Program-made: the position numbers and the translations under genes
In this document: positions 1 to 57,781 of the stretch, one piece after another
Layout of the letters: the number at the start of each line of letters is the position of its first letter
Numbering within the stretch: the first letter of the stretch is position 1
Notes under the pieces: generated by a model
Told to the model about the DNA's origin: nothing
The model's database searches: none
The model's input: the letters and a program-made list of their open reading frames with translations, nothing else
From: Abditibacteriaceae bacterium
Lineage (GTDB): Bacteria > Armatimonadota > Abditibacteriia > Abditibacteriales > Abditibacteriaceae
Assembly (NCBI GenBank): GCA_031425655.1
Contig: JANPJS010000054.1
Coordinates: forward strand, 1-57,781
Direction: 5' to 3'
DNA length: 57,781 bases

Positions 1-86
1 CCGGGCTGAAACACGAAGCCCCTCCGGGGCTATGCTCTCAGCCCCGGAGGGGCTCGGTGTTTCAGCCCGGCCCTTCGAGGGCCGGG
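1..86. repeat. REP-like palindromic element, family A (cut by the window edge)
   Basis: CCGGGCTGAAACAC-GAAGCCCCTCCGGGGCT...AGCCCCGGAGGGGCTCG-GTGTTTCAGCCCGG nested inverted repeat; related copy at 5380-5478. Confidence 0.8.
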
Positions 87-100
87 TGTCTTGTCGCCAA

Positions 101-1327
101 ATGTTGCAAGCCTCGGCGGTTCTGCTGCTTCTCACCTCGCCGCTTTTCGCCGCCGATTGGCCGCAGTGGCGCGGGCCGAATTTTAGCGGCGCGACGAGCG
201 AAACAGCGTTGCCGTCAACGCTTGATCCTGCGAAAAATCTGGCGTGGTCGGTGGAATTGCCCGGCCCGTCGGCGGGCACGCCGGTTATTTTGGGCGACAA
301 GATTTTCCTGTCGGCCTTGGATAAAAAATCGAAGAATTTGCTGGCGCTGTGCCTCAATCGAACCGATGGGGAAGTGTTGTGGCAGCGCGAAATCGCGCAA
401 GGTTTCGTTTCCAATCCGCGCAACGATTTGGCGGCGCCTTCGCCAGTTGTAGACGAAAAGCGCGCGATTTTTCTTTATGGTTCGGGCGATGTCGCGGCGT
501 TTGATCTCGACGGCAAACCGCTCTGGCAGCGCAATTTGCAAAAGGATTTCGGCGAGTTCAATGTGCTGTTTCTTTACGGCGCCACCGGCCTTTTGCACGG
601 CGATAAATACATCGTGCCGGTTTTGCATCGCGGCGCCGAATCGTATCTGCTGGCGATGAACGCCGTGACCGGCAAAGACGTGTGGCGCATCGTGCGCCCG
701 ACGGACGCGCACGAAGAATCGAAGGAAGCCTACACCACGCCGATTCCAATTCAGCGCGACGGCAAAACCGAAATTGCCCTGCTCGGCGGCGATAGCGTGA
801 CGGGTCACGACCCGCAAAGCGGCGCCGAATTGTGGCGCGTCGGCGGCTGGAATCCGAACAAAATCGGTCACTGGCGCATTGTGCCTTCGCCGCTGCAAAT
901 CGGCGAGAATATCGTGATTTGTCCGCCGAAAAACGGCGCGATTTTCGCTTTCAAGCCCGGTGCGACGGAATGGACTTGGAAAAACCCAGCGCTGACCAGC
1001 GACGTTTGCTCGCCGCTGCTTTACAACGGAAAAATGTTCGTTTTGGACGGCGACAAAAAGAAAATTTTCTGCGCCGACCCGGCAACGGGCGAAATTAAAT
1101 GGACGCATGATTTAGGCGGCACCGCTGTTTTTCGCGCCTCGCCGACCGGCGCCGATGGCAAAATCTATTGCGTCAACGAAGCTGGCGAAGTCTGGGTTTT
1201 ATCTGCCGGCGAGCCGAAAACGTTGCATCAGGTCGCCCTCGAAGGCCCGCGCACGCGCGCTTCGATTGTCGCATCGAGCGGCCACGTTTTCGTGCGAACA
1301 GCAGAGAAGCTTTTCGCATTCAAATGA
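101..1327 (+). CDS. PQQ-binding-like (BamB-like) beta-propeller repeat protein, secreted
   Basis: Signal peptide followed by 'ADWPQWRGP' and repeated 'G..LW' blades. Start at ATG 101 is preferred; the ORF is open from 32 through the REP. Confidence 0.85.
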   Translation: MLQASAVLLLLTSPLFAADWPQWRGPNFSGATSETALPSTLDPAKNLAWSVELPGPSAGTPVILGDKIFLSALDKKSKNLLALCLNRTDGEVLWQREIAQGFVSNPRNDLAAPSPVVDEKRAIFLYGSGDVAAFDLDGKPLWQRNLQKDFGEFNVLFLYGATGLLHGDKYIVPVLHRGAESYLLAMNAVTGKDVWRIVRPTDAHEESKEAYTTPIPIQRDGKTEIALLGGDSVTGHDPQSGAELWRVGGWNPNKIGHWRIVPSPLQIGENIVICPPKNGAIFAFKPGATEWTWKNPALTSDVCSPLLYNGKMFVLDGDKKKIFCADPATGEIKWTHDLGGTAVFRASPTGADGKIYCVNEAGEVWVLSAGEPKTLHQVALEGPRTRASIVASSGHVFVRTAEKLFAFK

Positions 1328-1412
1328 TTAAACACAAAGAACACAAAGGATTCACAAAGGCCACAAAAATCTTTGTGTGTCTTTGTGAATCCTTTGTGTT
1401 CTTTGTGTTTAA
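1328..1412. repeat. Inverted repeat of CACAAAG-type tandem units (empty bracket)
   Basis: Perfect 32-bp inverted repeat, 1328-1359 vs 1381-1412. Confidence 0.85.
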
Positions 1413-1421
1413 AACAAATTT

Positions 1422-2849
1422 ATGAGCCTTCCTCATCTTCCTATTTTGCGCGCGGGCGCGGTTTACCAGAGCCTCGACACCGTTGAATTAACCAACTTGC
1501 GCGGCGGCGCGCCTGTGGCAGCGGTCAGTCAGGCTAATGCCGGAATGCTGCGCCGCGACATGGCGAAAATCGGCGCCGCGCGGCGGGCCGTGCAGGAGTT
1601 TTCGCCGACACAACTGCTGGAAATTTCGCAGCGTGCCGGTGATTTGTTCATGAACAGCGCGTTGCCGCTGTGCGACGGGCAAACGCAAACGCCGCAGCAA
1701 TATATCGAGAATTTGTCGGCCACGACCGGATTGCCGTATTCGCTTTGCCGCCTCAATATGGGCAAAATCGCGCAGGTCTTCGCGCAGATGCCGCAGATTT
1801 TAGGCGGCTTGACGCGCGGCGTGAATTTGGAAATTCTGCGGCGTGGCATCGGCGAAGAAGCGGGCGCCTTAGTCAGCTTTTATCCTCTGGCTGAGGCGCT
1901 GACTGTCATTTTGCCCTCCAATTCGCCGGGCGTGAATTCGATTTGGATGCCGGCTTTCGCGCTGGGCGTTCCGGTTGTGCTGAAGCCGGGACGCGAAGAC
2001 CCGTGGACGCCGTGGCGCATTATTCAAGCGTTTATTGCGGCGGGCGCGCCTCCGCAGGCGTTTTCGTTTTATCCGACCGACCACGAAGGCTCCAATGCGC
2101 TGATGGAACTGGCGCAGCGCGCTTTGATTTTCGGCGACGAAAATACGGTCGCGCGTCATGCGAGCAACCCGGCGGTTCAGGTTCATGGGCCGGGGCGCAG
2201 TAAAGTGCTGCTTGGCGAAGATTGCGTCGAACATTGGCGCGATTTCGTGGACATCATGGCCGAATCGGTTATTGCCAACGGCGGGCGCAGTTGCATCAAC
2301 GCTTCGACGATTGTGGTGCCGAAATACGGGCGCGAAATCGCGCAGGCTTTGGGCGAAAAATTGGGGCCGGTTTTGCCGCTTCCGCACGACGACGATCTGG
2401 CGATTTTGGCCGGTTTTGCCAATCCTCGCATGGGCGAAATGATTGACGAAGTGATCGAAGCCGATTTGGACGGCGCCGAGGAAATGACGGAGCCGTTTCG
2501 CCACGGCCCGCGTCGTGCCACGGTCGAAAACAGCACGGTTTTGCTGCCGACAATCGTGTGGTGCCCGTCGCTTGAGCATCCTCTGGGCAACCGCGAGTTT
2601 TTGTTTCCTTTTGCCGGTGTCGTCGAAGTGCCGCAAGCGCAAATGCTGGCGAAAATCGGCCCGTCGCTGGTGGTCACGGCGATTACAAAAGACGCCAAGT
2701 GGATCGAAGAATTGCTCGCTTCGCCGCTAATTGACCGCCTCAACATCGGGCCGATGCCGACGAATCGCGTGAGTTGGGATCAACCGCACGAGGGTAATTT
2801 GTTCGAGTTTTTATTTAAGCGCCGCGCCATTGCGCGAGCGGAGTTTTGA
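1422..2849 (+). CDS. Aldehyde dehydrogenase family protein (atypical)
   Basis: 'LPSNSP', 'VVLKPG', catalytic Cys in 'GRSCINAS', 'EFLFPF'. Confidence 0.8.
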   Translation: MSLPHLPILRAGAVYQSLDTVELTNLRGGAPVAAVSQANAGMLRRDMAKIGAARRAVQEFSPTQLLEISQRAGDLFMNSALPLCDGQTQTPQQYIENLSATTGLPYSLCRLNMGKIAQVFAQMPQILGGLTRGVNLEILRRGIGEEAGALVSFYPLAEALTVILPSNSPGVNSIWMPAFALGVPVVLKPGREDPWTPWRIIQAFIAAGAPPQAFSFYPTDHEGSNALMELAQRALIFGDENTVARHASNPAVQVHGPGRSKVLLGEDCVEHWRDFVDIMAESVIANGGRSCINASTIVVPKYGREIAQALGEKLGPVLPLPHDDDLAILAGFANPRMGEMIDEVIEADLDGAEEMTEPFRHGPRRATVENSTVLLPTIVWCPSLEHPLGNREFLFPFAGVVEVPQAQMLAKIGPSLVVTAITKDAKWIEELLASPLIDRLNIGPMPTNRVSWDQPHEGNLFEFLFKRRAIARAEF

Positions 2850-2851
2850 GG

Positions 2852-2965
2852 ATAGAACGCGGAGCTTTGCTACGCGGAAACGGCTTTGATTTACGCGGTT
2901 TTTTATTTAAGATCAGCGAAAATCCGCGCATGAAATCCGCGTAGCGAAGCTCCGTGTTCCATTGA
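2852..2965. repeat. REP-like palindromic module, family B
   Basis: ACGCGGAGCTT.GCTACGCGGA...TCCGCGTAGCGAAGCTCCG; related copies inside the MITEs at about 53294-53408 and 56039-56167. Confidence 0.8.
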
Positions 2966-2980
2966 ACTAAAGGGATTCAA

Positions 2981-4186
2981 ATGAAAAAGTTGTTTTTAAG
3001 TGCATTATTATTGACCGTGCCCGCGACTGCCGCCGATTGGTCGCAGTTTCGCGGCGAGAATTTCGATGGCGTTTCGCCGGAAAAAATTGCTGTCAAATGG
3101 CCCGGCGAAGGGCCGAAAACCTTGTGGAAAGTGCCGATGGGCATCGGTTTTTCGGCGGTGTCGGTGGTCGGCGACCGCGCTTATTGTTTTGGCGCGCTCG
3201 ATGAGCAGGAAAATGTCATCGCGCTGAACGCTAAAGACGGCACGAAAGTCTGGGCGACGCCGCTCGACAAGAAAATCTACGACCGGCAGGGCGGCGACGG
3301 GCCACGTTCGACGCCGACCGTGGACGACGGGCGCGTTTACGTGCTCGGCACCTATTTGAAATTAGTCTGCCTCGACGCCAAAGATGGCAAAGTGCTGTGG
3401 CAGCATGATTTGAAAGCGGAATACGGCGGTCAGGAAATCAAGTGGGGCCACGCCGCGTCCGCAACCGTTGATGGCGATTTGGTTTTCGTCTGCGCCGGTG
3501 GGCAAGATCAGTCGCTGCTGGCTTTCAATAAGAAATCCGGCGAATTGGCGTGGAAAGGCCAGAGCGACGGCCCGACGCACTGCACGCCGACTCCGGCCAC
3601 GATTGCGGGCACGCGCCAGATTATTTTCCGCACTGACAAAGGCTTAGTTTCGGTTGTGCCGACCAGCGGCGCTGTCCTGTGGCGCTATGAATTTCCGCAT
3701 CGCGTGTCGAGCGCCGCTTCTCCCGTAGTTGGCGGCGACATGGTTTACGTTTCCACGGCTTACGGTGTGGGCGCTGGATGCGTAAAAGTCGCCAAAGACG
3801 GCGACAAATGGACGGCCACCGAATTGTGGCGCAAGCCCAACGAACTGATGAATCACTGGACGACACCGGTTCACAAAGACGGCTTCCTTTATGGGCTTTA
3901 CAAAAACGGCCCGGCGCTGCGTTGCATCGAGATGGCGACCGGCGCAGAAAAATGGAGCAAAGAAGGCTTCGGCTGGGAAGGCGCAACGACGCTGGTGGAC
4001 GGCAATGTTCTGGTGCAAAACAATCGCGGTGACATCGAACTGGTCAAGGCCACGCCCGACGGCTATCAGGAATTGGCCCGCGCGCAACCGCTGGGCGGCC
4101 AGTGCTGGACGATGGCGACGGTCAGCGATGGGCGTATTTTCGCACGCAGCACGACCGAAGTCGCCTGTCTTGACGTGAAGCCATAA
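2981..4186 (+). CDS. PQQ-binding-like beta-propeller repeat protein, secreted
   Basis: Signal peptide, 'ADWSQFRG', 'GPRSTP', 'G..LW' blades. Confidence 0.85.
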   Translation: MKKLFLSALLLTVPATAADWSQFRGENFDGVSPEKIAVKWPGEGPKTLWKVPMGIGFSAVSVVGDRAYCFGALDEQENVIALNAKDGTKVWATPLDKKIYDRQGGDGPRSTPTVDDGRVYVLGTYLKLVCLDAKDGKVLWQHDLKAEYGGQEIKWGHAASATVDGDLVFVCAGGQDQSLLAFNKKSGELAWKGQSDGPTHCTPTPATIAGTRQIIFRTDKGLVSVVPTSGAVLWRYEFPHRVSSAASPVVGGDMVYVSTAYGVGAGCVKVAKDGDKWTATELWRKPNELMNHWTTPVHKDGFLYGLYKNGPALRCIEMATGAEKWSKEGFGWEGATTLVDGNVLVQNNRGDIELVKATPDGYQELARAQPLGGQCWTMATVSDGRIFARSTTEVACLDVKP

Positions 4187-4188
4187 AT

Positions 4189-4245
4189 TGTAGGGACACG
4201 ACTTGTCGTGTCCGGCAACCGGGCACGACAAGTCATGCCCCTACA
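4189..4245. repeat. GTAG-type REP-like hairpin, family C
   Basis: TGTAGGGACACGACTTGTCGTGTCC...GGGCACGACAAGTCATGCCCCTACA; sibling at 57560-57618. Confidence 0.8.
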
Positions 4246-4247
4246 CG

Positions 4248-5366
4248 ATGAATTTCTTCGATTTTCAACCGCGCACGCGCATCGTTTTCGGCGCCGGCAG
4301 CCTGAACCAATTGGGCGCGCTGGCCAAAGAAAACGGTGCGCGCCGCGTTTTACTGGTGACCGACCGGGGCATCGTCGCCGCCGGTCATGCGCCGCGCGCC
4401 GCGGCGATACTCGAAAGCGCCGGCCTGCGCGTGGCGCTTTTCGACAGCGTGCGCGAAAACCCAACTACGCGCGATGTAGATGAGTGTCTGCAAGCGGCCC
4501 GCGCCGCTGAGATTGATTTCTTTATCGGGCTTGGCGGCGGTTCGAGCATGGACACCGCCAAAGGCGCCAATTTTCTGCTGACCAACGGCGGCGAAATGCG
4601 CGATTATCAGGGCATCGGCAAAGCGCATTCGCCGCTTTTGCCGTTAATCGCCGTTCCGACGACATCGGGCACCGGCAGCGAATGCCAATCGTTCGCGCTC
4701 ATTGCCGACGAAACTTCGCACCTGAAAATGGCCTGCGGCGACCCCAAAGCCGCCGCGCGCGTGGCGCTTCTCGACCCGGAATTGACGCTCACGCAGCCGC
4801 CGAGCGTGACCGCCGCGACCGGAGTTGATGCTTTAGCGCACGCGCTCGAAACCGCCGTGACCAAAAAGCGCACGCCGGTTTCGCGGCTATTTTCGCGCGC
4901 GGCCTTCGACTTGCTTTCGCCGAATTTAGAGCGTGTTTTAGAAGCGCCGAACGACATCGAAGCGCGCGGCGCGATGCAACTCGGTGCGGCGTGGGCCGGG
5001 ACAGCGATTGAAAATTCGATGCTCGGCGCGGCGCACGCGGGGGCCAATCCGCTCACGGCGCACTTCGGCACGATTCATGGTCATGCTGTCGGCCTGATGC
5101 TGCCGCACATTATCCGCTTCAATGCCGCCGACGATGCGGCGCGGCGCGCTTACGAAGAACTGTGCGGCGATGCCGAAAAATTGGCCGTTCACATTGACGA
5201 GATTTTGGCGCTTTGCCGCGCGCCGCGCACGCTGCGCGAATGTGGCGTCAACCGCGAAATCTTGCCGCAATTAGCGCGCGAAGCCGCAGCGCAATGGACG
5301 GCGACATTTAATCCGCGCGTGGCGGGCGTGTCGGAGTTTGAGAAGTTGTATGAAGAAGCATTTTGA
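4248..5366 (+). CDS. Iron-containing alcohol dehydrogenase
   Basis: 'GGGSSMDTAK', 'PTTSGTGSE', metal ligands in 'DALAHALE', 'AHAGANPL', 'HGHAV'. Confidence 0.92.
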   Translation: MNFFDFQPRTRIVFGAGSLNQLGALAKENGARRVLLVTDRGIVAAGHAPRAAAILESAGLRVALFDSVRENPTTRDVDECLQAARAAEIDFFIGLGGGSSMDTAKGANFLLTNGGEMRDYQGIGKAHSPLLPLIAVPTTSGTGSECQSFALIADETSHLKMACGDPKAAARVALLDPELTLTQPPSVTAATGVDALAHALETAVTKKRTPVSRLFSRAAFDLLSPNLERVLEAPNDIEARGAMQLGAAWAGTAIENSMLGAAHAGANPLTAHFGTIHGHAVGLMLPHIIRFNAADDAARRAYEELCGDAEKLAVHIDEILALCRAPRTLRECGVNREILPQLAREAAAQWTATFNPRVAGVSEFEKLYEEAF

Positions 5367-6555
5367 AATTCAACGGCGCCCCGGCGCTGGAAGCGCCGGG
5401 CTGAAACACGAAGCCCCTGCGGGGCTGAGGATAGCCTCGAAGAGGCTTCGTGTTTTAGCCCGGTCATTCATGGCCGGGTTGGTATTTGTGTCGTTTATAG
5501 CGCCGTCGCTCGCCGCTGATTGGACGCAGTTTCGCGGCAATCCGGCGCAAACCGGCGTCGCGCCCGGCAAACTCTCCGCCGCGCCGAAACTCGCGTGGAA
5601 ATTCAAAACATCCAAGCTCATCACAGCGGCGCCCGCGATTGCCAAAGGGCGCGTTTTTATCGGTTCGACAGACGGAAATATTTACTGTCTGGATGCGAAA
5701 AGCGGCAAGAAAATCTGGTCGTTTGAGACCAAAGACGAAGTCGAAGCCGCGCCGTTGGTGTTGGGCGATTGGGTTTACATCGGCGCCTCCGACCGCTATT
5801 TTTACGCGCTGAATGCCGCGACCGGCAAAATGCGCTGGAAATTCAAAACCGGCGATAAAATTTTAGGCGGAGCCAACTGGTTCGCCGGGCCGGGCGGCGT
5901 GCCGCGCTTGGTTTTTGGCTCTTACGACAACAATCTTTACTGCTTGGATGCCAAAACCGGCGACAAAATCTGGAGCTACGAAACGCCGAATTACATCAAC
6001 GGCAGCCCGGCGATTAGCAACGGCAAAGCAATGTTTGGCGGCTGCGACGGCAACATTCATATCGTGTCACTTAGCACCGGCAAATCGCTTGGCCTCATCG
6101 AAACCGAGGCCTATATCGCGGCTTCTCCGGCGCTTTCGGGCAGCGAACTTTATATCGGCAATTATGGCAATCAGTTTTTTCGCGCCGATGTTAACACCAA
6201 AAAATTGAACTGGACGTATCGAGATAAATCATTTCCGTTTTTCGCCTCGCCTGCGCTGAGCGCCGACCGTGTTGTCGTCGGCTCGCGCGATAAGCGATTG
6301 CATTGCCTGTCGCGTAGCACCGGCAAGGCGCTGTGGACTTTCAACGCGCGCGGCAAAGTGGATTCCTCGCCGATCATTTGCGACGGCAAAGTGGTTTTTG
6401 GTGCTGAAAGTGGGCGCTTGTTTGTGGTGAGTCTGGCAACCGGCGCGCAGCTTTGGTCGTTTGATGCCGGGAAAGCCATCACCGGCGCGCCGGCTGTCTC
6501 GAACGGCTTGATCGTCGTCGGCGCCGAAGACGGCTTTGTTTATGCCTTTCGCTGA
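5350..6555 (+). CDS. PQQ-binding-like beta-propeller repeat protein
   Basis: 'ADWTQFRG' and about 8 'SP...G.V..GS.DG..Y.LD..TG...W.F' blades. Start uncertain (ATG 5350 or 5470). Confidence 0.85.
   Translation: MKKHFEIQRRPGAGSAGLKHEAPAGLRIASKRLRVLARSFMAGLVFVSFIAPSLAADWTQFRGNPAQTGVAPGKLSAAPKLAWKFKTSKLITAAPAIAKGRVFIGSTDGNIYCLDAKSGKKIWSFETKDEVEAAPLVLGDWVYIGASDRYFYALNAATGKMRWKFKTGDKILGGANWFAGPGGVPRLVFGSYDNNLYCLDAKTGDKIWSYETPNYINGSPAISNGKAMFGGCDGNIHIVSLSTGKSLGLIETEAYIAASPALSGSELYIGNYGNQFFRADVNTKKLNWTYRDKSFPFFASPALSADRVVVGSRDKRLHCLSRSTGKALWTFNARGKVDSSPIICDGKVVFGAESGRLFVVSLATGAQLWSFDAGKAITGAPAVSNGLIVVGAEDGFVYAFR
5380..5478. repeat. REP-like palindromic element, family A, at or within the 5' end of the next CDS
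   Basis: Related to 1-86; the reading frame stays open through it. Confidence 0.8.
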
Positions 6556-6563
6556 GGTGCGAC

Positions 6564-6872
6564 ATGACTTTGACTTTGGAACTGCCGGAAGAACTGGAAA
6601 AGGCTTTGGAAAAAGAAGCGCAGCGGCGCGGCGTGGAAACGGCCCAACTGGCGTTGGAAGCCTTAGAAAAAGTCGTTCAGCCCGCCCGCCCGAAAAAGGT
6701 GCTGAAAGCCTACGGGATGTTTGCCGGAAGTTCGCGCACAGTTGACGACTTTTTGCGTGAACGTCATGAAGAAGTTGACCGCGAAGAGCAACAAACTCCT
6801 GAACGCGCGGCGCGTTGGCGCGCGATTCAAGAAGAAAGACGCAAGCGTGAAAGCGCAAAAGAATCACTATGA
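6564..6872 (+). CDS. Putative antitoxin (RHH-like N-terminus)
   Basis: 'MTLTLELPEELEKALEKEAQRRG'; ATGA-coupled to the PIN gene. Confidence 0.65.
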   Translation: MTLTLELPEELEKALEKEAQRRGVETAQLALEALEKVVQPARPKKVLKAYGMFAGSSRTVDDFLRERHEEVDREEQQTPERAARWRAIQEERRKRESAKESL

Positions 6873-7285
6873 TTGTTCTCGATTCGAGTGCGATGTTGGC
6901 TTTGCTGCGCGAGGAGCCGGGACACGAACTCGTAGCTGCGCTTTTGCATGACGGTGAACGGGAAATCAGCGTTTTGGCACACGGCATAAACTTGTGCGAA
7001 GTGCATTACAACATCGCTCTCGAATACTCTGTTGCACACGCTGATGAAGCTCTCGAAAGTCTTATAGATGACGGCATTGTTGAGCGCAACGATATGGATT
7101 CGGCGTTCTGGCGCGATGTGGCATTTGTGATCCATACGCAGCGTTCCGCCGGGTTTAAATTGGCGTTGGGCGATGCCTGTGGTCTGGCTTTGGCGCGGCG
7201 CGTAAAGGGCGAATTTTACACTTCAGACCGCGCCGAACTGCAACACCTCGCCGCCGAAATTTGCGCGGTGACTTTCATCCGTTAA
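6869..7285 (+). CDS. VapC-like PIN-domain toxin
   Basis: 'IVLDSSA', 'NLCEV', 'LGDACGLALA', 'TSDR'. Confidence 0.85.
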   Translation: MIVLDSSAMLALLREEPGHELVAALLHDGEREISVLAHGINLCEVHYNIALEYSVAHADEALESLIDDGIVERNDMDSAFWRDVAFVIHTQRSAGFKLALGDACGLALARRVKGEFYTSDRAELQHLAAEICAVTFIR

Positions 7286-7295
7286 CGGAGTTTTT

Positions 7296-8618
7296 ATGAA
7301 TACGACACTTCCCCTTGAATTAGACGACGCCACGCACGGCGGCAGTTATTTTGTCTCGAATTATCCACCGTATAGTTTCTGGACGCAGGAAGCCGCCTCC
7401 GAAGTGCGCGCGGCCTTCGACCGCGCGCCGCGTCCCGGTGTGCCGCTTGGCCTCTACGTGCATATTCCGTTTTGCCGGAGGCGCTGCCATTTCTGCTATT
7501 TCAAGGTTTATACCGACAAAAACGCGCAGCAAATCGCGGGTTATGTGGACAAGGTGCTGAGCGAACTCAAAGATTATGCGGCCATGCCGTTTATCGGCGG
7601 GCGCAAGCCGAATTTCATTTACTTTGGCGGCGGCACACCGAGCTATTTGTCCACTACGCAACTGCTGCAACTGACCGATGGCATGAAGGCGCTTTTGCCG
7701 TGGGACGAAGTCGAAGAAGTGACTTTCGAGTGCGAGCCGGGCACGCTCACTGAACACAAACTCAAGGTGCTGAAAGAAATCGGCGTGACGCGGCTGAGTT
7801 TGGGCATCGAAAACTTCGCCGACGAACTGCTCAAACTGAACGGACGCGCGCATGAAAGCAAGGAAGTTTTTCGTGCTTATGGATTCGCGCGCGAGGCAGG
7901 ATTTCCGCAAATCAACATTGATCTGATTTCGGGAATGCTCGGTGAAACCGAAGAAAACTGGCACGATTGCATCCGTCAGGTCATCGAACTTGCGCCCGAC
8001 AGCGTGACGATTTACCAGATGGAAATTCCGTATAACACCACGATTTTCAAAGGCATGAAAGAGCAGGGCACCGATGTGGCGCCGGTGGCGACGTGGAGCC
8101 AGAAGCGCGATTGGGTGGATTACGCCTTCGCCGAATTGGAGCGTCACGGCTATACGGTCAGCAGCGCGTATACCGCCGTGAAGAACGCGGACACCAAATT
8201 CGTTTACCGCGACCGTTTGTGGGAAGGCTCCGATTTGCTGTCGGTCGGCGTGTCGTCGTTCGGGCACATCGGCGGCGTGCATTATCAAAACGAAGCCAAC
8301 TTTGCGCCTTACGTCGAAATTGTTGAGCGCGGCGAACTGCCGATTTATCGCGCTTTAACGCCGACTCAGGAAGAATTGCTGGTGCGCGAATTCATCTTGC
8401 AAATGAAGCTTGGCCATTTGGAAATAGGTTATTTTAACGAGAAATTCGGCGTGGACGTTGAACAGAAATTCGCTGCGCCGTTGCAGCAATTGCAGGATTG
8501 GGGCGTGGCAAGCATCGAAAACGGCACGCTTTTATTAACGCGCGACGGACTTTTGCGCGTAGATCGTTTGCTGCACGAATTTTTCTTGCCGGAACATCGC
8601 GCGGAAGTGAAATCATGA
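7296..8618 (+). CDS. HemN/HemW-like radical SAM protein
   Basis: 'YVHIPFCRRRCHFC' (CxxxCxxC), 'YFGGGTPS', 'RLSLG', 'NIDLI.G', HemN_C-like tail. Confidence 0.88.
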   Translation: MNTTLPLELDDATHGGSYFVSNYPPYSFWTQEAASEVRAAFDRAPRPGVPLGLYVHIPFCRRRCHFCYFKVYTDKNAQQIAGYVDKVLSELKDYAAMPFIGGRKPNFIYFGGGTPSYLSTTQLLQLTDGMKALLPWDEVEEVTFECEPGTLTEHKLKVLKEIGVTRLSLGIENFADELLKLNGRAHESKEVFRAYGFAREAGFPQINIDLISGMLGETEENWHDCIRQVIELAPDSVTIYQMEIPYNTTIFKGMKEQGTDVAPVATWSQKRDWVDYAFAELERHGYTVSSAYTAVKNADTKFVYRDRLWEGSDLLSVGVSSFGHIGGVHYQNEANFAPYVEIVERGELPIYRALTPTQEELLVREFILQMKLGHLEIGYFNEKFGVDVEQKFAAPLQQLQDWGVASIENGTLLLTRDGLLRVDRLLHEFFLPEHRAEVKS

Positions 8619-9142
8619 TCGAATCGCGCCTGCTCGCGCCGCTGCAAGCCTTCTATCAACGCGCCGGACGTGCTTTGCCGGACATCGAATTGTTGGACGG
8701 CGAAGCGATGCCGGAGCCGCATAAATCGCTGCTCGTTCATGCGCGCGACATGACTTCGACGCTGGAAAAATTTCATGGCGCACGCTGCCATCTACGCACG
8801 CTGCAATGTCTCGAAGATGAAACTTACACGCGCCTGGTCGTTTTGGAGTTGGATGGCAGCGCCAAAAACGTCGAGTTCGGCGCGATCACGATTCATTTGC
8901 AATCGTTCAGCGAACACGCGCGCGAATTGATTTTAGAGCGCGTTCGTCCGCTCGGCACGATTCTCAGCGATGAAAAAATCGCCTTCGTTTCCTGCCCGCA
9001 AGCCTATTTTCGCGTGACCGCAGACGAAATGATCTGCGATGCTTTGAATGTATCCGGCGCGCCGCTGTTGTATGGCCGCAGCAACGTCTTATCGAACGAA
9101 AACGGACAGGCTCTGGCCGAAATCGTCGAAATCCTGCCCTGA
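8615..9142 (+). CDS. Chorismate lyase (UbiC/DUF98)-like protein
   Basis: 'DMTSTLE', 'RPLGTIL', 'YGRSNVL', 'IVEILP' pattern; ATGA overlap with the upstream stop. Confidence 0.5.
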
Positions 9143-9148
9143 TTTTGG

Positions 9149-9620
9149 TTCACGGCCGAGGCGCGGAGAACGCAGAGAGAAATTAGAGGAGATGAGGACA
9201 AACGAGATTACGCAATCGGTCATTGGCGCCGCGATTGAAGTGCATCGAATTTTGGGGCCGGGATTGTTGGAATCAGGTTACGAAGAAGCTCTGACTCGTG
9301 AATTTGAACTACGAAGGATCGGCTTTCAGCGACAAGTGCCCTTGCCGGTCAATTACAAAGGCACTGTCTTAGATTGCGGTTACAGGCTGGACTTCGTAGT
9401 GGAGAATTTGGTAGTCGTCGAATTGAAAGCCGTAGATGCACTTCATCCTATCCACGAAGCTCAATTGATGACATACCTTCGCCTCGGCGGCTGGAAAGTT
9501 GGATTGTTAATCAACTTCAATACCTTTTTGCTGAAAGATGGAATTCGGCGTCGCGTTTTGGATTTCGATGAAGAAAACTCCAAATAAAATCTCCGCGTCC
9601 TCCGCGTCCTCTGCGGTGAA
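9149..9620. repeat. Imperfect 9-nt-periodic inverted repeats bracketing the GxxExxY gene
   Basis: Left 9149-9178 TTCACGGCCGAGGCGCGGAGAACGCAGAGA; right 9590-9620 TCTCCGCGTCCTCCGCGTCCTCTGCGGTGAA. Confidence 0.75.
9192..9587 (+). CDS. GxxExxY protein (PD-(D/E)XK nuclease superfamily)
   Basis: 'GPGLLESGY', 'RLDFVVE..VVVELK', 'AQLMTYL', 'GLLINF'; GAGGAG RBS. Confidence 0.92.
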
Positions 9621-9631
9621 TTAAAACAGAA

Positions 9632-10912
9632 ATGCGATTTCTCTACCTCACGCCCGGCACCGGCAGCTATTATTGCGGCACTTGTATGCGCGACAACACG
9701 CTCGTGACGGCTCTGCGCGCTCTGGGCCACGACGCCACGCTCTTGCCGCTTTATATGCCGCCGAGTTTGGACGAACCCAGCGCTGCTCTGGGAACTCCGG
9801 TCATGATGGGCGGGGTCAACGCTTATCTTCAGCAGAAATCGGCGCTTTTTCGCCACACGCCGCGCTGGATTGACCAGATTTTCGATTCGCCCGCCGTGCT
9901 GGCTGCCGCTGGAAAACGGGCCGGGGCGACTTCTCCGCAAGAATTAGGCGACATCACGCTTTCGATGATGATGGGTGAAAACGGCCATCAAAAAAAGGAA
10001 ATCGAGCGTTTGGCGCAGTGGGCGCGAAGCAACACCAAGCCGGACGTGATTTGTTTGTCGAACGGGCTTTTGCTCGGCGTAGCGCATCGCCTCAAAGACG
10101 AATTCGATGTGCCGATTGTCTGCTGTTTTCAAGGCGAAGATTCGTTTATGGACGCGCTGAACGAGCCGTTCAAAGCGCAAACATGGCAGGCGATGAGCGA
10201 GCGCGCTCGTGAATGCGAAGCGCTCATCGCTATCAGCCAATATTACAGCGATGTGATGACGGGTCGCATGAATTTAACGGCGCCGATGCACGTCGTTTAC
10301 AACGGAATTAATCTCGACGGTTTTGAATCCGCGCCGCGCGCTCCCGAAAATCCGACGCTGGGCTTTTTCGCGCGCAACTGCGCCGCGAAAGGGTTGGGCC
10401 GCGTCGTCGAAGCGTTTATTTTGCTCAAACAGCGCGGCGCGATTGCAAATCTCAAACTGCGTGTGTCGGGCACGCGCGCGATGGGCGACGAAAAATATAT
10501 TGCCGCGCAGCAGGAAAAGATTCGCGCCGCCGGTTTCGAGGCCGACGCCGAATTTCTGCCGCCGCTGAGTCGCAGCGAGAAAATCGCGTTTTTGCAAAGT
10601 CTGTCGGTTCTCAGCGTGCCGACGGCTTATGCCGAAGCGTTTGGGCTGTATCTTTTGGAAGCGTGGGCGTGCGGCGTTCCCGTCGTGCAGCCGAAAAGCG
10701 GCGCTTTTCCCGAACTCATCGAGCGCACCGGCGGCGGCGTTTTGTGCGAGCCAAACAATGTCGCGTCGTTGGCCGACGGCATCGAAAACGTGCTGTCGAA
10801 CCCAGTAAAAGCGCGCGAAATGGGCGAAAACGCGCGCCAAATCGTGCAGCGCGAATTTAGCGCGCGAAAGATGGCCGAGAACTTTTTGAGCGTTGTGCAA
10901 CCGCTGCTGTGA
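9632..10912 (+). CDS. Glycosyltransferase family 4
   Basis: 'VVYNGI', 'KG', 'EAFGLYLLEAWACGVPVV'. Confidence 0.9.
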   Translation: MRFLYLTPGTGSYYCGTCMRDNTLVTALRALGHDATLLPLYMPPSLDEPSAALGTPVMMGGVNAYLQQKSALFRHTPRWIDQIFDSPAVLAAAGKRAGATSPQELGDITLSMMMGENGHQKKEIERLAQWARSNTKPDVICLSNGLLLGVAHRLKDEFDVPIVCCFQGEDSFMDALNEPFKAQTWQAMSERARECEALIAISQYYSDVMTGRMNLTAPMHVVYNGINLDGFESAPRAPENPTLGFFARNCAAKGLGRVVEAFILLKQRGAIANLKLRVSGTRAMGDEKYIAAQQEKIRAAGFEADAEFLPPLSRSEKIAFLQSLSVLSVPTAYAEAFGLYLLEAWACGVPVVQPKSGAFPELIERTGGGVLCEPNNVASLADGIENVLSNPVKAREMGENARQIVQREFSARKMAENFLSVVQPLL

Positions 10913-10915
10913 ATT

Positions 10916-11359
10916 ATGCCTTACGAGTTTAAGCACGTCCGGCGCGTGCAGTTTCGGGAAACCGATGCTGCCGGAATCGTGTATTTCGCTAATTTTTTCG
11001 GGTGGATGGAAGAAGCGGAACACGCCTTTTTCCGGTCGCTCGGCACCTCGGTTCACGAAGGCACGCCGGGCGCTGTCGGCTGGCCGCGTGTGAGTGCGCG
11101 CTGCGATTACAAAGCGCCGCTGCGTTTCGAGGACGAGGCGGAAATTCATCTTTTGGTCAAGGAAAAGCGCGCTAAATCGCTGAGTTATCTGTTTATCATT
11201 CGCAAAATCGAAGGTGAAGCGCGGCCCGAAGTCGCGCGCGGCGAAATCACCGCCGTTTGCATCGCGTGGGACGAAATGACCGGGCAAATGAAAGCCACGG
11301 CGATTCCCGATTCGATAGCTTCGCAAATTGAAGTCGCGCCGCGCGAACTTCTCGATTAA
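10916..11359 (+). CDS. Acyl-CoA thioesterase (4HBT/YbgC hot-dog fold)
   Basis: 'ETDAAGIVYFANFF', 'CDYKAPLRFED'. Confidence 0.88.
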   Translation: MPYEFKHVRRVQFRETDAAGIVYFANFFGWMEEAEHAFFRSLGTSVHEGTPGAVGWPRVSARCDYKAPLRFEDEAEIHLLVKEKRAKSLSYLFIIRKIEGEARPEVARGEITAVCIAWDEMTGQMKATAIPDSIASQIEVAPRELLD

Positions 11360-11369
11360 ATTCTTCATC

Positions 11370-11927
11370 ATGCAACCAGAATCCAATCAATCCGGCACGA
11401 CGTGGCTCTTGTTTTCGCTGCTCACCGTTTTTTCGTGGGGCTTTTACGGCGTGCTGCTGCACAAAGGCCAACTGGCGATGGGCGATCCGATTAACGGGCG
11501 TTACAAAGCCTTTTTGTTCGTCGGCATCGCGTATTTTTTGACGGCGGTTTTAGCGCCGCTCGTTGTGCTGCTGATAAACGGCGCCAGTTGGAAAATGCCC
11601 GCGACGGGCATGACGTGGTCGCTGATTGCCGGCATCGTGGGCGCGATTGGCGCCTTCGGCGTGCTGCTGGCGTTTGGCGCCAAAGGCAATCCCGCCGTCG
11701 TGATGGCGATTATTTTTGCCGGTGCGCCGGTCGTCAATTCGATTGTCGCCATGACGGTTAGTCCGCCCAAAGGCGGTCTGGCCGGTATTCCTGCGCCGTT
11801 TTTCATCGGCATTTTGCTGGCCGCGTTGGGCGGATTTCTGGTGACGCGCTATCGTCCGGCGCCCGCCGTCGCGCACGCGCCAACGCAGGTTTCTGTCGCC
11901 GCGCCGCTCGATGAAGGCGCGCGATGA
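11370..11927 (+). CDS. Membrane protein (EamA/DMT-like, about 5 TM)
   Basis: Hydrophobic helices, 'WGFYG' motif. Confidence 0.6.
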   Translation: MQPESNQSGTTWLLFSLLTVFSWGFYGVLLHKGQLAMGDPINGRYKAFLFVGIAYFLTAVLAPLVVLLINGASWKMPATGMTWSLIAGIVGAIGAFGVLLAFGAKGNPAVVMAIIFAGAPVVNSIVAMTVSPPKGGLAGIPAPFFIGILLAALGGFLVTRYRPAPAVAHAPTQVSVAAPLDEGAR

Positions 11928-13183
11928 GCGAATTCGCCGTGCGCGAAGCTATCGAGACAGCGCAGTTGCAAAATTTGCGCGGTTTATTATCGGCGATTCT
12001 GCCCGCGAACCGCTTTTATGCGCGCAAAATCGGCGATTCGTTAGCGATAGATTCACTCGAAGATTTTGCAACGCGCGTGCCGTTTACGACTAAGCAAGAA
12101 TTAGTGGACGATCAGCGCGAAAATCCGCCTTACGGCACCGATTTGACGTTCGACCTCGCCCGCTATACGCGATTTAACCAGACCAGCGCCACAACCGGCA
12201 CGCCGTTGCGTTGGCTCGATACGCCGCAAAGTTGGAGTGCGCTGCTTGATTGCTGGGACGCAGTTTTCGAGGCTGCGAATGTGCAAACACACGAGCGCGT
12301 GTTTTTCGCGTTTTCGTTTGGCCCGTTTCTCGGTTTCTGGACGGCTTTTGAAAGCGCAGCGCGGCGCGGCAATTTGTGCCTTCCCGGTGGCGGATTGTCG
12401 AGCGAAGGACGCTTGCGCGCTATCTGGGAAAACTGCGCGACGGCGCTGTGTTGCACACCGACTTACGCAATTCGTTTGGGCGAAGCCGCGCGCGATGCCA
12501 AGTTGCAAAACTCGCCGCTGCGAACCGTTATCGTGGCCGGCGAGCCGGGCGGCAGCATTCCCGGCGTGCGCTCGCATATCGAAAATTTGTGGCCCGGCGC
12601 GCGGGTTTTCGACCATCACGGCATGACCGAAGTTGGCCCCGTTACTTATGAATGTCCGTTGCAGCCCGGCGTGTTGCACATTATTGAAAGCGCGTATTTC
12701 CCCGAAATTATTCATCCGCAAAGCAATGCAAACGTGTTGCAAGGCGAAAGCGGCGAGTTAATTCTTACCAATTTGAAGCGCACCGGATCGCCGCTTTTGC
12801 GTTATCGCACCGGCGATTTGGTCAAGCGCGGCGCGGCAATTTGCCAATGCGGACGCAGCGATATGACGCTCGAAGGCGGCATTTTAGGCCGTATTGACGA
12901 CATGATTATCGTGCGCGGCGTCAATGTTTTTCCGGGCGCCGTCGAAGAAATCGTGCGCTCTTTTCCTGAAGTTTCGGAATATCGCGTCGAAGTGGACACG
13001 CGCGGCGCGTTGCCCGAACTGCGGTTGCAAATCGAAGCGGCCGAAACCGTCGCGCGGCGTCTCGAAGACGCTTTGCGCGCCGCGCTTTCTCTGCGGATTC
13101 CCGTCGAATGTGTGCCGCAAAACTCGCTGCCGCGCTTTGAAATGAAAGCCAAACGGTGGGTCAAACGAGGGGTTGGGGGTTAG
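11924..13183 (+). CDS. Phenylacetate-CoA ligase (PaaK)-family AMP-forming enzyme
   Basis: 'TSATTG.P', 'TPTY', 'HGMTE', 'RYRTGDL', 'GRIDDMIIVRGVNVFP'. Confidence 0.88.
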   Translation: MSEFAVREAIETAQLQNLRGLLSAILPANRFYARKIGDSLAIDSLEDFATRVPFTTKQELVDDQRENPPYGTDLTFDLARYTRFNQTSATTGTPLRWLDTPQSWSALLDCWDAVFEAANVQTHERVFFAFSFGPFLGFWTAFESAARRGNLCLPGGGLSSEGRLRAIWENCATALCCTPTYAIRLGEAARDAKLQNSPLRTVIVAGEPGGSIPGVRSHIENLWPGARVFDHHGMTEVGPVTYECPLQPGVLHIIESAYFPEIIHPQSNANVLQGESGELILTNLKRTGSPLLRYRTGDLVKRGAAICQCGRSDMTLEGGILGRIDDMIIVRGVNVFPGAVEEIVRSFPEVSEYRVEVDTRGALPELRLQIEAAETVARRLEDALRAALSLRIPVECVPQNSLPRFEMKAKRWVKRGVGG

Positions 13184-13255
13184 GGGCTGGGGACTGGCTC
13201 CAGAACCCAGTCCCCAGTCCCCAGTCCCCAATCCCCAGCCTCCAGTCCCCAAACC
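13169..13255. repeat. Inverted heptamer tandem repeats (empty bracket)
   Basis: GGGG(C/T)TG-type x4 then CAGTCCC-type x7; overlaps the upstream stop codon. Confidence 0.8.
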
Positions 13256-13933
13256 ATGCTTGAAATTTCCAATATCTCGAAATCGTATGACGGCGACCCG
13301 GTTTTGCGCGACGTGAGTTTGCGTTTGGACGCCGGAGCCGCGTGTGCCATCACCGGGCCGTCGGGCTGCGGCAAAAGCACGCTGCTTAATCTCATCGGCG
13401 CGTTGGATAAGCCGGATTCCGGCACCGTGTTGTTGGATGGAAAAGACCTTTCGCTGATGAGCGAAAACGACTTGGCGCAGGTGCGGAATCAGTCGCTTGG
13501 ATTCGTGTTTCAACTGCATCATTTGCTGCCGCAATGCACGGCGCTGGAAAACGTGCTGCTGCCGGTCTTGGCGAATGGAAAAGTCACGCCCGAACACGAA
13601 AAACGCGCGCGGCGACTGCTTGGCCGCGTCGGTTTGGAAGCGCGCATCAATCACTTTCCCGGCCAGCTTTCGGGCGGCGAACGGCAGCGCGTGGCTGTGG
13701 TGCGGGCGCTGATTAATCAGCCGAAATTGCTGCTCGCCGACGAGCCGACAGGCGCTCTCGATGGCGCGTCGGCGGAAAATCTCGCGCAGCTTTTGCTCGA
13801 ATTGAACCGCGAAGAAGGTGTGGCTTTGATCGTCGTGACGCACGCGCCTGATCTTGCGGCACAGTTGCCTTTGCGCTTTGAATTGAATCGCGGCGTGCTG
13901 CAAACGGCGCGCGAGACGGCGAAATCGGTATGA
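13256..13933 (+). CDS. ABC transporter ATP-binding protein (LolD/MacB-like)
   Basis: Walker A 'GPSGCGKS', 'LSGGE', 'ADEPTGALD', 'VTH'. Confidence 0.93.
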   Translation: MLEISNISKSYDGDPVLRDVSLRLDAGAACAITGPSGCGKSTLLNLIGALDKPDSGTVLLDGKDLSLMSENDLAQVRNQSLGFVFQLHHLLPQCTALENVLLPVLANGKVTPEHEKRARRLLGRVGLEARINHFPGQLSGGERQRVAVVRALINQPKLLLADEPTGALDGASAENLAQLLLELNREEGVALIVVTHAPDLAAQLPLRFELNRGVLQTARETAKSV

Positions 13934-16900
13934 ATATCTGGCGTTTGGCCACGCGCGGGCTGTGGTTTCACCGGCGCACGCACGCAGCCGTGATTTTGGG
14001 CGTGGCGGTGGCTGCCGCGATTTTGTGTGGCGCATTGGCCGTCGGCGACAGCGTGCGTTTTAGCCTGCGGCAAATGGCAAATGCGCGACTGGGCCAAATT
14101 GAATTGGCCCTTGCGCCGCACGACCGCTTATTTCGCGCGAAATTGGCAGGCGAAATTGGGCAGGAACTCAAAGCTGCTGCTGCGCCCGTTCTGCTTTTGC
14201 GTGGCACCGCGACGACGGACAACAGCGAACGCCGCGCGAATCGCGTGCAGGTTTGCGGCGTAGACAACGAGTTTTGGAAACTCGGCGACTTGGCGGGCGT
14301 GGCTCCGAGTGGTCTTGTGCTCAACGAACAGCTTGCGCGTCAGCTTGCGGTAAAAATCGGCGATGAAATCGTGCTGCGCGTCGAAAAACCGGCGCTTTTG
14401 GGACGCGATGCGCCGCTTTCCAAAGATCAGGATTCGCTGGCCGCGCTGCGTTTGCCCATCGCGCGCATTTTGCCCGATTCGACTATCGGTCGCTTTAGTC
14501 TTCAGGCCAACCAAGTGCCGCCTTATAATGCGTTCGTGCCGCTCGAAGTGCTGCAAAACGCCGTCGAACAGCCAAAACGCGCCAACCAAATTTTAGTTGG
14601 CGGACGCGCTTTGCTCGATGTGAAAAGCGCTGAAACCGCGTTGGCGAAGCGTTTTCAATTAACTGACAGCGGCGCTTATTGGCGCGCCATTCCGGGGCAA
14701 AATACGCTGGAATTGCGCTCGGCGCGCGTGTTTCTCGACCCGGCTTTAGCGTCGGCTGCGATGAAGCAAGCGGAGGCGCGTCCGGTTCTCACTTACTTCG
14801 CCAACGCGATTCAAATTGGCACGCGCCGGGTTCCGTATTCGATGGTCGCCGGGGTTCAAGGTGCGCCGCTGCCGTCCGGCATGGCGCCGGATGAAATTGT
14901 TTTGAACGCCTGGGCCGCGCAGGATTTGCGAGCCAAAATCGGCGATTCCGTCGCGTTGCGCTACTTTGTGATGGGGCCGGGCCGTCGCCTTGAAGAAAAA
15001 ACCGCGAAATTTCGATTGCGCGCTATTGTGCCGATTTCCGGCGCCGCGCGCGACCCGAATTTGATGCCGGATTTCCCCGGCATGGCCGAAGCCGAAAACT
15101 GCCGCGATTGGGAATCGGGCATGGACGTGGATTTCACGAAAATCCGCCCGCAGGACGAAAAATATTGGGACGCTCATCGCGGCACGCCCAAAGCCTTTCT
15201 GAGTATCGAAACGGCGCGAAAGCTGTTCAAAAACCGCTTCGGCGATTTGACGGCGGTTCGCTATCCGCTCGCGGCTAATCGCGCCAATCTTGAAGCTACG
15301 ATTTTGCAAAGCGCCAGCCCGTCGCAGTTGGGATTATCGTTCGTTTCGGTGCGCGCTCAGGCGCAGGCGGCGGGCACACAAGGCATGGATTTCGGCGGGC
15401 TGTTTTTGGCGCTCAGCTTTTTTCTCATCGTTTCGGCGCTGTTATTAGTGGCGCTGCTTTTTGCGTTGGGCGTTGAAAATCGTGGACGCGAAATCGGCAC
15501 GCTGCTGGCCATTGGCTTTACACCGCAGCGCGTGCGGCGACTGCTCTTGTGCGAAGGCGCCTTGCTCGCCGCTTTGGGAATGCTGCCCGGCGCCCTGCTC
15601 GGATTGCTCTACACGCAAATCGTTTTGCGCGGCCTCAATTCCATCTGGCAGGGCGCGGTCGGCGCGGCGCAGTTGCAGTTTCACGTCGAACCGTCTTCGC
15701 TCGTTGGCGGCATGGCGGGCGGCGCGATTATGGCGCTGGGCGCGATATTTTTGGTGGTGCGAAAGCAAGTAAAAACTCCCGCGCGCGTGCTGCTCAGCGG
15801 CGCGCCAGCCGCGCCAGAAACGGTTTTTTCGGCAAATGGCGCGAAATCGGTGCGCGGATCGGGCCGGCTTTTCATGGTTGCGCTTGCCATGTTCGCGGCG
15901 GCTGTGCTGCTTCTTTTGCGCTCGGCAACGCTGCCTGCGAACCAACAGCCGTCGCTGTTTTTTGGCGCGGCGGCACTGCTGCTCGGTGCCTTGCTTTTAA
16001 GTTGTTCCGTCGCGTTGCAAGAATCGCCGAAAAGCGGTGCGATGAGCCTGCTTTCGCTGGCCGGGCGCGGTTTGCGGCGACGGCGCGGGCGCAGTTTAGC
16101 GGTTGTCGCGCTTTTGGCGTGCGCCAGTTTTCTTATCGCGGCTATCGGCGTTTTTCGCCACGATCCGCTTAGCGACGACACGCTGCGCCGGCGCGATTCG
16201 GGGACGGGTGGTTTCGCTTTTTGGGCCGAAAGCGCGGTGCCGCTTTATCAGGATTTGAACGATGCCAAAGGCCGCGAAAAGCTGGGCTTGGAAAGCGTGA
16301 CGGCTTCGTTTGTGCCGCTGCGTGTGCGCGAAGGCGACGACGCCAGTTGTCTTAATCTCAATCGCGCGCAAACGCCGACGTTGTGGGGCGTCAATCCGGC
16401 GCAGTTGCAAACGCGCGGCGCGTTTTCGATTATCAAAGGACAGAATTGGAGCGCTCTTTCCGCCGTGAAAAGCGATGCAATTGCGGCCATCGGCGACGAA
16501 AATACGGTGATGTGGGGCTTGGGAAAAGGCATCGGCGACACGCTCGATTATGTGGACGAAAGCGGCCAGCCGTTTCGCGTTCGGATTGTCGGCCTTGTTA
16601 ATAAGACCATTTTGCAAGGCGGTTTAATTATCGCGGAAGACAATTTCGTGCGACTTTTCCCCTCGGCGAGCGGCTATCGCGCGTTTTTGGTTGATGTGCC
16701 GGCCTCAAAAAACGCCGTGCGCGCGGGCGAAGAAATGACGCTCGCGTTGCAGGATTTCGGTTTGGAAGTTGTGCCTGCCGCGCGGCGATTGGCCTTGTTT
16801 CAGGCTGTCGAAAACACTTACCTCGCGGTGTTTCAAGCGTTGGGCGCACTGGGATTGCTGCTGGGCAGCATCGGCTTGGGCGTTGTGGTTTTGCGGAATG

Positions 16901-17190
16901 TGCTTGAACGGCGAGGTGAACTTGCTGTGCTGACCGCCGTCGGTTTTCGAGCCGCAACGCTGAGGCGCTTGATCTTTGTCGAACACGCATTATTGGCCGC
17001 ACTGGGTTTGGGTTTTGGTGCTGTGTCCGGCGCTTTGGCGGCTTTGCCATCGTTGCACTCGCAAAATGCACCGTTCGGCACTTTGCTTTTGACTTTTGGC
17101 GGCATCGCGCTCTCGGCGCTGCTTTGGACAGCATTAGCCGCCAGCCTCGCGTTGCGCGGCGCGACTTTGGAAACTTTGCGAAACGAGTGA
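13930..17190 (+). CDS. ABC transporter permease, duplicated FtsX/MacB-like
   Basis: Two 'R..E.G.L.A.GF' FtsX motifs and two large periplasmic domains. Confidence 0.88.
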   Translation: MNIWRLATRGLWFHRRTHAAVILGVAVAAAILCGALAVGDSVRFSLRQMANARLGQIELALAPHDRLFRAKLAGEIGQELKAAAAPVLLLRGTATTDNSERRANRVQVCGVDNEFWKLGDLAGVAPSGLVLNEQLARQLAVKIGDEIVLRVEKPALLGRDAPLSKDQDSLAALRLPIARILPDSTIGRFSLQANQVPPYNAFVPLEVLQNAVEQPKRANQILVGGRALLDVKSAETALAKRFQLTDSGAYWRAIPGQNTLELRSARVFLDPALASAAMKQAEARPVLTYFANAIQIGTRRVPYSMVAGVQGAPLPSGMAPDEIVLNAWAAQDLRAKIGDSVALRYFVMGPGRRLEEKTAKFRLRAIVPISGAARDPNLMPDFPGMAEAENCRDWESGMDVDFTKIRPQDEKYWDAHRGTPKAFLSIETARKLFKNRFGDLTAVRYPLAANRANLEATILQSASPSQLGLSFVSVRAQAQAAGTQGMDFGGLFLALSFFLIVSALLLVALLFALGVENRGREIGTLLAIGFTPQRVRRLLLCEGALLAALGMLPGALLGLLYTQIVLRGLNSIWQGAVGAAQLQFHVEPSSLVGGMAGGAIMALGAIFLVVRKQVKTPARVLLSGAPAAPETVFSANGAKSVRGSGRLFMVALAMFAAAVLLLLRSATLPANQQPSLFFGAAALLLGALLLSCSVALQESPKSGAMSLLSLAGRGLRRRRGRSLAVVALLACASFLIAAIGVFRHDPLSDDTLRRRDSGTGGFAFWAESAVPLYQDLNDAKGREKLGLESVTASFVPLRVREGDDASCLNLNRAQTPTLWGVNPAQLQTRGAFSIIKGQNWSALSAVKSDAIAAIGDENTVMWGLGKGIGDTLDYVDESGQPFRVRIVGLVNKTILQGGLIIAEDNFVRLFPSASGYRAFLVDVPASKNAVRAGEEMTLALQDFGLEVVPAARRLALFQAVENTYLAVFQALGALGLLLGSIGLGVVVLRNVLERRGELAVLTAVGFRAATLRRLIFVEHALLAALGLGFGAVSGALAALPSLHSQNAPFGTLLLTFGGIALSALLWTALAASLALRGATLETLRNE

Positions 17191-17194
17191 ACAC

Positions 17195-17962
17195 ATGAAA
17201 ACCCCATTTTTACTGCTTTGCCCTCTTGCGTTAGCTGTTTTTGCCGCCAATGCCAAGACTCCGGCCCCGAAAAAACCGGTGAAATCTGCGCCTAAAACGG
17301 CATCGAAAACGGCGCTCAAACCGGCGCCGAAAGCCACGCCAAAACCCACGACCAAACCCGTGCCGAAGGCCGCGCCAACTCCGGTGGGGCCGCTTTACCA
17401 GAACGATCTGGAAAAGCTGGCTGTTGGCAAACTGCCGTCGGAATACATGGTTCTCAGCGGCGAATTCGCGCTGGTCAAGGACGAAAACAACACCGTTCTC
17501 GAACTGCCCGGCGAACCTGTGGACGCCTTCGGCTTGCTATTCGGCCCGTCGCTGAAGGTCGGCAACATGGTGAAAGCGCGCGTGTTCGGCACCTCAAAGG
17601 GCCGACGCACACCGGCCTTCGGCGTGGGAATGTTCGGCGTGGCCGGGTTCAAATTGCGGGTCACGGCGGCAGCGAAACAACTGGAAGTTCTCAAAGATGA
17701 GGAAGTCAAGGCCACGCTTCCTTACGACTGGAAAAGCGGCGCCTGGACGTGGCTGCGTTTGCAAACGCGGCCTATCGAAGGCGGCAAATGGAAAGTCGAA
17801 GGCCGCGCCTGGCCCGACGGCACGCCGGAGCCGGACAAATGGATGATCGAATGGACGGACAGCGAAGCGCCGTCGTCGGGCCGCGCCTCGATTTTGGCCA
17901 TGCCATATTCGGGCACAGCACTGCGTTTCGACGACCTTTTAGTGGACAAACCGCTGCCGTGA
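17195..17962 (+). CDS. Secreted hypothetical protein (K/P/A-rich linker plus beta-rich domain)
   Basis: Signal peptide, low-complexity linker, Trp-rich beta domain. Confidence 0.7.
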   Translation: MKTPFLLLCPLALAVFAANAKTPAPKKPVKSAPKTASKTALKPAPKATPKPTTKPVPKAAPTPVGPLYQNDLEKLAVGKLPSEYMVLSGEFALVKDENNTVLELPGEPVDAFGLLFGPSLKVGNMVKARVFGTSKGRRTPAFGVGMFGVAGFKLRVTAAAKQLEVLKDEEVKATLPYDWKSGAWTWLRLQTRPIEGGKWKVEGRAWPDGTPEPDKWMIEWTDSEAPSSGRASILAMPYSGTALRFDDLLVDKPLP

Positions 17963-18007
17963 TGTCAAAAATCCGTTCGCGATAGGTTATGCTTAAAGGC
18001 AGAAAAT

Positions 18008-18037
18008 CTAAGAAGCTGTCTGACAACAGCTTCTTAG
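18008..18037. repeat. Collapsed TIR-only copy of the GAAGCTGTC MITE
   Basis: CTAAGAAGCTGT-ctgaca-ACAGCTTCTTAG; same termini as 53249-53452 and 55995-56212. Confidence 0.6.
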
Positions 18038-18047
18038 CGAAATCTCC

Positions 18048-18929
18048 ATGCAAATCATCGAATCTCCACGCGAAATGCACTCGCTTTGCGCGCAATGGCG
18101 TTGCGAGAATCAGAGCATCGGTTTTGTGCCCACGATGGGCGCTTTGCACGATGGACACCTCGAATTATGCCGCCGCGCGCGGCGTGAGCAGGACAAATTC
18201 GTGGCCTCGATTTTCGTCAATCCGCTGCAATTTGGCGCCGGCGAGGACTTGGCGAAATATCCGCGCCCTTTCGAGCGCGACCTCGAACTTTTAGAAAAAT
18301 CCGGCTGTGACGCGATTTTCGCGCCTTCCGAAGATATTATGTATGGCGCGGCGCAGCTTACGCATGGCCATGCGCCGCCCGGCGTGCCGACGACGTTTGT
18401 TGAAGTTTCGGTGTTGGGCGAAATTTGGGAAGGCGTGGCGCGGCCCGGACATTTGCGCGGCGTGGCAACCGTCGTCGCCAAGCTGTTCAACATCGTGGGG
18501 CCGACAGCGGCGTATTTCGGCGAGAAAGATTATCAGCAACTCAAACTCATCGAACACATGGCGCGCGATTTGAATTTCTTCATTGAAGTCGTGCCCGTCC
18601 CAACGGTGCGCGAAACCGACGGATTGGCGCTCAGCAGCCGCAACGCTTATTTGACTTCCGCAGAACGCGCCGCCGCGCCCGCTTTGTTTCGCGCGCTGAA
18701 CTGCGCCGCGAAAAAGGCGAAAGCAGGCGAGCGCGACATAACAGTTTTGGGTCAGGTGATGCAGCGAATCTGCGAAGCCGAGCCGCTGATTTCGGTCCAA
18801 TATATTACAGTTGTAGATGCCGAAACACTGGCGCCTCTGCATCACTTAGATGGCACACCGGCCCGCGCACTTATCGCCGCCCGCGTCGGCAAAACGCGGT
18901 TGATTGATAACTTGATGCTTGATGCTTGA
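18048..18929 (+). CDS. panC: Pantoate--beta-alanine ligase
   Basis: 'FVPTMGALHDGH', 'SIFVNPLQF', 'FGEKDYQQ', 'GLALSSRN', 'RLIDN'. Confidence 0.97.
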   Translation: MQIIESPREMHSLCAQWRCENQSIGFVPTMGALHDGHLELCRRARREQDKFVASIFVNPLQFGAGEDLAKYPRPFERDLELLEKSGCDAIFAPSEDIMYGAAQLTHGHAPPGVPTTFVEVSVLGEIWEGVARPGHLRGVATVVAKLFNIVGPTAAYFGEKDYQQLKLIEHMARDLNFFIEVVPVPTVRETDGLALSSRNAYLTSAERAAAPALFRALNCAAKKAKAGERDITVLGQVMQRICEAEPLISVQYITVVDAETLAPLHHLDGTPARALIAARVGKTRLIDNLMLDA

Positions 18930-19371
18930 TTCTGGATGTCCGATGCTGGGGTTGGCATGAATGGATACAAAGATTTAGAAATCTATCGTTTGGCTCATGC
19001 ACTTGGGGTTGGGGTGCATCCTTTTTCGTTGACTTTGCCGCGTCACGAGATGTATGAAAGCGGTAGCCAGATGCGGAGATCAGCCAAGTCCATTGCGGCT
19101 AACATTGTAGAAGGTTATGGAAGGCGAGTTTACAAGGCGGATTTTGAGAAGTTTTTGATTTATGCGCTGGCGTCCTGTGATGAAACTACCGAATGGTTGG
19201 AATTTGCTCGCGATTGCCATCCGCCTCATCAAGCCGAAGCCGAGGCTCTATTAGTTCACGCCGACGAATTGGGTCGCAAACTCAACAAGTTTCTCACTTC
19301 AGTTCGCATAAATCATCGCTCCCAGAAGTAGCCATCGAGCATCGAGCATCAAGCATCGAATATCCAGCATC
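18914..19371. repeat. Inverted heptamer tandem repeats bracketing the four-helix-bundle gene
   Basis: GATGCTT-type x5 at 18914-18948; GAGCATC-type x6 at 19330-19371. Confidence 0.85.
18957..19331 (+). CDS. Four-helix-bundle protein (23S rRNA IVP-like family)
   Basis: 'YKDLEIY', 'SQMRRSAKSIAANIVEG', 'ALASCDET'; alternative start 18936. Confidence 0.9.
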   Translation: MNGYKDLEIYRLAHALGVGVHPFSLTLPRHEMYESGSQMRRSAKSIAANIVEGYGRRVYKADFEKFLIYALASCDETTEWLEFARDCHPPHQAEAEALLVHADELGRKLNKFLTSVRINHRSQK

Positions 19372-19379
19372 CAGCCCTC

Positions 19380-22205
19380 ATGTCCCACGCTCTGCGCCAC
19401 GAAATCGGCGATGTTATCAAGGAACGCTACACCATCCGCGAAGTGTTGGGTGGCGGCGCGTTCGGGACGGTTTACCGCGTCGAAGAAATTTTAGGCGCGC
19501 ATACATTGGTGCTGGCGTGCAAGGAAATGCACGTTCTGGACGACCCGGAAACGGGAGTCAGCGAGCGCGCCGACGCGCTGCGGATGTTTCAGGAAGAAAG
19601 CTTTCTGCTCGGCACGATTCGCCATCCGAATATTCCCTCCGCGCATTTTGAGTCTGAGAAAAACACTTGGCTGGCCTGTCCAATTTGTGGGCGCACTTTT
19701 CGCGGCACGCGCCAATGCCCGCAGCACGGCTCCGATTTGCAAGTTGTGCGCGAACGCTATTACTTGTTGATGGACTTCATCGAAGGCGACGATTTGGAAG
19801 TGCGCCTCGAAAAAAACGGCGGCAAGGCGCTAACGGAAACTCCTGTTCTGGATTGGGCGATTCAAGTCTGCGATGCGCTTCGCGTGGTTCACGCCAAAGG
19901 CTTTAGTCACCGCGACATCAAGCCGGCCAACATCAAAATCAAGCGCGACACCGATCAGGCGATGCTCATTGACTTCGGCTTGGTCAAGCCTTCGACGGTT
20001 GTGGGCGCTTACGGCACGATGCCTCTGACCGAGGGCACGCGCATGGGCACGCTCGGCTACGCGCCGGTTTCGCCGCAGGAACAGCAGCACCCGGACGCGC
20101 GCACCGATATTTTGGCGCTCGGCATGACGCTGTTTCGCTTGCTAACCGGCCTCGATCCGACCGACGAAGCGCAACTGGAAATCATGCGCGCCAAAAATCC
20201 GCGCTCACTGGTGTTTTCCATCAGCGCGCAGACCGACGCCTTGATTCAGCGCGCGATAAAAATCAATCCCTCCGACCGCCACCCCAATGTCGCGGCGCTG
20301 CGTGCCGATCTCAGTGCGGCGCGTTACCCGATTGAAACAACGTGCCCGACCTGCGGCTTTGTTCAGCATTCGGCGCTTCCGCCCGATCAAAACAGCAAGT
20401 GCGAACGCTGCGAACGCCCGCTTTTAGTAGCCGCGGCGCCGGTTTCAGCACCTGTTTCTGCGCCGAATGCTGCGCCGCGCCCAGTAACGGCACCGTCAAA
20501 ATCAGCGCTGCCGAAAGCGCCGCCACCGAATCCGTATTGGCCGCGCATCGAAGCCATTCGCGCCGAGCTTTCCTCCGCTTCGCCGTCTCTTGTCAGCCGG
20601 CACGACGCGCGGATTCACGAAATCGAAGAACTGCGCGCCAAAGCGGCCCGCGCATCGGGCCGTTATGATGGGCAGTGTCCGTGCTGCCGCGTCGTGAAAC
20701 TGCTGGGGGTTGCAGAAAAGCCGACCGGCGATTGCCCGATTTGCCGCCAGCAGAAATTGCAGTTGCGCCGCTGGGAATTGCAGCATTGCGCCGTGTGTCG
20801 TGAAGGAAATTTAGCGCCGCGCGCGGGCGGAAAATTAATGCCGTGCCCGGTTTGCCGCCGCGCCGCGCTGCGCGAAGACGAGCGCCGCAAATTTGGCCTT
20901 GTCGCCGACATTTGGTGGGTTTGTCCGTCGTGCGATGCCCAGTGGGATGAACTTTTGGGCGGACAGCGTGCGATTTTGCAAAAAGTCGGCGACGACCCGC
21001 ATGGCATCGGCGCCAAATATCGTGGCCAAACTCTGTTCGTCGCCGATTGGCGCAAAGTTGCGGGGCGCGGAAGTGAAACTCTCGGCTGCGACCATTGTGG
21101 CGCGCAATATGACATCGTGGACGGCGATAAATTGGCTTTAGCCGATGCCGGCGGCGACCCCAACGGCCTCGGCGCCAGACTGCTTGGGCAAAGCCTGACG
21201 CGCGCGGCCTGGGCGCGATTATCGCGCGATTTGCCGTCCAACGCCGGCACGCACGGCTGCGGTTTTTGTCGCGCCGAGTTCGATTACGACACCAACGAAC
21301 AAACGCTAACGTTAGTCAATCCCGGCCAGGACCCGCCCGATTGGGCCAAGCAATGGCTGGGCGCGCCGGTTTCGCTGAAGACGTGGTATTTCAAATCGGC
21401 GGGCAAGCGCAGCCCGAATCCCGGCTATGTTTGCCCGCAATGCCACACCGAATTTGACATCGCCGCCAATGCGCTGCGCTTGGTTCATACTACGCAGCCG
21501 GCCTTGAACCCTTATATCGGCACTGTTTTGCCGGCTCCCGACTGGCATCGCCGCGCGTCGGGCGCGCCGACCGAAGCCGAAGTCAGTGAATTGGGCCGCG
21601 AACTGACACAATTGCAGGCGCAGCGTGCAGCGGAGCGAAGCCAGCTTCAGCAAAGCGAAACCAAGCGCCGCGAAGCGATGCACGACGAACTGCGCTCTCT
21701 GCTCAAGCAATCGGTTTTGGGCGGCTTCATTCCTATTAAGCGCATGGCAACGGGCAATTCTGCGCAGTGGGTGAACCAGCCGGGACGCTTTGTGGTGCTG
21801 CCTCTCGATAATGCCGCGCACGCGCCGGTGTTGCCCAGCGAAGAATTGCGTTGGGAAGTATCCGCTACCAAACTGACGCTTCCGATTAATCCTCACGGGC
21901 CACCCACATCGTGGGATCGTGAGCAAAAAGGAATGTTAACCGTCACGACTGAGCGCATATTTTTCATGGCGCCCGGTGTGCGACGGCTGGAAGTTTCACT
22001 CAAAAAAATTGAGGATGTCGCTGTTTATCCATCGCAGGTCAAGACGCAAATTTTAGAAATCGTGTCGTCCACTTTTAAACAGCGCACCTCGTTTGAAATC
22101 GTGGATATGCCGTGGACTTTGGTGCTGGACGGCGCGCTGGTCGAACTTGTCATGACTCCCAAAGACGTAGCCGGCCTGATTCGCACGTTGGTTGAGCGCA
22201 GCTAA
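19380..22205 (+). CDS. Hanks-type Ser/Thr protein kinase with multiple CxxC modules and a C-terminal PH-like domain
   Basis: 'GGGAFGTVY', 'ACKE', 'HRDIKPAN', 'DFG'; 11 CxxC motifs; 'GMLTVTTERIFF'. Confidence 0.88.
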   Translation: MSHALRHEIGDVIKERYTIREVLGGGAFGTVYRVEEILGAHTLVLACKEMHVLDDPETGVSERADALRMFQEESFLLGTIRHPNIPSAHFESEKNTWLACPICGRTFRGTRQCPQHGSDLQVVRERYYLLMDFIEGDDLEVRLEKNGGKALTETPVLDWAIQVCDALRVVHAKGFSHRDIKPANIKIKRDTDQAMLIDFGLVKPSTVVGAYGTMPLTEGTRMGTLGYAPVSPQEQQHPDARTDILALGMTLFRLLTGLDPTDEAQLEIMRAKNPRSLVFSISAQTDALIQRAIKINPSDRHPNVAALRADLSAARYPIETTCPTCGFVQHSALPPDQNSKCERCERPLLVAAAPVSAPVSAPNAAPRPVTAPSKSALPKAPPPNPYWPRIEAIRAELSSASPSLVSRHDARIHEIEELRAKAARASGRYDGQCPCCRVVKLLGVAEKPTGDCPICRQQKLQLRRWELQHCAVCREGNLAPRAGGKLMPCPVCRRAALREDERRKFGLVADIWWVCPSCDAQWDELLGGQRAILQKVGDDPHGIGAKYRGQTLFVADWRKVAGRGSETLGCDHCGAQYDIVDGDKLALADAGGDPNGLGARLLGQSLTRAAWARLSRDLPSNAGTHGCGFCRAEFDYDTNEQTLTLVNPGQDPPDWAKQWLGAPVSLKTWYFKSAGKRSPNPGYVCPQCHTEFDIAANALRLVHTTQPALNPYIGTVLPAPDWHRRASGAPTEAEVSELGRELTQLQAQRAAERSQLQQSETKRREAMHDELRSLLKQSVLGGFIPIKRMATGNSAQWVNQPGRFVVLPLDNAAHAPVLPSEELRWEVSATKLTLPINPHGPPTSWDREQKGMLTVTTERIFFMAPGVRRLEVSLKKIEDVAVYPSQVKTQILEIVSSTFKQRTSFEIVDMPWTLVLDGALVELVMTPKDVAGLIRTLVERS

Positions 22206-22254
22206 AAAAGAGGTCTGTCATTCTGAGCGCAGCGAAGAATGACAGACCTCTTTT
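22206..22254. terminator. Bidirectional intrinsic terminator
   Basis: 19-bp perfect inverted repeat AAAAGAGGTCTGTCATTCT/AGAATGACAGACCTCTTTT between convergent genes. Confidence 0.75.
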
Positions 22255-22263
22255 GGTGGAGAC

Positions 22264-23352
22264 TCAGTAAATCTGATAATCCGGCGCTCGATTATCCGCT
22301 TGCGGCGTTCGGTAGTTTGGCTGCGGCTCCCGATAATCTGGTTGTGGTGCCGGATAGTTTGGCTGCGGCGTGCGATAATCAGGCTGTGGCACTGGATACG
22401 GTGATTGATACGGCGGCTGATAAACCGGCGCGTCACGCGGCGCGTTTTGCGTTTGACGGCGATTAAATCCAACCCATTGAAGCCCGCCGGACAGCGAAAG
22501 CACGTTGCTTTGTGCCCCGGCGGTTTGCAAATTGACGGCGACCGGCCAACGCTGCTGCGGATCGAAATCGTAAAGTGGATTGACCGCGCGTTGCAATTCG
22601 CCCATCACAAATGAGGGCAAGCGCAGTTTTGCGACGGAAAGCGCCAAGTCATCGGCCATCACCTGATTAGAGCGCACGCTGAGCCTTCCTCCGACTTGAA
22701 AGGGCAGATTTATCCCGTAAAGTCCGGCATTGCCGGCCAGCAAAGCGCGCCCGCCGTCGAAGCTCAAACGCACGTCGCGCACCGAAGGCAAACGCGGCGC
22801 CAGCAAACGAGCCGCTTGGTCGGCGCGCAATTGCAAGCGCAAATTGCCCGGCTGCCACGATTGAATCGCAAAGTCGCCCTGCATGGCCTTGAGCCAGTCG
22901 AAGCGAATTTCGCCTAAGTCGGCGTCCAACGATTCGTAGCCGACGCCTTGCAGTGAGAAGTTGGTCGCGTTCAATTGAATGCGACCGATGCGCCCGCCTT
23001 TTCCGCCCAGCGCGCCGCCCAGAATCTGGCCTAAATCGCCTTTGAGAATGTCCTCAATGTCGAAACTCTTGGCAAATGGGCGCGCGTTCAGGCGCGCATC
23101 GGAGTTCTGTGCGCGGTCGGATAAGGCCAGCAGCGAATCGAGGGACGCGCCATCCAGCGAGACGCGGAACGAATCGAAATCGCCCGGCTGCCAGCGATTG
23201 CGGCGCACGGCTTCGACGCGCAAGTTCCTCACAGGCCCAATTTGCTTGCGCAAAGCTGCTTCTGCTGCGCGATTGAGCGAATCGCCCGAACCCGTGACAT
23301 TTTTCAAATCCGTCGTGGACGCCAAAAGCGCCAAAATCAGTAACCAGTGCAT
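22264..23352 (-). CDS. DUF2993/LmeA-like secreted protein with a PQPxY repeat tail
   Basis: Signal peptide, beta-rich body, 7-aa tandem repeats at the C-terminus. Confidence 0.55.
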   Translation of the reverse strand: MHWLLILALLASTTDLKNVTGSGDSLNRAAEAALRKQIGPVRNLRVEAVRRNRWQPGDFDSFRVSLDGASLDSLLALSDRAQNSDARLNARPFAKSFDIEDILKGDLGQILGGALGGKGGRIGRIQLNATNFSLQGVGYESLDADLGEIRFDWLKAMQGDFAIQSWQPGNLRLQLRADQAARLLAPRLPSVRDVRLSFDGGRALLAGNAGLYGINLPFQVGGRLSVRSNQVMADDLALSVAKLRLPSFVMGELQRAVNPLYDFDPQQRWPVAVNLQTAGAQSNVLSLSGGLQWVGFNRRQTQNAPRDAPVYQPPYQSPYPVPQPDYRTPQPNYPAPQPDYREPQPNYRTPQADNRAPDYQIY

Positions 23353-23436
23353 AATAAACCTCACCAAACCGAAGTCCGCCTCCGACGCGAGCCGCGCGCT
23401 TTTGGTTCAAGAACAAGGCGATGCTAAACTTCGCGC

Positions 23437-24372
23437 GTGAACACCGCTTATTTTACGCACCCACTTTTCAAAGCACACGACAACGGCCCGCATCATCCCG
23501 AACGCGCCGCGCGCATGGATGCCATCGCCGCTGCGTTGAACGCGCAGCCGTGGCGCGAGCAATTGCAATACCCCGAATTTACGCCGGCAAACCAAGCCGC
23601 GCTTTTGCGTTGCCATCCCGCCGAACACATTGCCCTGATTCGCACTTTGGCCGCGCGTGGCGGCGGCATGATTGACGGCGACACGCACGTTTCGCCCGCT
23701 TCGTATGACGCGGCAACGCTGGCTGCGGGCGCGGCTATGGCCGCTGTGGACACGGTTTTGCGCCGCGAATGCGACAACGCTTTCGTGGCGGCGCGTCCTC
23801 CGGGGCATCATGCCGAAGCCAACCGCGCCATGGGCTTTTGCCTGTTCAACACCATCGCTATCGCCGCGCGTCATGCGCAAAGCGAACACGGTTTGCAGCG
23901 CGTGGCGATTCTCGATTGGGACGTGCATCACGGCAACGGCACGCAGGCTATTTTCTATGACGATCCGACCGTATTTTTTGCCAGCACGCACGAAGCAGGC
24001 ATTTATCCCGGCACCGGGCGGGCCAGCGAGCGCGGCAGCGGCGCGGGAATCGGCACGACGTTTAATTTCCCTTTGCCAGCGGGCAGCGACGGCGCGGTCT
24101 ACGCCGAAGTGTGGAATCGTCTCGAACCCGAATTAAATGCCTTCGCGCCCGAACTGATTCTCGTTTCCGCCGGTTTCGACGCGCATTCGCGCGATCCTCT
24201 GGCGCATATGGAGTTGCAAAGCCAAGATTTTGCGCATCTGGCGCGCCAAACCAAGCGATGGGCCGAGAATTTGTGTGATGGACGGCTGGTTTGCGTTTTA
24301 GAAGGCGGCTATGATCTCGAAGGTTTGTCGTCGTCGCTCGTCGCCGTGTTGGAGGTTTTGCTGAATGGCTGA
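23437..24372 (+). CDS. Histone deacetylase family protein
   Basis: 'HPER', 'RPPGHHA', 'GFC', 'DWDVHHGNGTQ', 'SAGFD', 'LEGGY'. Confidence 0.95.
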   Translation: MNTAYFTHPLFKAHDNGPHHPERAARMDAIAAALNAQPWREQLQYPEFTPANQAALLRCHPAEHIALIRTLAARGGGMIDGDTHVSPASYDAATLAAGAAMAAVDTVLRRECDNAFVAARPPGHHAEANRAMGFCLFNTIAIAARHAQSEHGLQRVAILDWDVHHGNGTQAIFYDDPTVFFASTHEAGIYPGTGRASERGSGAGIGTTFNFPLPAGSDGAVYAEVWNRLEPELNAFAPELILVSAGFDAHSRDPLAHMELQSQDFAHLARQTKRWAENLCDGRLVCVLEGGYDLEGLSSSLVAVLEVLLNG

Positions 24373-24724
24373 AAAGCTGGCGCTTTTGTTGGACGATAAT
24401 TTGATGAGCGCGGCGCGCGTGCAATCGCAACTGGCGAAATTGGGCTATCGCGTGCAAACCGCGCGGCGCATTCCCGAAGGCATCGAACCAAACTTGGTGC
24501 TTGTCAATCTCGGCTCGCGCGGACTTGGCGGGCTGGAACTGGCCGCTGCGTGTCTGGAACTTTTTACGACAGCGCGCGTTGTAGGCTTCTGCGGTCATGC
24601 CGAAGTCGAAATTCGTAAGCAAGCGAAACAAGCCGGTCTGCGCCGCATTCTAACTAACGACGAAGCCTTGATGGATTTAGCGCACGCGCTGGGAGAATCG
24701 CCCGAAGATGAAGTCGCATCGTAA
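24365..24724 (+). CDS. Single-domain receiver-like protein (atypical)
   Basis: 'LLLDDN' and a flavodoxin-like pattern; Asn at the expected phospho-Asp position ('VLVNL'). Confidence 0.55.
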   Translation: MAEKLALLLDDNLMSAARVQSQLAKLGYRVQTARRIPEGIEPNLVLVNLGSRGLGGLELAAACLELFTTARVVGFCGHAEVEIRKQAKQAGLRRILTNDEALMDLAHALGESPEDEVAS

Positions 24725-25256
24725 ACACAAGTCACGCCGGAAACCGAGAAACATTTTGCTGGCCGCGCTGGCACTTTTGCCTTGCGGCGTAGCTGCGACC
24801 GGCAAGCCCGTCCGCGCGCAGGAAATTCGCCCGGAAAAAGCCGCGATTTTGCCGTTTGAAACCGTGGGGCTTGGCAATCAGAGCGGCTGCTCCAAACGCG
24901 CGCTGATGTCCGTTACCGACGAAGCCGAATGGCGCCGCGTCTGGGGCGTGCATACTCAGGGGCTTCTGGATGCGCCTGCGCTGCCGAAAGTGGATTTCTC
25001 CCGGCAAAGTGTGATCGCGCTTTTGGCCGGCACACAGCCGACGGCCAAGACGATTCAAGTCGCGCAAATTGTGCGCGATGCGCGCGAAGCCGTTGTGTTC
25101 TTTTTGCTGGCCGACGACGAAATCACATGGGGTCAGCAAGCCGTATCGGGGCCGTCGCAGCCGTTTCACTTCGCCGTGGTGAATAAATTAGAAACCCCGG
25201 TGCGATTTGTAGACGCGCTGCTTGGCGACGATTGCCGCAAGTGCGCCGGAGGCTAA
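24708..25256 (+). CDS. PrcB C-terminal-domain-like secreted protein
   Basis: 'W..VW..H....P.LP.VDF....VIA...G..PT', 'SQPFHFAVV'. Confidence 0.6.
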   Translation: MKSHRKHKSRRKPRNILLAALALLPCGVAATGKPVRAQEIRPEKAAILPFETVGLGNQSGCSKRALMSVTDEAEWRRVWGVHTQGLLDAPALPKVDFSRQSVIALLAGTQPTAKTIQVAQIVRDAREAVVFFLLADDEITWGQQAVSGPSQPFHFAVVNKLETPVRFVDALLGDDCRKCAGG

Positions 25257-25268
25257 AACTTGAAACGC

Positions 25269-25306
25269 AAAAAGGCCGCGCTGGAAAATTCCAGCGCGGC
25301 CTTTTT
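25269..25306. terminator. Bidirectional intrinsic terminator
   Basis: AAAAAGGCCGCGCTGGAA/TTCCAGCGCGGCCTTTTT. Confidence 0.85.
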
Positions 25307-25317
25307 CGTTGAAACGC

Positions 25318-25905
25318 TTAATGCGCGACTTTGTTGGAGCCGCGCATTGCGACAAAGACAATCGCGGCGACAACGGCGCCGGCAATGAGCGCAATGCCGA
25401 TATTTTGCTTAACGGCGTAAGCGATGCCTGCCACTACTATCAAAGCGCCTAATGCAATAGCCGCTGCGGGCGGGCCGGCGGCGGGAGGTGCCGGGAGTTT
25501 GGTTGACGCCAAAACAGGCGCCGGCTTCACGGCGGCATCGTCGCGCAGGCCAAGCACCGATGCTTCATCGGTGGAGGCTTTGGGCTTGCCTTCTACTTCG
25601 CGCAAAAACTCCGCATAAGGCGGCACAGCCGCGCCGTTGCTGAGACGCTGACGATACTCGTCATATTGGGCACGCTTGGTTTCGTCCGTGAAAATCGAGC
25701 GAATCTGCGGCAATATATCGAGCCAGAGTTGGTATTCGCGGCGCTTTTGCGTGTTGCGATGGTCGCGGTTGGCCTGCGCTTCGGTGTATAAGTCGTTAAT
25801 CCGTCCCCGCAGTTCGGCGATGGTCGCGTCCTGGGGTTGGTCGAGCAATTCGTAGTAATCGAAAAATTCGTCCGGGTTGACCGCGAGATTGGCGGGCAGT
25901 GGCAT
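25318..25905 (-). CDS. J-domain-like membrane protein lacking HPD
   Basis: 'DYYELL', 'D..KRAQYDE', two C-terminal TM helices. Confidence 0.6.
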   Translation of the reverse strand: MPLPANLAVNPDEFFDYYELLDQPQDATIAELRGRINDLYTEAQANRDHRNTQKRREYQLWLDILPQIRSIFTDETKRAQYDEYRQRLSNGAAVPPYAEFLREVEGKPKASTDEASVLGLRDDAAVKPAPVLASTKLPAPPAAGPPAAAIALGALIVVAGIAYAVKQNIGIALIAGAVVAAIVFVAMRGSNKVAH

Positions 25906-26045
25906 GGCTCCAATTCCTTTGCGTGGCAGACTCCGGCACGTTCAACTTGCCGCACTTTAGGATAGCCGCGTTGCCGCACTTTGTAAACGCCGACGATGCG
26001 GCGAACACAGAAACCGCCCGGAGAAAAATGCGCTGAGCGGTCGGT

Positions 26046-27581
26046 TTACGAAATCGTGGCTTGTGACATCAGCCAGGCTTCGGTTTCGATTTCGTCGGTG
26101 TTGCGTTCGCCGACGAGGGAGATGAGCGAGCGGCTTTCTTTGCCGGTGTCGGAGTCGCGCGCGAGGGCCGTGACGCGCCCGTTTTCGTCGCAGCGAAATT
26201 CGACGCTGATAAGAGGCTGGCCTTTGGGACGCGGTGGATTAGTGTCGAGGTTGAAAATGCCGATGGGGCCGGTGGCGTAGGCTTCCGGGTCTTTGCTTTC
26301 GCCTTCGTAAACGCGCACCTGCACCATCATCTGCTCATCGGTGGTGGTGGTGTAGCCTTCGCGCACCGCCGAGCAGGGCAGTGGCGTCAGGGCTGGAATA
26401 ACGTGGTCAACCGAGGTGTTGCCGTTTTTCTGCGCCGCTACGCCTAAGGAATGCGAAAGCACATGGCCGACTCGCACATCGCTGACGGTTTCGTCTTTGG
26501 TGAGAATCGCGGCTTGAATCGCGGCGCCTTTGGCCACGCATTCGTCGGGGTCGTGCAGCAAAGGCCGGCGTCCCGTCACGCGCGTCAGCATTTCGCGCAC
26601 CATCGGCATCCGCGAAGAGCCGCCGACGCATATCGTTTCGCTGATGTCGGCCCAGGTTAAGTTCACTTGTGTCAGCACGCTGTCCATGAGCATTTCGGTG
26701 CGCGCCAGCAAGTCAGAGGTGATTTTTTCAAATTCTTCGCGCGTGATTTCCACGCGCACCGGAATAAAGGTTTCCATCGTGCCGGCTCCGGCGGCGATGG
26801 TGCGTTTGGCTTTGAAGGTAATCGGGACGGACGGGCGTCCGGTCAGTTGGCGCTTGGCAGCTTCGGATTTAAGGCGCAGTTCGGCTTCGAGCAGCGGGTC
26901 CGGCTCCATTTCATAGCCGAATTTCTTGCTGAGATCGTCCTCGATGAAGTTCATCAAACGGTCGTCCCAGTCTTTGCCGCCCAGTCGCGGGTCGCCGCCG
27001 ATGCCGACGACATCCAACGAATCGTTGTCAATGGTGAGAATGGTTACGTCGAAGGTGCCGCCGCCCAAGTCATAAACCAAGATGTTGCGGCGATGGCCTC
27101 GGCGCGAAATGCCGTAAGACAGCGCGGCGGCAGTCGGCTCGTTGATGATGCGTAGAACGTGTAAACCCGCCAGTTGGCCGGCTTCGTAGGTGGCCTGGCG
27201 CTGCGCTTCGGTAAAGTAAGCGGGAACGGTGATAACAGCTTGAGTAATGCGCTCGCCGAGTTCTTGTTCGGCTTCGGCTACCAGCTTACGCAAAATAATA
27301 GAAGATATAAATTCAGGCGAAAACGAATTGCTGCCGACGGCAACGCGGTGGTCTTTGACGCCCATGAATCGCTTGACGAATTGCACAACGCGGCCCGGAT
27401 CGGTCATAGTGGCCTGCAAGGCGACTTCTCCGACAACGTAATTCGGCGGGTCGCAGAAGACGACGGAAGGCGTAGTCGTCTGCCCATCGCTGTTTTTAAC
27501 CACGATAGGCTTGCCGTATTCGTCTATCGTCGCTACGGCGGAATAAGTTGTGCCCAGATCAATGCCGACTGCGCGACTCAA
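26046..27581 (-). CDS. Hsp70 family protein (short, non-canonical DnaK paralogue)
   Basis: 'GIDLGTT', 'TVPAYF', 'NEPTAAAL', 'DLGGGTFD', 'VGGSSRMP'; TTG start with GGAGG RBS. Confidence 0.92.
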   Translation of the reverse strand: MSRAVGIDLGTTYSAVATIDEYGKPIVVKNSDGQTTTPSVVFCDPPNYVVGEVALQATMTDPGRVVQFVKRFMGVKDHRVAVGSNSFSPEFISSIILRKLVAEAEQELGERITQAVITVPAYFTEAQRQATYEAGQLAGLHVLRIINEPTAAALSYGISRRGHRRNILVYDLGGGTFDVTILTIDNDSLDVVGIGGDPRLGGKDWDDRLMNFIEDDLSKKFGYEMEPDPLLEAELRLKSEAAKRQLTGRPSVPITFKAKRTIAAGAGTMETFIPVRVEITREEFEKITSDLLARTEMLMDSVLTQVNLTWADISETICVGGSSRMPMVREMLTRVTGRRPLLHDPDECVAKGAAIQAAILTKDETVSDVRVGHVLSHSLGVAAQKNGNTSVDHVIPALTPLPCSAVREGYTTTTDEQMMVQVRVYEGESKDPEAYATGPIGIFNLDTNPPRPKGQPLISVEFRCDENGRVTALARDSDTGKESRSLISLVGERNTDEIETEAWLMSQATIS

Positions 27582-27603
27582 ATTGAGCCTCCTGAAATCT
27601 TCT

Positions 27604-28377
27604 TTATCGTGTCTGACTGCGGCCTACGATGACTTCTGCGGGACGGAACAAATGGCCGCGTAAATACCAACCCGCCCGCACCACACGCTGAACTGTATTA
27701 TCCAACTCCGGCGCGACAGCGACCACATCAACCGCCTTATGCAGCTTTGGATCGAATTGTCCCTGCGGGCGATCCATTAAAGTCACTTCGCACACGCGCA
27801 GCGCCTCAATCAACTGATCCATGAAAAACTGCGTGTTTTCTTCGGCTGTTTTCGCGGAAAACAGCTCGGAGTTCGACTTTTCTTGCGCGAATGGCTGCAA
27901 TTCCGCTTCAAACTGCTCCATCGAATCGAATAGAAAAAGCAAAGGGCGAATAACAGGCTTGAGATGCTCGTAAATGAAGTCGTTTTTATATTCGCGCAAC
28001 TCGTTGTGCAGGACGTTGAACACTTTTTCCTGATTCGCTTCGCGGTCGGTCAGTTCCACGAACGCCTGCTGCAAAAGCTCAATGTCCGAGCGCAGTGAGG
28101 ACACCTCGTCCATAATCTGTCCGGTTTGCGAGGCGATTTGCTGCGAGAGAATTGTCGGGGTTATTGGCCCGGCTCCGGGCGCGCTTTGTGAGTTTGACAT
28201 TCCAGATCGAGTTGCTTGCACCGGCTGATCGGTGCCTCCAGAGGCCGGCGCATTGGTCGTTTTTATGATCGCTTCGGCGCCTTTTTCCTTACTCCGAATG
28301 GGTTCGGAAAAAACCTTCGGCAAACGAAAACGCAAGCCGGAAGCGTTCGGTTGTTCTTCAGGCATAACATGCTCCAC
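27604..28377 (-). CDS. GrpE-like nucleotide exchange factor
   Basis: Coiled coil, 'FDPKLHKAV', 'GWYL...LFRPAEVIV'. Confidence 0.85.
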   Translation of the reverse strand: MEHVMPEEQPNASGLRFRLPKVFSEPIRSKEKGAEAIIKTTNAPASGGTDQPVQATRSGMSNSQSAPGAGPITPTILSQQIASQTGQIMDEVSSLRSDIELLQQAFVELTDREANQEKVFNVLHNELREYKNDFIYEHLKPVIRPLLFLFDSMEQFEAELQPFAQEKSNSELFSAKTAEENTQFFMDQLIEALRVCEVTLMDRPQGQFDPKLHKAVDVVAVAPELDNTVQRVVRAGWYLRGHLFRPAEVIVGRSQTR

Positions 28378-28449
28378 GCCTTTTTGTAGCGGTTATTTTA
28401 CCTTAAAAAGGCGCGCTGCCAAACCCCGTCAAATCTCACCGGCTAACTT

Positions 28450-28722
28450 CTACGCTTCTACAACTTTTACATAGCCGCGCTGTGCCGCCCAATCTAAGAA
28501 TTCCTGCGCCGATTGGGGCAGGGCGTCGCTGCGCTTTTCCTGCTGATTGGCGCGCTTGACCACTTCGCCCGCGAAAGCCGTGTCGCTCATGTTGTTAATA
28601 ATGGCGCGCATCAAAAACGGCGCCCGCCGCGCGGCCTCCTGCTTGGCTTGGTGCAACACATCGGCGGCGTCGCGGCCTTCAAAACTCTGATTGATTTCGT
28701 CTAAAGTAATTTGAATTTTCAT
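28450..28722 (-). CDS. Hypothetical protein
   Basis: 90-aa ORF overlapping the upstream stop (ATGA). Confidence 0.65.
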   Translation of the reverse strand: MKIQITLDEINQSFEGRDAADVLHQAKQEAARRAPFLMRAIINNMSDTAFAGEVVKRANQQEKRSDALPQSAQEFLDWAAQRGYVKVVEA

Positions 28723-30254
28723 GTCAATGGCTCCTTGTCGCTGCCGGCGCGCCGCGCCGCTTCGGTCAGAGTCTCGCCGAAAGTCGGAAAAGCGTGCGTT
28801 GCGGCGCCTAATTCGCGTGCCGTCAGACCGGCGCGCATCGCCAGCAGCACTTCGTTAATCAGCTCCCCGGCGCGCGGGCCGATAATCTGGCAGCCTATGA
28901 TCTGATCCGTTGCGGCGTCGGCTACAATCTTCACGAAACCGTTTGTGTTGCCGGTCGCCGTCGCGCGGCAGTTGGCGTGAAAATGCGCCATGCCAACGCG
29001 CGTTTCCATTCCTGCCCACTGCGCGGCTCGCTCGCTGTGTCCTATGGACGCCATTTCCGGCTGTGTATAACAGCAATGAGGCACCAGATGCAGTTCGCTG
29101 CGCGAGGCATGGCCTGTCACAACATCCGCGACTAAAGCGCCTTCAACCGCCGCTTGATGCGCCCAGCCGGTGCCGCGAATGCAATCGCCGACCGCGAAAA
29201 CGCCCGGCACGTTGGTCTGGCATTGCTCATCCACTTGAATTCGCCCGGCGCGATGCTGGATATGCGCCGCTTCGAGATCGAGATGCTCCGTATTCGGCTT
29301 GCGCCCCGCCGTGACGAGGAGCTTTTCAACACTCAAAGATGAATCACGCTCCTCACGTTGCAGCGCGAGACGCAAACCTTCCGAAGCGCTTTCGATGCTT
29401 TGCAATTTCGTGCCACAGCGCACTTCGACGCCGCTTTCACGCAGCGCCCGCTCCATTTCGCGTCCGATGTCAGCGTCTTCGAGCGGCAAAAGGTGCGGCG
29501 CTTGGTCTATCAACGCGACTTGAACGCCTAAATTGGCGAAAAAATACGCGAAACTCACGCCGATCACGCCCGCACCAACGATGGCTAAAGTGTGTGGCAA
29601 CGCTTCGATTTCCCAGATTTGCCGCGTCGAAAGCACGCCCGGCGCATCCACGCCCGGCACCTGTAAGCGCGCCGGAACCGCACCCGTCGCTATCAACACA
29701 TTCACGGCAGCCAATCGCTGCGTTGGTTCGCCGGCGCAGGCGACTTCGATGCTGTGCGATTCCACGAAGCGCGCCCGTCCGCGCATCAATTTCACGCCGA
29801 CTGCTGCCAAATGCGCTTCCCAACCGGCGCGCACTGCGCCACCGACGGATTCGCGCCGCGCCCATAAAAGCGGCCAGTCGAAGCCCGCTTCGCTGCTCAT
29901 TTTCAACCCCAGCTCATGTGCGCGGTGCTGTGCGCGCAACACAGAAACCGATTCGAGCAGCGCGCACAGCGGCACGCTGCCACGATTGACGTGAACGCCG
30001 CCGATTTCGCGTGACTCGATAATTCCGACACGCGCGCCTTGCTCGGCAGCGCGCAACGCCGCCGTCGTGCCGCCCGGCCCGCCGCCGATAATCAGCAAGT
30101 CGAAATCGTGCGGCGCGCCTTCGCGTAAAAGCTGCTCGGCGGCTTCGACAACTTCTTCGGTGTCGAAATCGGGCAACGCCTCGGCCACCATCTGGCCGGT
30201 GGAAGCAGACAGCGCATCGTGCGGCTCGTTGGAGCTACGGAGAGACTCGGACAT
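28719..30254 (-). CDS. Dihydrolipoamide-dehydrogenase-like flavoprotein lacking the redox disulfide
   Basis: GxGxxG twice, 'ATGA', 'GD'; 'GGVHVNRGSVP' and 'HAFPTFGE' replace the catalytic motifs. Confidence 0.8.
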   Translation of the reverse strand: MSESLRSSNEPHDALSASTGQMVAEALPDFDTEEVVEAAEQLLREGAPHDFDLLIIGGGPGGTTAALRAAEQGARVGIIESREIGGVHVNRGSVPLCALLESVSVLRAQHRAHELGLKMSSEAGFDWPLLWARRESVGGAVRAGWEAHLAAVGVKLMRGRARFVESHSIEVACAGEPTQRLAAVNVLIATGAVPARLQVPGVDAPGVLSTRQIWEIEALPHTLAIVGAGVIGVSFAYFFANLGVQVALIDQAPHLLPLEDADIGREMERALRESGVEVRCGTKLQSIESASEGLRLALQREERDSSLSVEKLLVTAGRKPNTEHLDLEAAHIQHRAGRIQVDEQCQTNVPGVFAVGDCIRGTGWAHQAAVEGALVADVVTGHASRSELHLVPHCCYTQPEMASIGHSERAAQWAGMETRVGMAHFHANCRATATGNTNGFVKIVADAATDQIIGCQIIGPRAGELINEVLLAMRAGLTARELGAATHAFPTFGETLTEAARRAGSDKEPLT

Positions 30255-30262
30255 GGGAATTC

Positions 30263-30380
30263 AGACACGGAGACACGAGACGAGACGAGATACGAGACAC
30301 GGAGATACGAGACACGGAGTTACACGAATCCGTCTTTGTCTCCATGTCTCCATGTCTCCTCGTCTCGTATCTCCGTGTCT
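30263..30380. repeat. Inverted 7/8-mer tandem repeats (empty bracket)
   Basis: AGACACG(G) units on the left; (C)CGTGTCT/CATGTCTC units on the right. Confidence 0.8.
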
Positions 30381-31789
30381 CACTTCTTCGGTCGGTAAAT
30401 ATGCGTGGCCTGGCCGAAAATCACTTCGGCGGATTCCATCACGGTTTCCGACAGCGTTGGGTGCGGATGAATCGTCATTTTTATGTCGCTGGCCAACGCG
30501 GCCATTTCTATGGCCAAAGTGCCTTCAGAAATCAACTCGCCTGCGCCCGGCCCGACGATAGCCACGCCTAAAACGCGCTCGGTTTCGGGATCAACAAGGA
30601 TTTTCGTCAAACCGTCGCTGCGATCAAGCGTGGTCGCGCGGCCCGAAGCCGCCCAGGGAAAGCGCGCGACCGTGACTTTGCGGCCTTCTTTTTCTGCCTG
30701 CATTTCAGTTAATCCCGTCCATGCGATTTCCGGATCGGTGAAAACGACGGCGGGAATCGCCGCCGGCTCATAAGCGACTTTATGCCCGGCGATGGCTTCG
30801 ACCGCGATGCGGCCTTCGTGTGAGGCTTTGTGTGCCAACATCGGGTCGCCTGCAATGTCGCCGATGGCATAAATCGTCGGTTCGACGGTGCGCCGCTGCG
30901 CGTCTACGGCCACAAAACCGCGCTTGTCGGGTTGAATTTTGGTGTTTTCAAGGCCGATGTCCTGCGAATTTGGCGTGCGCCCGACTGAAACAAGCACTTT
31001 GTCGAAAACCTGCTCCGGTTCAGCGACATTCGCGCCTTCAAAACGCACTTTGATGCCGTTTTCGACTTCTTCGACGGAAACGACTTTAGTTTCCAGCAGC
31101 ACTTTGTGCAGTTTGGGCAGCAGGTTTCCTTCGAGAATTTTCACCAGATCGCGGTCGGTTTGCATCAAAAGGCCGGGCAGCATCTCGACAACCGTCACTT
31201 TGCTGCCCATCGCCGCGTAAACGCTGCTCAGTTCCAGTCCGATGTAGCCGCCGCCCACGACGAGCAGATTTTCGGGAATATCTTTGAGTTCCAGCGCCGT
31301 CGTGGAATCCATGATGCGCTCGCTGCCGATGTCGAAAGTCGGAATTTTGACCGGACGCGAACCTGTCGCTAAAATCGCGTGCTCGAAAGTCAATTTTTGC
31401 GGCCCGGATTCGCTTTCGATTTCAACTTCGGTTGCGCTCGTGAAGCGGGCGCGGCCCCGAATATAATTGATTTTGCGAGCCTTGACGAGCTGGCCCAAAC
31501 CACCCGTCATCTTATTAACAACCGATTCTTTCCACTCACGCACGCGGTCGAAATCAATTTCCGGTTCGGCGAACTTGATGCCGATGTTGGCGGCTTCGTG
31601 CGCTTCGTCGAGCAGCTTGGCGACGTGCAGCAGCGCCTTCGAGGGAATGCAGCCGCGATACAAGCACACGCCGCCGGGATTGGGATTCATGTCCACCAAC
31701 GTAGTCTGCATTCCCAGATCAGCGGCCAAAAACGCGGCGGCATAACCGCCCGGCCCGCCGCCGATAACGACAAGTTGAGTTTGATTCAT
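30380..31789 (-). CDS. lpdA: Dihydrolipoyl dehydrogenase (E3)
   Basis: 'GGVCLYRGCIPSK', 'HPHPTLSE'. Confidence 0.96.
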   Translation of the reverse strand: MNQTQLVVIGGGPGGYAAAFLAADLGMQTTLVDMNPNPGGVCLYRGCIPSKALLHVAKLLDEAHEAANIGIKFAEPEIDFDRVREWKESVVNKMTGGLGQLVKARKINYIRGRARFTSATEVEIESESGPQKLTFEHAILATGSRPVKIPTFDIGSERIMDSTTALELKDIPENLLVVGGGYIGLELSSVYAAMGSKVTVVEMLPGLLMQTDRDLVKILEGNLLPKLHKVLLETKVVSVEEVENGIKVRFEGANVAEPEQVFDKVLVSVGRTPNSQDIGLENTKIQPDKRGFVAVDAQRRTVEPTIYAIGDIAGDPMLAHKASHEGRIAVEAIAGHKVAYEPAAIPAVVFTDPEIAWTGLTEMQAEKEGRKVTVARFPWAASGRATTLDRSDGLTKILVDPETERVLGVAIVGPGAGELISEGTLAIEMAALASDIKMTIHPHPTLSETVMESAEVIFGQATHIYRPKK

Positions 31790-31853
31790 GGTTTTAGGTT
31801 GTGGGTGTTGGGTTCTGGGTGAAGCCTCGCCAGCACCCAGAACCCAATACCCA
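31790..31853. repeat. Inverted heptamer tandem repeats (empty bracket)
   Basis: GGTTCTG-type x4, then CAGAACC-type x3. Confidence 0.75.
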
Positions 31854-33239
31854 TCACCCCTCTAAAGCGATCATAAACGGGTTTTCAAGCGCCTGACAAA
31901 TCCAGCGCAAAAAGCGGGCGCCGTCGGCGCCGTTGATGACGCGGTGATCGTAAGACAGCGAAAGCGGAAGCATCAAGCGCGGCACGAACTCGTTTTTTTC
32001 GGCGTTCCAGAAAGGCTCCAAACCGCCGCGCGACAAACCAAGAATCGCCACTTCGGGCGCGTTGACAATCGGCGTGAAAGCCGTGCCGCCGATGCCGCCC
32101 AGATTGGTAATCGTGAAAGTGCCGCCTTGCAATTCTTCGAGCGATGTCTTTTTCGCCCGCGCTTTTTCGGCGATTTGATTGAGTTCGACGGCAAGCTCGA
32201 TGATGTTTTTGCGCTCTACGTCGCGCACGACCGGCACCAGCAAACCGCGCTCGGTATCAACGGCCACGCCGATAGAATAATAGCTTTTCAGCACTAATTC
32301 GTTGCTGACGACATCGAAACTGGCGTTGAACTGCGGAAACTTCTTCAATGCGCCGGCCACGACCTTCATAATGATGGCCGTGACCGTTAATTTGCCGCCC
32401 GCAGCTTCGGCCTGTTTGCCGTATTGCTTGCGAAGCTTTTCGAGTTCGGTGATGTCGGCTTTGTCGAACTGCGTGACGTGCGGAATCGTGGCCCACGAGC
32501 GCGCCATTTGCTCGGCAGTCGCGCGCCCAATACCCGACAGCGGTTTGCGCTCGACAGCGCCCCATTTCGTGAAATCGGGCAGCGGCGCGGCTGCGATGCC
32601 GGAAGCGAAGCCAGACGGCGCGGCTACGGTTTGCACAGCGTTTTTCACGTCGCCAAACGAAATGCGCCCGCCGGGGCCACTGCCTTTGAGTGCAGTCAAA
32701 TCCACGCCAAGTTCGCGCGCTAAACGACGCACGCTGGGCGCTGCCGGCACCGAAGCGCCGGATACGCCGGACGTAGCCGCAACCGCCGCCAGCGTGCTTT
32801 GATGACCGGCGCCGTTGGAGCCGCCATTCGAGCCGGAAAGCTCGGAAGGCGGCACGAGATGCCGGTTTTTGCCGGCGTCCTCGTCTTCTTTGTCGTCCAT
32901 GCCGGTGCTCAAACCTTGCTGGTGAACCGGGCCAATCGAGCCGTTGTCGCCGGAGGTTTCGCCTTGCGTTGCGGGTTCAGTTTTAGCTTCGCTTGCGCCG
33001 CCGACGGCATCGAAAGTCAGCACGACCTGACCAATTTTCACTTCGTCGCCGGCTTTGACTAAGATTTCTTTGATCGTGCCGCCGGTCGTTGCCGGAACGG
33101 GCACGACCGATTTGCCGGTTTCCAGTTCCAGCAGCGGTTGATCGGCCTCGACGGTATCGCCCGCGCTGACCAAAACTCCGGCCACAGTGCCGGAAGAAAC
33201 GCCTTCGCCCAGTTCGGGCACTTTGAATTCAGTTGCCAT
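31854..33239 (-). CDS. aceF: Pyruvate dehydrogenase E2, dihydrolipoamide acetyltransferase (one lipoyl domain)
   Basis: 'LETGKS' lipoyl Lys, 'PSVRRLARE' E3-binding domain, 'YDHRVING'. Confidence 0.92.
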   Translation of the reverse strand: MATEFKVPELGEGVSSGTVAGVLVSAGDTVEADQPLLELETGKSVVPVPATTGGTIKEILVKAGDEVKIGQVVLTFDAVGGASEAKTEPATQGETSGDNGSIGPVHQQGLSTGMDDKEDEDAGKNRHLVPPSELSGSNGGSNGAGHQSTLAAVAATSGVSGASVPAAPSVRRLARELGVDLTALKGSGPGGRISFGDVKNAVQTVAAPSGFASGIAAAPLPDFTKWGAVERKPLSGIGRATAEQMARSWATIPHVTQFDKADITELEKLRKQYGKQAEAAGGKLTVTAIIMKVVAGALKKFPQFNASFDVVSNELVLKSYYSIGVAVDTERGLLVPVVRDVERKNIIELAVELNQIAEKARAKKTSLEELQGGTFTITNLGGIGGTAFTPIVNAPEVAILGLSRGGLEPFWNAEKNEFVPRLMLPLSLSYDHRVINGADGARFLRWICQALENPFMIALEG

Positions 33240-33250
33240 AATCGTTTCAC

Positions 33251-33325
33251 GAGTTTTGAGTTTTAAATTATGAGTTTTGAGTTAGCGGATTATGACTCAA
33301 AACTCAAAACTCATAATTCAAAACT
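33251..33325. repeat. Inverted heptamer tandem repeats (empty bracket)
   Basis: GAGTTTT-type x5, then ACTCAAA-type x4. Confidence 0.85.
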
Positions 33326-36068
33326 ATTTTGCTACTCCCGGCCAGACGATGTCGGTCAGAGGATTGAGCTTGTCCGAGTTGATATTCAGGTCTTTGAGCG
33401 CTTTTTTCAGAAAGTCCGGCTTGATTTTCTTGGCTTCGACCAGTGCGGTTAGCGTGGCCAACACGACGTAGCGGTGATCTACCTCAAAGAAGTCGCGCAG
33501 GGCTTCGCGGGTTTCGCTGCGTCCGAAGCCGTCGGTGCCCAGCGAATACAAGCGGCCCGGAACCCATTTGGCAATCGAGTCGGGCAGGATTTTCATGTAA
33601 TCGCTGCTCGCCACGAACACGCCGTCCTTCGCGCTTTCCAGGCATTGCGTGACGTAAGGCACACGCTTTTCGCCGGGATGCAGCAGGTTATGGCGCTCGG
33701 CGTCCAAGCCGTCGCGGTTGAGTTCCTTGTAGGAAGTCACGCTCCACACGTCGGCGGCGACGCCGTATTTGTCTTCTAAAATCGTTTGCGCCTTCAGCAC
33801 TTCGTTGAGAATTGTGCCGCTGCCGAACAGCGTCGCTTTCAGCTTTGATGCTTTCGCCGACTTGCGGAACGGATACATTCCCTTGAGAATGCCTTCCTTA
33901 ATGCCGTCACCTTCGGGCATCGGCGGCTGCGCGTAGTTTTCGTTCATCAGCGTGATGTAATAGAAAACCGCTTCGCCATTTTCATACATTCGCCGCAGGC
34001 CGTCGCGGATGATGACGGCTAACTCGAAAGCGTAGGCCGGGTCGTAGGCCACCATGTTCGGGAAAGTGTAAGCCAGCAGTTGACTGTGGCCGTCTTCGTG
34101 TTGCAAACCTTCGCCGTTAAGCGTGGTGCGTCCCGCCGTCGCGCCAAGCATGAAACCGCGCGCCCGAATGTCAGCGGCCAGCCACACCAAATCGCCAACA
34201 CGCTGCGGGCCGAACATCGAATAATAGATGTAAAACGGAATCGTGTTGATGCCGTGCGTGGCGTAAGCCGTGCCCGCCGCGATGAAACTCGACATCGCGC
34301 CGGCTTCGTTGATGCCTTCTTCTAAAATCTGTCCGTCCAACGATTCCTTGTAATACGCCAGTTCTTTGCGGTCAATCGGCTCGTAAAGCTGGCCGACCGA
34401 AGAATAAATGCCGTAAGAACCGAAAAGACCGTCCAGTCCGAAAGTGCGCGCTTCGTCGGGGATAATCGGCACGATAAGCTTGCCGATTTCCTTGTTACGC
34501 ATCAGTTTTCGCAGCACGTTGCCGAAGGCCATCGTAGTCGAAGCGAGGCGCCCCTGCGAACCGGCGTAGAATTCTTCAAAGTCTTTTTCCGGCGGCGTCG
34601 TGAAGGCCGGCGATTGCGTCGAGCGCTGCGGAACCGGGCCGCCTAATGCGGCGCGGCGCTCTTGAAGGTATTTGACTTCGGGGCTGTCGTCGGCGGGACG
34701 ATAAAACTTGAGCTTTTTGGCGTCTTCGTCGGAAATTGGAATCTCGAAGCGATGCGCGAACTGAATAGTTGCGGCTTCTTCCATTTTCTTGTTGTTGTGC
34801 GCGCCCATTTTGCCTTCGGCGGCTTCGCCCAGGCCGTAGCCTTTGACGGTTTTGGCTAAAACGACGGTCGGCTGGCCTTTGGTCTGCGTCGCCGCGAGAT
34901 AAGCCGCGTAAACCTTTTCGGGGTCGTGTCCGCCGCGCTTGATTTTGCGAATTTCATCGTCGGTAAGCTGGTCAACTATGGCGCGCAAATAGGGCGTGTT
35001 GAAGAAGTGTTCGCGGGCATAAGCGCCGCTTTCGCCGGTATATTTCTGATACTGGCCGTCCACGACTTCGCCCATGCGCCGCACCAAATCGCCGCGCTCA
35101 TCGGCGTCCAGCAATGGATCCCAACCGCCGCCCCAGATAACTTTAATAACGTTCCAGCCGGCGCCGCGAAAGATGCCTTCGAGTTCCTGAATAATCTTGC
35201 CGTTGCCGCGCACAGGCCCGTCCAAACGCTGCAAATTGCAGTTGACGACCCACGTCAGGTTGTCCAACTTTTCGCGCGCCGCAAGCGTAATCGAACCGAG
35301 GGTTTCGGGTTCATCGCATTCGCCATCGCCCAAAAAGGCCCAAACGCGCGAATCGCTGGTCTTTTTCAGGCCGCGATGCTCCAAGTAGCGATTAAAACGT
35401 GCCTGATAAATCGAAAGAATCGGGCCAAGTCCCATCGAAACAGTTGGGAACTGCCAGAAATCGGGCATCAGCCAGGGATGCGGATAAGAGGAAAGCCCGC
35501 CGCCCGGCTGCAATTCCTGCCGGAAGTTGACAAGGTTTTGCTCAGTCAGTCGTCCTTCGAGGAAAGCGCGGGCGTAAGGGCCGGGCGAACCGTGTCCTTG
35601 AAAAAACAATTGGTCGCCGGAAGATTCGCCCTGCGGCGCTTGAAAAAAGTGATTGAAACCAACTTCGAGCAGCGTCGCCGAGGAAGCGTAAGTCGAAATA
35701 TGGCCGCCGACTTCGCCGCCTCGCCCTTGTGAATCCGTCGTTTTCTGCGCGCGCACCACCATCGCCATCGCGTTCCAGCGGATGATGCTTTTGATGCGCC
35801 GCTCGATTTCGCGGTCGCCGGGATATTGCGGCTGCGCTTCGCGCGCGATGGAGTTGATATAAGGCGTGGTGGCCGCGAAAGGGATTTTGACGCCCTGTCG
35901 CTGCGCGTGAATTTCCAGAAGTCCCAGCAGTTCGCTGACGCGCTCCGGGCCAGCCGATTGCAGCACGAAATCTAAAGAATCGAGCCACTCCTGCGTTTCA
36001 ATTTGTTCGACGGAAGCGTCGGTCGCTGCGTCGGCGTCTACGGACGAGTCCACTTCGATTGTCGCCAT
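33324..36068 (-). CDS. aceE: Pyruvate dehydrogenase E1, homodimeric type
   Basis: 'ETQEWLDSL', 'SSYPHPWLMP', 'GDGECDE', 'EGLQHEDG', 'GTDGFGRS'. Confidence 0.97.
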   Translation of the reverse strand: MATIEVDSSVDADAATDASVEQIETQEWLDSLDFVLQSAGPERVSELLGLLEIHAQRQGVKIPFAATTPYINSIAREAQPQYPGDREIERRIKSIIRWNAMAMVVRAQKTTDSQGRGGEVGGHISTYASSATLLEVGFNHFFQAPQGESSGDQLFFQGHGSPGPYARAFLEGRLTEQNLVNFRQELQPGGGLSSYPHPWLMPDFWQFPTVSMGLGPILSIYQARFNRYLEHRGLKKTSDSRVWAFLGDGECDEPETLGSITLAAREKLDNLTWVVNCNLQRLDGPVRGNGKIIQELEGIFRGAGWNVIKVIWGGGWDPLLDADERGDLVRRMGEVVDGQYQKYTGESGAYAREHFFNTPYLRAIVDQLTDDEIRKIKRGGHDPEKVYAAYLAATQTKGQPTVVLAKTVKGYGLGEAAEGKMGAHNNKKMEEAATIQFAHRFEIPISDEDAKKLKFYRPADDSPEVKYLQERRAALGGPVPQRSTQSPAFTTPPEKDFEEFYAGSQGRLASTTMAFGNVLRKLMRNKEIGKLIVPIIPDEARTFGLDGLFGSYGIYSSVGQLYEPIDRKELAYYKESLDGQILEEGINEAGAMSSFIAAGTAYATHGINTIPFYIYYSMFGPQRVGDLVWLAADIRARGFMLGATAGRTTLNGEGLQHEDGHSQLLAYTFPNMVAYDPAYAFELAVIIRDGLRRMYENGEAVFYYITLMNENYAQPPMPEGDGIKEGILKGMYPFRKSAKASKLKATLFGSGTILNEVLKAQTILEDKYGVAADVWSVTSYKELNRDGLDAERHNLLHPGEKRVPYVTQCLESAKDGVFVASSDYMKILPDSIAKWVPGRLYSLGTDGFGRSETREALRDFFEVDHRYVVLATLTALVEAKKIKPDFLKKALKDLNINSDKLNPLTDIVWPGVAK

Positions 36069-36155
36069 GCGAGTTTTAAAATCCTTTCCTCATTAAATAT
36101 ACCTATCCCAAGCCGGGTCTTGCTATTGAGTCCGTCGCAACGCAGTCATAAGCGC

Positions 36156-36192
36156 AAAATGAACGCCCCGGCAGAGTTGCCGGGGCGTTCAT
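36156..36192 (-). terminator. Intrinsic terminator of the 36210-36647 gene
   Basis: ATGAACGCCCCGGCA/TGCCGGGGCGTTCAT hairpin with a short T tract on the minus strand. Confidence 0.65.
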
Positions 36193-36209
36193 GAAATTGT
36201 GCCTGATTA

Positions 36210-36647
36210 TCAACGCGTGACCGATTTTTCTTTGCCTTCGGCGCGGCGCTTCTGGCTTTCCATGACACGGTTAAAGCGCGCCGCATCCGCCGCTTGAATC
36301 ATCGCGCTCAATCTCTGGCGATAAGGCCTGTCTCGTTCTTCTTGGGTGAGTGATTCATCAAACGGCACGGGCTTGGATGATGCCAAGGCTTTGGCTTTCT
36401 CTTGCGATTTCAGCGCGCGGCGTTCGCGGTCGCGTAAAATTTTGCGTTGATGCTGCTCCGGCGTCAGAGGGCGCCGCGTTTTGGTTGCCGCTGCGCTGTC
36501 TTCGCTCGAATCTGCCGCGACTTCGAGCGAGGCTTCCATCGGCTCCGCAGTGCTTTCGCCGGCTTCGCTTTCTTGTAAATCGTGATCTGGTGCTTCCTGC
36601 GCTTGCACACTTTCGAGGTCGGATGGAGCTTTAGCTTTCGATGTCAT
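36210..36647 (-). CDS. Hypothetical charged protein
   Basis: 145-aa ORF, AAGGA RBS, acidic N-terminus and basic C-terminus. Confidence 0.65.
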   Translation of the reverse strand: MTSKAKAPSDLESVQAQEAPDHDLQESEAGESTAEPMEASLEVAADSSEDSAAATKTRRPLTPEQHQRKILRDRERRALKSQEKAKALASSKPVPFDESLTQEERDRPYRQRLSAMIQAADAARFNRVMESQKRRAEGKEKSVTR

Positions 36648-36714
36648 GTTTGTTCCTTTAGCTTTCGTTCGCGTTTATGATGAAGAGGCCGGCTCTGGAT
36701 CAAACCTCAAAGCC

Positions 36715-36743
36715 TTGACGTAGCGAACGGCGAGCCGTATAAT
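36715..36743 (+). promoter_or_regulatory. Sigma70-type promoter P1
   Basis: TTGACG-N17-TATAAT. Confidence 0.75.
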
Positions 36744-36816
36744 ACGGCGCTTGGTTAGTTAACACGAATTTGCTACGCCTCGCAATTGGCGCCGAGGCAC
36801 GGCGGGAAGCTGCTAT

Positions 36817-36845
36817 TTGACAACTCAAGGCAAATCACTTATGCT
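36817..36845 (+). promoter_or_regulatory. Sigma70-type promoter P2
   Basis: TTGACA-N17-TATGCT. Confidence 0.7.
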
Positions 36846-37012
36846 TTATGCAGGCTCGAAAAGAGCCTGTTCAAAGCTTGTCGTCTTCAGTGCGTAAATT
36901 TGCAGCCTCGCGGTCACACTCCTCGGAAACTCCTTTTTGGTGCCCCTTCGGACAAACCCTCGTAAAATCTGCCAGACGCCGTCGTCACGACAACAACAAA
37001 GGATTTGTTTTT

Positions 37013-37219
37013 ATGGTTAAGGGAACTGTCAAATGGTTCAACGACTCGAAGGGCTTCGGCTTCATCGAGCAGGAAAATGGTGGCGAGGACGTTTTCGTTC
37101 ATCACGAGGCGATTGAAACCGATGGTTATCGCTCGCTCAAAGAAGGCCAGAAGGTCGAATTTGAAGTGCGTCAAGAGGCCAAAGGCCTGCGCGCTTCCAA
37201 AGTCCGCATCGCTGCCTAA
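37013..37219 (+). CDS. Cold-shock protein (CspA family)
   Basis: 'GTVKWFN..KGFGFI', 'DVFVH', 'L.EGQKVEF'. Confidence 0.96.
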
Positions 37220-37233
37220 GTTGATTCCAACTA

Positions 37234-37270
37234 AAAACGCCCCGCCAAGCATCGCTTGGCGGGGCGTTTT
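37234..37270 (+). terminator. Intrinsic terminator after csp
   Basis: AAAACGCCCCGCCAAGC/GCTTGGCGGGGCGTTTT. Confidence 0.85.
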
Positions 37271-37436
37271 GCATAACGAGGCCGACACTTGCCGCAAAGC
37301 CGAAAAATTGGCGGCGAAATGGCGCCGGTTTCATAATCGCGCAACCGAATTAGAAGTGTTCTATCGCTGATTTGCGGCTTAATAACTTGTTAGCCCGTCG
37401 CGCGCGGCTTGGTTGCGGGTGCTACAATTAAAAACC

Positions 37437-37757
37437 ATGAGATTCTTTATTCCAAATGCGCCGAGCGATGCCGAGGCCGAAAAGTTTTACGAGATGAACA
37501 AAGACTTTAATCGGAAATTCAACCCGTTTATGGTTGCGGGCGAAATCACCGAACGTCGTATTTTCAGCATCACAGTCTTGGACGAAGAAGCTGTTTTTAC
37601 AGCCGAAGTCGGGCAAGAGTTTCGAGAGTTCGGCATTGTTATGTCAATTCTCGAAGCGGGCAATTTCCTTATTTGCACGGTCTTTCGGGGCGCGATGGAT
37701 GGCGAACCAATACTTGTTCATCCCGACGAAGTTCTTTCCGTTGTGGATTTTGATTAG
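37437..37757 (+). CDS. Hypothetical cassette-borne protein
   Basis: 106-aa, AT-richer ORF between a GTTRRRY core site and the attC. Confidence 0.7.
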   Translation: MRFFIPNAPSDAEAEKFYEMNKDFNRKFNPFMVAGEITERRIFSITVLDEEAVFTAEVGQEFREFGIVMSILEAGNFLICTVFRGAMDGEPILVHPDEVLSVVDFD

Positions 37758-37937
37758 CCACAGCCTGATACATTTCTAAAAACCATCGCGGCCATGCGTT
37801 GGTGCTGTTTCCTGCGCTTTGCAGTTGTAAATTATCGCTCATTTCAATCTCCAAAGCCCAAACAACGGGCTAACAAGAGACTATGTTGACAAGGGGTAAA
37901 ACGACCTCTTGTCATTTTTATTTTTCGGCCCTTGTTT

Positions 37938-38945
37938 TCAAGCCTCTTGGGGCTGGTTTTGCGGAAGGTTTTGCCATGACGCATCGAAGGGTTTTTGGTG
38001 TTTGAGTACGCCGAAACAGATCATCAGTAACTTCCTCATGCAAGCGGCTAAGGCCACCATTTTGGGTTTACCCTGCGCCACCAACCTTTGATAGTGCGCC
38101 TTGACCAGTGGGTTCCATGTCAGGGCCGTTACTGCTGGGAAGTAAAGTGCTTTTCGCAAGCGACTGTTTCCTCGTTTGGATAAGTGCGTCGGCTTTCTCA
38201 CACTGGAACCGCTTTTGTGCTCGCGTGGCGCCAGACCAGCATAAGCCGCTGCCGATTGCGCCGAATCAAACTCCGCTACGTCGGGCATCTCAGCCAAGAT
38301 GTCCCACGCGGTAATCTCGCCGATGCCCGGAATGCTTTGCAGCAGTTTACAATCGCGCCCCAAGTGTTCGTGCGCTTTAAGGTGAGCGCGAATGGCTACT
38401 TTCAAACGCAGCATCTCCTTTTCCAAAGCTGCCACCACACGTTTGCCGCTGGACAGAATGGCTTTGTCTTGTCCGGGTGCCTGAAGCCGATTCTTTTCCT
38501 GCACCACAAGCTCACTCAAAGCGTGCAAGCGGCGCGTCAGTGCTTGCAACGCGCGCACTTCACCAGCCGCAAGGCGCCAGAGCGGTGGCTGTTGCTGCTG
38601 ACAATAAAGCGCGATTAACCTCGCGTCGGCCTTATCGGTTTTGTTCCCGGCATTTTGGGCCAGAGCAAAAAAGCGAATCCGCGCTGGATTGACGACGCTG
38701 ACCGCTTGCTGCTTTTCGACCAGAAACAAAGCCACGCTTTGCGAATACGGCCCCGTCGCTTCAAGGCAGAAGTGGCACGGTGAATCCCCGGCCAAAGCCT
38801 GAGTCCAACTCAGTAGCTTTGCTTGGCCTCTGTCATCGTTGGCGAACTGCTTTTCGTGGCGCTTGCCGTCTTTGAGCAGACAAGCATCCAGCGTGTCTTT
38901 GGAGACATCCAGACCAATACAAATAAGCTCCATCGTGGTGTTCAT
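37938..38945 (-). CDS. IS110-family transposase / bridge recombinase
   Basis: DEDD residues in 'IGLDVSK', 'CLEATG', 'KTDKAD'; 'SIPGIG', catalytic Ser region 'HKSGSS', 'GNSRLRKALY', 'ACMRKLL'. Confidence 0.95.
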   Translation of the reverse strand: MNTTMELICIGLDVSKDTLDACLLKDGKRHEKQFANDDRGQAKLLSWTQALAGDSPCHFCLEATGPYSQSVALFLVEKQQAVSVVNPARIRFFALAQNAGNKTDKADARLIALYCQQQQPPLWRLAAGEVRALQALTRRLHALSELVVQEKNRLQAPGQDKAILSSGKRVVAALEKEMLRLKVAIRAHLKAHEHLGRDCKLLQSIPGIGEITAWDILAEMPDVAEFDSAQSAAAYAGLAPREHKSGSSVRKPTHLSKRGNSRLRKALYFPAVTALTWNPLVKAHYQRLVAQGKPKMVALAACMRKLLMICFGVLKHQKPFDASWQNLPQNQPQEA

Positions 38946-38960
38946 ACTCTGCTCCCTCAC

Positions 38961-39115
38961 TCAGCCGAAGTCAAGAACCTGTGCAGGCTTTGCTTCCAGA
39001 GACTATCCGAGATGAATTGAACACCGGGCGTTGGCGCGTCTTCTTGTTAACGAAGTCAAACCCAAACGACTTGCTTCTGGCGCTGCATCGCGCTGATTCC
39101 AACTCCCGATGACAC
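38961..39115 (-). ncRNA. Putative bridge RNA in the IS110 left non-coding end (ends approximate)
   Basis: Contains TGCAGCGCC (39087-39079), TAACAAG (39049-39043) and ATAGTCTCT (39006-38998), matching the left target, right target and IS right end in the expected order. Confidence 0.78.
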
Positions 39116-39364
39116 ACCACAACTTAACCTATGAGGCGCTGCACTCGACCGCCCGCAGCTTGGCTGATTCTCGTTTGCGGTCGCGTTACGCCAAACTTGG
39201 TCTCGGTTCGGCGGGCGGCGGGTGAGCTTGGTCGTTGGGCAGTCGCCGAAGACGCCCTGCATAAAACCGCTCTGCCGCGCGATTTGGATTTGACTGCGTA
39301 TAAGGATCGGCCTTGTAGGTGGTCTCAAGCGCGCCTTTTCCCGTTTCAAGTGTTCTAAAGGATT

Positions 39365-40699
39365 ATGAAGTCAGATTCTCAGTCTCGCGGCCCATTTATC
39401 GCCGTTCGCCCGCCGATGTCGCGGCGGCGGTTTTTGCGGGGCGCGGGCATCGCGCTGTCGCTGCCGTTGCTCGATTCGATGGTGCCGGGACTGGTGCGCG
39501 CCGCGTCGTCGTCCGCGCCGGCTGCGGCCAAACCGCGCCGCATGATCGGGATTTGCAACAACCTCGGTTTGCTGCCCGACCTGTTTTTTCCAAAAGTCAG
39601 CGGGCGCGATTACACGCCGTCGCCTTATTTGGAACTGCTCAAAGAGCATCGCAACGATTTCAGCGTATTTAGCGGCGTGTCGCATCCCAACGTGGATGGA
39701 GGGCATCCGGCGGACGTGTGTTTTCTGACCGCTGCGCCGCATCCGGGCAGCAGTTCGTTTCGCAACACCATTTCGCTCGACCAATATATCGCCGAGCAAA
39801 TCGGCATTCAAACGCGCTTTCCGTCGCTGACGTTAGGCGTCAACACGCGCAGCCGCAGTCTGTCGTGGACGGGCACCGGCGTAGCGATTCCTCCCGAAGA
39901 CAAAGCTGCCGATGTGTTCAAGCAGCTTTTTTTGCAGGGCACGCCTTCGCAGATTGAAGCGCAAATTCAAAAACTCGATACCGGACGCAGCATTCTTGAC
40001 ACTGTGGCCGAGCAAGCCAAAGAACTGCAACGCAGCGTCGGCACCAGCGACCGCGACCGTCTCGACCAGTATTTCACCAGCGTGCGCGACCTCGAAAATC
40101 GCTTGCAGGCTTCGCGCGGTTGGGAAAAGAAACCGAAACCCGTCGTCACGGCGCCGCTGCCGATTGACCCGGCGAGTCCGGCGGCTTTCATGGACAGAGT
40201 CAAAGTGATGTATGACCTCGTCAAGCTGGCGTTTGAAACCGATTCGACGCGCGCGATCACGCTCATTCTCGACGGCGTGGGCGCACCGGTTTTAGAAATT
40301 CCCGGCGCGAATATCACCGATGGTTATCATAATTTGTCGCATCATGGGAAATCCGAAGGCAAACGCTCGCAGTTGAAAATCATTGACGAAATGCACATGA
40401 AACTGCTCGCGGGTCTGCTGGCCGACCTCAAAACCATACGCGAAGGCGAAGACACGCTGCTCGACCGCACAATGGTGCTTTATGGCTCCAATTTCGGCGA
40501 CGCCAACACGCACGTCACGACCAATATGCCGACTCTTTTGGCCGGAGGCGGCTTCAAGCATGGCGCACACTTGGCATTTGACAAAGCTAACAATTATCCT
40601 CTGCCGAATCTTTACGTTTCGATGCTGCAACGCATGGGCATCGAAACCGACCGCTTCGCGTCGGCCACCGGCACCATGCGCGGGCTGGAATTGGCGTGA
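39365..40699 (+). CDS. DUF1552 domain protein (Tat-like signal)
   Basis: '[18 protein letters not shown]', 'SLDQ', 'D.TRAIT', 'YHNLSHH', '[12 protein letters not shown]'. Confidence 0.88.
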
Positions 40700-43539
40700 T
40701 GAAATTTCATTCGTTCCGGGGGTTGAAACCCCCGGCAGGGAGGCGGCTTGGCCGCCAAGCGTCCTCGCGGACGCACTCAGCCTCAGATTTGGTAACACAA
40801 GGCCAACGCAAACCAAGTCATAACTTCCGGCGTCCGCGAGGACGCTTGGCCGCAGGCCCTCCTGCCGGGTATTTCAATGCCCGGCACGTCGCCGCGGGCG
40901 CCGTCTTCGTGCTGTTCCTTACACTTCCCATCCACGCCGCACCCGCTTTTCAAGCCAATCCCTTCGCCGAAAAATACTGCGTAAGCTGCCATGATGGCGG
41001 CACCAAAAGCGGCGGACTCGATTTAACAACGCTGAAATTCGACCCGGCTGACCCGTCCAATTTGCGCCACTGGATCGCGGTGCATGACCGTGTGCAAGCG
41101 GGCGAAATGCCGCCCAAAGCCAAGAAAAAGCGCCCGGACGCGGCGGAAACCAACGATTTCGTGCGCCGTTTGGCCGCCTCACTGACCGCTTCCGAACAAG
41201 AGAAAACAACGCGCGAAGGGCGCGCCACGCAGCGACGGCTCAACGGCTACGAATACGAAAACGCGCTGTGCGATTTGCTGAGCGCGCCCTGGCTTCAGAT
41301 AAAAGATCAGTTTCCCGATGACGGCGAAGCGTTTCGCTTCAATAAAATCGGCGATGCGCTGGATGTGTCGCACGTTCACATGGCGCGTTACATGAGCGCC
41401 GCCGATTACGCGATTCGTCAGGCGCTCAGCGTGCAATTTACGCAGCCGCCGACCACGACAAAGCGCCATTATGCGCGCGATCAACGCTCGCTCACCGGCA
41501 AATTCACGCAAACACCGTTTAATTCCTCGCCCGACCGCCAGACTTATCCCGTCCTCGGCACGCAGGCGCAGCCCAAAGTGCGTTCGCTGGAAGAGCCTCT
41601 CACGGTTGGTGAAGCCGACCCGAAGATACGCGATTTGGAAGCCGTCGGCTGGGTTGCGAGCAACTATGTCACGGGTTTTACCTACAGTTGGGACAAATTC
41701 CGCGCGCCGGTGGCGGGGCGCTATCGCGTTCGTTTCAGTGGTTATACGTTGTGGGCGGCGCCCGGAGGCATTAGCCGCAGCTTCGCCAACGGCGCCGATA
41801 AAGTCGGCAAACCTCGCGCTCCCAACCCTAACACGCCGAACTATGACGCGATTTCAGCGGGCCGCACGGATGAGCCGATTACGGTTTACACGCGCAACAG
41901 CTTGATGAATCGCCGCGTCGGCGCCTTCGATCTGACGCCGGAGCCGGCGGTGTGCGACATTGGCCCGGTGTGGCTGTTGGCCGGCGAAACTTTAGTGCCG
42001 GATGCCTCGCGTTTTTATCGCTCGCGCCCGCCGGATTTCAAGAACCCTCTGATGACCAAAGACGGCGCGCCCAGCGTTGCCTTTCGCTGGATGGAAGTCG
42101 AAGGCCCGCTTTACGACGAGGCCAGCACAGCGGGTTATCGCCTGCTTTTCGGCGATTTGCCGTTGCGCGAAGCCGAAAAAGGACGGCGCGGCGTGGTCAT
42201 TCCGGCGCAGGGCGCGTCCAAAGGCAGCGACGCGACCGTTGAAGTCGTTTCCGCCAACCCGAAACAAGACGCCGAGCGATTAATGCGCGCCTTCTTGAAG
42301 CAGGCTTATCGCCGTCCAATGGCCGAATCCGACGTGCGCCTCTTTCTGGCTTTGGTGGATGAGCGCCAGAAAGCCGGACTCAGCTTCACCGAAGCGATGC
42401 TCGCCGGCTACACGGCGATTTTGGCTTCGCCGAAATTCGTTTATCTCAACGAACAGCCGGGTCGCCTCGACGATTACGCTTTGGCTATGCGTTTGTCGCT
42501 GTTTCTTTGGAATTCGGTGCCCGACGAAGCCTTGCGCGCTCGTGCGGCGCGCGGCGAATTGACACGCCCCGACGTATTGCGCGCCGAAACCGAACGCCTA
42601 TTGAACAATGCGAAATCGCGCCGCTTCGTTGAGGCATTTCTCGATTACTGGATTGACCTGCGTAAAATCGAAGATTCGACGCCGTCCACCACGCTTTACA
42701 ACGATTATTATCTCGATGACGCGCTGACCGAAGCCGCCGTTGGGGAGTCGCAGCTTTATTTTGCGGACATGGTGCAGCGCGATTTACCGGCGCAGAACAT
42801 CGTGGCCTCGAAATACACTTTTCTCAACGAACGCCTCGCGCAGCATTATAATGTGCCGGACGTGAAAGGTATTGCGATGCGCCGCGTGGATTTGCCGCCG
42901 GATTCTCCGCGCGGCGGCTTCATGACGCAGGCCAGCGTGCTGAAAGTGACCGCCAACGGCACCACGACCTCGCCGGTTTTGCGCGGAAAATGGATCGTGG
43001 AGCGCATTCTCGGCTATGAAATCCCGCCGCCGCCGCCCGTAGCCGCCGTGGAGCCGGATATTCGCGGCGCCGTGACCATTCGCCAGCAACTCGACAAGCA
43101 CCGCGCCGACCCCAGTTGCGCGACGTGCCACAACAAAATGGACCCGCCCGGCTTTGCGCTGGAAAGTTTCGATGTCATGGGCGGCTGGCGCGACAAATAT
43201 CGCGGTGTTGACGAAGCCAAGCCTGCCGAAAAAGGGCGGGGCAAAAACGGCCATGTTTTCGCGTTTCACTATGGCCTGCCGGTGGATTCGGCGGGCCAAC
43301 TGCCCGATGGCCGTCCCTTCGCCAATATCCGCGATTTCAAGCGATTGTTACGCGAAGATGAGATGACTATCGCCCGCAATTTGGCGAAACAACTCGTGAT
43401 TTACGCCACCGGCGCGCCGGTGCGCTTTAGCGACCGCGCGGCCCTCGAAGCCATCCTGCAAGGCACCAAGCCCGCCAAATACGGTGCGCGCAGCCTGATT
43501 CATCAAATCGTGCAAAGCGACTTGTTTCGCAATAAATAG
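40699..43539 (+). CDS. DUF1592/1588/1585 (PSD) planctomycete-type cytochrome c domain protein
   Basis: 'CVSCH', 'GEMPP', 'RRLN..EYEN', 'LSLFLWNS.PD', 'TSPV.RG.W', 'CATCH..MDP.GFALE.FD'. Confidence 0.9.
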   Translation: MKFHSFRGLKPPAGRRLGRQASSRTHSASDLVTQGQRKPSHNFRRPRGRLAAGPPAGYFNARHVAAGAVFVLFLTLPIHAAPAFQANPFAEKYCVSCHDGGTKSGGLDLTTLKFDPADPSNLRHWIAVHDRVQAGEMPPKAKKKRPDAAETNDFVRRLAASLTASEQEKTTREGRATQRRLNGYEYENALCDLLSAPWLQIKDQFPDDGEAFRFNKIGDALDVSHVHMARYMSAADYAIRQALSVQFTQPPTTTKRHYARDQRSLTGKFTQTPFNSSPDRQTYPVLGTQAQPKVRSLEEPLTVGEADPKIRDLEAVGWVASNYVTGFTYSWDKFRAPVAGRYRVRFSGYTLWAAPGGISRSFANGADKVGKPRAPNPNTPNYDAISAGRTDEPITVYTRNSLMNRRVGAFDLTPEPAVCDIGPVWLLAGETLVPDASRFYRSRPPDFKNPLMTKDGAPSVAFRWMEVEGPLYDEASTAGYRLLFGDLPLREAEKGRRGVVIPAQGASKGSDATVEVVSANPKQDAERLMRAFLKQAYRRPMAESDVRLFLALVDERQKAGLSFTEAMLAGYTAILASPKFVYLNEQPGRLDDYALAMRLSLFLWNSVPDEALRARAARGELTRPDVLRAETERLLNNAKSRRFVEAFLDYWIDLRKIEDSTPSTTLYNDYYLDDALTEAAVGESQLYFADMVQRDLPAQNIVASKYTFLNERLAQHYNVPDVKGIAMRRVDLPPDSPRGGFMTQASVLKVTANGTTTSPVLRGKWIVERILGYEIPPPPPVAAVEPDIRGAVTIRQQLDKHRADPSCATCHNKMDPPGFALESFDVMGGWRDKYRGVDEAKPAEKGRGKNGHVFAFHYGLPVDSAGQLPDGRPFANIRDFKRLLREDEMTIARNLAKQLVIYATGAPVRFSDRAALEAILQGTKPAKYGARSLIHQIVQSDLFRNK
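40716..40884. repeat. Palindromic REP-like element inside the 5' coding region
   Basis: CCGGGGGTTGAAACCCCCGG...CCAAGCGTCCTCGCGGACGC / GCGTCCGCGAGGACGCTTGG...CCGGGTATTTCAATGCCCGG. Confidence 0.8.
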
Positions 43540-43642
43540 CGCGAGTGCGGCGTGTCAAAAAAGTGTAGCCTTCTATATCGGCTGTTCTGTCGCTTGCTCG
43601 CAACCTGGCGGGTGCGGTAGAATCGTGTCGGAGGAAACTCAA

Positions 43643-43972
43643 ATGATTAGAATGCTCTACAAAGAGGGTCGTTATAGCGCTGTCATCATCTGTGACCACT
43701 GCCAAAAGAGAATCGAAGATTATCAACTCGCAGCAGAGAGTGTCATGAGTGGTAATGACAAAAAAGACGGCGAACTGCTGGAGGTCTTTCACGTTCATAA
43801 AGGCGAATGTCTTGACCAAATGGAAAACAAAGCCACAGCTAAAGGGCTACGCATGGGCTGGTCAGAGTTGAGAGACCATTTGCTACAAGTCAGTATGAAT
43901 GTGGGACTTTCGCCTGAAAAGTTGTTAGAGACAGACCAACGGCACAAAGAGACCGGCTTCTACCAACTTTAG
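43643..43972 (+). CDS. Hypothetical protein, possibly metal-binding (CxxC...HxHxxxC)
   Basis: GGAGG RBS, 'CDHC', 'HVHKGEC', AT-richer. Confidence 0.65.
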   Translation: MIRMLYKEGRYSAVIICDHCQKRIEDYQLAAESVMSGNDKKDGELLEVFHVHKGECLDQMENKATAKGLRMGWSELRDHLLQVSMNVGLSPEKLLETDQRHKETGFYQL

Positions 43973-43981
43973 CTGGCTTCC

Positions 43982-44008
43982 GGCGGCGGGTAAACTTGGT
44001 CGTTATGA
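43982..44008 (+). other. Right half of an attC-like site (remnant)
   Basis: GGCGGCGGGTAAACTTGGTCGTT is 21/23 identical to 39214-39236. Confidence 0.55.
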
Positions 44009-44183
44009 CAGTAAGGTTGCGCTCAAAGGGGAGGAAATCTGCGGAGAAGCTACCTCAATTAGAGCCGGCTTAACGCCAAATGCCTTACGAATGTAATTCT
44101 TGCAAACGGTCGTCTGCAAGAACCTCTCGCTCCGACATATTCCTGCCTGACACCTGACTTTTATAAGATCACCAAGCATCGAC

Positions 44184-45122
44184 TTAGCCGTCTTGGTTCA
44201 TGCGTGCGACGAGTTCTTCCAGCACCTGATCGGCCTTTTCTTCCGGGACTTGGCAAGTGCCGACGGCGCGGTGTCCGCCACCACCGTGTTGCAACATCAG
44301 GTTGCCGACATCGGTCTGGCTCGTGCGATTGATGATGCTATGGCCGCAAGTCATGACGATGTTCTGTTTCTGGAAACCCCACATGACTTGAATGCTGATG
44401 TTCGCGGTTGGGAACATGGTGTAAAGCACGAAGCGGTTGCCGGCGTAAATATCGTCCTGGCTCCGCAAATCCACAACGACGACATTGCCGCGCTGTGTGG
44501 CGTTAGCCCGGATCATATCGCGGAAAAGGGCGGTTTGCTCGTGGTAGCGCGTCAATCGTTCCTGCACGTCGGGCAAGGCGAGAATTTCCTGAATGGTGCG
44601 TGTGCGACAATGCTCCACCATTTCTTCCATCAATTGGTAGTTGCTGATACGATAGTCGCGGAAACGGCCAAGACCGGTGCGAGAATCCATGACGTAGGAG
44701 AGTAAAATCCAATCTTGCGGGTTCTCAATGTCGTCCACGTCCAGGTTGGCGCTGTCGCATTTATCAACCGCTTCCATCATAGCGTCCAAGTGGCTGCCGA
44801 ACTTCTCGTGTCCGCCGTAATAATCCCAGATAACGCGGGCACAGCTTGGGCATTCCTTGAAGCTTCCTTCGAACTGCGCGACATCCAAGACACGTTTTTG
44901 CTCGCTCAAGTGGTGATCGAACCAGAGGCCACAACCCGGCACATAGGGGACATTGGCCAGCACATCGTTGCTCGTGACTTCGATCTTGCCGTCCTGCATA
45001 TCCTTGGGATGCACGAACTTGTATCCGTCAATCAGGTTGATTTCTTTCAACAAGACGGCACAGGCCAAGCCATCGAAGTCCGATCTCGTCAGGAGGCGCA
45101 TTTTCTTGCTTTCTGTGTTCAT
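44184..45122 (-). CDS. DHH-family phosphoesterase (exopolyphosphatase-like)
   Basis: 'TRSDFDGL', 'WFDHH', 'GGGH'; start uncertain. Confidence 0.85.
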   Translation of the reverse strand: MNTESKKMRLLTRSDFDGLACAVLLKEINLIDGYKFVHPKDMQDGKIEVTSNDVLANVPYVPGCGLWFDHHLSEQKRVLDVAQFEGSFKECPSCARVIWDYYGGHEKFGSHLDAMMEAVDKCDSANLDVDDIENPQDWILLSYVMDSRTGLGRFRDYRISNYQLMEEMVEHCRTRTIQEILALPDVQERLTRYHEQTALFRDMIRANATQRGNVVVVDLRSQDDIYAGNRFVLYTMFPTANISIQVMWGFQKQNIVMTCGHSIINRTSQTDVGNLMLQHGGGGHRAVGTCQVPEEKADQVLEELVARMNQDG

Positions 45123-45301
45123 GTTAGTCACCTTTTCTGTTTTTCGAGGACTCTACGAGTCTTTTTCAAGTGCAGTGCCGTTTGGAGTGCCCTTTGGAAA
45201 GGCCGCTGGGCATCTTAGCCCCGTGTTGCGGGCGCTGCTTAAGTTGATCGAGAGTATACGCACGGAAGCGTAAAAGCCCCACTGTTCCATAACATATTTT
45301 G

Positions 45302-45422
45302 CCCCCGATTGAAATCGGGGTCTACCGTTACAAAACCGGCCTGCGCCGGTTAAAAAGAGTCCGCGCCGGGCGCCCTCTGGGCAGGTGACTTCGTAGCCTT
45401 AGACCTCGATTTCAATCGGGGG
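45302..45422. repeat. REP-like palindromic element, family D, with a 15-nt insert
   Basis: CCCCCGATTGAAATCGGGG...CGATTTCAATCGGGGG; sibling at 57649-57756. Confidence 0.8.
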
Positions 45423-45607
45423 AACTCGATAAGTAGGAACTTGGGTTACTACTGTTTACTTGTCTGGCTCAAAGTCGCCTGCGCCACCGCCTCAAAAAAG
45501 AAGTGCTACGGTCGGTTGGCGGGAAAACGAGGAAGACTGGCGCTGGATGACCCGCAATTTCATACTCAAGGTGGCTGCTTCACTTGTAGTCCTAAAATCG
45601 AGACCCT

Positions 45608-48600
45608 ATGACAAAAACTCCCAACACTTCGCTTAAATATTCTTTGCGCCTTCTGGCCATGCCTTTCGTTCTCTCCAGCCTGCCGCTTGTGGCTTGGGCA
45701 GCCGATCCACCACAACCAGAGGCTAAAACCATCGTGACACTCCCCGAAACAGAAAACACGGCAGCGCGCAAAGCAGCCTTCGACAAAAGAAACTCTCCCG
45801 CCAACCTTGAGACATTGGGAGCCGACTTTCTATCGCGCACCTACATCCCAACCTGGCATCCGCACGAGTTCAATAAGCCGGGCGGCTGGGAGACTCTCAA
45901 GGAAGTTCGGGCACGCATAGACCGCAAGGAATTCGCGGGTGGTCTCGAACTCTTCAAGAATTACACGATGGAGAAGTTCCGCAGTATTGATACTGCCGGT
46001 GGCATTCCGCGCGGACGCTTCGATCCATTTTCCACGGGAGTCGTGGGATTGCAATGGATTCGGCCCCTTCTTGAAAGCAAACAAAAGAACGACATCATCA
46101 AGCAGGCGCAGGAAATGATGACGGGCGTCATCACGGTCAACGGCAAGCGCCTAAACGTCGGCGAGCCGGGAACTGTGAACTGGAAAGCGGTTATGGCTGC
46201 GTCCGATAATCGTTCAGCAGGCTTTGATTTGGAAGCTTTTTATCCTCTGATGGCCGCTTATATTTTCACTGGCGAGCAGCTTTATATGGATAAATGGGCG
46301 GCTTATGCCGATGATTGGGCCATGAATCAGAATCAGGGCATGGCTGTGACCAACATCGCCGATTTCCCCGACCAGTGGATCAATGGCGTGGAGAAGATGC
46401 TCGATCTGCTGCGCTATTTAGGTGGCGTTGCGGCTTTGCCTAATGGCGCCGCCAGCGTGCCTTCGCCCACCTTAGCGCGCGTTTTTTCGCGCTTGATAGA
46501 TGATTTCATGCCGATCAGCATTATTTATCACCGCTCCAATCCCCAGAATTGGAACGACGCCAGCTTGCCTGCGATGGCGGACGTGGGCTTCTTTATGGAG
46601 GATTACCCGATTGGACGCCAGCTTGTTCAGGAAGCGCGGCGGCGCTTGGATTTGTTGGCCTCCACCCATCATTTGCTTGACGGCACCGAGATGGACACCA
46701 CGGTGGGTTATTCCAATTTGTATATCATCGGCGCCGGCACTTTTCTCAATAGAATTGATACGCGCCAGAGTGTTATTCCCGAATGGATGCTGACGAAATG
46801 GGAAAAGGAAGACTGGCGCTTCAATCCCAACATCGGCCAATGGCAGCAAACTATTCGTGCCGAAATGCTGAAGCGCGGACGTTCTCTCGTCGCTCATATG
46901 CTTGCCAACGGCGAATGGCCGATAGGCGGAACCCGTAACTCGCGCCACAACGAGTCGCAGCGTATGTATAGTGTTCTGCGCTACTTTCTGCCGGACGCCT
47001 TTCAAAACCCGGATATTGCCAATATCATGGCGATTAGCTCCGGTCGGCGCGCGGGCGGCACTCCGTCCTTCACTTCCGAGCGATTTCCTTATGGTGGGCA
47101 CGCCTACATCCGCGCCGGATGGGATGCCAACGATCCTTATCTGTATATGTATGCCGCTCCGTATCCTTTGAGCGGCTCGCTGAGCGTGCGAAACAACAAC
47201 GCCATCGGTATCGGCGCTTACGGTTACGACCTGATTGAAACCGGCGAAAACGGCGTTTACGACCAGCCGCACACGCCGGTGAAAGTGGACGGACTGGATC
47301 AGCATTATCCCTTTGGCGTTCTGGCGTGGGGCCATCGCGGACAAATGCTGACGACCAGCGGCTACAATTCGGCTCCCAATTGGCGCTGGCACGCATCCTC
47401 ACAGTTTAATGTGGCCGAAGGCGTTTATGCCGGTAACTTCGGCAAAGAAAAGAAGCTCGATGATGTCAATCATCAGCGCATGGTGCAATATGTGCGCGGC
47501 GCCGGCGTGTGGATCATCACCGACCGCCTGAAAAGCCCGCAATCGCACAATTACACCCTGAACTGGCGTTTTGGTGTCAAACCGGGCCATGAAAAGGACT
47601 TCACAGCCGATCAAATCACTTTTCAGCCCGCCCAAAACACTATCAAGACGGTGCGGCCCGGCGGCGCTAACGTGTCGCTGTATCAGTTCCCATCGTCGCC
47701 TCTGACAATGACGACAGCCGAGGAGCGCACGCCGCCGCAGGGCTACCGTTTGCACGACTTCGTGCGTATCAGCAACGATTGGAAAGCGCAGGGCGAAAGC
47801 GTGGTTGTAACCGCAATTTACCCGCGCAAAACGCAGGAAGAAGAGCTAACGAGCATCAAACCGCTGAACGCTGCCGGAGCGCAGGGCTTCGAGGCCACAA
47901 CCCCGAAGGGCACTCATGTGATGTATCAAGCGGCGACAGTCGCGCCCGGCGTCTTAAAAGTCGCGGGGCTGAGTGCCGGCGGCGAGTCTTTGTTGCTCAC
48001 CATTGAGGCCGATGGCACGAAGCGCGGCGTTGTTTTGGGCTGTAAGTCGCTTCTCATCGCGGGCAAGCCGATGGCTATTCCGTCTGCTGATTTCGAGTTT
48101 GAAATCGTGGGCGCAACTCTCAAAACTACCAACATTTACACGCCGTTGCAGCCTGTCACGATCTCTCCTGCGGACACGACGGCTTTCGTGGGAAAACAGG
48201 TTGTGACACTCGCCGGTGCCACGCCGAAAAGTGAGATTCGCTACACGCTCGACGGCAGCGATCCGACGCCCGACTCGGCCCTTTACACGGCTCCCATTAC
48301 CCTGACGGCGACCACGACGGTCAAAGCGCGCAGTTTGCGTCCCGGCACGAAAGTGCTGCCCACGACCATGAGCGGCACGACGGCCTCCATCGTAACCGAA
48401 GCGTTATACGACGCGGCGCCTCTGGCTAAAGCGGTTGACGCTCCGGCCACAGCTCCCGGCTTGCGCTACGATTACTACGAAGGGCGGTGGCAGGATTTGC
48501 TTTCCGGGCTGGATCGCATGAAACCTGTGAAAAGCGGTCAGGTGGAAAAGCTGTTCGACATCTCGGCCAAAGGTGCCGCCCCGACTTACGCTTTCAAGTA

Positions 48601-48952
48601 TTCGGGCTACTTTGAGGCTCCCGCTGACGGCATCTACAACTTCACTGCTCCGCCCGAATTTTACGAGCCGAGTATCATGGCCGGTTACGAACTGCGCTTG
48701 TCATTGGACGGCAAAGAGTGGTATCCCACAACCAGCCGCCACGCTCTTGGTGTCTGGTCGGTTGGGCTGGCTAAAGGCAAGCACCTCTTCTCGGTCTTAT
48801 TCGCTGACCTGCGCGCCGACGGTGTGCAGAAAATGAACAAGCCGAACCTAAAACCCGCTGTCTGGGAAGGCACCGTGCCCGACGTGCAGATGTCGGGGCC
48901 GGGCTTACCTAAAGGCGCCATTCCGCAAGGGCTTCTTTCCAGCGTGAAATGA
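45608..48952 (+). CDS. Secreted heparinase II/III-like protein with Fn3-associated and PA14-like domains
   Basis: Signal peptide, 'FPYGG..YIR.GW...D.Y', 'HQR.V.Y....WIITD', 'IRYTLDGSDPT..S..Y..PI', 'GLRYDYYEG...YSGY..AP.DG.Y.F'. Confidence 0.7.
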   Translation: MTKTPNTSLKYSLRLLAMPFVLSSLPLVAWAADPPQPEAKTIVTLPETENTAARKAAFDKRNSPANLETLGADFLSRTYIPTWHPHEFNKPGGWETLKEVRARIDRKEFAGGLELFKNYTMEKFRSIDTAGGIPRGRFDPFSTGVVGLQWIRPLLESKQKNDIIKQAQEMMTGVITVNGKRLNVGEPGTVNWKAVMAASDNRSAGFDLEAFYPLMAAYIFTGEQLYMDKWAAYADDWAMNQNQGMAVTNIADFPDQWINGVEKMLDLLRYLGGVAALPNGAASVPSPTLARVFSRLIDDFMPISIIYHRSNPQNWNDASLPAMADVGFFMEDYPIGRQLVQEARRRLDLLASTHHLLDGTEMDTTVGYSNLYIIGAGTFLNRIDTRQSVIPEWMLTKWEKEDWRFNPNIGQWQQTIRAEMLKRGRSLVAHMLANGEWPIGGTRNSRHNESQRMYSVLRYFLPDAFQNPDIANIMAISSGRRAGGTPSFTSERFPYGGHAYIRAGWDANDPYLYMYAAPYPLSGSLSVRNNNAIGIGAYGYDLIETGENGVYDQPHTPVKVDGLDQHYPFGVLAWGHRGQMLTTSGYNSAPNWRWHASSQFNVAEGVYAGNFGKEKKLDDVNHQRMVQYVRGAGVWIITDRLKSPQSHNYTLNWRFGVKPGHEKDFTADQITFQPAQNTIKTVRPGGANVSLYQFPSSPLTMTTAEERTPPQGYRLHDFVRISNDWKAQGESVVVTAIYPRKTQEEELTSIKPLNAAGAQGFEATTPKGTHVMYQAATVAPGVLKVAGLSAGGESLLLTIEADGTKRGVVLGCKSLLIAGKPMAIPSADFEFEIVGATLKTTNIYTPLQPVTISPADTTAFVGKQVVTLAGATPKSEIRYTLDGSDPTPDSALYTAPITLTATTTVKARSLRPGTKVLPTTMSGTTASIVTEALYDAAPLAKAVDAPATAPGLRYDYYEGRWQDLLSGLDRMKPVKSGQVEKLFDISAKGAAPTYAFKYSGYFEAPADGIYNFTAPPEFYEPSIMAGYELRLSLDGKEWYPTTSRHALGVWSVGLAKGKHLFSVLFADLRADGVQKMNKPNLKPAVWEGTVPDVQMSGPGLPKGAIPQGLLSSVK

Positions 48953-49046
48953 TGTGCAGCGGAGCCTTAGATTCGTTTTAGCTGTGCAGGAGTGCGGTCA
49001 GGGCAAGTTCCGTAAAACACCGAAAATTTCTAATGCGATTGCCCTG

Positions 49047-49079
49047 GGAGTGCGGTTGATTTCGACCGCACTCCGTTTT
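49047..49079 (+). terminator. Probable intrinsic terminator
   Basis: GGAGTGCGGT/ACCGCACTCC followed by GTTTT. Confidence 0.55.
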
Positions 49080-49121
49080 ACTTTTTGCTCAATACTTTAG
49101 CCGCCACGCGCTTCTTGAATT

Positions 49122-50252
49122 ATGTCTACTTCCAGTTCACTCCATCCTGTCGCCGATCAAGCCGCCACTCTGCAACACAATCTGATTGGCATACCGTCGA
49201 GCAACATCATTGAGGGCACCCCGGCGCACCCTGACACGCGCTGGTTCGACGGCGCCGGTTTGGGTTTATTCATTCATTGGGGCATTTCCAGCGTGCATGG
49301 AGCGACTGACCTCTCGTGGGGCATGATTAAGGACACGCCGTGGAATTCCGGCAGCGAAATCAGCCGCGACATCACGCCGCAGGATTATTACACGCTGGCC
49401 GACCGTTTCGACCCGCAAAATTATCATCCGCAACGATGGCTCGCTGCCGCAAAAGCCGCCGGTGCGACTTACGCAGTCCTCACGACCAAGCACCATGACG
49501 GCTATACCCTGTGGCCGAGCGAAAGCGGCGAAATCGGTGTGCAAACTTACCTGAAGGGACGCGATCTCGTCGCTCCTTTCGTCGAAGCCTGCCGTGAAGT
49601 TGGATTGAAGGTCGGTCTTTACTACTCGCCGCCAGACTGGTATTTTTCGCGGCAACATATGTCGTTTGAATACAACAGTTTTGCGGCAATCGAAGAGTGG
49701 CGGCGCGACGGCGGTCAGCGCCCTTGTGTCCAGGCCTTCGACATGGCCCACCAGCCTTACGAACCGGCACCATATCCAGCCGATTTTGAAGAGCAACTCG
49801 CAGATCATGTGCGAATCCAGGTCGAGGAACTACTCACCCGCTACGGCCAAATTGACGTGCTCTGGTTTGATGGCCGTCCGTATCCCTTCGAGACGCCGGG
49901 AGCGATCATTATCGAACGAATCCGCGAGCTTCAGCCGGCGATGCTGGTCAATCCGCGCCTTTTACGCGAGGGCGACTTTGAAACCTTCGAGTGCCGTATG
50001 CCGACTGAGCAACCCTCTGGCCGGTGGGAATACAACGATACCATCAGCGATTGTCGCCCCAAAAACAGCGGTTGGGGCTATCACGAAAACGGTGTCTATG
50101 AGACGGCGGATATGGTGCGCGGCAAGTTGAAGAAGGTGCGCGACTGGGGAGGAAATTACCTCGCCAACTGTGGACTGCGCTCCGATGGCGAAATGCCGCT
50201 GGAATATTACGAACTGATGAAGACATTAGCCGAGGAAGGTCTGGTTCTTTAG
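49122..50252 (+). CDS. Alpha-L-fucosidase (GH29), no signal peptide
   Basis: 'GLFIHWG', 'TTKHHDGY.LW', 'GLYYSP.DW', 'LWFDG'. Confidence 0.9.
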   Translation: MSTSSSLHPVADQAATLQHNLIGIPSSNIIEGTPAHPDTRWFDGAGLGLFIHWGISSVHGATDLSWGMIKDTPWNSGSEISRDITPQDYYTLADRFDPQNYHPQRWLAAAKAAGATYAVLTTKHHDGYTLWPSESGEIGVQTYLKGRDLVAPFVEACREVGLKVGLYYSPPDWYFSRQHMSFEYNSFAAIEEWRRDGGQRPCVQAFDMAHQPYEPAPYPADFEEQLADHVRIQVEELLTRYGQIDVLWFDGRPYPFETPGAIIIERIRELQPAMLVNPRLLREGDFETFECRMPTEQPSGRWEYNDTISDCRPKNSGWGYHENGVYETADMVRGKLKKVRDWGGNYLANCGLRSDGEMPLEYYELMKTLAEEGLVL

Positions 50253-50284
50253 AACCTTTCGGGCAATGATTGGATGGATAGATT

Positions 50285-51550
50285 ATGAGACTGAAACTTT
50301 CGTTTTTCCTTGCTGCGACGACGTTGTGGTTGAATTGGATGCCGTTGGCAACCGCTCAGGAGAAGCCTCCTTTAACCGTGGAAACGACACCTGCAAATCC
50401 GGTTACGATTCCAGTTGATTCCCCGGCTTTTGTTTTTTCGCCCGGCAATTGGACAGGTGATAACGGGCGAGGCGGCTCTTTGTATCGGCAAACCTGGAAT
50501 CCGGGCGCTTATTTTCGTGTCTCATGGTCAAGCACGAGCGCCAACCCGACCGCCTCGCTTTTGCTGGACACGTCGAGCTATGACGGCACCTTCGGGCCGC
50601 CTGAACTCACTTACAATATTGATGGGCTTTGGACGGCCAACGTCGCCGCGAAAAAAGAGATAAACATCGCCAAGTTAGCGGGTGCGGGGAATCATGTCCT
50701 CACCGTTTACTTCACGACTTCGGAGCAGCGCGAACGGTGGGGGTCTCCGGGGAAGAGTGGGAAAAATGTGCTGCGCGTTGCAGGGCTAAAGACCGACGCC
50801 GGTGCGAAGGCAGGAACAGCAGTTTCCGGCTCGAAGTGGATGCTGGAGATTGGCGACAGCATTACCGAAGGCAGTGGAGCCGGCGAAGGACGCTCGGATA
50901 ACCTTTCCTCTTATTCTTATTTCGTGGGACAAGCCATGCAAACTCAGGGCTTTGAATATGGAGTGAGCGCCTGCGGTTGGAGCGGCTGGCTGCGGCGCGG
51001 CGATAATCCGCCCGGCGACGTTCCGGCCTATTACGCCGTGAGCGGCTCCACGAACGGATCGGGCGGCGTTTACGATGACGGTGCGAGCCGTTGGAACAAG
51101 CTCGACGGCAATAACCACAGCCTTCTCGACAAACAAGGGCACCTCAGCGCCTACGGCGAGACCGGCCAGGAGCCGGCCATTATCACCATCAATTACGGCA
51201 CGAACGACGACTTCATGAAATCGAACGTCAGCGACGTGCAAGCGAGTATCACGCAATGCTTAGCGGCACTGCGTCGCGCCGCTCCTGATGCATATATTTT
51301 TGTGATGATCCCCTTTGAACAGTTTGAAGTGCCTCAAATAAAAGCCGGCGTCCTCGCGCATCAAGTGGCGCATCCGCAAGACCGCAAAGTCAGGATTATT
51401 GATCTCGGAAAATCCGTGGGACGGTCGCTGGATGATAACGGATACTGGGGCGGCGTCCACCCCAATATGCGAGGACACGCCGTTTTTGCCGCGCGTATTG
51501 TAGCCGAAATTCAGGCAGCGCTGAGGGATACGCCTGTGCCGTTCCAATAA
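50285..51550 (+). CDS. SGNH/GDSL hydrolase (carbohydrate esterase-like), secreted
   Basis: 'GDSITEG', 'NYGTND', 'VHPN..GH'. Confidence 0.82.
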   Translation: MRLKLSFFLAATTLWLNWMPLATAQEKPPLTVETTPANPVTIPVDSPAFVFSPGNWTGDNGRGGSLYRQTWNPGAYFRVSWSSTSANPTASLLLDTSSYDGTFGPPELTYNIDGLWTANVAAKKEINIAKLAGAGNHVLTVYFTTSEQRERWGSPGKSGKNVLRVAGLKTDAGAKAGTAVSGSKWMLEIGDSITEGSGAGEGRSDNLSSYSYFVGQAMQTQGFEYGVSACGWSGWLRRGDNPPGDVPAYYAVSGSTNGSGGVYDDGASRWNKLDGNNHSLLDKQGHLSAYGETGQEPAIITINYGTNDDFMKSNVSDVQASITQCLAALRRAAPDAYIFVMIPFEQFEVPQIKAGVLAHQVAHPQDRKVRIIDLGKSVGRSLDDNGYWGGVHPNMRGHAVFAARIVAEIQAALRDTPVPFQ

Positions 51551-51851
51551 GAGAGTGTTGCGTCCAGTCCCCCTTTCTGGAGTCCCGGCATCAAGGCGGA
51601 CTTCCCTCGCTCTTGCTAATGTGGACATTTAGGTAGGTAACCAATGGCGGGAGTTTTCTCATTCTGGGCCATCAATGCCCCGACACTTGCAAAAGTGGTT
51701 TCTCGACCGCCCGAAACCGCAGATTCTGACGACAAATCCGTCGGTTATTAACGTTTCTCAGTGGCCACAAGGCTACTTTTGGGCCTGACAGGGCATTGAT
51801 GGTCTCGGTTTTCAATCCCCTACCATTGGTTATATAAAATCTCGTTTTCGG

Positions 51852-53066
51852 TTACTTCTGCGTGAAGGAGAACACGCCTTTCTTGTTGGCCACGATGACG
51901 TCAGGCTTGCCGTCCTTGTTGATGTCGCCCGTAGTGACCTGCGTGCCCACGCCGCTGTCGTCATCAATGAGATGCGGGATGAACTCCGCGCTACCTTTGC
52001 CATCGCGCTTGAGTTGAAACCAATAAAGCACCGGCGCGGCGGCTGGTTCCGCGTCCGCCCCAGGGCCATGCGCCCAACGGCGCTTGCCGGTAACAATATC
52101 CAACACACCGTCGCCGTCCATATCAGTCATGCGAATCGCGTGGAGTTGGCTGAATTTCACGCCTTGCTTGTTTTCCTCATTCGTGTTGCCCATGATTTTG
52201 TGTTCGGCGAAGCTGCCGTCCGCTTTTTGCTCGAACCATCCGAGGCCGTAGCCGTGGGCATCGTAACTGGTGATGACATCGTTGCGCCCGTCCCCGTTCA
52301 CGTCATAGACATACATCTGCGCGCCGCCGCGAGCGCCGGCGGGGCCAAAGGGGCCGGCATGAAAGACCCAGTCTTTGTCTTCTTTGGTATCGGCAGGCTG
52401 CTCGAACCAGCCTTCCTTGACAAGAATATCCACGCGGCCATCGCCATTGACATCGCCCGCGCCGTAGCCGTGGGTGTAGCGGAAGTATTTCGCATCGTTC
52501 GCCGGCGACTTGGGCGTGATGGGACGAAAGCGCGCTTTGCCCAGAGGATTGGCCCAATCAATTTCCGCGTAGCCGAGTTGACCGCGTGAATGCAGCAGCA
52601 ACTCCGGCTTGCCGTCGCCGTTGATGTCCTTCAAGTCCGGCGATTCGTTGTCGGCCACGTCGAAGATCGCGTGCTTCGCCCAATCGCCGGTTTTGCCTGC
52701 CGGATTGATAAAAAGGTTCGCCGGTTCGCCGGGCAGGCCATAAACCAGAATGTCGGCCCAAGTGTCGCCGTTGAAGTCGTGCGTGTAGGCTAAAAAGTAG
52801 TCGGAGTAGCCTTTAGCCGCATCATAGGGCGTTTTGGACGGGCCACCGGCATTGACACTCGGCGGCGTGAAATTCGCGCGCCGGGCGAAATCCGGCCCAT
52901 ACCAGATAAAGCAGCCTGCGGTGATGTCCGTGTGGCCGTCATGATCGAAGTCCGCCATGTGACAGCCCTCGGCCACGAATTCGGTGGTCAGGACTTGCTT
53001 TTGGAAAGTGGCGCCGTGCAGTGGCAGAGCCGCCAGAACGCTGAGAAGGAAGGGAGTGGTTTTCAT
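51852..53066 (-). CDS. FG-GAP/VCBS repeat protein, secreted
   Basis: Repeated 'D.NGDG..D' motifs and a signal peptide. Confidence 0.88.
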   Translation of the reverse strand: MKTTPFLLSVLAALPLHGATFQKQVLTTEFVAEGCHMADFDHDGHTDITAGCFIWYGPDFARRANFTPPSVNAGGPSKTPYDAAKGYSDYFLAYTHDFNGDTWADILVYGLPGEPANLFINPAGKTGDWAKHAIFDVADNESPDLKDINGDGKPELLLHSRGQLGYAEIDWANPLGKARFRPITPKSPANDAKYFRYTHGYGAGDVNGDGRVDILVKEGWFEQPADTKEDKDWVFHAGPFGPAGARGGAQMYVYDVNGDGRNDVITSYDAHGYGLGWFEQKADGSFAEHKIMGNTNEENKQGVKFSQLHAIRMTDMDGDGVLDIVTGKRRWAHGPGADAEPAAAPVLYWFQLKRDGKGSAEFIPHLIDDDSGVGTQVTTGDINKDGKPDVIVANKKGVFSFTQK

Positions 53067-53164
53067 GATGATTGGGGTTGTGGGTCTCGGAAAAATTGTA
53101 TCAATAATTTGAGGACTTTGTGAGGCATCCTTTCTTTAAAAGCCCTTTTTCATAAGTCAGAAGA

Positions 53165-53223
53165 TTTGGAGTGCGGCGACTTGTCGCCTCGTTAAAAGCG
53201 AGAACAAGTTCTCGCACTCCAAA
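53165..53223. repeat. REP-like hairpin (TTTGGAGTGCG...CGCACTCCAAA)
   Basis: Terminal 11-bp inverted repeat with two internal hairpins. Confidence 0.7.
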
Positions 53224-53248
53224 AATTCGACTTTTAAAAGAAATCTAA

Positions 53249-53452
53249 GAAACTGTCTGAGAATAGCTATCAATCCTGAGTTGAGCCGCTTTCAATAGGA
53301 CGCGGGGCTTCGCCTCGCGGATTTCATGCGCGGATTTTCGCTGATTTCTTTCGGTAAAACCGCGAAAATCAAAGCCGTTTCCGCGTAGCGAAGCTCCGCG
53401 TCCTATTGAAAAGTCTTCGGTTTGAGGCTTTGACGAATTCTCAGACAGCTTC
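53249..53452. mobile_element. MITE with 16-bp TIRs and TAA target duplication
   Basis: TAA-GAAACTGTCTGAGAAT...ATTCTCAGACAGCTTC-TAA; carries the family B module. Confidence 0.75.
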
Positions 53453-53508
53453 TAAAGAAGACGATTAAAGATTTCAGTGCCCACTCTCGTTAGGAAAGCC
53501 GAATACCC

Positions 53509-55968
53509 TCACTTGTTGCGAAAAATTTCGCTTTGCACCAAGTTATGAATCAGACTGCGCAGGCCGTAGTCGCCGGGCGCGGATTGCTTGACAATCTCTG
53601 CGATGGCCGGCTCATCGAGCCGGCCTGCCGGCGCGCCGGTGGCGTAAGTAACCAAGTGCCTTGCAACGCCGGTGGCCAGCATTTCGGGCCGTTTCGCCAT
53701 CAATTGACGCAACGCCTTCACTCCGCTGAATTCCGCTCCGTCCGGCGTTTTTCCGGTGCAGTCCACGGGCGGGCCGTCCTTCCAACGCTGAGCGCCCTTT
53801 GTCTTAGCTTCCGGGTCGGGCGTGCGGTAATTGGTGCGAAAGGCGCCGGTCACATCGAAACTTTCCAGTGCGAAGCCGTAAGGGTCGAAGCGCGCATGGC
53901 AGCTTGCGCACGAGCCTTTGCTGCTGTGCAAAGCCAGTTGTTCGCGCAGCGTTTTGGCGCCGCGCGTGTCGGGGTCAATCGGTTCGACGCCCGGCGGAGG
54001 CGGCGGAATGTGAATGCCAAGCAGCCGTTCCGAGACCCAAACGCCGCGCTTGACCGGCGATGTGCCGGTGCCGTTGGCGGTCACTTTCATGGGCGCCGAT
54101 TGCGTCCAGAAACCGCCGTAGGGCGTATCGGCGGGAAGCGCGACTTCCTGCAACGCAAAACCGCTCTGTGCCGGAAGTTTGTAGTGTTCGGCCAAACGTT
54201 CGTTGAGTAGCGCCCATTTCGGCGCAATGAAATCCCGCACGCTGAGGTCTTTGTCCAGGATGCGGCGGAAAGTGGCCTGCGTTTCCATCACGCTGGAAAT
54301 TTTCAGCAACTCGCCGTATTCGGGGTAAAGGTTGGAATCGGGCGTGGTGTCGTTAATCATGCGCAGGCCCAACCATTGATCCACAAAATCCTTGACGAAA
54401 CGCTCGGATTTCGCATCTTTGAGCAGCCTTTCGGTCTGCTCGCGCAATACCTTTTCGTCCGAGAGGCGTCCTTGCCGCGCGGCGGCGAGTAGTTCTTCGT
54501 CGGGCGTTGAGTTCCACAAGAAATAAGCCAGCCGCGAAGCAAGGGCGAAGTCGTTCAATTTCCCCGGCTGCTCGATAACGCAGAGGAAATCCGGGGCGGT
54601 CATCAAGGCCGTTACTTCGTCGCGGATAGCCGTATTCAGGGTGCTGTCGGCGTCTATTTTTGCGGCGATATTAGCGAGGATTTTCGTCAGTTCCGCTTCG
54701 CTGAGGTCGCGCCGGAAGAAGCGGGCGCCGAGGCGCGCGAAGGTAGCGCGCATCGCCGCTAAAAACTCCTCGCGCGCGATTTTCGAGGCCTTCAATGTGG
54801 TGCCGCGCCGCACCTCCTCCTGCATCGCGGGCGGCATATCGGCGCCGAGCCAGCGGTCGCCGAGCAGCGGCTGTTCCGGCTCTTCGACATCCATCCATTG
54901 CACGGCTAAGCCGGGGCCTTTGCACTGGCTGGCCTGCGAATTTTTCGGCACCTGCACGCCCAGGCCGAAGGGAATCAGGCGCATTCCGTCGCCGGTGGGA
55001 AGGTCGCTGTCGCGCCCGGTTCTCAGGTAAATGTCGGCTTCCACAATCGTCGGCTTGCCGGGCGGCGCCTCCAAAACTTTCAGCAATTCAATGATTTGCG
55101 GATAAGCCGCGACATGGCCCGCATAGATTCCAAAAGCAATCGGCTTGTCGGATTGATAAGCGTAAACCGACATCCGCAGGCGATGCATTCCCGGTAGGCG
55201 CGGCCCCGACGAACCGGTAAATTTTCCTTCAGCCGATTTGGTGCGCAACGGCCCCGACGTGGTGTCGGAGTTGAAGGACACCATGGTGCCGTCTTCCAAT
55301 TCCAGAATGTGCCCTTTCGATTGCTCGCTGGGATGCGCCCACAATCGGAACGTGCGCTCCGTTGGTTTGACGGGATTCAGCATCCGGCCCAGAATGTCTT
55401 CGGCGATTTTAACGTAACCGGCGGCGCCAACCGGCGACATCGGCAGCGCGGCGCTGACTTTGTCGTAGCCATCCACGCGGCCATCTCCCGGCAAATCGCG
55501 GACGACCGGCGGGCGAATACCCAGCAAATCTGTGACGGTGTTGGCGTATTCCATCCGGCTCAGGCGACGGAATTTGCTGCGGCCTTCCTTTTGTTGAGCG
55601 CCGGCCAGCAAACGCGTCAAATCGCCGTTAATCCAGCCCGAAATCGCCGCGCGTTCCGCCGGGGTCAGCGGTTTTTCGCCTTCCGGCGGCATGGCGCCGG
55701 ATTCGACTTGTTCCTGCACGCGAAACCACAAATCCGACTCGGCCCTCAATCGCTCCAACGTGCGCGGGCCGACAAGATTCAGCTTGGCCTTTGGCTTCTC
55801 GGCGCCGTGGCATTTGGCGCAACGCGCCGAAATGACCGGCTGCACCCGCGACTTGAAAACCACGGCGGCATCGTCGGCGGCGGACGCCGGAACGATTTGG
55901 ACGACGGCCCAAAGGTTAATCGCCCACGCCGCAGAGCGAATTCCGGAAAACGAACGAGTAGAAAACAT
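53509..55968 (-). CDS. DUF1592 (PSD) planctomycete-type cytochrome c domain protein
   Basis: 'CAKCH', 'GAMPP', 'RRLS..EYAN', 'LAYFLWNS.PD', 'TSPV.RG.W', 'CASCH'. Confidence 0.9.
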   Translation of the reverse strand: MFSTRSFSGIRSAAWAINLWAVVQIVPASAADDAAVVFKSRVQPVISARCAKCHGAEKPKAKLNLVGPRTLERLRAESDLWFRVQEQVESGAMPPEGEKPLTPAERAAISGWINGDLTRLLAGAQQKEGRSKFRRLSRMEYANTVTDLLGIRPPVVRDLPGDGRVDGYDKVSAALPMSPVGAAGYVKIAEDILGRMLNPVKPTERTFRLWAHPSEQSKGHILELEDGTMVSFNSDTTSGPLRTKSAEGKFTGSSGPRLPGMHRLRMSVYAYQSDKPIAFGIYAGHVAAYPQIIELLKVLEAPPGKPTIVEADIYLRTGRDSDLPTGDGMRLIPFGLGVQVPKNSQASQCKGPGLAVQWMDVEEPEQPLLGDRWLGADMPPAMQEEVRRGTTLKASKIAREEFLAAMRATFARLGARFFRRDLSEAELTKILANIAAKIDADSTLNTAIRDEVTALMTAPDFLCVIEQPGKLNDFALASRLAYFLWNSTPDEELLAAARQGRLSDEKVLREQTERLLKDAKSERFVKDFVDQWLGLRMINDTTPDSNLYPEYGELLKISSVMETQATFRRILDKDLSVRDFIAPKWALLNERLAEHYKLPAQSGFALQEVALPADTPYGGFWTQSAPMKVTANGTGTSPVKRGVWVSERLLGIHIPPPPPGVEPIDPDTRGAKTLREQLALHSSKGSCASCHARFDPYGFALESFDVTGAFRTNYRTPDPEAKTKGAQRWKDGPPVDCTGKTPDGAEFSGVKALRQLMAKRPEMLATGVARHLVTYATGAPAGRLDEPAIAEIVKQSAPGDYGLRSLIHNLVQSEIFRNK

Positions 55969-55994
55969 TGATTTTTCTCGAAGCAGGACGTTAA

Positions 55995-56212
55995 GAAGCT
56001 GTCTCAGAATTCGTCAAAGCCTCAAACCGAAGATTTTTCAATAGGACGCGGAGCTTCGCTGCGCGGACGTTGTGCGCGGATTTTCGCTGTTTTTTTCGTT
56101 AAAACCGCGCCTTCAAAGCCATTTCGGGCGCCCTCTGGGCAGGAAAGCGAAGCTCCGCGTCCTATTAAAAAGCGCCTCAACTCAGGATTAATGACTATTC
56201 TCAGACTGCTTC
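55995..56212. mobile_element. MITE, second copy (outer part inverted), TAA target duplication
   Basis: TAA-GAAGCTGTCTCAGAAT...ATTCTCAGACTGCTTC-TAA. Confidence 0.75.
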
Positions 56213-56220
56213 TAATGCCG

Positions 56221-57483
56221 TTAAGCCAAGCCGCTAATCGTGCCCGCGCCCGAACCGAAGGCGTTGGTTTCGGCGCCGAAGCGTTGCAGCATGGTAACGA
56301 ACAGTTTGCCGAGCGGCGTGTTGTTTTTGGGGTCGCCGGCGATGTGCTGTCCGTGTTTGTAGCCGCCGCCGGCCAACAGAATCGGCAGGTTGGTGGTGCC
56401 GTGGCCGCTGGCATCGCCTAAATTGCTGCCAATCAAAACTTGCGTGCTATCCAGCAAACTGGCGCCGCCTTCTTTGGTATCGCGCAGAGCCATGAGGAAG
56501 TCTCGAAAAGCGGCCATTTCGGCGCGCTCGACGATGCGAAGCTGCTCGATTTTGGCGGGATTGCGCCCGTGATGCGTGAGTCCGTGATGATTCTCGGAAA
56601 TTCCCGCGATGGGCGGCGTCAAGTCCATGCCGCGAATAAAAATCGTGACGACACGCGTGGAATCGGTTTGCAGCGCCAGTTTGGTGAGATTGAAAAGCAA
56701 ACGCGCCCGCCCGATGCTGTCGCTGCGGTCAGCGGCATCGGAAGGCGGCGGTTCGGTGACCACAGGTTTGGGACGATTCACCCACGCTTCGTCGGCTTGA
56801 AGCTGCTTTTCCATTTCGCGCACGGCGTCGGTGTAGTCGGAAACCTGCTGTTTGTCGTATTGACTCAGCGATTGATTGAGTGCTGAAAAGCGCGAACTCA
56901 TGTTATCCAGCACGCTTTGGCCGCGTTTGAGGCGCGCGATTTCCCGTTCGACATCGTTCTTATTTCCGGCGAGGAACATCCGCGCGAAAATATCGGACGG
57001 CTTGCTCAGCGCGGGAATTCCCGCGCCGCTGGGCGCGTGAGTCAGAGGGCTGTCGTCGAGCGTTGAAAGCGTCATCAGCGGGAAGCGCGTGGCTCCCGCG
57101 ACGTGTTTGGAGGCTAAATAGTCCAGCGAAACGCTGTTGCGAAATCCGCCCTGCGTCGGGCGCCTGGCGCTGGTGAGAAAGCACGCTTCCGAGGCATGAT
57201 CGCCGCCGATGTCGGGATGCGAGATGCCCGAAAACACCGTGTAATGCTCGCGCAGTTCGTTGAGAATCTGCAAATATTCGCTGGGCGCATAATCGCCCCC
57301 CGCCTTCTCCGGGAAAAACGACGGGCCATACAATCCGAAGCTGGTGCAAACATTAACCATTCGGCGCGGCGGCGCGGCGCTTTGGGCGCCGGCCACGCTT
57401 TCGAGCCACGGCAGCGCCAATAATGCCGAGGTCGAGCGGATAAAGTTGCGGCGCGTGAGTTGTTTGGCTGATTGGGAAGACAT
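56221..57483 (-). CDS. DUF1552 domain protein (Tat-like signal)
   Basis: 'TRRNFIR...LALPWLES', 'DSTRVVT', 'HHGLTHH', 'NLPILLAGGG..HG'. Confidence 0.88.
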   Translation of the reverse strand: MSSQSAKQLTRRNFIRSTSALLALPWLESVAGAQSAAPPRRMVNVCTSFGLYGPSFFPEKAGGDYAPSEYLQILNELREHYTVFSGISHPDIGGDHASEACFLTSARRPTQGGFRNSVSLDYLASKHVAGATRFPLMTLSTLDDSPLTHAPSGAGIPALSKPSDIFARMFLAGNKNDVEREIARLKRGQSVLDNMSSRFSALNQSLSQYDKQQVSDYTDAVREMEKQLQADEAWVNRPKPVVTEPPPSDAADRSDSIGRARLLFNLTKLALQTDSTRVVTIFIRGMDLTPPIAGISENHHGLTHHGRNPAKIEQLRIVERAEMAAFRDFLMALRDTKEGGASLLDSTQVLIGSNLGDASGHGTTNLPILLAGGGYKHGQHIAGDPKNNTPLGKLFVTMLQRFGAETNAFGSGAGTISGLA

Positions 57484-57559
57484 GATTCGAGTTTACAATG
57501 CGGCGATAAGCGTGAATTATTTGCCCCGTGAAATTTGGACTTCCGATGATAGAGATGGA

Positions 57560-57618
57560 TGTAGGGGCATGACTTGTCGTGCCCAAGACGCATTGGGCAC
57601 GACAAGTCATGCCGCATA
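57560..57618. repeat. GTAG-type REP-like hairpin, family C
   Basis: GGCATGACTTGTCGTGCCCAA/TTGGGCACGACAAGTCATGCC. Confidence 0.8.
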
Positions 57619-57648
57619 GGCATCAACTTAAGGCATCGTCCACTCGCT

Positions 57649-57756
57649 CCCCCGATTGAAATCGGGGGCTACCGCTACGAAGTCCGCCTGCGCGGACTCG
57701 AAATTTAGTCCGCGAAGGCGGACTTTGTAAGCATAGCGCCCCATTTTAATGGGGTG
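57649..57756. repeat. REP-like palindromic element, family D
   Basis: CCCCCGATTGAAATCGGGGG-CTACCG...AGTCCGCCTGCGCGGACT / AGTCCGCGAAGGCGGACT. Confidence 0.8.
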
Positions 57757-57781
57757 AACACAGGCGAAGTTCTTAAGTTGA

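Follow-up and report, generated by a model that had tools for sequence, protein, structure and literature searches.

The locus at 37876-39143 raises the question of whether the non-coding end of an IS110-type element carries legible guides for its own target and donor and whether, as the original prediction held, it is a natural RNA-guided recombinase. The window, meaning the whole stretch of DNA that was analysed, spans 57,781 nt (contig JANPJS010000054.1 of assembly GCA_031425655.1, from an Abditibacteriaceae bacterium). Recombinases guided by bridge RNAs were described in 2024, and the class has thousands of predicted members. Very probably the locus is a naturally occurring insertion sequence of the IS110 group, similar to IS621, whose movement relies on recombination guided by a bridge RNA. 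The IS, at 37876-39133 on the minus strand, is a very clean but ordinary member of the IS110 family; the kind of system is already known, and the new point is the target, an integron attC arm. The in silico evidence consists of anatomy, complementarity, covariation of stems and guides, identical copies at identical sites, and free target sites.

The extent of the element, from left end (LE) to right end (RE), is as follows.
37876-39133, minus strand: insertion sequence (junctions common to three copies; uninterrupted target found 31 times)
39133 and 37877-37876, minus strand: first base of LE, and last base of RE with the right core CT, giving about 1256 bp plus one CT (1.26 kb)
39134-39135, minus strand: left CT core dinucleotide (direct reading and shared copy junctions)
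39136-39143, minus strand: left target LT, reading TGCAGCGC within the attC flank (direct reading, copy junctions and free 14-mer sites)
37872-37875, minus strand: right target RT, reading TGTT within the attC flank (copy junctions; the next base, 37871, is unconstrained)

The genome contains at least three copies, represented by one full copy and by two left and two right copies at contig ends, all 100 % identical over their assembled parts. Three copies have the same flanks, reading ...TGCAGCGC-CT, the IS, then CT-TGTT..., and elsewhere in the genome there are 31 occurrences of the intact 14-mer TGCAGCGCCTTGTT; together these fix the element boundaries independently. The CT core is present at both junctions (39135-39134 and 37877-37876), empty sites carry a single CT, and comparison of junctions with empty sites reveals no target duplication besides this core. 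Degraded fragments of elements of this sort (L004, L007 and L008) are present in the genome as well.

The element encodes a single recombinase.
37938-38945, minus strand: recombinase CDS, 335 aa from a conserved ATG (ORF, Pfam, NCBIfam and structure matches, and alignment of relatives)

The reading frame is intact, and its product is identified by homology as an IS110-family RNA-guided transposase, a two-domain DEDD/Ser recombinase. It matches PF01548 (N-terminal RuvC-like DEDD domain, E 1.1e-25) and PF02371 (C-terminal Tnp domain, E 5.1e-29), and scores 238.8 bits against a cutoff of 140 with NCBIfam NF033542, 'IS110 family RNA-guided transposase'. The best-scoring solved homologue is the ISCro4 transposase (PDB 9t56; E 1.1e-61, residues 5-326), a likeness at the protein level, and the solved IS621 transposase (8wt6) gives a full-length match over recombinase residues 6-326 (E 4e-61). 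The DEDD residues D13, E62, D104 and D107 and the serine S245 are all invariant in 48 aligned relatives. Those reported for E. coli IS621, which is likewise described as a two-domain DEDD/Ser recombinase and is compared here by E-value and matched range, are D11, E60, D102, D105 and S241 (PMC11208158; PMC11208160). The recombinases of relatives vary in N-terminal length.

Within LE, the predicted guides and their DNA partners are arranged as follows.
39079-39087, minus strand: LTG, UGCAGCGCC, identical to LT plus core C (direct reading; comparison of relatives)
39043-39048, minus strand: RTG, AACAAG, complementary to CT-TGTT (direct reading; comparison of relatives)
39041-39042, minus strand: putative target-loop handshake guide, AA (by the rule reported for IS621, PMC11208158)
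38998-39006, minus strand: LDG, AUAGUCUCU, identical to the RE end plus core (direct reading; comparison of relatives)
38956-38964, minus strand: RDG, CUGAGUGAG, predicted to pair with the left end of the element (direct reading; relatives; layout reported for IS621, PMC11208158)
38954-38955, minus strand: putative donor-loop handshake guide, GG, the first G of which can pair with target position 7 (C)

The original prediction had placed three guide words upstream of the gene in the LTG, RTG, LDG order of IS621's bridge RNA with a CT core, and they were recovered in that order at LE offsets 46, 85 and 127. TGCAGCGCC reads on the minus strand both at 39143-39135, where it spans the flank and the first core base, and again at 39087-39079; direct reading also places ATAGTCTCT at 39006-38998 and 37884-37876, and an AAGTC/GACTT stem between the LTG and RTG words, as claimed. 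TAACAAG at 39049-39043 is indeed the reverse complement of CTTGTTA at 37877-37871, but the seventh base of the RTG match (t14, A) is coincidental, since the two other right junctions of this IS read CTTGTTC and only 18 of 29 relatives have a t14 that fits the guide. The target had been given as TGCAGCGC-CT-TGTTA; all but the last A is retained, and the effective target is predicted to be TGCAGCGC-CT-TGTT, with the final A (t14) unspecified. The claimed donor, ATAGTCT-CT-CATAG, agrees with both donor guides, LDG fitting the RE end plus core and RDG the left end. RDG, both handshake guides and the donor-loop basal stem go beyond the original prediction; RDG and the handshake guides lie at the expected offsets.

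Against CT-CATAG, RDG pairs as C-G14, U-A13, (GA unpaired), G·T12, U-A11, G-C10, A-T9 and G-C8, a layout of 2 nt, two flipped nt and 5 nt with G·T at donor position 12. The first A of the target-loop handshake is able to pair with the T at donor position 7 but not with the C at target position 7. In 2,000,000 pieces of 188 nt drawn at random from this genome, the LT 9-mer was found in 10265, the RT 6-mer in 82207 and the LD word in 239. All three words in order were present in 31 pieces, the element's own copy included, which is probably close to the count expected from pieces overlapping that copy.

The guides lie in a predicted two-domain RNA.
38937-39109, minus strand: predicted bridge RNA body (comparative structure and fold)
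39109-39024, minus strand: target-binding loop domain, part of the predicted bridge RNA
39025-38937, minus strand: donor-binding loop domain, part of the predicted bridge RNA
39052-39077, minus strand: target-loop hairpin, GAAGCAA...UUGACUUC, with an invariant bulged A at 39056 and an invariant G after it at 39051
38967-38996, minus strand: donor-loop hairpin, GAAGCAA...UUGACUUC, with an invariant bulged A at 38971 and an invariant G after it at 38966
38937-38944, minus strand: 3' strand of the donor-loop basal stem, UGAACACC, which pairs with GGUGUUCA at 39025-39018 and inside which the UG of the start codon falls

Relatives were collected by genome search and by a metagenome scan with protein alignment, a search of the genome contigs with the single protein giving only two loci. 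Their left ends were aligned by anchors placed at the start of LE and in the conserved region around the start codon, and the structure was made by hand, its pairs being counted over 39 related left ends. It comprises six helices and 36 pairs, with 91.9 % of cells paired as against 41-44 % when the partner is slid, a control in which the structure is favoured because the structure string derives from the window's own sequence. Across these left ends, compensatory changes on both sides occur in 26 of the 36 stem pairs, the stem covariation includes G-U intermediates, and none of 500 shuffles reached any of the structure measures. As predicted, the guides are positioned between helices, in the internal loops of this covariation-supported structure rather than in its stems. 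A single-sequence fold pairs part of LTG and is no more stable than shuffles (z +0.5; in a second test z -1.2, with 25 of 200 shuffles as good), so the structural support is comparative, not thermodynamic. An Rfam 15 scan of 37500-39500 (E up to 10) returned no bridge-RNA family and only a chance miRNA match; membership is therefore without confirmation by a curated model. Where the original prediction looked to folding and to a bridge-RNA model, the comparative structure bears it out, and single-sequence stability and an Rfam 15 match do not.

The repeated words might instead act as DNA, either as protein-binding subterminal repeats or as remnants of past target duplications, with no guide RNA. 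The identity of the LE words with flank and end words is just as visible in DNA, and among sequencing runs with the locus no RNA run is listed, the sole such run being of DNA, which may be from the source sample. Such a role is nevertheless highly improbable. The strandedness of the four words, two matching the top strand and two its complement, is that of the RNA model, and their places are in loops of a structure with covarying stems, G-U intermediates included. The discontinuous RDG, with a G opposite T, is sensible only as base pairing, and the protein is a full-length homologue of the IS621 transposase, which has been solved with its bridge RNA (PMC11208158).

Comparison of relatives indicates that all four guides co-vary with flanks or element ends, as had been anticipated for homologues. 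Mean agreement is 8.5/9 for LT/LTG (n=37), 5.9/6 for RT/RTG (n=29) and 7.9/8 for LD/LDG (n=29). For RD/RDG it is 6.95/7 paired, G·T counted (n=39), over 17 distinct classes, for example CATAG with CU(GA)GUGAG, CATCT with AG(AC)AUGAG, TATAT with AU(AU)GUAAG and CATGT with AC(CC)GUGAG. The LTG/RTG comparison yields 12 target/guide classes, several being single mismatches, and represents few independent changes because most relatives have the same target. In relative L124 an altered target, TGCAACGGCT, appears in flank and guide alike, with RTG AACCAG against CTGGTT, and in L058 the altered target TGCAATGA is accompanied by an altered guide. The donor-loop handshake base also tracks target position 7, a C there going with G, a G with C (L124 and L087) and an A with U (L058). 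In distant relatives, the cognate LT 9-mer recurs in LE at 8/9 or better in 17 of 30 loci, compared with 33 of 870 non-cognate pairings. The claim of a natural RNA-guided recombinase is thus supported by the protein matches, by guides in covarying internal loops and by guide/flank covariation.

On its published description (PMC11208160; PMC11208158), IS621 shares with this element an LE-encoded RNA, two stem/loop/hairpin modules and a CT core. In both, LTG (9 nt) and LDG (8-9 nt) have the sequence of the top strand, and RTG and RDG are complementary to it; RDG consists of 2 nt, 2 unpaired nt and 5 nt, facing the T of donor position 12 with a G, and the handshake bases fit the non-cognate position 7. 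In each hairpin, both elements have a conserved bulged A with a conserved G after it, and the -35 element in RE and -10 element in LE described for IS621 have candidate counterparts here. Offsets to the IS621 features reported in PMC11208158 (A/G landmarks, LTG, RTG, LDG, RDG and handshakes) are constant within each segment. As far as these reports describe IS621, the present element differs in that RTG is 6 nt rather than 4 nt, LTG is shifted in register by one base and fails to match core T (A at 39078), both hairpins are longer, and the modules abut or overlap by two G's where those of IS621 are separated by a linker. It differs also in its integron attC target.

Transcription of the element, the ends of its RNA, circle formation and activity are what we infer in the following scheme. 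The element would excise as a circle, the RE-CT-LE junction of which would serve as donor and would also build a sigma-70-type promoter, with -35 from RE and -10 from LE; a promoter formed only at the circular RE-LE junction is a concept set out in PMC11208160. Transcription from this promoter would yield a bridge RNA of about 175 nt from LE, perhaps along with the recombinase mRNA, and the bridge RNA would fold into two stem/internal loop/hairpin modules. The first loop would pair with the target TGCAGCGC-CT-TGTT, LTG on the bottom strand and RTG on the top strand, and the second with the donor ATAGTCT-CT-CATAG through LDG and the discontinuous RDG. The DEDD/Ser recombinase would then swap strands at the CT core, and a single handshake base past each right-hand guide would be placed for pairing with the other DNA's position 7. 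The ends of the element contain the following candidate signals.
37887-37892, minus strand: -35-like hexamer TTGTCA in RE, 11 nt from the element end (relatives' ends; putative half of the junction promoter)
39121-39126, minus strand: -10-like hexamer TAAGTT at LE positions 8-13, with an 18-nt spacer, counted through the junction, between it and the RE hexamer
37887-37914, plus strand: terminator-like hairpin with a T-run after it, opposite in strand to the recombinase gene and overlapping the -35-like hexamer

Among relatives, the RE hexamer agrees with TTGACA at 5/6 or better in 27 of 30 loci and LE has TAnnnT in 21 of 30, with a spacer of 18 nt; the A-run and hairpin are conserved in their REs. 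TAAGTT itself is a weak -10 (3/6). Placing the -10 at LE positions 3-8 or 7-12 was dropped for spacing (13 nt) or poor conservation, positions 8-13 being best.

The element might be a bridge-RNA IS by descent whose present copy is inert, a fossil kept only by chance. Contigs of the DNA run contain neither a circle junction nor an empty-site joint; these contigs break at the IS ends, and contig depth in the run is not equal to copy number. This result and the decayed pieces elsewhere in the genome would accord with a fossil. An inert copy seems unlikely, however, given an intact reading frame with all catalytic residues, at least three copies identical over their assembled parts, four guides that still fit, and 31 remaining free targets.

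Integron attC sites are imperfect palindromes of the form R''(RYYYAAC)-L''...L'-R'(GTTRRRY), repeated in arrays between small ORFs. The putative target of the element is the R''-L'' arm of the attC repeats of the host's chromosomal integron, as judged by sequence.
37868-37877, plus strand: R'' side of the attC, GGCTAAC (37868-37874) followed by AAG (direct reading and site comparison)
39134-39240, plus strand: rest of the interrupted attC (L'', variable loop and L'), with R' GTTGGGC at 39234-39240

An nhmmer attC match covers 39134-39245 (E 1.6e-14), and the genome has 31 free exact target sites and three occupied ones. The free sites have xxxxAAC...GTTRRRY ends with complementary arms, as in attC. 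There are 68 attC profile matches in the genome, ten of them on one contig, and an integron integrase, IntI (TIGR02249; 428 bits against a cutoff of 265), is encoded elsewhere in the genome, on contig C103, where it adjoins an array that also carries an IS copy. With the attC R''-L'' arm as the programmed target, the genome would offer dozens of identical non-coding landing sites. This attC position is also the one occupied in 24 of the 27 relatives whose protein identity is 57 % or more.

Another group of elements is known at such sites, the IS1111-attC group, for which Tetu and Holmes (2008) and Post and Hall (2009) are reportedly the references. Its members ISKpn4 and ISPst6 are described as inserting site- and orientation-specifically at one end of an integron attC (PMC11187229), and they share with the present element a DEDD transposase family and an element-encoded RNA guide, the likeness being at the level of target class. 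The element could accordingly be thought to belong to that group, its guide (seekRNA) lying downstream of the transposase gene. Published accounts give IS1111 elements an RNA in RE, downstream of the gene, and subterminal inverted repeats of 7-17 bp (PMC11208160; PMC11187229). Here, direct reading gives 188 nt of non-coding LE upstream of the gene and only about 60 nt of RE, all four guides are in LE and follow the IS110-type order, IS621 and ISCro4 rank first among solved homologues, and no such repeats were seen when the element ends were inspected by eye. Membership of the IS1111-attC group is therefore scarcely credible, and an IS621-type element with its RNA upstream is preferred. For IS110 elements in general, REP elements are reported as typical targets (PMC11208160).

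The chances seem about even that this IS621-type element represents a clade, with LE-encoded RNA, that has specialised on the R''-L'' arm of one chromosomal-integron attC family, independently of the IS1111-attC group, and that parasitises the integron. On that reading, the landing site, being a conserved recombination site, would have held the target guides constant while donor guides were drifting and the recombinase was diverging, down to 57 % identity. Each insertion splits R'' from L'' and should then disable that attC, and the outward-facing terminator-like hairpin would stop transcription of the cassette array at the element. The IS would thus be a parasite of the integron, reshaping which cassettes move or are expressed.

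For the biology of bridge recombinases, the element is a natural case of textbook quality, with all six guide elements legible at one locus, three occupied and 31 free sites in one genome, and relatives with natural guide and donor variants. It is a convenient orthologue for probing programming rules, including those of a natural 6-nt RTG and of the handshake positions. For the biology of integrons, attC would be exploited by the IS110 group besides the IS1111-attC group. Insertion sequences would then have a second and independent way, likewise RNA-guided, to colonise cassette arrays, possibly freezing or silencing them.

The insertion sequence (IS) was read directly on the minus strand at 39143-37871. 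Its left flank, ...GGTCGAG-TGCAGCGC-CT, gives way at 39133 to the left end (LE), CATAGGTTAAG..., and its terminus, ...GTCAACATAGTCT-CT (CT at 37877-37876), is followed by the flank TGTTAGCCC. The host assembly (327 contigs) contains one full copy, with two left ends and two right ends (REs) at contig termini; these partial copies are 100% identical over 127-139 nt. The one sequencing run found to contain the locus, represented by its contigs, is probably the source of the assembly. The left junction is TGCAGCGCCT followed by CATAGG in 3/3 copies, and the right junction ATAGTCTCT followed by TGTT, also in 3/3. The intact 14-mer target, TGCAGCGCCTTGTT, is present 31 times elsewhere in the host genome, and the empty site carries a single CT. 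The shared junctions and the uninterrupted 14-mer thus set the limits of the IS independently of any guide.

The original prediction placed three guide words in the LE, for the left target, right target and left donor (LTG, RTG and LDG). Direct reading of the minus strand locates all three exactly as claimed, at offsets 46, 85 and 127 of the 188-nt LE. A seventh matching base claimed for the RTG is coincidental, since the base after TGTT differs between the IS's own three right junctions (A, C and C). In 2,000,000 188-nt pieces drawn at random from the genome, the corresponding DNA words LT, RT and LD were found in 10265, 82207 and 239, respectively, and all three in order in 31, which is probably about the number expected from pieces overlapping the IS's own copy.

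The IS encodes a single recombinase:

37938-38945, minus strand: recombinase CDS, the sole long ORF, 335 aa counted from the conserved ATG

The protein matches Pfam DEDD_Tnp_IS110 (1.1e-25) and Transposase_20 (5.1e-29), scores above the cutoff of NCBIfam NF033542, 'IS110 family RNA-guided transposase' (238.8 bits against 140), and aligns full length with two transposases of known structure, those of IS621 (8wt6, E 4.2e-61) and ISCro4 (9t56, E 1.1e-61). Across 48 aligned relatives no change is seen at D13, E62, D104, D107 or S245; the catalytic residues of IS621 are D11, E60, D102, D105 and S241 (PMC11208158). On the in-silico criteria of protein, ends, RNA structure, guides and core the element belongs to the IS110 group. 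Membership of the IS1111 type, for which the criterion is an RNA in the RE, was rejected on that ground. In four related loci (L075, L076, L070 and L083), short tandem repeats in the 5' coding region lengthen the recombinase N-terminus.

The LE region has no bridge-RNA match in Rfam 15, and its single-sequence folds are no more stable than shuffles (z +0.5 and -1.2 in two runs), so the evidence for an RNA rests on comparison. Relatives were sought in 401 genomes of the same phylum, 25 of which gave a match at E <= 1e-40; two further loci came from genome contigs and 79 from metagenome contigs. From these, 39 left ends were aligned (protein identity 49-100%). RNAalifold alone gave four of six scored helices (the target-loop basal stem, a 3-bp inner helix and both hairpins), and the last two appeared once the 3' end was lengthened by 16 nt. 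These last two are as follows:

39025-39018 (GGUGUUCA) with 38944-38937 (UGAACACC), minus strand: donor-loop basal stem, which includes the start codon
39012-39010 with 38950-38948, minus strand: donor-loop 3-bp inner helix, seen after the 3' extension

In the 39 LEs, this six-helix, 36-pair structure has standard pairs in 91.9% of cells, versus 41-44% with the partner slid by 1-3 columns, a control that favours a structure derived, as here, from one of the aligned sequences. Changes occur on both sides in 26 of the 36 pairs, and none of 500 shuffles reaches any of five structure measures. The guides lie in two internal loops of the comparative structure, outside the stems, which answers the possibility, raised as a refutation with the original prediction, that they would fall in stems. 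In L055, a related locus otherwise conserved, the donor-loop hairpin carries a unit of ~20 nt repeated four times.

The predicted RNA can be aligned with that of IS621 almost element by element.

Correspondence between the IS621 bridge RNA (PMC11208158) and the LE, with the offset of LE positions
A before target-loop inner helix: IS621 A43 (flipped), LE A40, -3
Linker G before LTG: IS621 G48 (syn), LE G45, -3
LTG: IS621 50-58, LE 47-55, -3
Target-hairpin bulged A: IS621 A67 (flipped), LE A78, +11
G after target hairpin: IS621 G72 (syn), LE G83, +11
RTG: IS621 77-80, LE 88-91 (extended to 86), +11
Target-loop handshake: IS621 81-82, LE 92-93, +11
A before donor-loop inner helix: IS621 A116, LE A121, +5
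Linker G before LDG: IS621 G121, LE G126, +5
LDG: IS621 123-130, LE 128-135/136, +5
Donor-hairpin bulged A: IS621 A150, LE A163, +13
G after donor hairpin: IS621 G155, LE G168, +13
Right donor guide (RDG): IS621 157-158/162-165, LE 170-171/175-178, +13
G opposite dT12: IS621 G161, LE G174, +13
Flipped-out pair: IS621 159-160, LE 172-173, +13
Donor-loop handshake: IS621 166-167, LE 179-180, +13

Across the 39 aligned sequences, LE positions A40, A78, G83, G126, A163 and G168 do not vary and A121 hardly does; conservation does not extend to G45. The RDG, missed in the original prediction, is CUGAGUGAG at 38964-38956. Against CT-CATAG it has 2 nt paired, 2 unpaired and 5 paired, donor position 12 being a G·T pair. 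The handshake bases, which fit position 7 of the other DNA, follow the published IS621 rule: the target-loop A (39042) suits the T at donor position 7 but not the C at target position 7, and the donor-loop G (38955) suits that C. Compared with IS621, the LTG register is one base further upstream, so that the core T faces A at 39078, and the natural RTG is 6 nt long.

Covariation between guides and flanks among homologues, the second point on which the prediction was to be judged, is present for all four pairings. Alignment columns defined the guides, and flanks or ends were read from their positions; the dropped rows are L047 and L101 (no 10-nt flank or a misaligned LTG) and ten that lack an assembled RE. 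Mean agreement is 8.5/9 for LT/LTG (n=37), 5.9/6 for RT/RTG (n=29), 7.9/8 for LD/LDG (n=29) and, counting G·T, 6.95/7 for RD/RDG (n=39). Variation is richer for the donor than for the target, as most relatives have the same target. There are five distinct RD words in the set (a sixth, TGTAT, is in L019) and 17 RD/RDG classes, among them CATAG with CU(GA)GUGAG, CATCT with AG(AC)AUGAG, CATAT with AU(AA)AUGAG, TATAT with AU(AU)GUAAG and CATGT with AC(CC)GUGAG. The LD words ATAGTCT, ACAGTCT, ACAGTAT, ACACCAT and ACGCTAT are each mirrored in their own LDG.

On the target side, flank and LTG in L124 both read TGCAACGGCT, and CTGGTT faces AACCAG; the word has changed in target and guide to TGCAATGA in L058 and GCCGGCGCT in L019. 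The donor-loop handshake base tracks target position 7, from C with G in most loci to G with C (L124, L087) and A with U (L058). Mismatches are one in the LDG of L057, one in the LDG of L124 over 8 scored positions plus one at its core T (position 9), and one RT/RTG mismatch each in L058, L059, L087 and L101. U faces T at donor position 12 in L071 and L069, and flank and guide disagree at target position 7 in L115. An alignment-free test used 30 loci with distinct flanks, some of them from relatives of 43-53% identity whose targets differ considerably. At >=8/9, the cognate LT 9-mer was found in the LE in 17 of 30 loci versus 33 of 870 non-cognate pairings, and exact 8-mers in 11/30 versus 5/870.

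The 31 free target sites are not randomly placed: each lies within a repeat of ~100-125 nt. Written on the opposite strand to the IS, its form is [RYYYAAC]AAGGCGCTGCACCCGACCGCC ... GGCGGCGGGTGAGCTTGGTC[GTTRRRY], and in arrays the spacing is 400-1300 bp. A profile built from the repeats identifies 68 sites in the host genome, and a single contig accounts for ten. The exact 14-mer is present in 31 of the 68, a version with one mismatch in 15, and the IS itself in three. The gene for an integron integrase (TIGR02249, 428 bits, cutoff 265) lies at C103:4883-5809, divergent from a four-site array, on a host contig that terminates in an IS copy. From this arrangement and the form of the repeats, they are attC sites belonging to a chromosomal integron and to scattered cassettes. 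Similar sites occur on ~33 host contigs, many alone or in small clusters far from the integrase. The target runs from the AAC of R'' through the spacer into the beginning of L''. Direct reading and the profile define the site interrupted here:

37868 (R'' GGCTAAC) to 39240 (R' GTTGGGC): interrupted attC

It seems solitary, with one weak partial profile match at 43973. A 114-aa ORF at 37413-37757 (plus strand), with no NCBIfam match, ends ~110 nt before R'', the position expected of a cassette gene. Of the relatives with 60 nt or more of left flank, 24 of the 27 at >=57% protein identity adjoin the same attC profile position. Below 57% the figure is 0/24, for a profile which, coming from the host genome, would miss divergent attC families.

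Several copies are incomplete or altered. L004 (host genome, C172:706-1005) is a 5' fragment of a 76%-identical relative, comprising the LE and ~30 codons before unrelated sequence; its flank is the same kind of attC, its LTG is the same, the base before the RTG is different, and the target-loop basal stem has a compensatory change. L007 (C193:51731-51822) and L008 (C63:16703-16754), also in the host, are right ends left on their own (91 and 52 nt, 96% identical). Each still adjoins CT-TGTT and an attC R'' half and borders on unrelated sequence at its other end; deletion and recombination of one end only are candidate origins. In the metagenome loci L080 and L081 the LE is preceded by a right end (…ACAACACAGTATCT), and in L080 another transposase match lies upstream; these junctions represent either tandem copies or an assembled circle junction. 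L046 (92% identical) has the usual attC left flank and an RE word with one change, then non-attC sequence and, ~90 nt further on, a second CATAGTCTCT; the element may carry extra cargo here, or its right end may have been rearranged.

IS110 bridge RNAs, described in 2024, are predicted in 85.7% of ISfinder IS110s (PMC11208160); the seekRNA paper describes a guide RNA in IS1111 and IS110 types alike, and the IS1111 members ISKpn4 and ISPst6 as aimed at one end of attC sites (PMC11187229). An IS621-type clade, with its RNA in the LE, aimed at attC was not found in the full-text literature outside the Durrant et al. supplements, which hold thousands of targets, and the 2008 and 2009 attC papers. 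The full-text search found attC and bridge RNA together only in Durrant et al., where attC appears in a reference title; the IS1111-attC papers it found do not, judging by their listings, deal with IS110-group elements, and a 2026 preprint on expanded IS110 elements does not mention attC, integron or cassette. Such a clade is the aspect for which no published precedent was found, a weak claim to novelty on a search of that scope.

The ends may also carry expression signals. Durrant et al. describe a sigma-70 promoter that re-forms at the RE-LE junction of the circle, its -35 lying in the RE (PMC11208160). Putative counterparts are present here:

37892-37887, minus strand: putative -35 hexamer TTGTCA, 11 nt from the RE end
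39126-39121, minus strand: putative -10 hexamer TAAGTT, LE positions 8-13

Joined across the junction, the two hexamers would be 18 nt apart. Of 30 loci for which both ends are available, 27 match TTGACA at >=5/6 in the RE hexamer and 21 have TAnnnT as the LE hexamer; by eye, the attC flank offers no comparable -35 in the integrated state. By analogy, a promoter would be split over the RE-LE junction of a circular IS.

The orientation of the IS is constant, the RE always being towards R'', and the recombinase gene is therefore antisense to the cassettes. On the plus strand, an RE hairpin (37887-37914) that overlaps the -35-like hexamer resembles a terminator, its stem being followed by TTTTTATTTT, with a T-run; A-run and hairpin are kept in the REs of relatives. 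This hairpin would face transcription arriving from the cassette side.

Follow-up and report, generated by a model that had tools for sequence, protein, structure and literature searches.

An IS621-type insertion sequence carrying guides for integron attC sites in an Abditibacteriaceae genome

An intact insertion sequence of the IS110 group occupies positions 37878-39135 on the minus strand of the window, as the whole stretch of 57,781 nucleotides analysed here is called, and measures 1258 bp counting one core. With a probability of about 0.88, it is an IS621-type bridge-RNA insertion sequence with a target loop programmed for the attC sites of its host, a target acquired independently of the IS1111-attC elements. 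IS621 and ISCro4 belong to the IS110 group within the IS492/IS621/Piv branch (PMC11208160, PMC13626964), and the portions of the literature searched describe insertion sequences that target attC for the IS1111 family only.

Structure of the element and its recombinase

The element consists of a recombinase gene between two non-coding ends, the right one of which contains a hairpin:

37938..38945, minus strand: IS110-family recombinase gene (ATG at 38945, stop at 37938, 335 aa; PF01548 and PF02371, NF033542)
37878..37937, minus strand: right end, 60 nt, with the left donor half (37878-37884) and a -35-like hexamer (37887-37892)
37887..37924, plus strand: terminator-like hairpin of 11 bp with a T tract, oriented towards transcripts arriving from the cassette array
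38946..39135, minus strand: left non-coding end (188 nt) plus core, with the right donor half (39133-39128) and a weak -10-like hexamer (39126-39121)

IS621, to which the recombinase is 41.2% identical, and ISCro4 are its only close relatives with a solved structure (E about 1e-61), and the catalytic residues D13, E62, D104 and D107 of the DEDD RuvC domain as well as the serine of the C-terminal domain, S245, are all intact. A preliminary description of this locus had assigned the element an IS110-group anatomy with an upstream non-coding end and no evident inverted repeats, and this anatomy holds: 188 nt of non-coding sequence lie upstream of the recombinase gene versus 60 nt downstream, and sub-terminal inverted repeats are absent, the longest inverted match between the element ends being 6 nt and out of register, with matches of 3-4 nt near the ends. 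The 2-bp core at 37876-37877 occurs again at 39134-39135, reading AG on the plus strand and CT on the element strand, and the homology is no longer than these two bases. By comparison with IS621 and ISEc21, the -35-like and the weak -10-like hexamers of the two ends may together serve as a promoter. A search of Rfam over the element and the attC site gave no match at E values up to 5.

The rejoined attC site and its cassette

The element separates two pieces of an attC site:

37868..37877, plus strand: left piece of attC, R'' (37868-37874) plus three spacer nucleotides up to the end of the core; the same context is present at four other right-end junctions
39136..39240, plus strand: right piece of attC, with the remaining spacer, L'' (39138-39144), the extrahelical bases G39141 and A39148, L' (39222-39227) and R' (39234-39240)

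Deletion of the element and one core from the flanks by script regenerates a site of 115 bp, in which R'', a 5-nt spacer, L'', two extrahelical bases, L' and R' are arranged as an attC. Compared with the intact 115-bp sites C100, C193 and C326 of the same genome, 100, 98 and 97 of the 115 positions, respectively, are alike. The earlier proposal that the insertion target is an attC site thus stands, as do the two extrahelical bases, which are unpaired exactly where they had been placed. An attC pattern found 29 sites in the genome and none in each of three shuffles; two of these sites were left out as unlike the others, and the HMM built from the remaining 27 gave 66 matches on 32 contigs of the genome. 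With this host-built HMM the rejoined site scores 59.9 bits, versus 50.4-50.8 bits for the right half alone. Furthermore, the 10 bases that end with R'' are perfectly complementary to the 5' end of the cassette at 37389-37398, a characteristic mark of cassettes that have been integrated. With a folding energy of -20.0 kcal/mol, the bottom strand of the rejoined site is not more stable than shuffles (z -0.65), whereby the L stem forms and the R box stays open; pairing of the R box by force costs 0.5 kcal/mol, and it is open in the three intact sites too.

As a separate observation, many attC sites of the host, including the one at 37856-37874, and those of relatives carry a degenerate second R''-like box approximately 10-11 nt upstream of R''.

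Two further features are located upstream of the attC site:

37372..37395, plus strand: attI-like site, the same motif being located between intI and the first cassette on contig C103
37437..37757, plus strand: cassette gene of 106 aa, with a GC content of 0.46 versus 0.57 for the window

Over 10 bp the core of the attI-like site complements the R'' end exactly, and its crossover would fall between G37389 and T37390. Six of the eight matches of this motif in the genome have an attC match at most 3 kb downstream, and it heads cassette arrays on C16, C54, C100, C193 and C211, contigs without an integrase, the sole integron integrase of the genome (428 bits, cut-off 265) being encoded on C103 with four attC sites beside intI. 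The 106-aa cassette gene has no family match in Pfam or NCBIfam. As this one gene and the attI-like site precede the attC and no intI adjoins, the window holds a one-cassette array without its own integrase.

Elsewhere in the window, a 115-aa gene without family followed by only the right half of an attC (L' and R'; 21 bits) at 43625-44007 is a second cassette relic. At 36849-37269, upstream of the attI-like site and close to it, lies a cold-shock gene with a weak match to the cspA leader (40 bits, gathering 78) and a terminator. The repeats of the window include a 21-bp tandem repeat and several palindromic ones that are dispersed, at 22282-22407, 53290-53456, 55991-56169, 1-86 and 5380-5463.

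Predicted bridge RNA and proposed mechanism of insertion

The left non-coding end is predicted to encode a bridge RNA with two loops, the second of which extends into the start codon of the recombinase gene:

39026..39110, minus strand: target-binding loop, left target guide 39087-39079, right target guide 39049-39043
38937..39025, minus strand: donor-binding loop, left donor guide 39006-38998, right donor guide 38959-38956

The left target guide equals L'' and the spacer as far as the first core base, while the right target guide complements the core and R''. Core-anchored matches were compared with those in 20000 shuffles of the non-coding end. The 9-nt match of the left target guide was reached by 19 shuffles, the 7-nt match of the right target guide by 259 and both jointly by none of the 20000; the 9-nt match of the left donor guide was reached by 27/20000. 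The 4-nt match of the right donor guide is not above chance (6669/20000) and is supported by its position and by covariation, TGAG of the guide being replaced by TAAG where the donor is altered. Of the conserved TAAC of R'', which the guides had been proposed to cover, the AAC is indeed conserved, but the T is present in only 7 of 31 host targets and the corresponding guide base differs among relatives. The genome contains 31 copies of the 14-bp target, 30 of them within HMM matches, versus an expectation of about 0.05; this enrichment is in part circular, sites of this kind having gone into the HMM.

Twelve aligned left ends of relatives have the layout of IS621, as compared with L120. In the outer stem of the target loop seven of eight pairs are changed on both sides, and stem covariation amounts to 0.353 versus 0.147 in shuffled and at most 0.114 in slid alignments, totals that are lowered by one out-of-register helix (30% paired) and have to be read with the caveat that relatedness of the sequences can lift values above those of such shuffles. 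The left donor guide tracks changes of the right end at two positions, and the relative L041 has an altered left target guide which matches its variant flank.

An 8-bp stem within 38937-39025, in which the 5' side of the donor loop pairs with the start codon region, is nearly invariant in the 12 relatives and could limit translation of the recombinase.

For IS621, a circular intermediate, a junction promoter, recombination of duplex DNA at CT and a bias towards insertion have been reported (PMC13626964). By analogy, the element would excise as a circle, the joined ends of which would form a promoter, and recombinase and bridge RNA together would bring the donor loop to pair with the circle junction and the target loop to pair with attC in its double-stranded form, the chemistry being carried over from IS621. 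Recombination would occur at the CT of the R''-L'' spacer, where position and orientation of the insertion are observed; with these guides, recombination at this CT would always place the element antisense to the array. As judged from the anatomy, insertion puts R'' 1258 bp away from L''-L'-R', so that the attC should be disabled for the integrase, and cassette excision would be blocked. The predicted terminator in the right end should, if active, keep array transcripts out of the element, and downstream cassettes would consequently be silenced.

The guides cover an extrahelical base and the spacer, which are without a partner in the folded attC strand, and the target is therefore probably read as a duplex. 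That the element instead recognises the folded, single-stranded bottom strand by its structure, and not by guide pairing to the duplex, seems unlikely, although it always lies on the bottom strand like group IIC-attC introns, which, like the integrase, read the folded attC strand, and two separate groups of elements, the second described below, strike both hairpin arms near the same stem/spacer junction. The left guide reproduces the sequence of the R'' arm across the extrahelical base and the spacer and would be mismatched to the L' partner, right-end relics on C63 and C284 are located at R'' boxes without another attC match nearby, and IS621 itself acts on duplex DNA (PMC13626964), all of which argues against a structural recognition.

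Relationship to IS1111 elements

A tree of 34 rows (LG+G4) unites eight members of the attC-targeting clade as one group with support of 100/97, places L012 and L052 as its sister (100/99) and splits off four IS1111 references at 100/100, the placing of IS621 being weakly supported (83/44); a quick tree of 69 rows with 17 clade members agrees (94). IS1111 is represented in these trees by ISEc11 and IS5075, both members of IS1111 (PMC11187229), and by up to three look-alikes labelled by their likeness to ISEc11, and not by the proteins of ISKpn4, ISPa21 and ISPst6. The suggestion of an independent attC lineage in the IS110 subgroup is thus borne out insofar as the clade is separated from ISEc11, IS5075 and the look-alikes. 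Nesting of the clade with ISEc11 (p 1.6e-44) and with IS5075 (p 4.5e-5) is rejected, and the IS1111 references as its sister are not (p 0.075).

It is very improbable that the element is a rearranged member of the known IS1111-attC group. Elements of that group do insert in the same half of attC in the same antisense orientation (PMC3001079), a few IS1111 members break the rule for the non-coding region and have an upstream region instead (PMC11187229), and a sister position of the IS1111 references is compatible with the tree. Yet besides the rejected nesting with either ISEc11 or IS5075, the element shows 41% identity to IS621, an IS621-like donor and loop layout and no sub-terminal repeats, and a search of the window's genome with ISEc11 at E 1e-25 misses it. 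Core and position differ as well: ISKpn4, ISPst6 and ISPa25 insert before a CG 5 nt from the R'' box (Table 1, PMC13604230), and the core of the element is 3 nt nearer to R'' than this cut point. The independent uptake of attC by this lineage is accordingly supported, with the separation drawn by other IS1111 references, by anatomy, by the cut position and by published placing.

None of the IS1111-attC proteins is named among the matches listed in plasmid searches. In 301 genomes of the phylum a single IS1111-type match was found (L132), with no attC at its ends. Four loci tried as IS1111-attC references turned out not to be in cassette arrays, and ISEc32 was dropped as an IS1111 reference as it has an upstream IS621-like region.

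Repeated insertion at one attC position

The element has seven further matches in the genome, and all seven end at one and the same position of attC, the CT of the R''-L'' spacer. Two left and two right ends are 100% identical and are cut off by the ends of their contigs, and the other three matches are two relics of the right end and a left end that has diverged; one of the seven copies is located in the integrase-linked array on C103, those on C63 and C284 have no other attC match within 5 kb and the attC remnant at C172 is degenerate.

Related loci were surveyed at 57-91% identity (17 loci). The right end was located in 15, with an R'' box next to it in 14, the exception being L039, the junction of which does not fit; the left end was located in 10, and L'' precedes it in all of them. 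The survey of the flanks of homologues envisaged in the preliminary description thus finds 14/15 right and 10/10 left junctions in attC at the same CT. Both junctions fit in 7/17 loci and the right junction alone, a test of 4 nt, in another 7/17, and the counts are not independent, as several loci are near-copies (L043/L045, L054/L056). L008 and L136-L138 also fit the attC placing, while the nearest outside relatives, L012 and L052 (54% identity), are not in attC. No empty allele of the locus was found in three genomes of the same genus, and one sequencing contig set, possibly the source of the window DNA itself, held neither an empty site nor a circle joint, which carries no weight either way.

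That the repeated placing goes back to one old insertion spread with cassettes by the integrase, and involves no repeated targeting, is scarcely credible and already largely refuted by the different flanks: cassettes are mobile and the copies on C103 and C284 have about 17 nt of flank in common, but within a single genome element ends of identical sequence abut five or more different attC bodies or cassette genes, elements that are 57 to 91% identical occupy different attC sites and the guides spell the attC site.

Several derivatives of the elements were also observed. Right-end-only relics of 40-90 bp, in which the terminator-like hairpin is preserved, are located at R'' boxes (C63:16705-16754, C193:51731-51820, C63:15799-15836 and L137). 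L136, on genome G033, is a clade member broken within the gene, with an internal CT joined directly to an R'' box. In L064 and L104, relatives outside the clade, the right end is directly followed by left-end sequence, as in a circle junction or a tandem copy.

A second attC-targeting group, the donor shift and the terminator-like hairpin

Among relatives with 41-56% identity, both junctions were located at 47 loci, at 30 of which removal of the element restores a full attC pattern, the insertion lying in the L' arm (examples are L013, L020, L037, L038, L060 and L074), whereas 8 of 2430 random CT positions fit this heuristic pattern. The loci were sampled with peptide patterns derived from an alignment, as the best 80 of 518 matches, and thus carry no information on frequency. 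This group keeps the IS621-type donor. The picture is consequently wider than the one initially drawn: an attC-targeting IS621-type lineage exists as suggested, but it is not alone. A single origin of both groups was considered and rejected, one clade being incompatible with the tree at p 8.7e-5. Many left junctions of the L'-arm group read TT or AT where the right junction reads CT, and the first core base therefore need not match.

The right half of the donor reads CT-YAT in 11/11 members of the window's clade versus CT-TGT in 24/24 others detected, a detection limited to the listed patterns, with L074 left out as misassigned, and on the tree the shift is a single event. Had the old donor been retained, the two junctions formed by insertion would each match a donor as well as a target perfectly over the core guides, which would select for keeping donor and target apart.

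The terminator-like hairpin is present in 16/16 clade members with a located right end (irregular in L040 and L048) versus 0/81 other relatives, and right-end relics on C63, C193 and G019 retain just the hairpin part. A replacement R'' provided by the left end was considered and rejected, the AAC of this end being located 9 nt from L'', not 5.

Discussion

Like IS621 and ISCro4, the element combines a two-domain recombinase with the same catalytic residues, an upstream non-coding end and a CT core (PMC11208160, PMC13626964), a target loop followed by a donor loop with a left guide of 8-9 nt and a right guide of 4-7 nt (lengths from PMC11208160), and a related donor in which the first handshake bases favour insertion (PMC13626964). 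Unlike these relatives, from which it is separated by an identity of about 41%, it targets attC and not REP, its donor is changed on both sides of the core, its right target guide is 7 nt long and its right end contains a terminator-like hairpin. With the IS1111-attC elements ISKpn4, ISPst6, ISPa21 and ISPa25, on the other hand, it has in common an RNA-guided insertion in the R''/L'' half of attC and the antisense orientation (PMC3001079, PMC11187229, PMC13604230), but those have a downstream non-coding region and sub-terminal repeats, whereas in the element the non-coding region is upstream, such repeats are absent and the CT core lies beside R''. Group IIC-attC introns are likewise mobile elements specialised on attC and its bottom strand, and affect the expression of downstream cassettes, an effect which the anatomy suggests for the element as well; they are, however, retroelements with outward promoters (PMC3001079), instead of which the element possesses a terminator-like hairpin.

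No IS110-group element is named as attC-targeting in the literature searched, although Tetu & Holmes 2008, Post & Hall 2009 and ISfinder, which are outside its scope, could hold one. In the parts of the bridge RNA study covered, attC occurs only in a reference title, and among the rows listed of its supplementary target lists many are attC-like and centred on the GT of R'' (PMC11208160); these rows, which give no IS110/IS1111 group, count against full novelty. The lineage is thus apparently undescribed, while neither its machinery nor the notion of insertion sequences that target attC is new.

A broader scenario can be offered tentatively, at somewhat less than even odds: attC would be a recurrent prey, onto opposite arms of which at least two separate IS621-type lineages, besides the IS1111-attC elements, reprogrammed their guides; the lineage in the window would have altered its right donor half because the old version of that half was equalled by the new target (CT followed by TGT), and would have gained an array-silencing terminator that can persist as a relic of 50-90 bp. 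If this holds true, cassette arrays would be frozen and silenced by such elements, which would also provide natural examples of the difference between donor and target that directional bridge recombination requires. The donor shift would then be a natural test of how much likeness of donor and target is tolerated before bridge recombination loses its direction. The effect of such insertions on cassette mobility and expression has been posed as a question (PMC11616780), on which the terminator-like hairpin bears. A convergent IS621-type route with readable guides would represent repeated RNA retargeting onto one site and would offer compact candidate tools directed at integron arrays, and the findings suggest that mobile DNA invades integrons by a route other than that already described.
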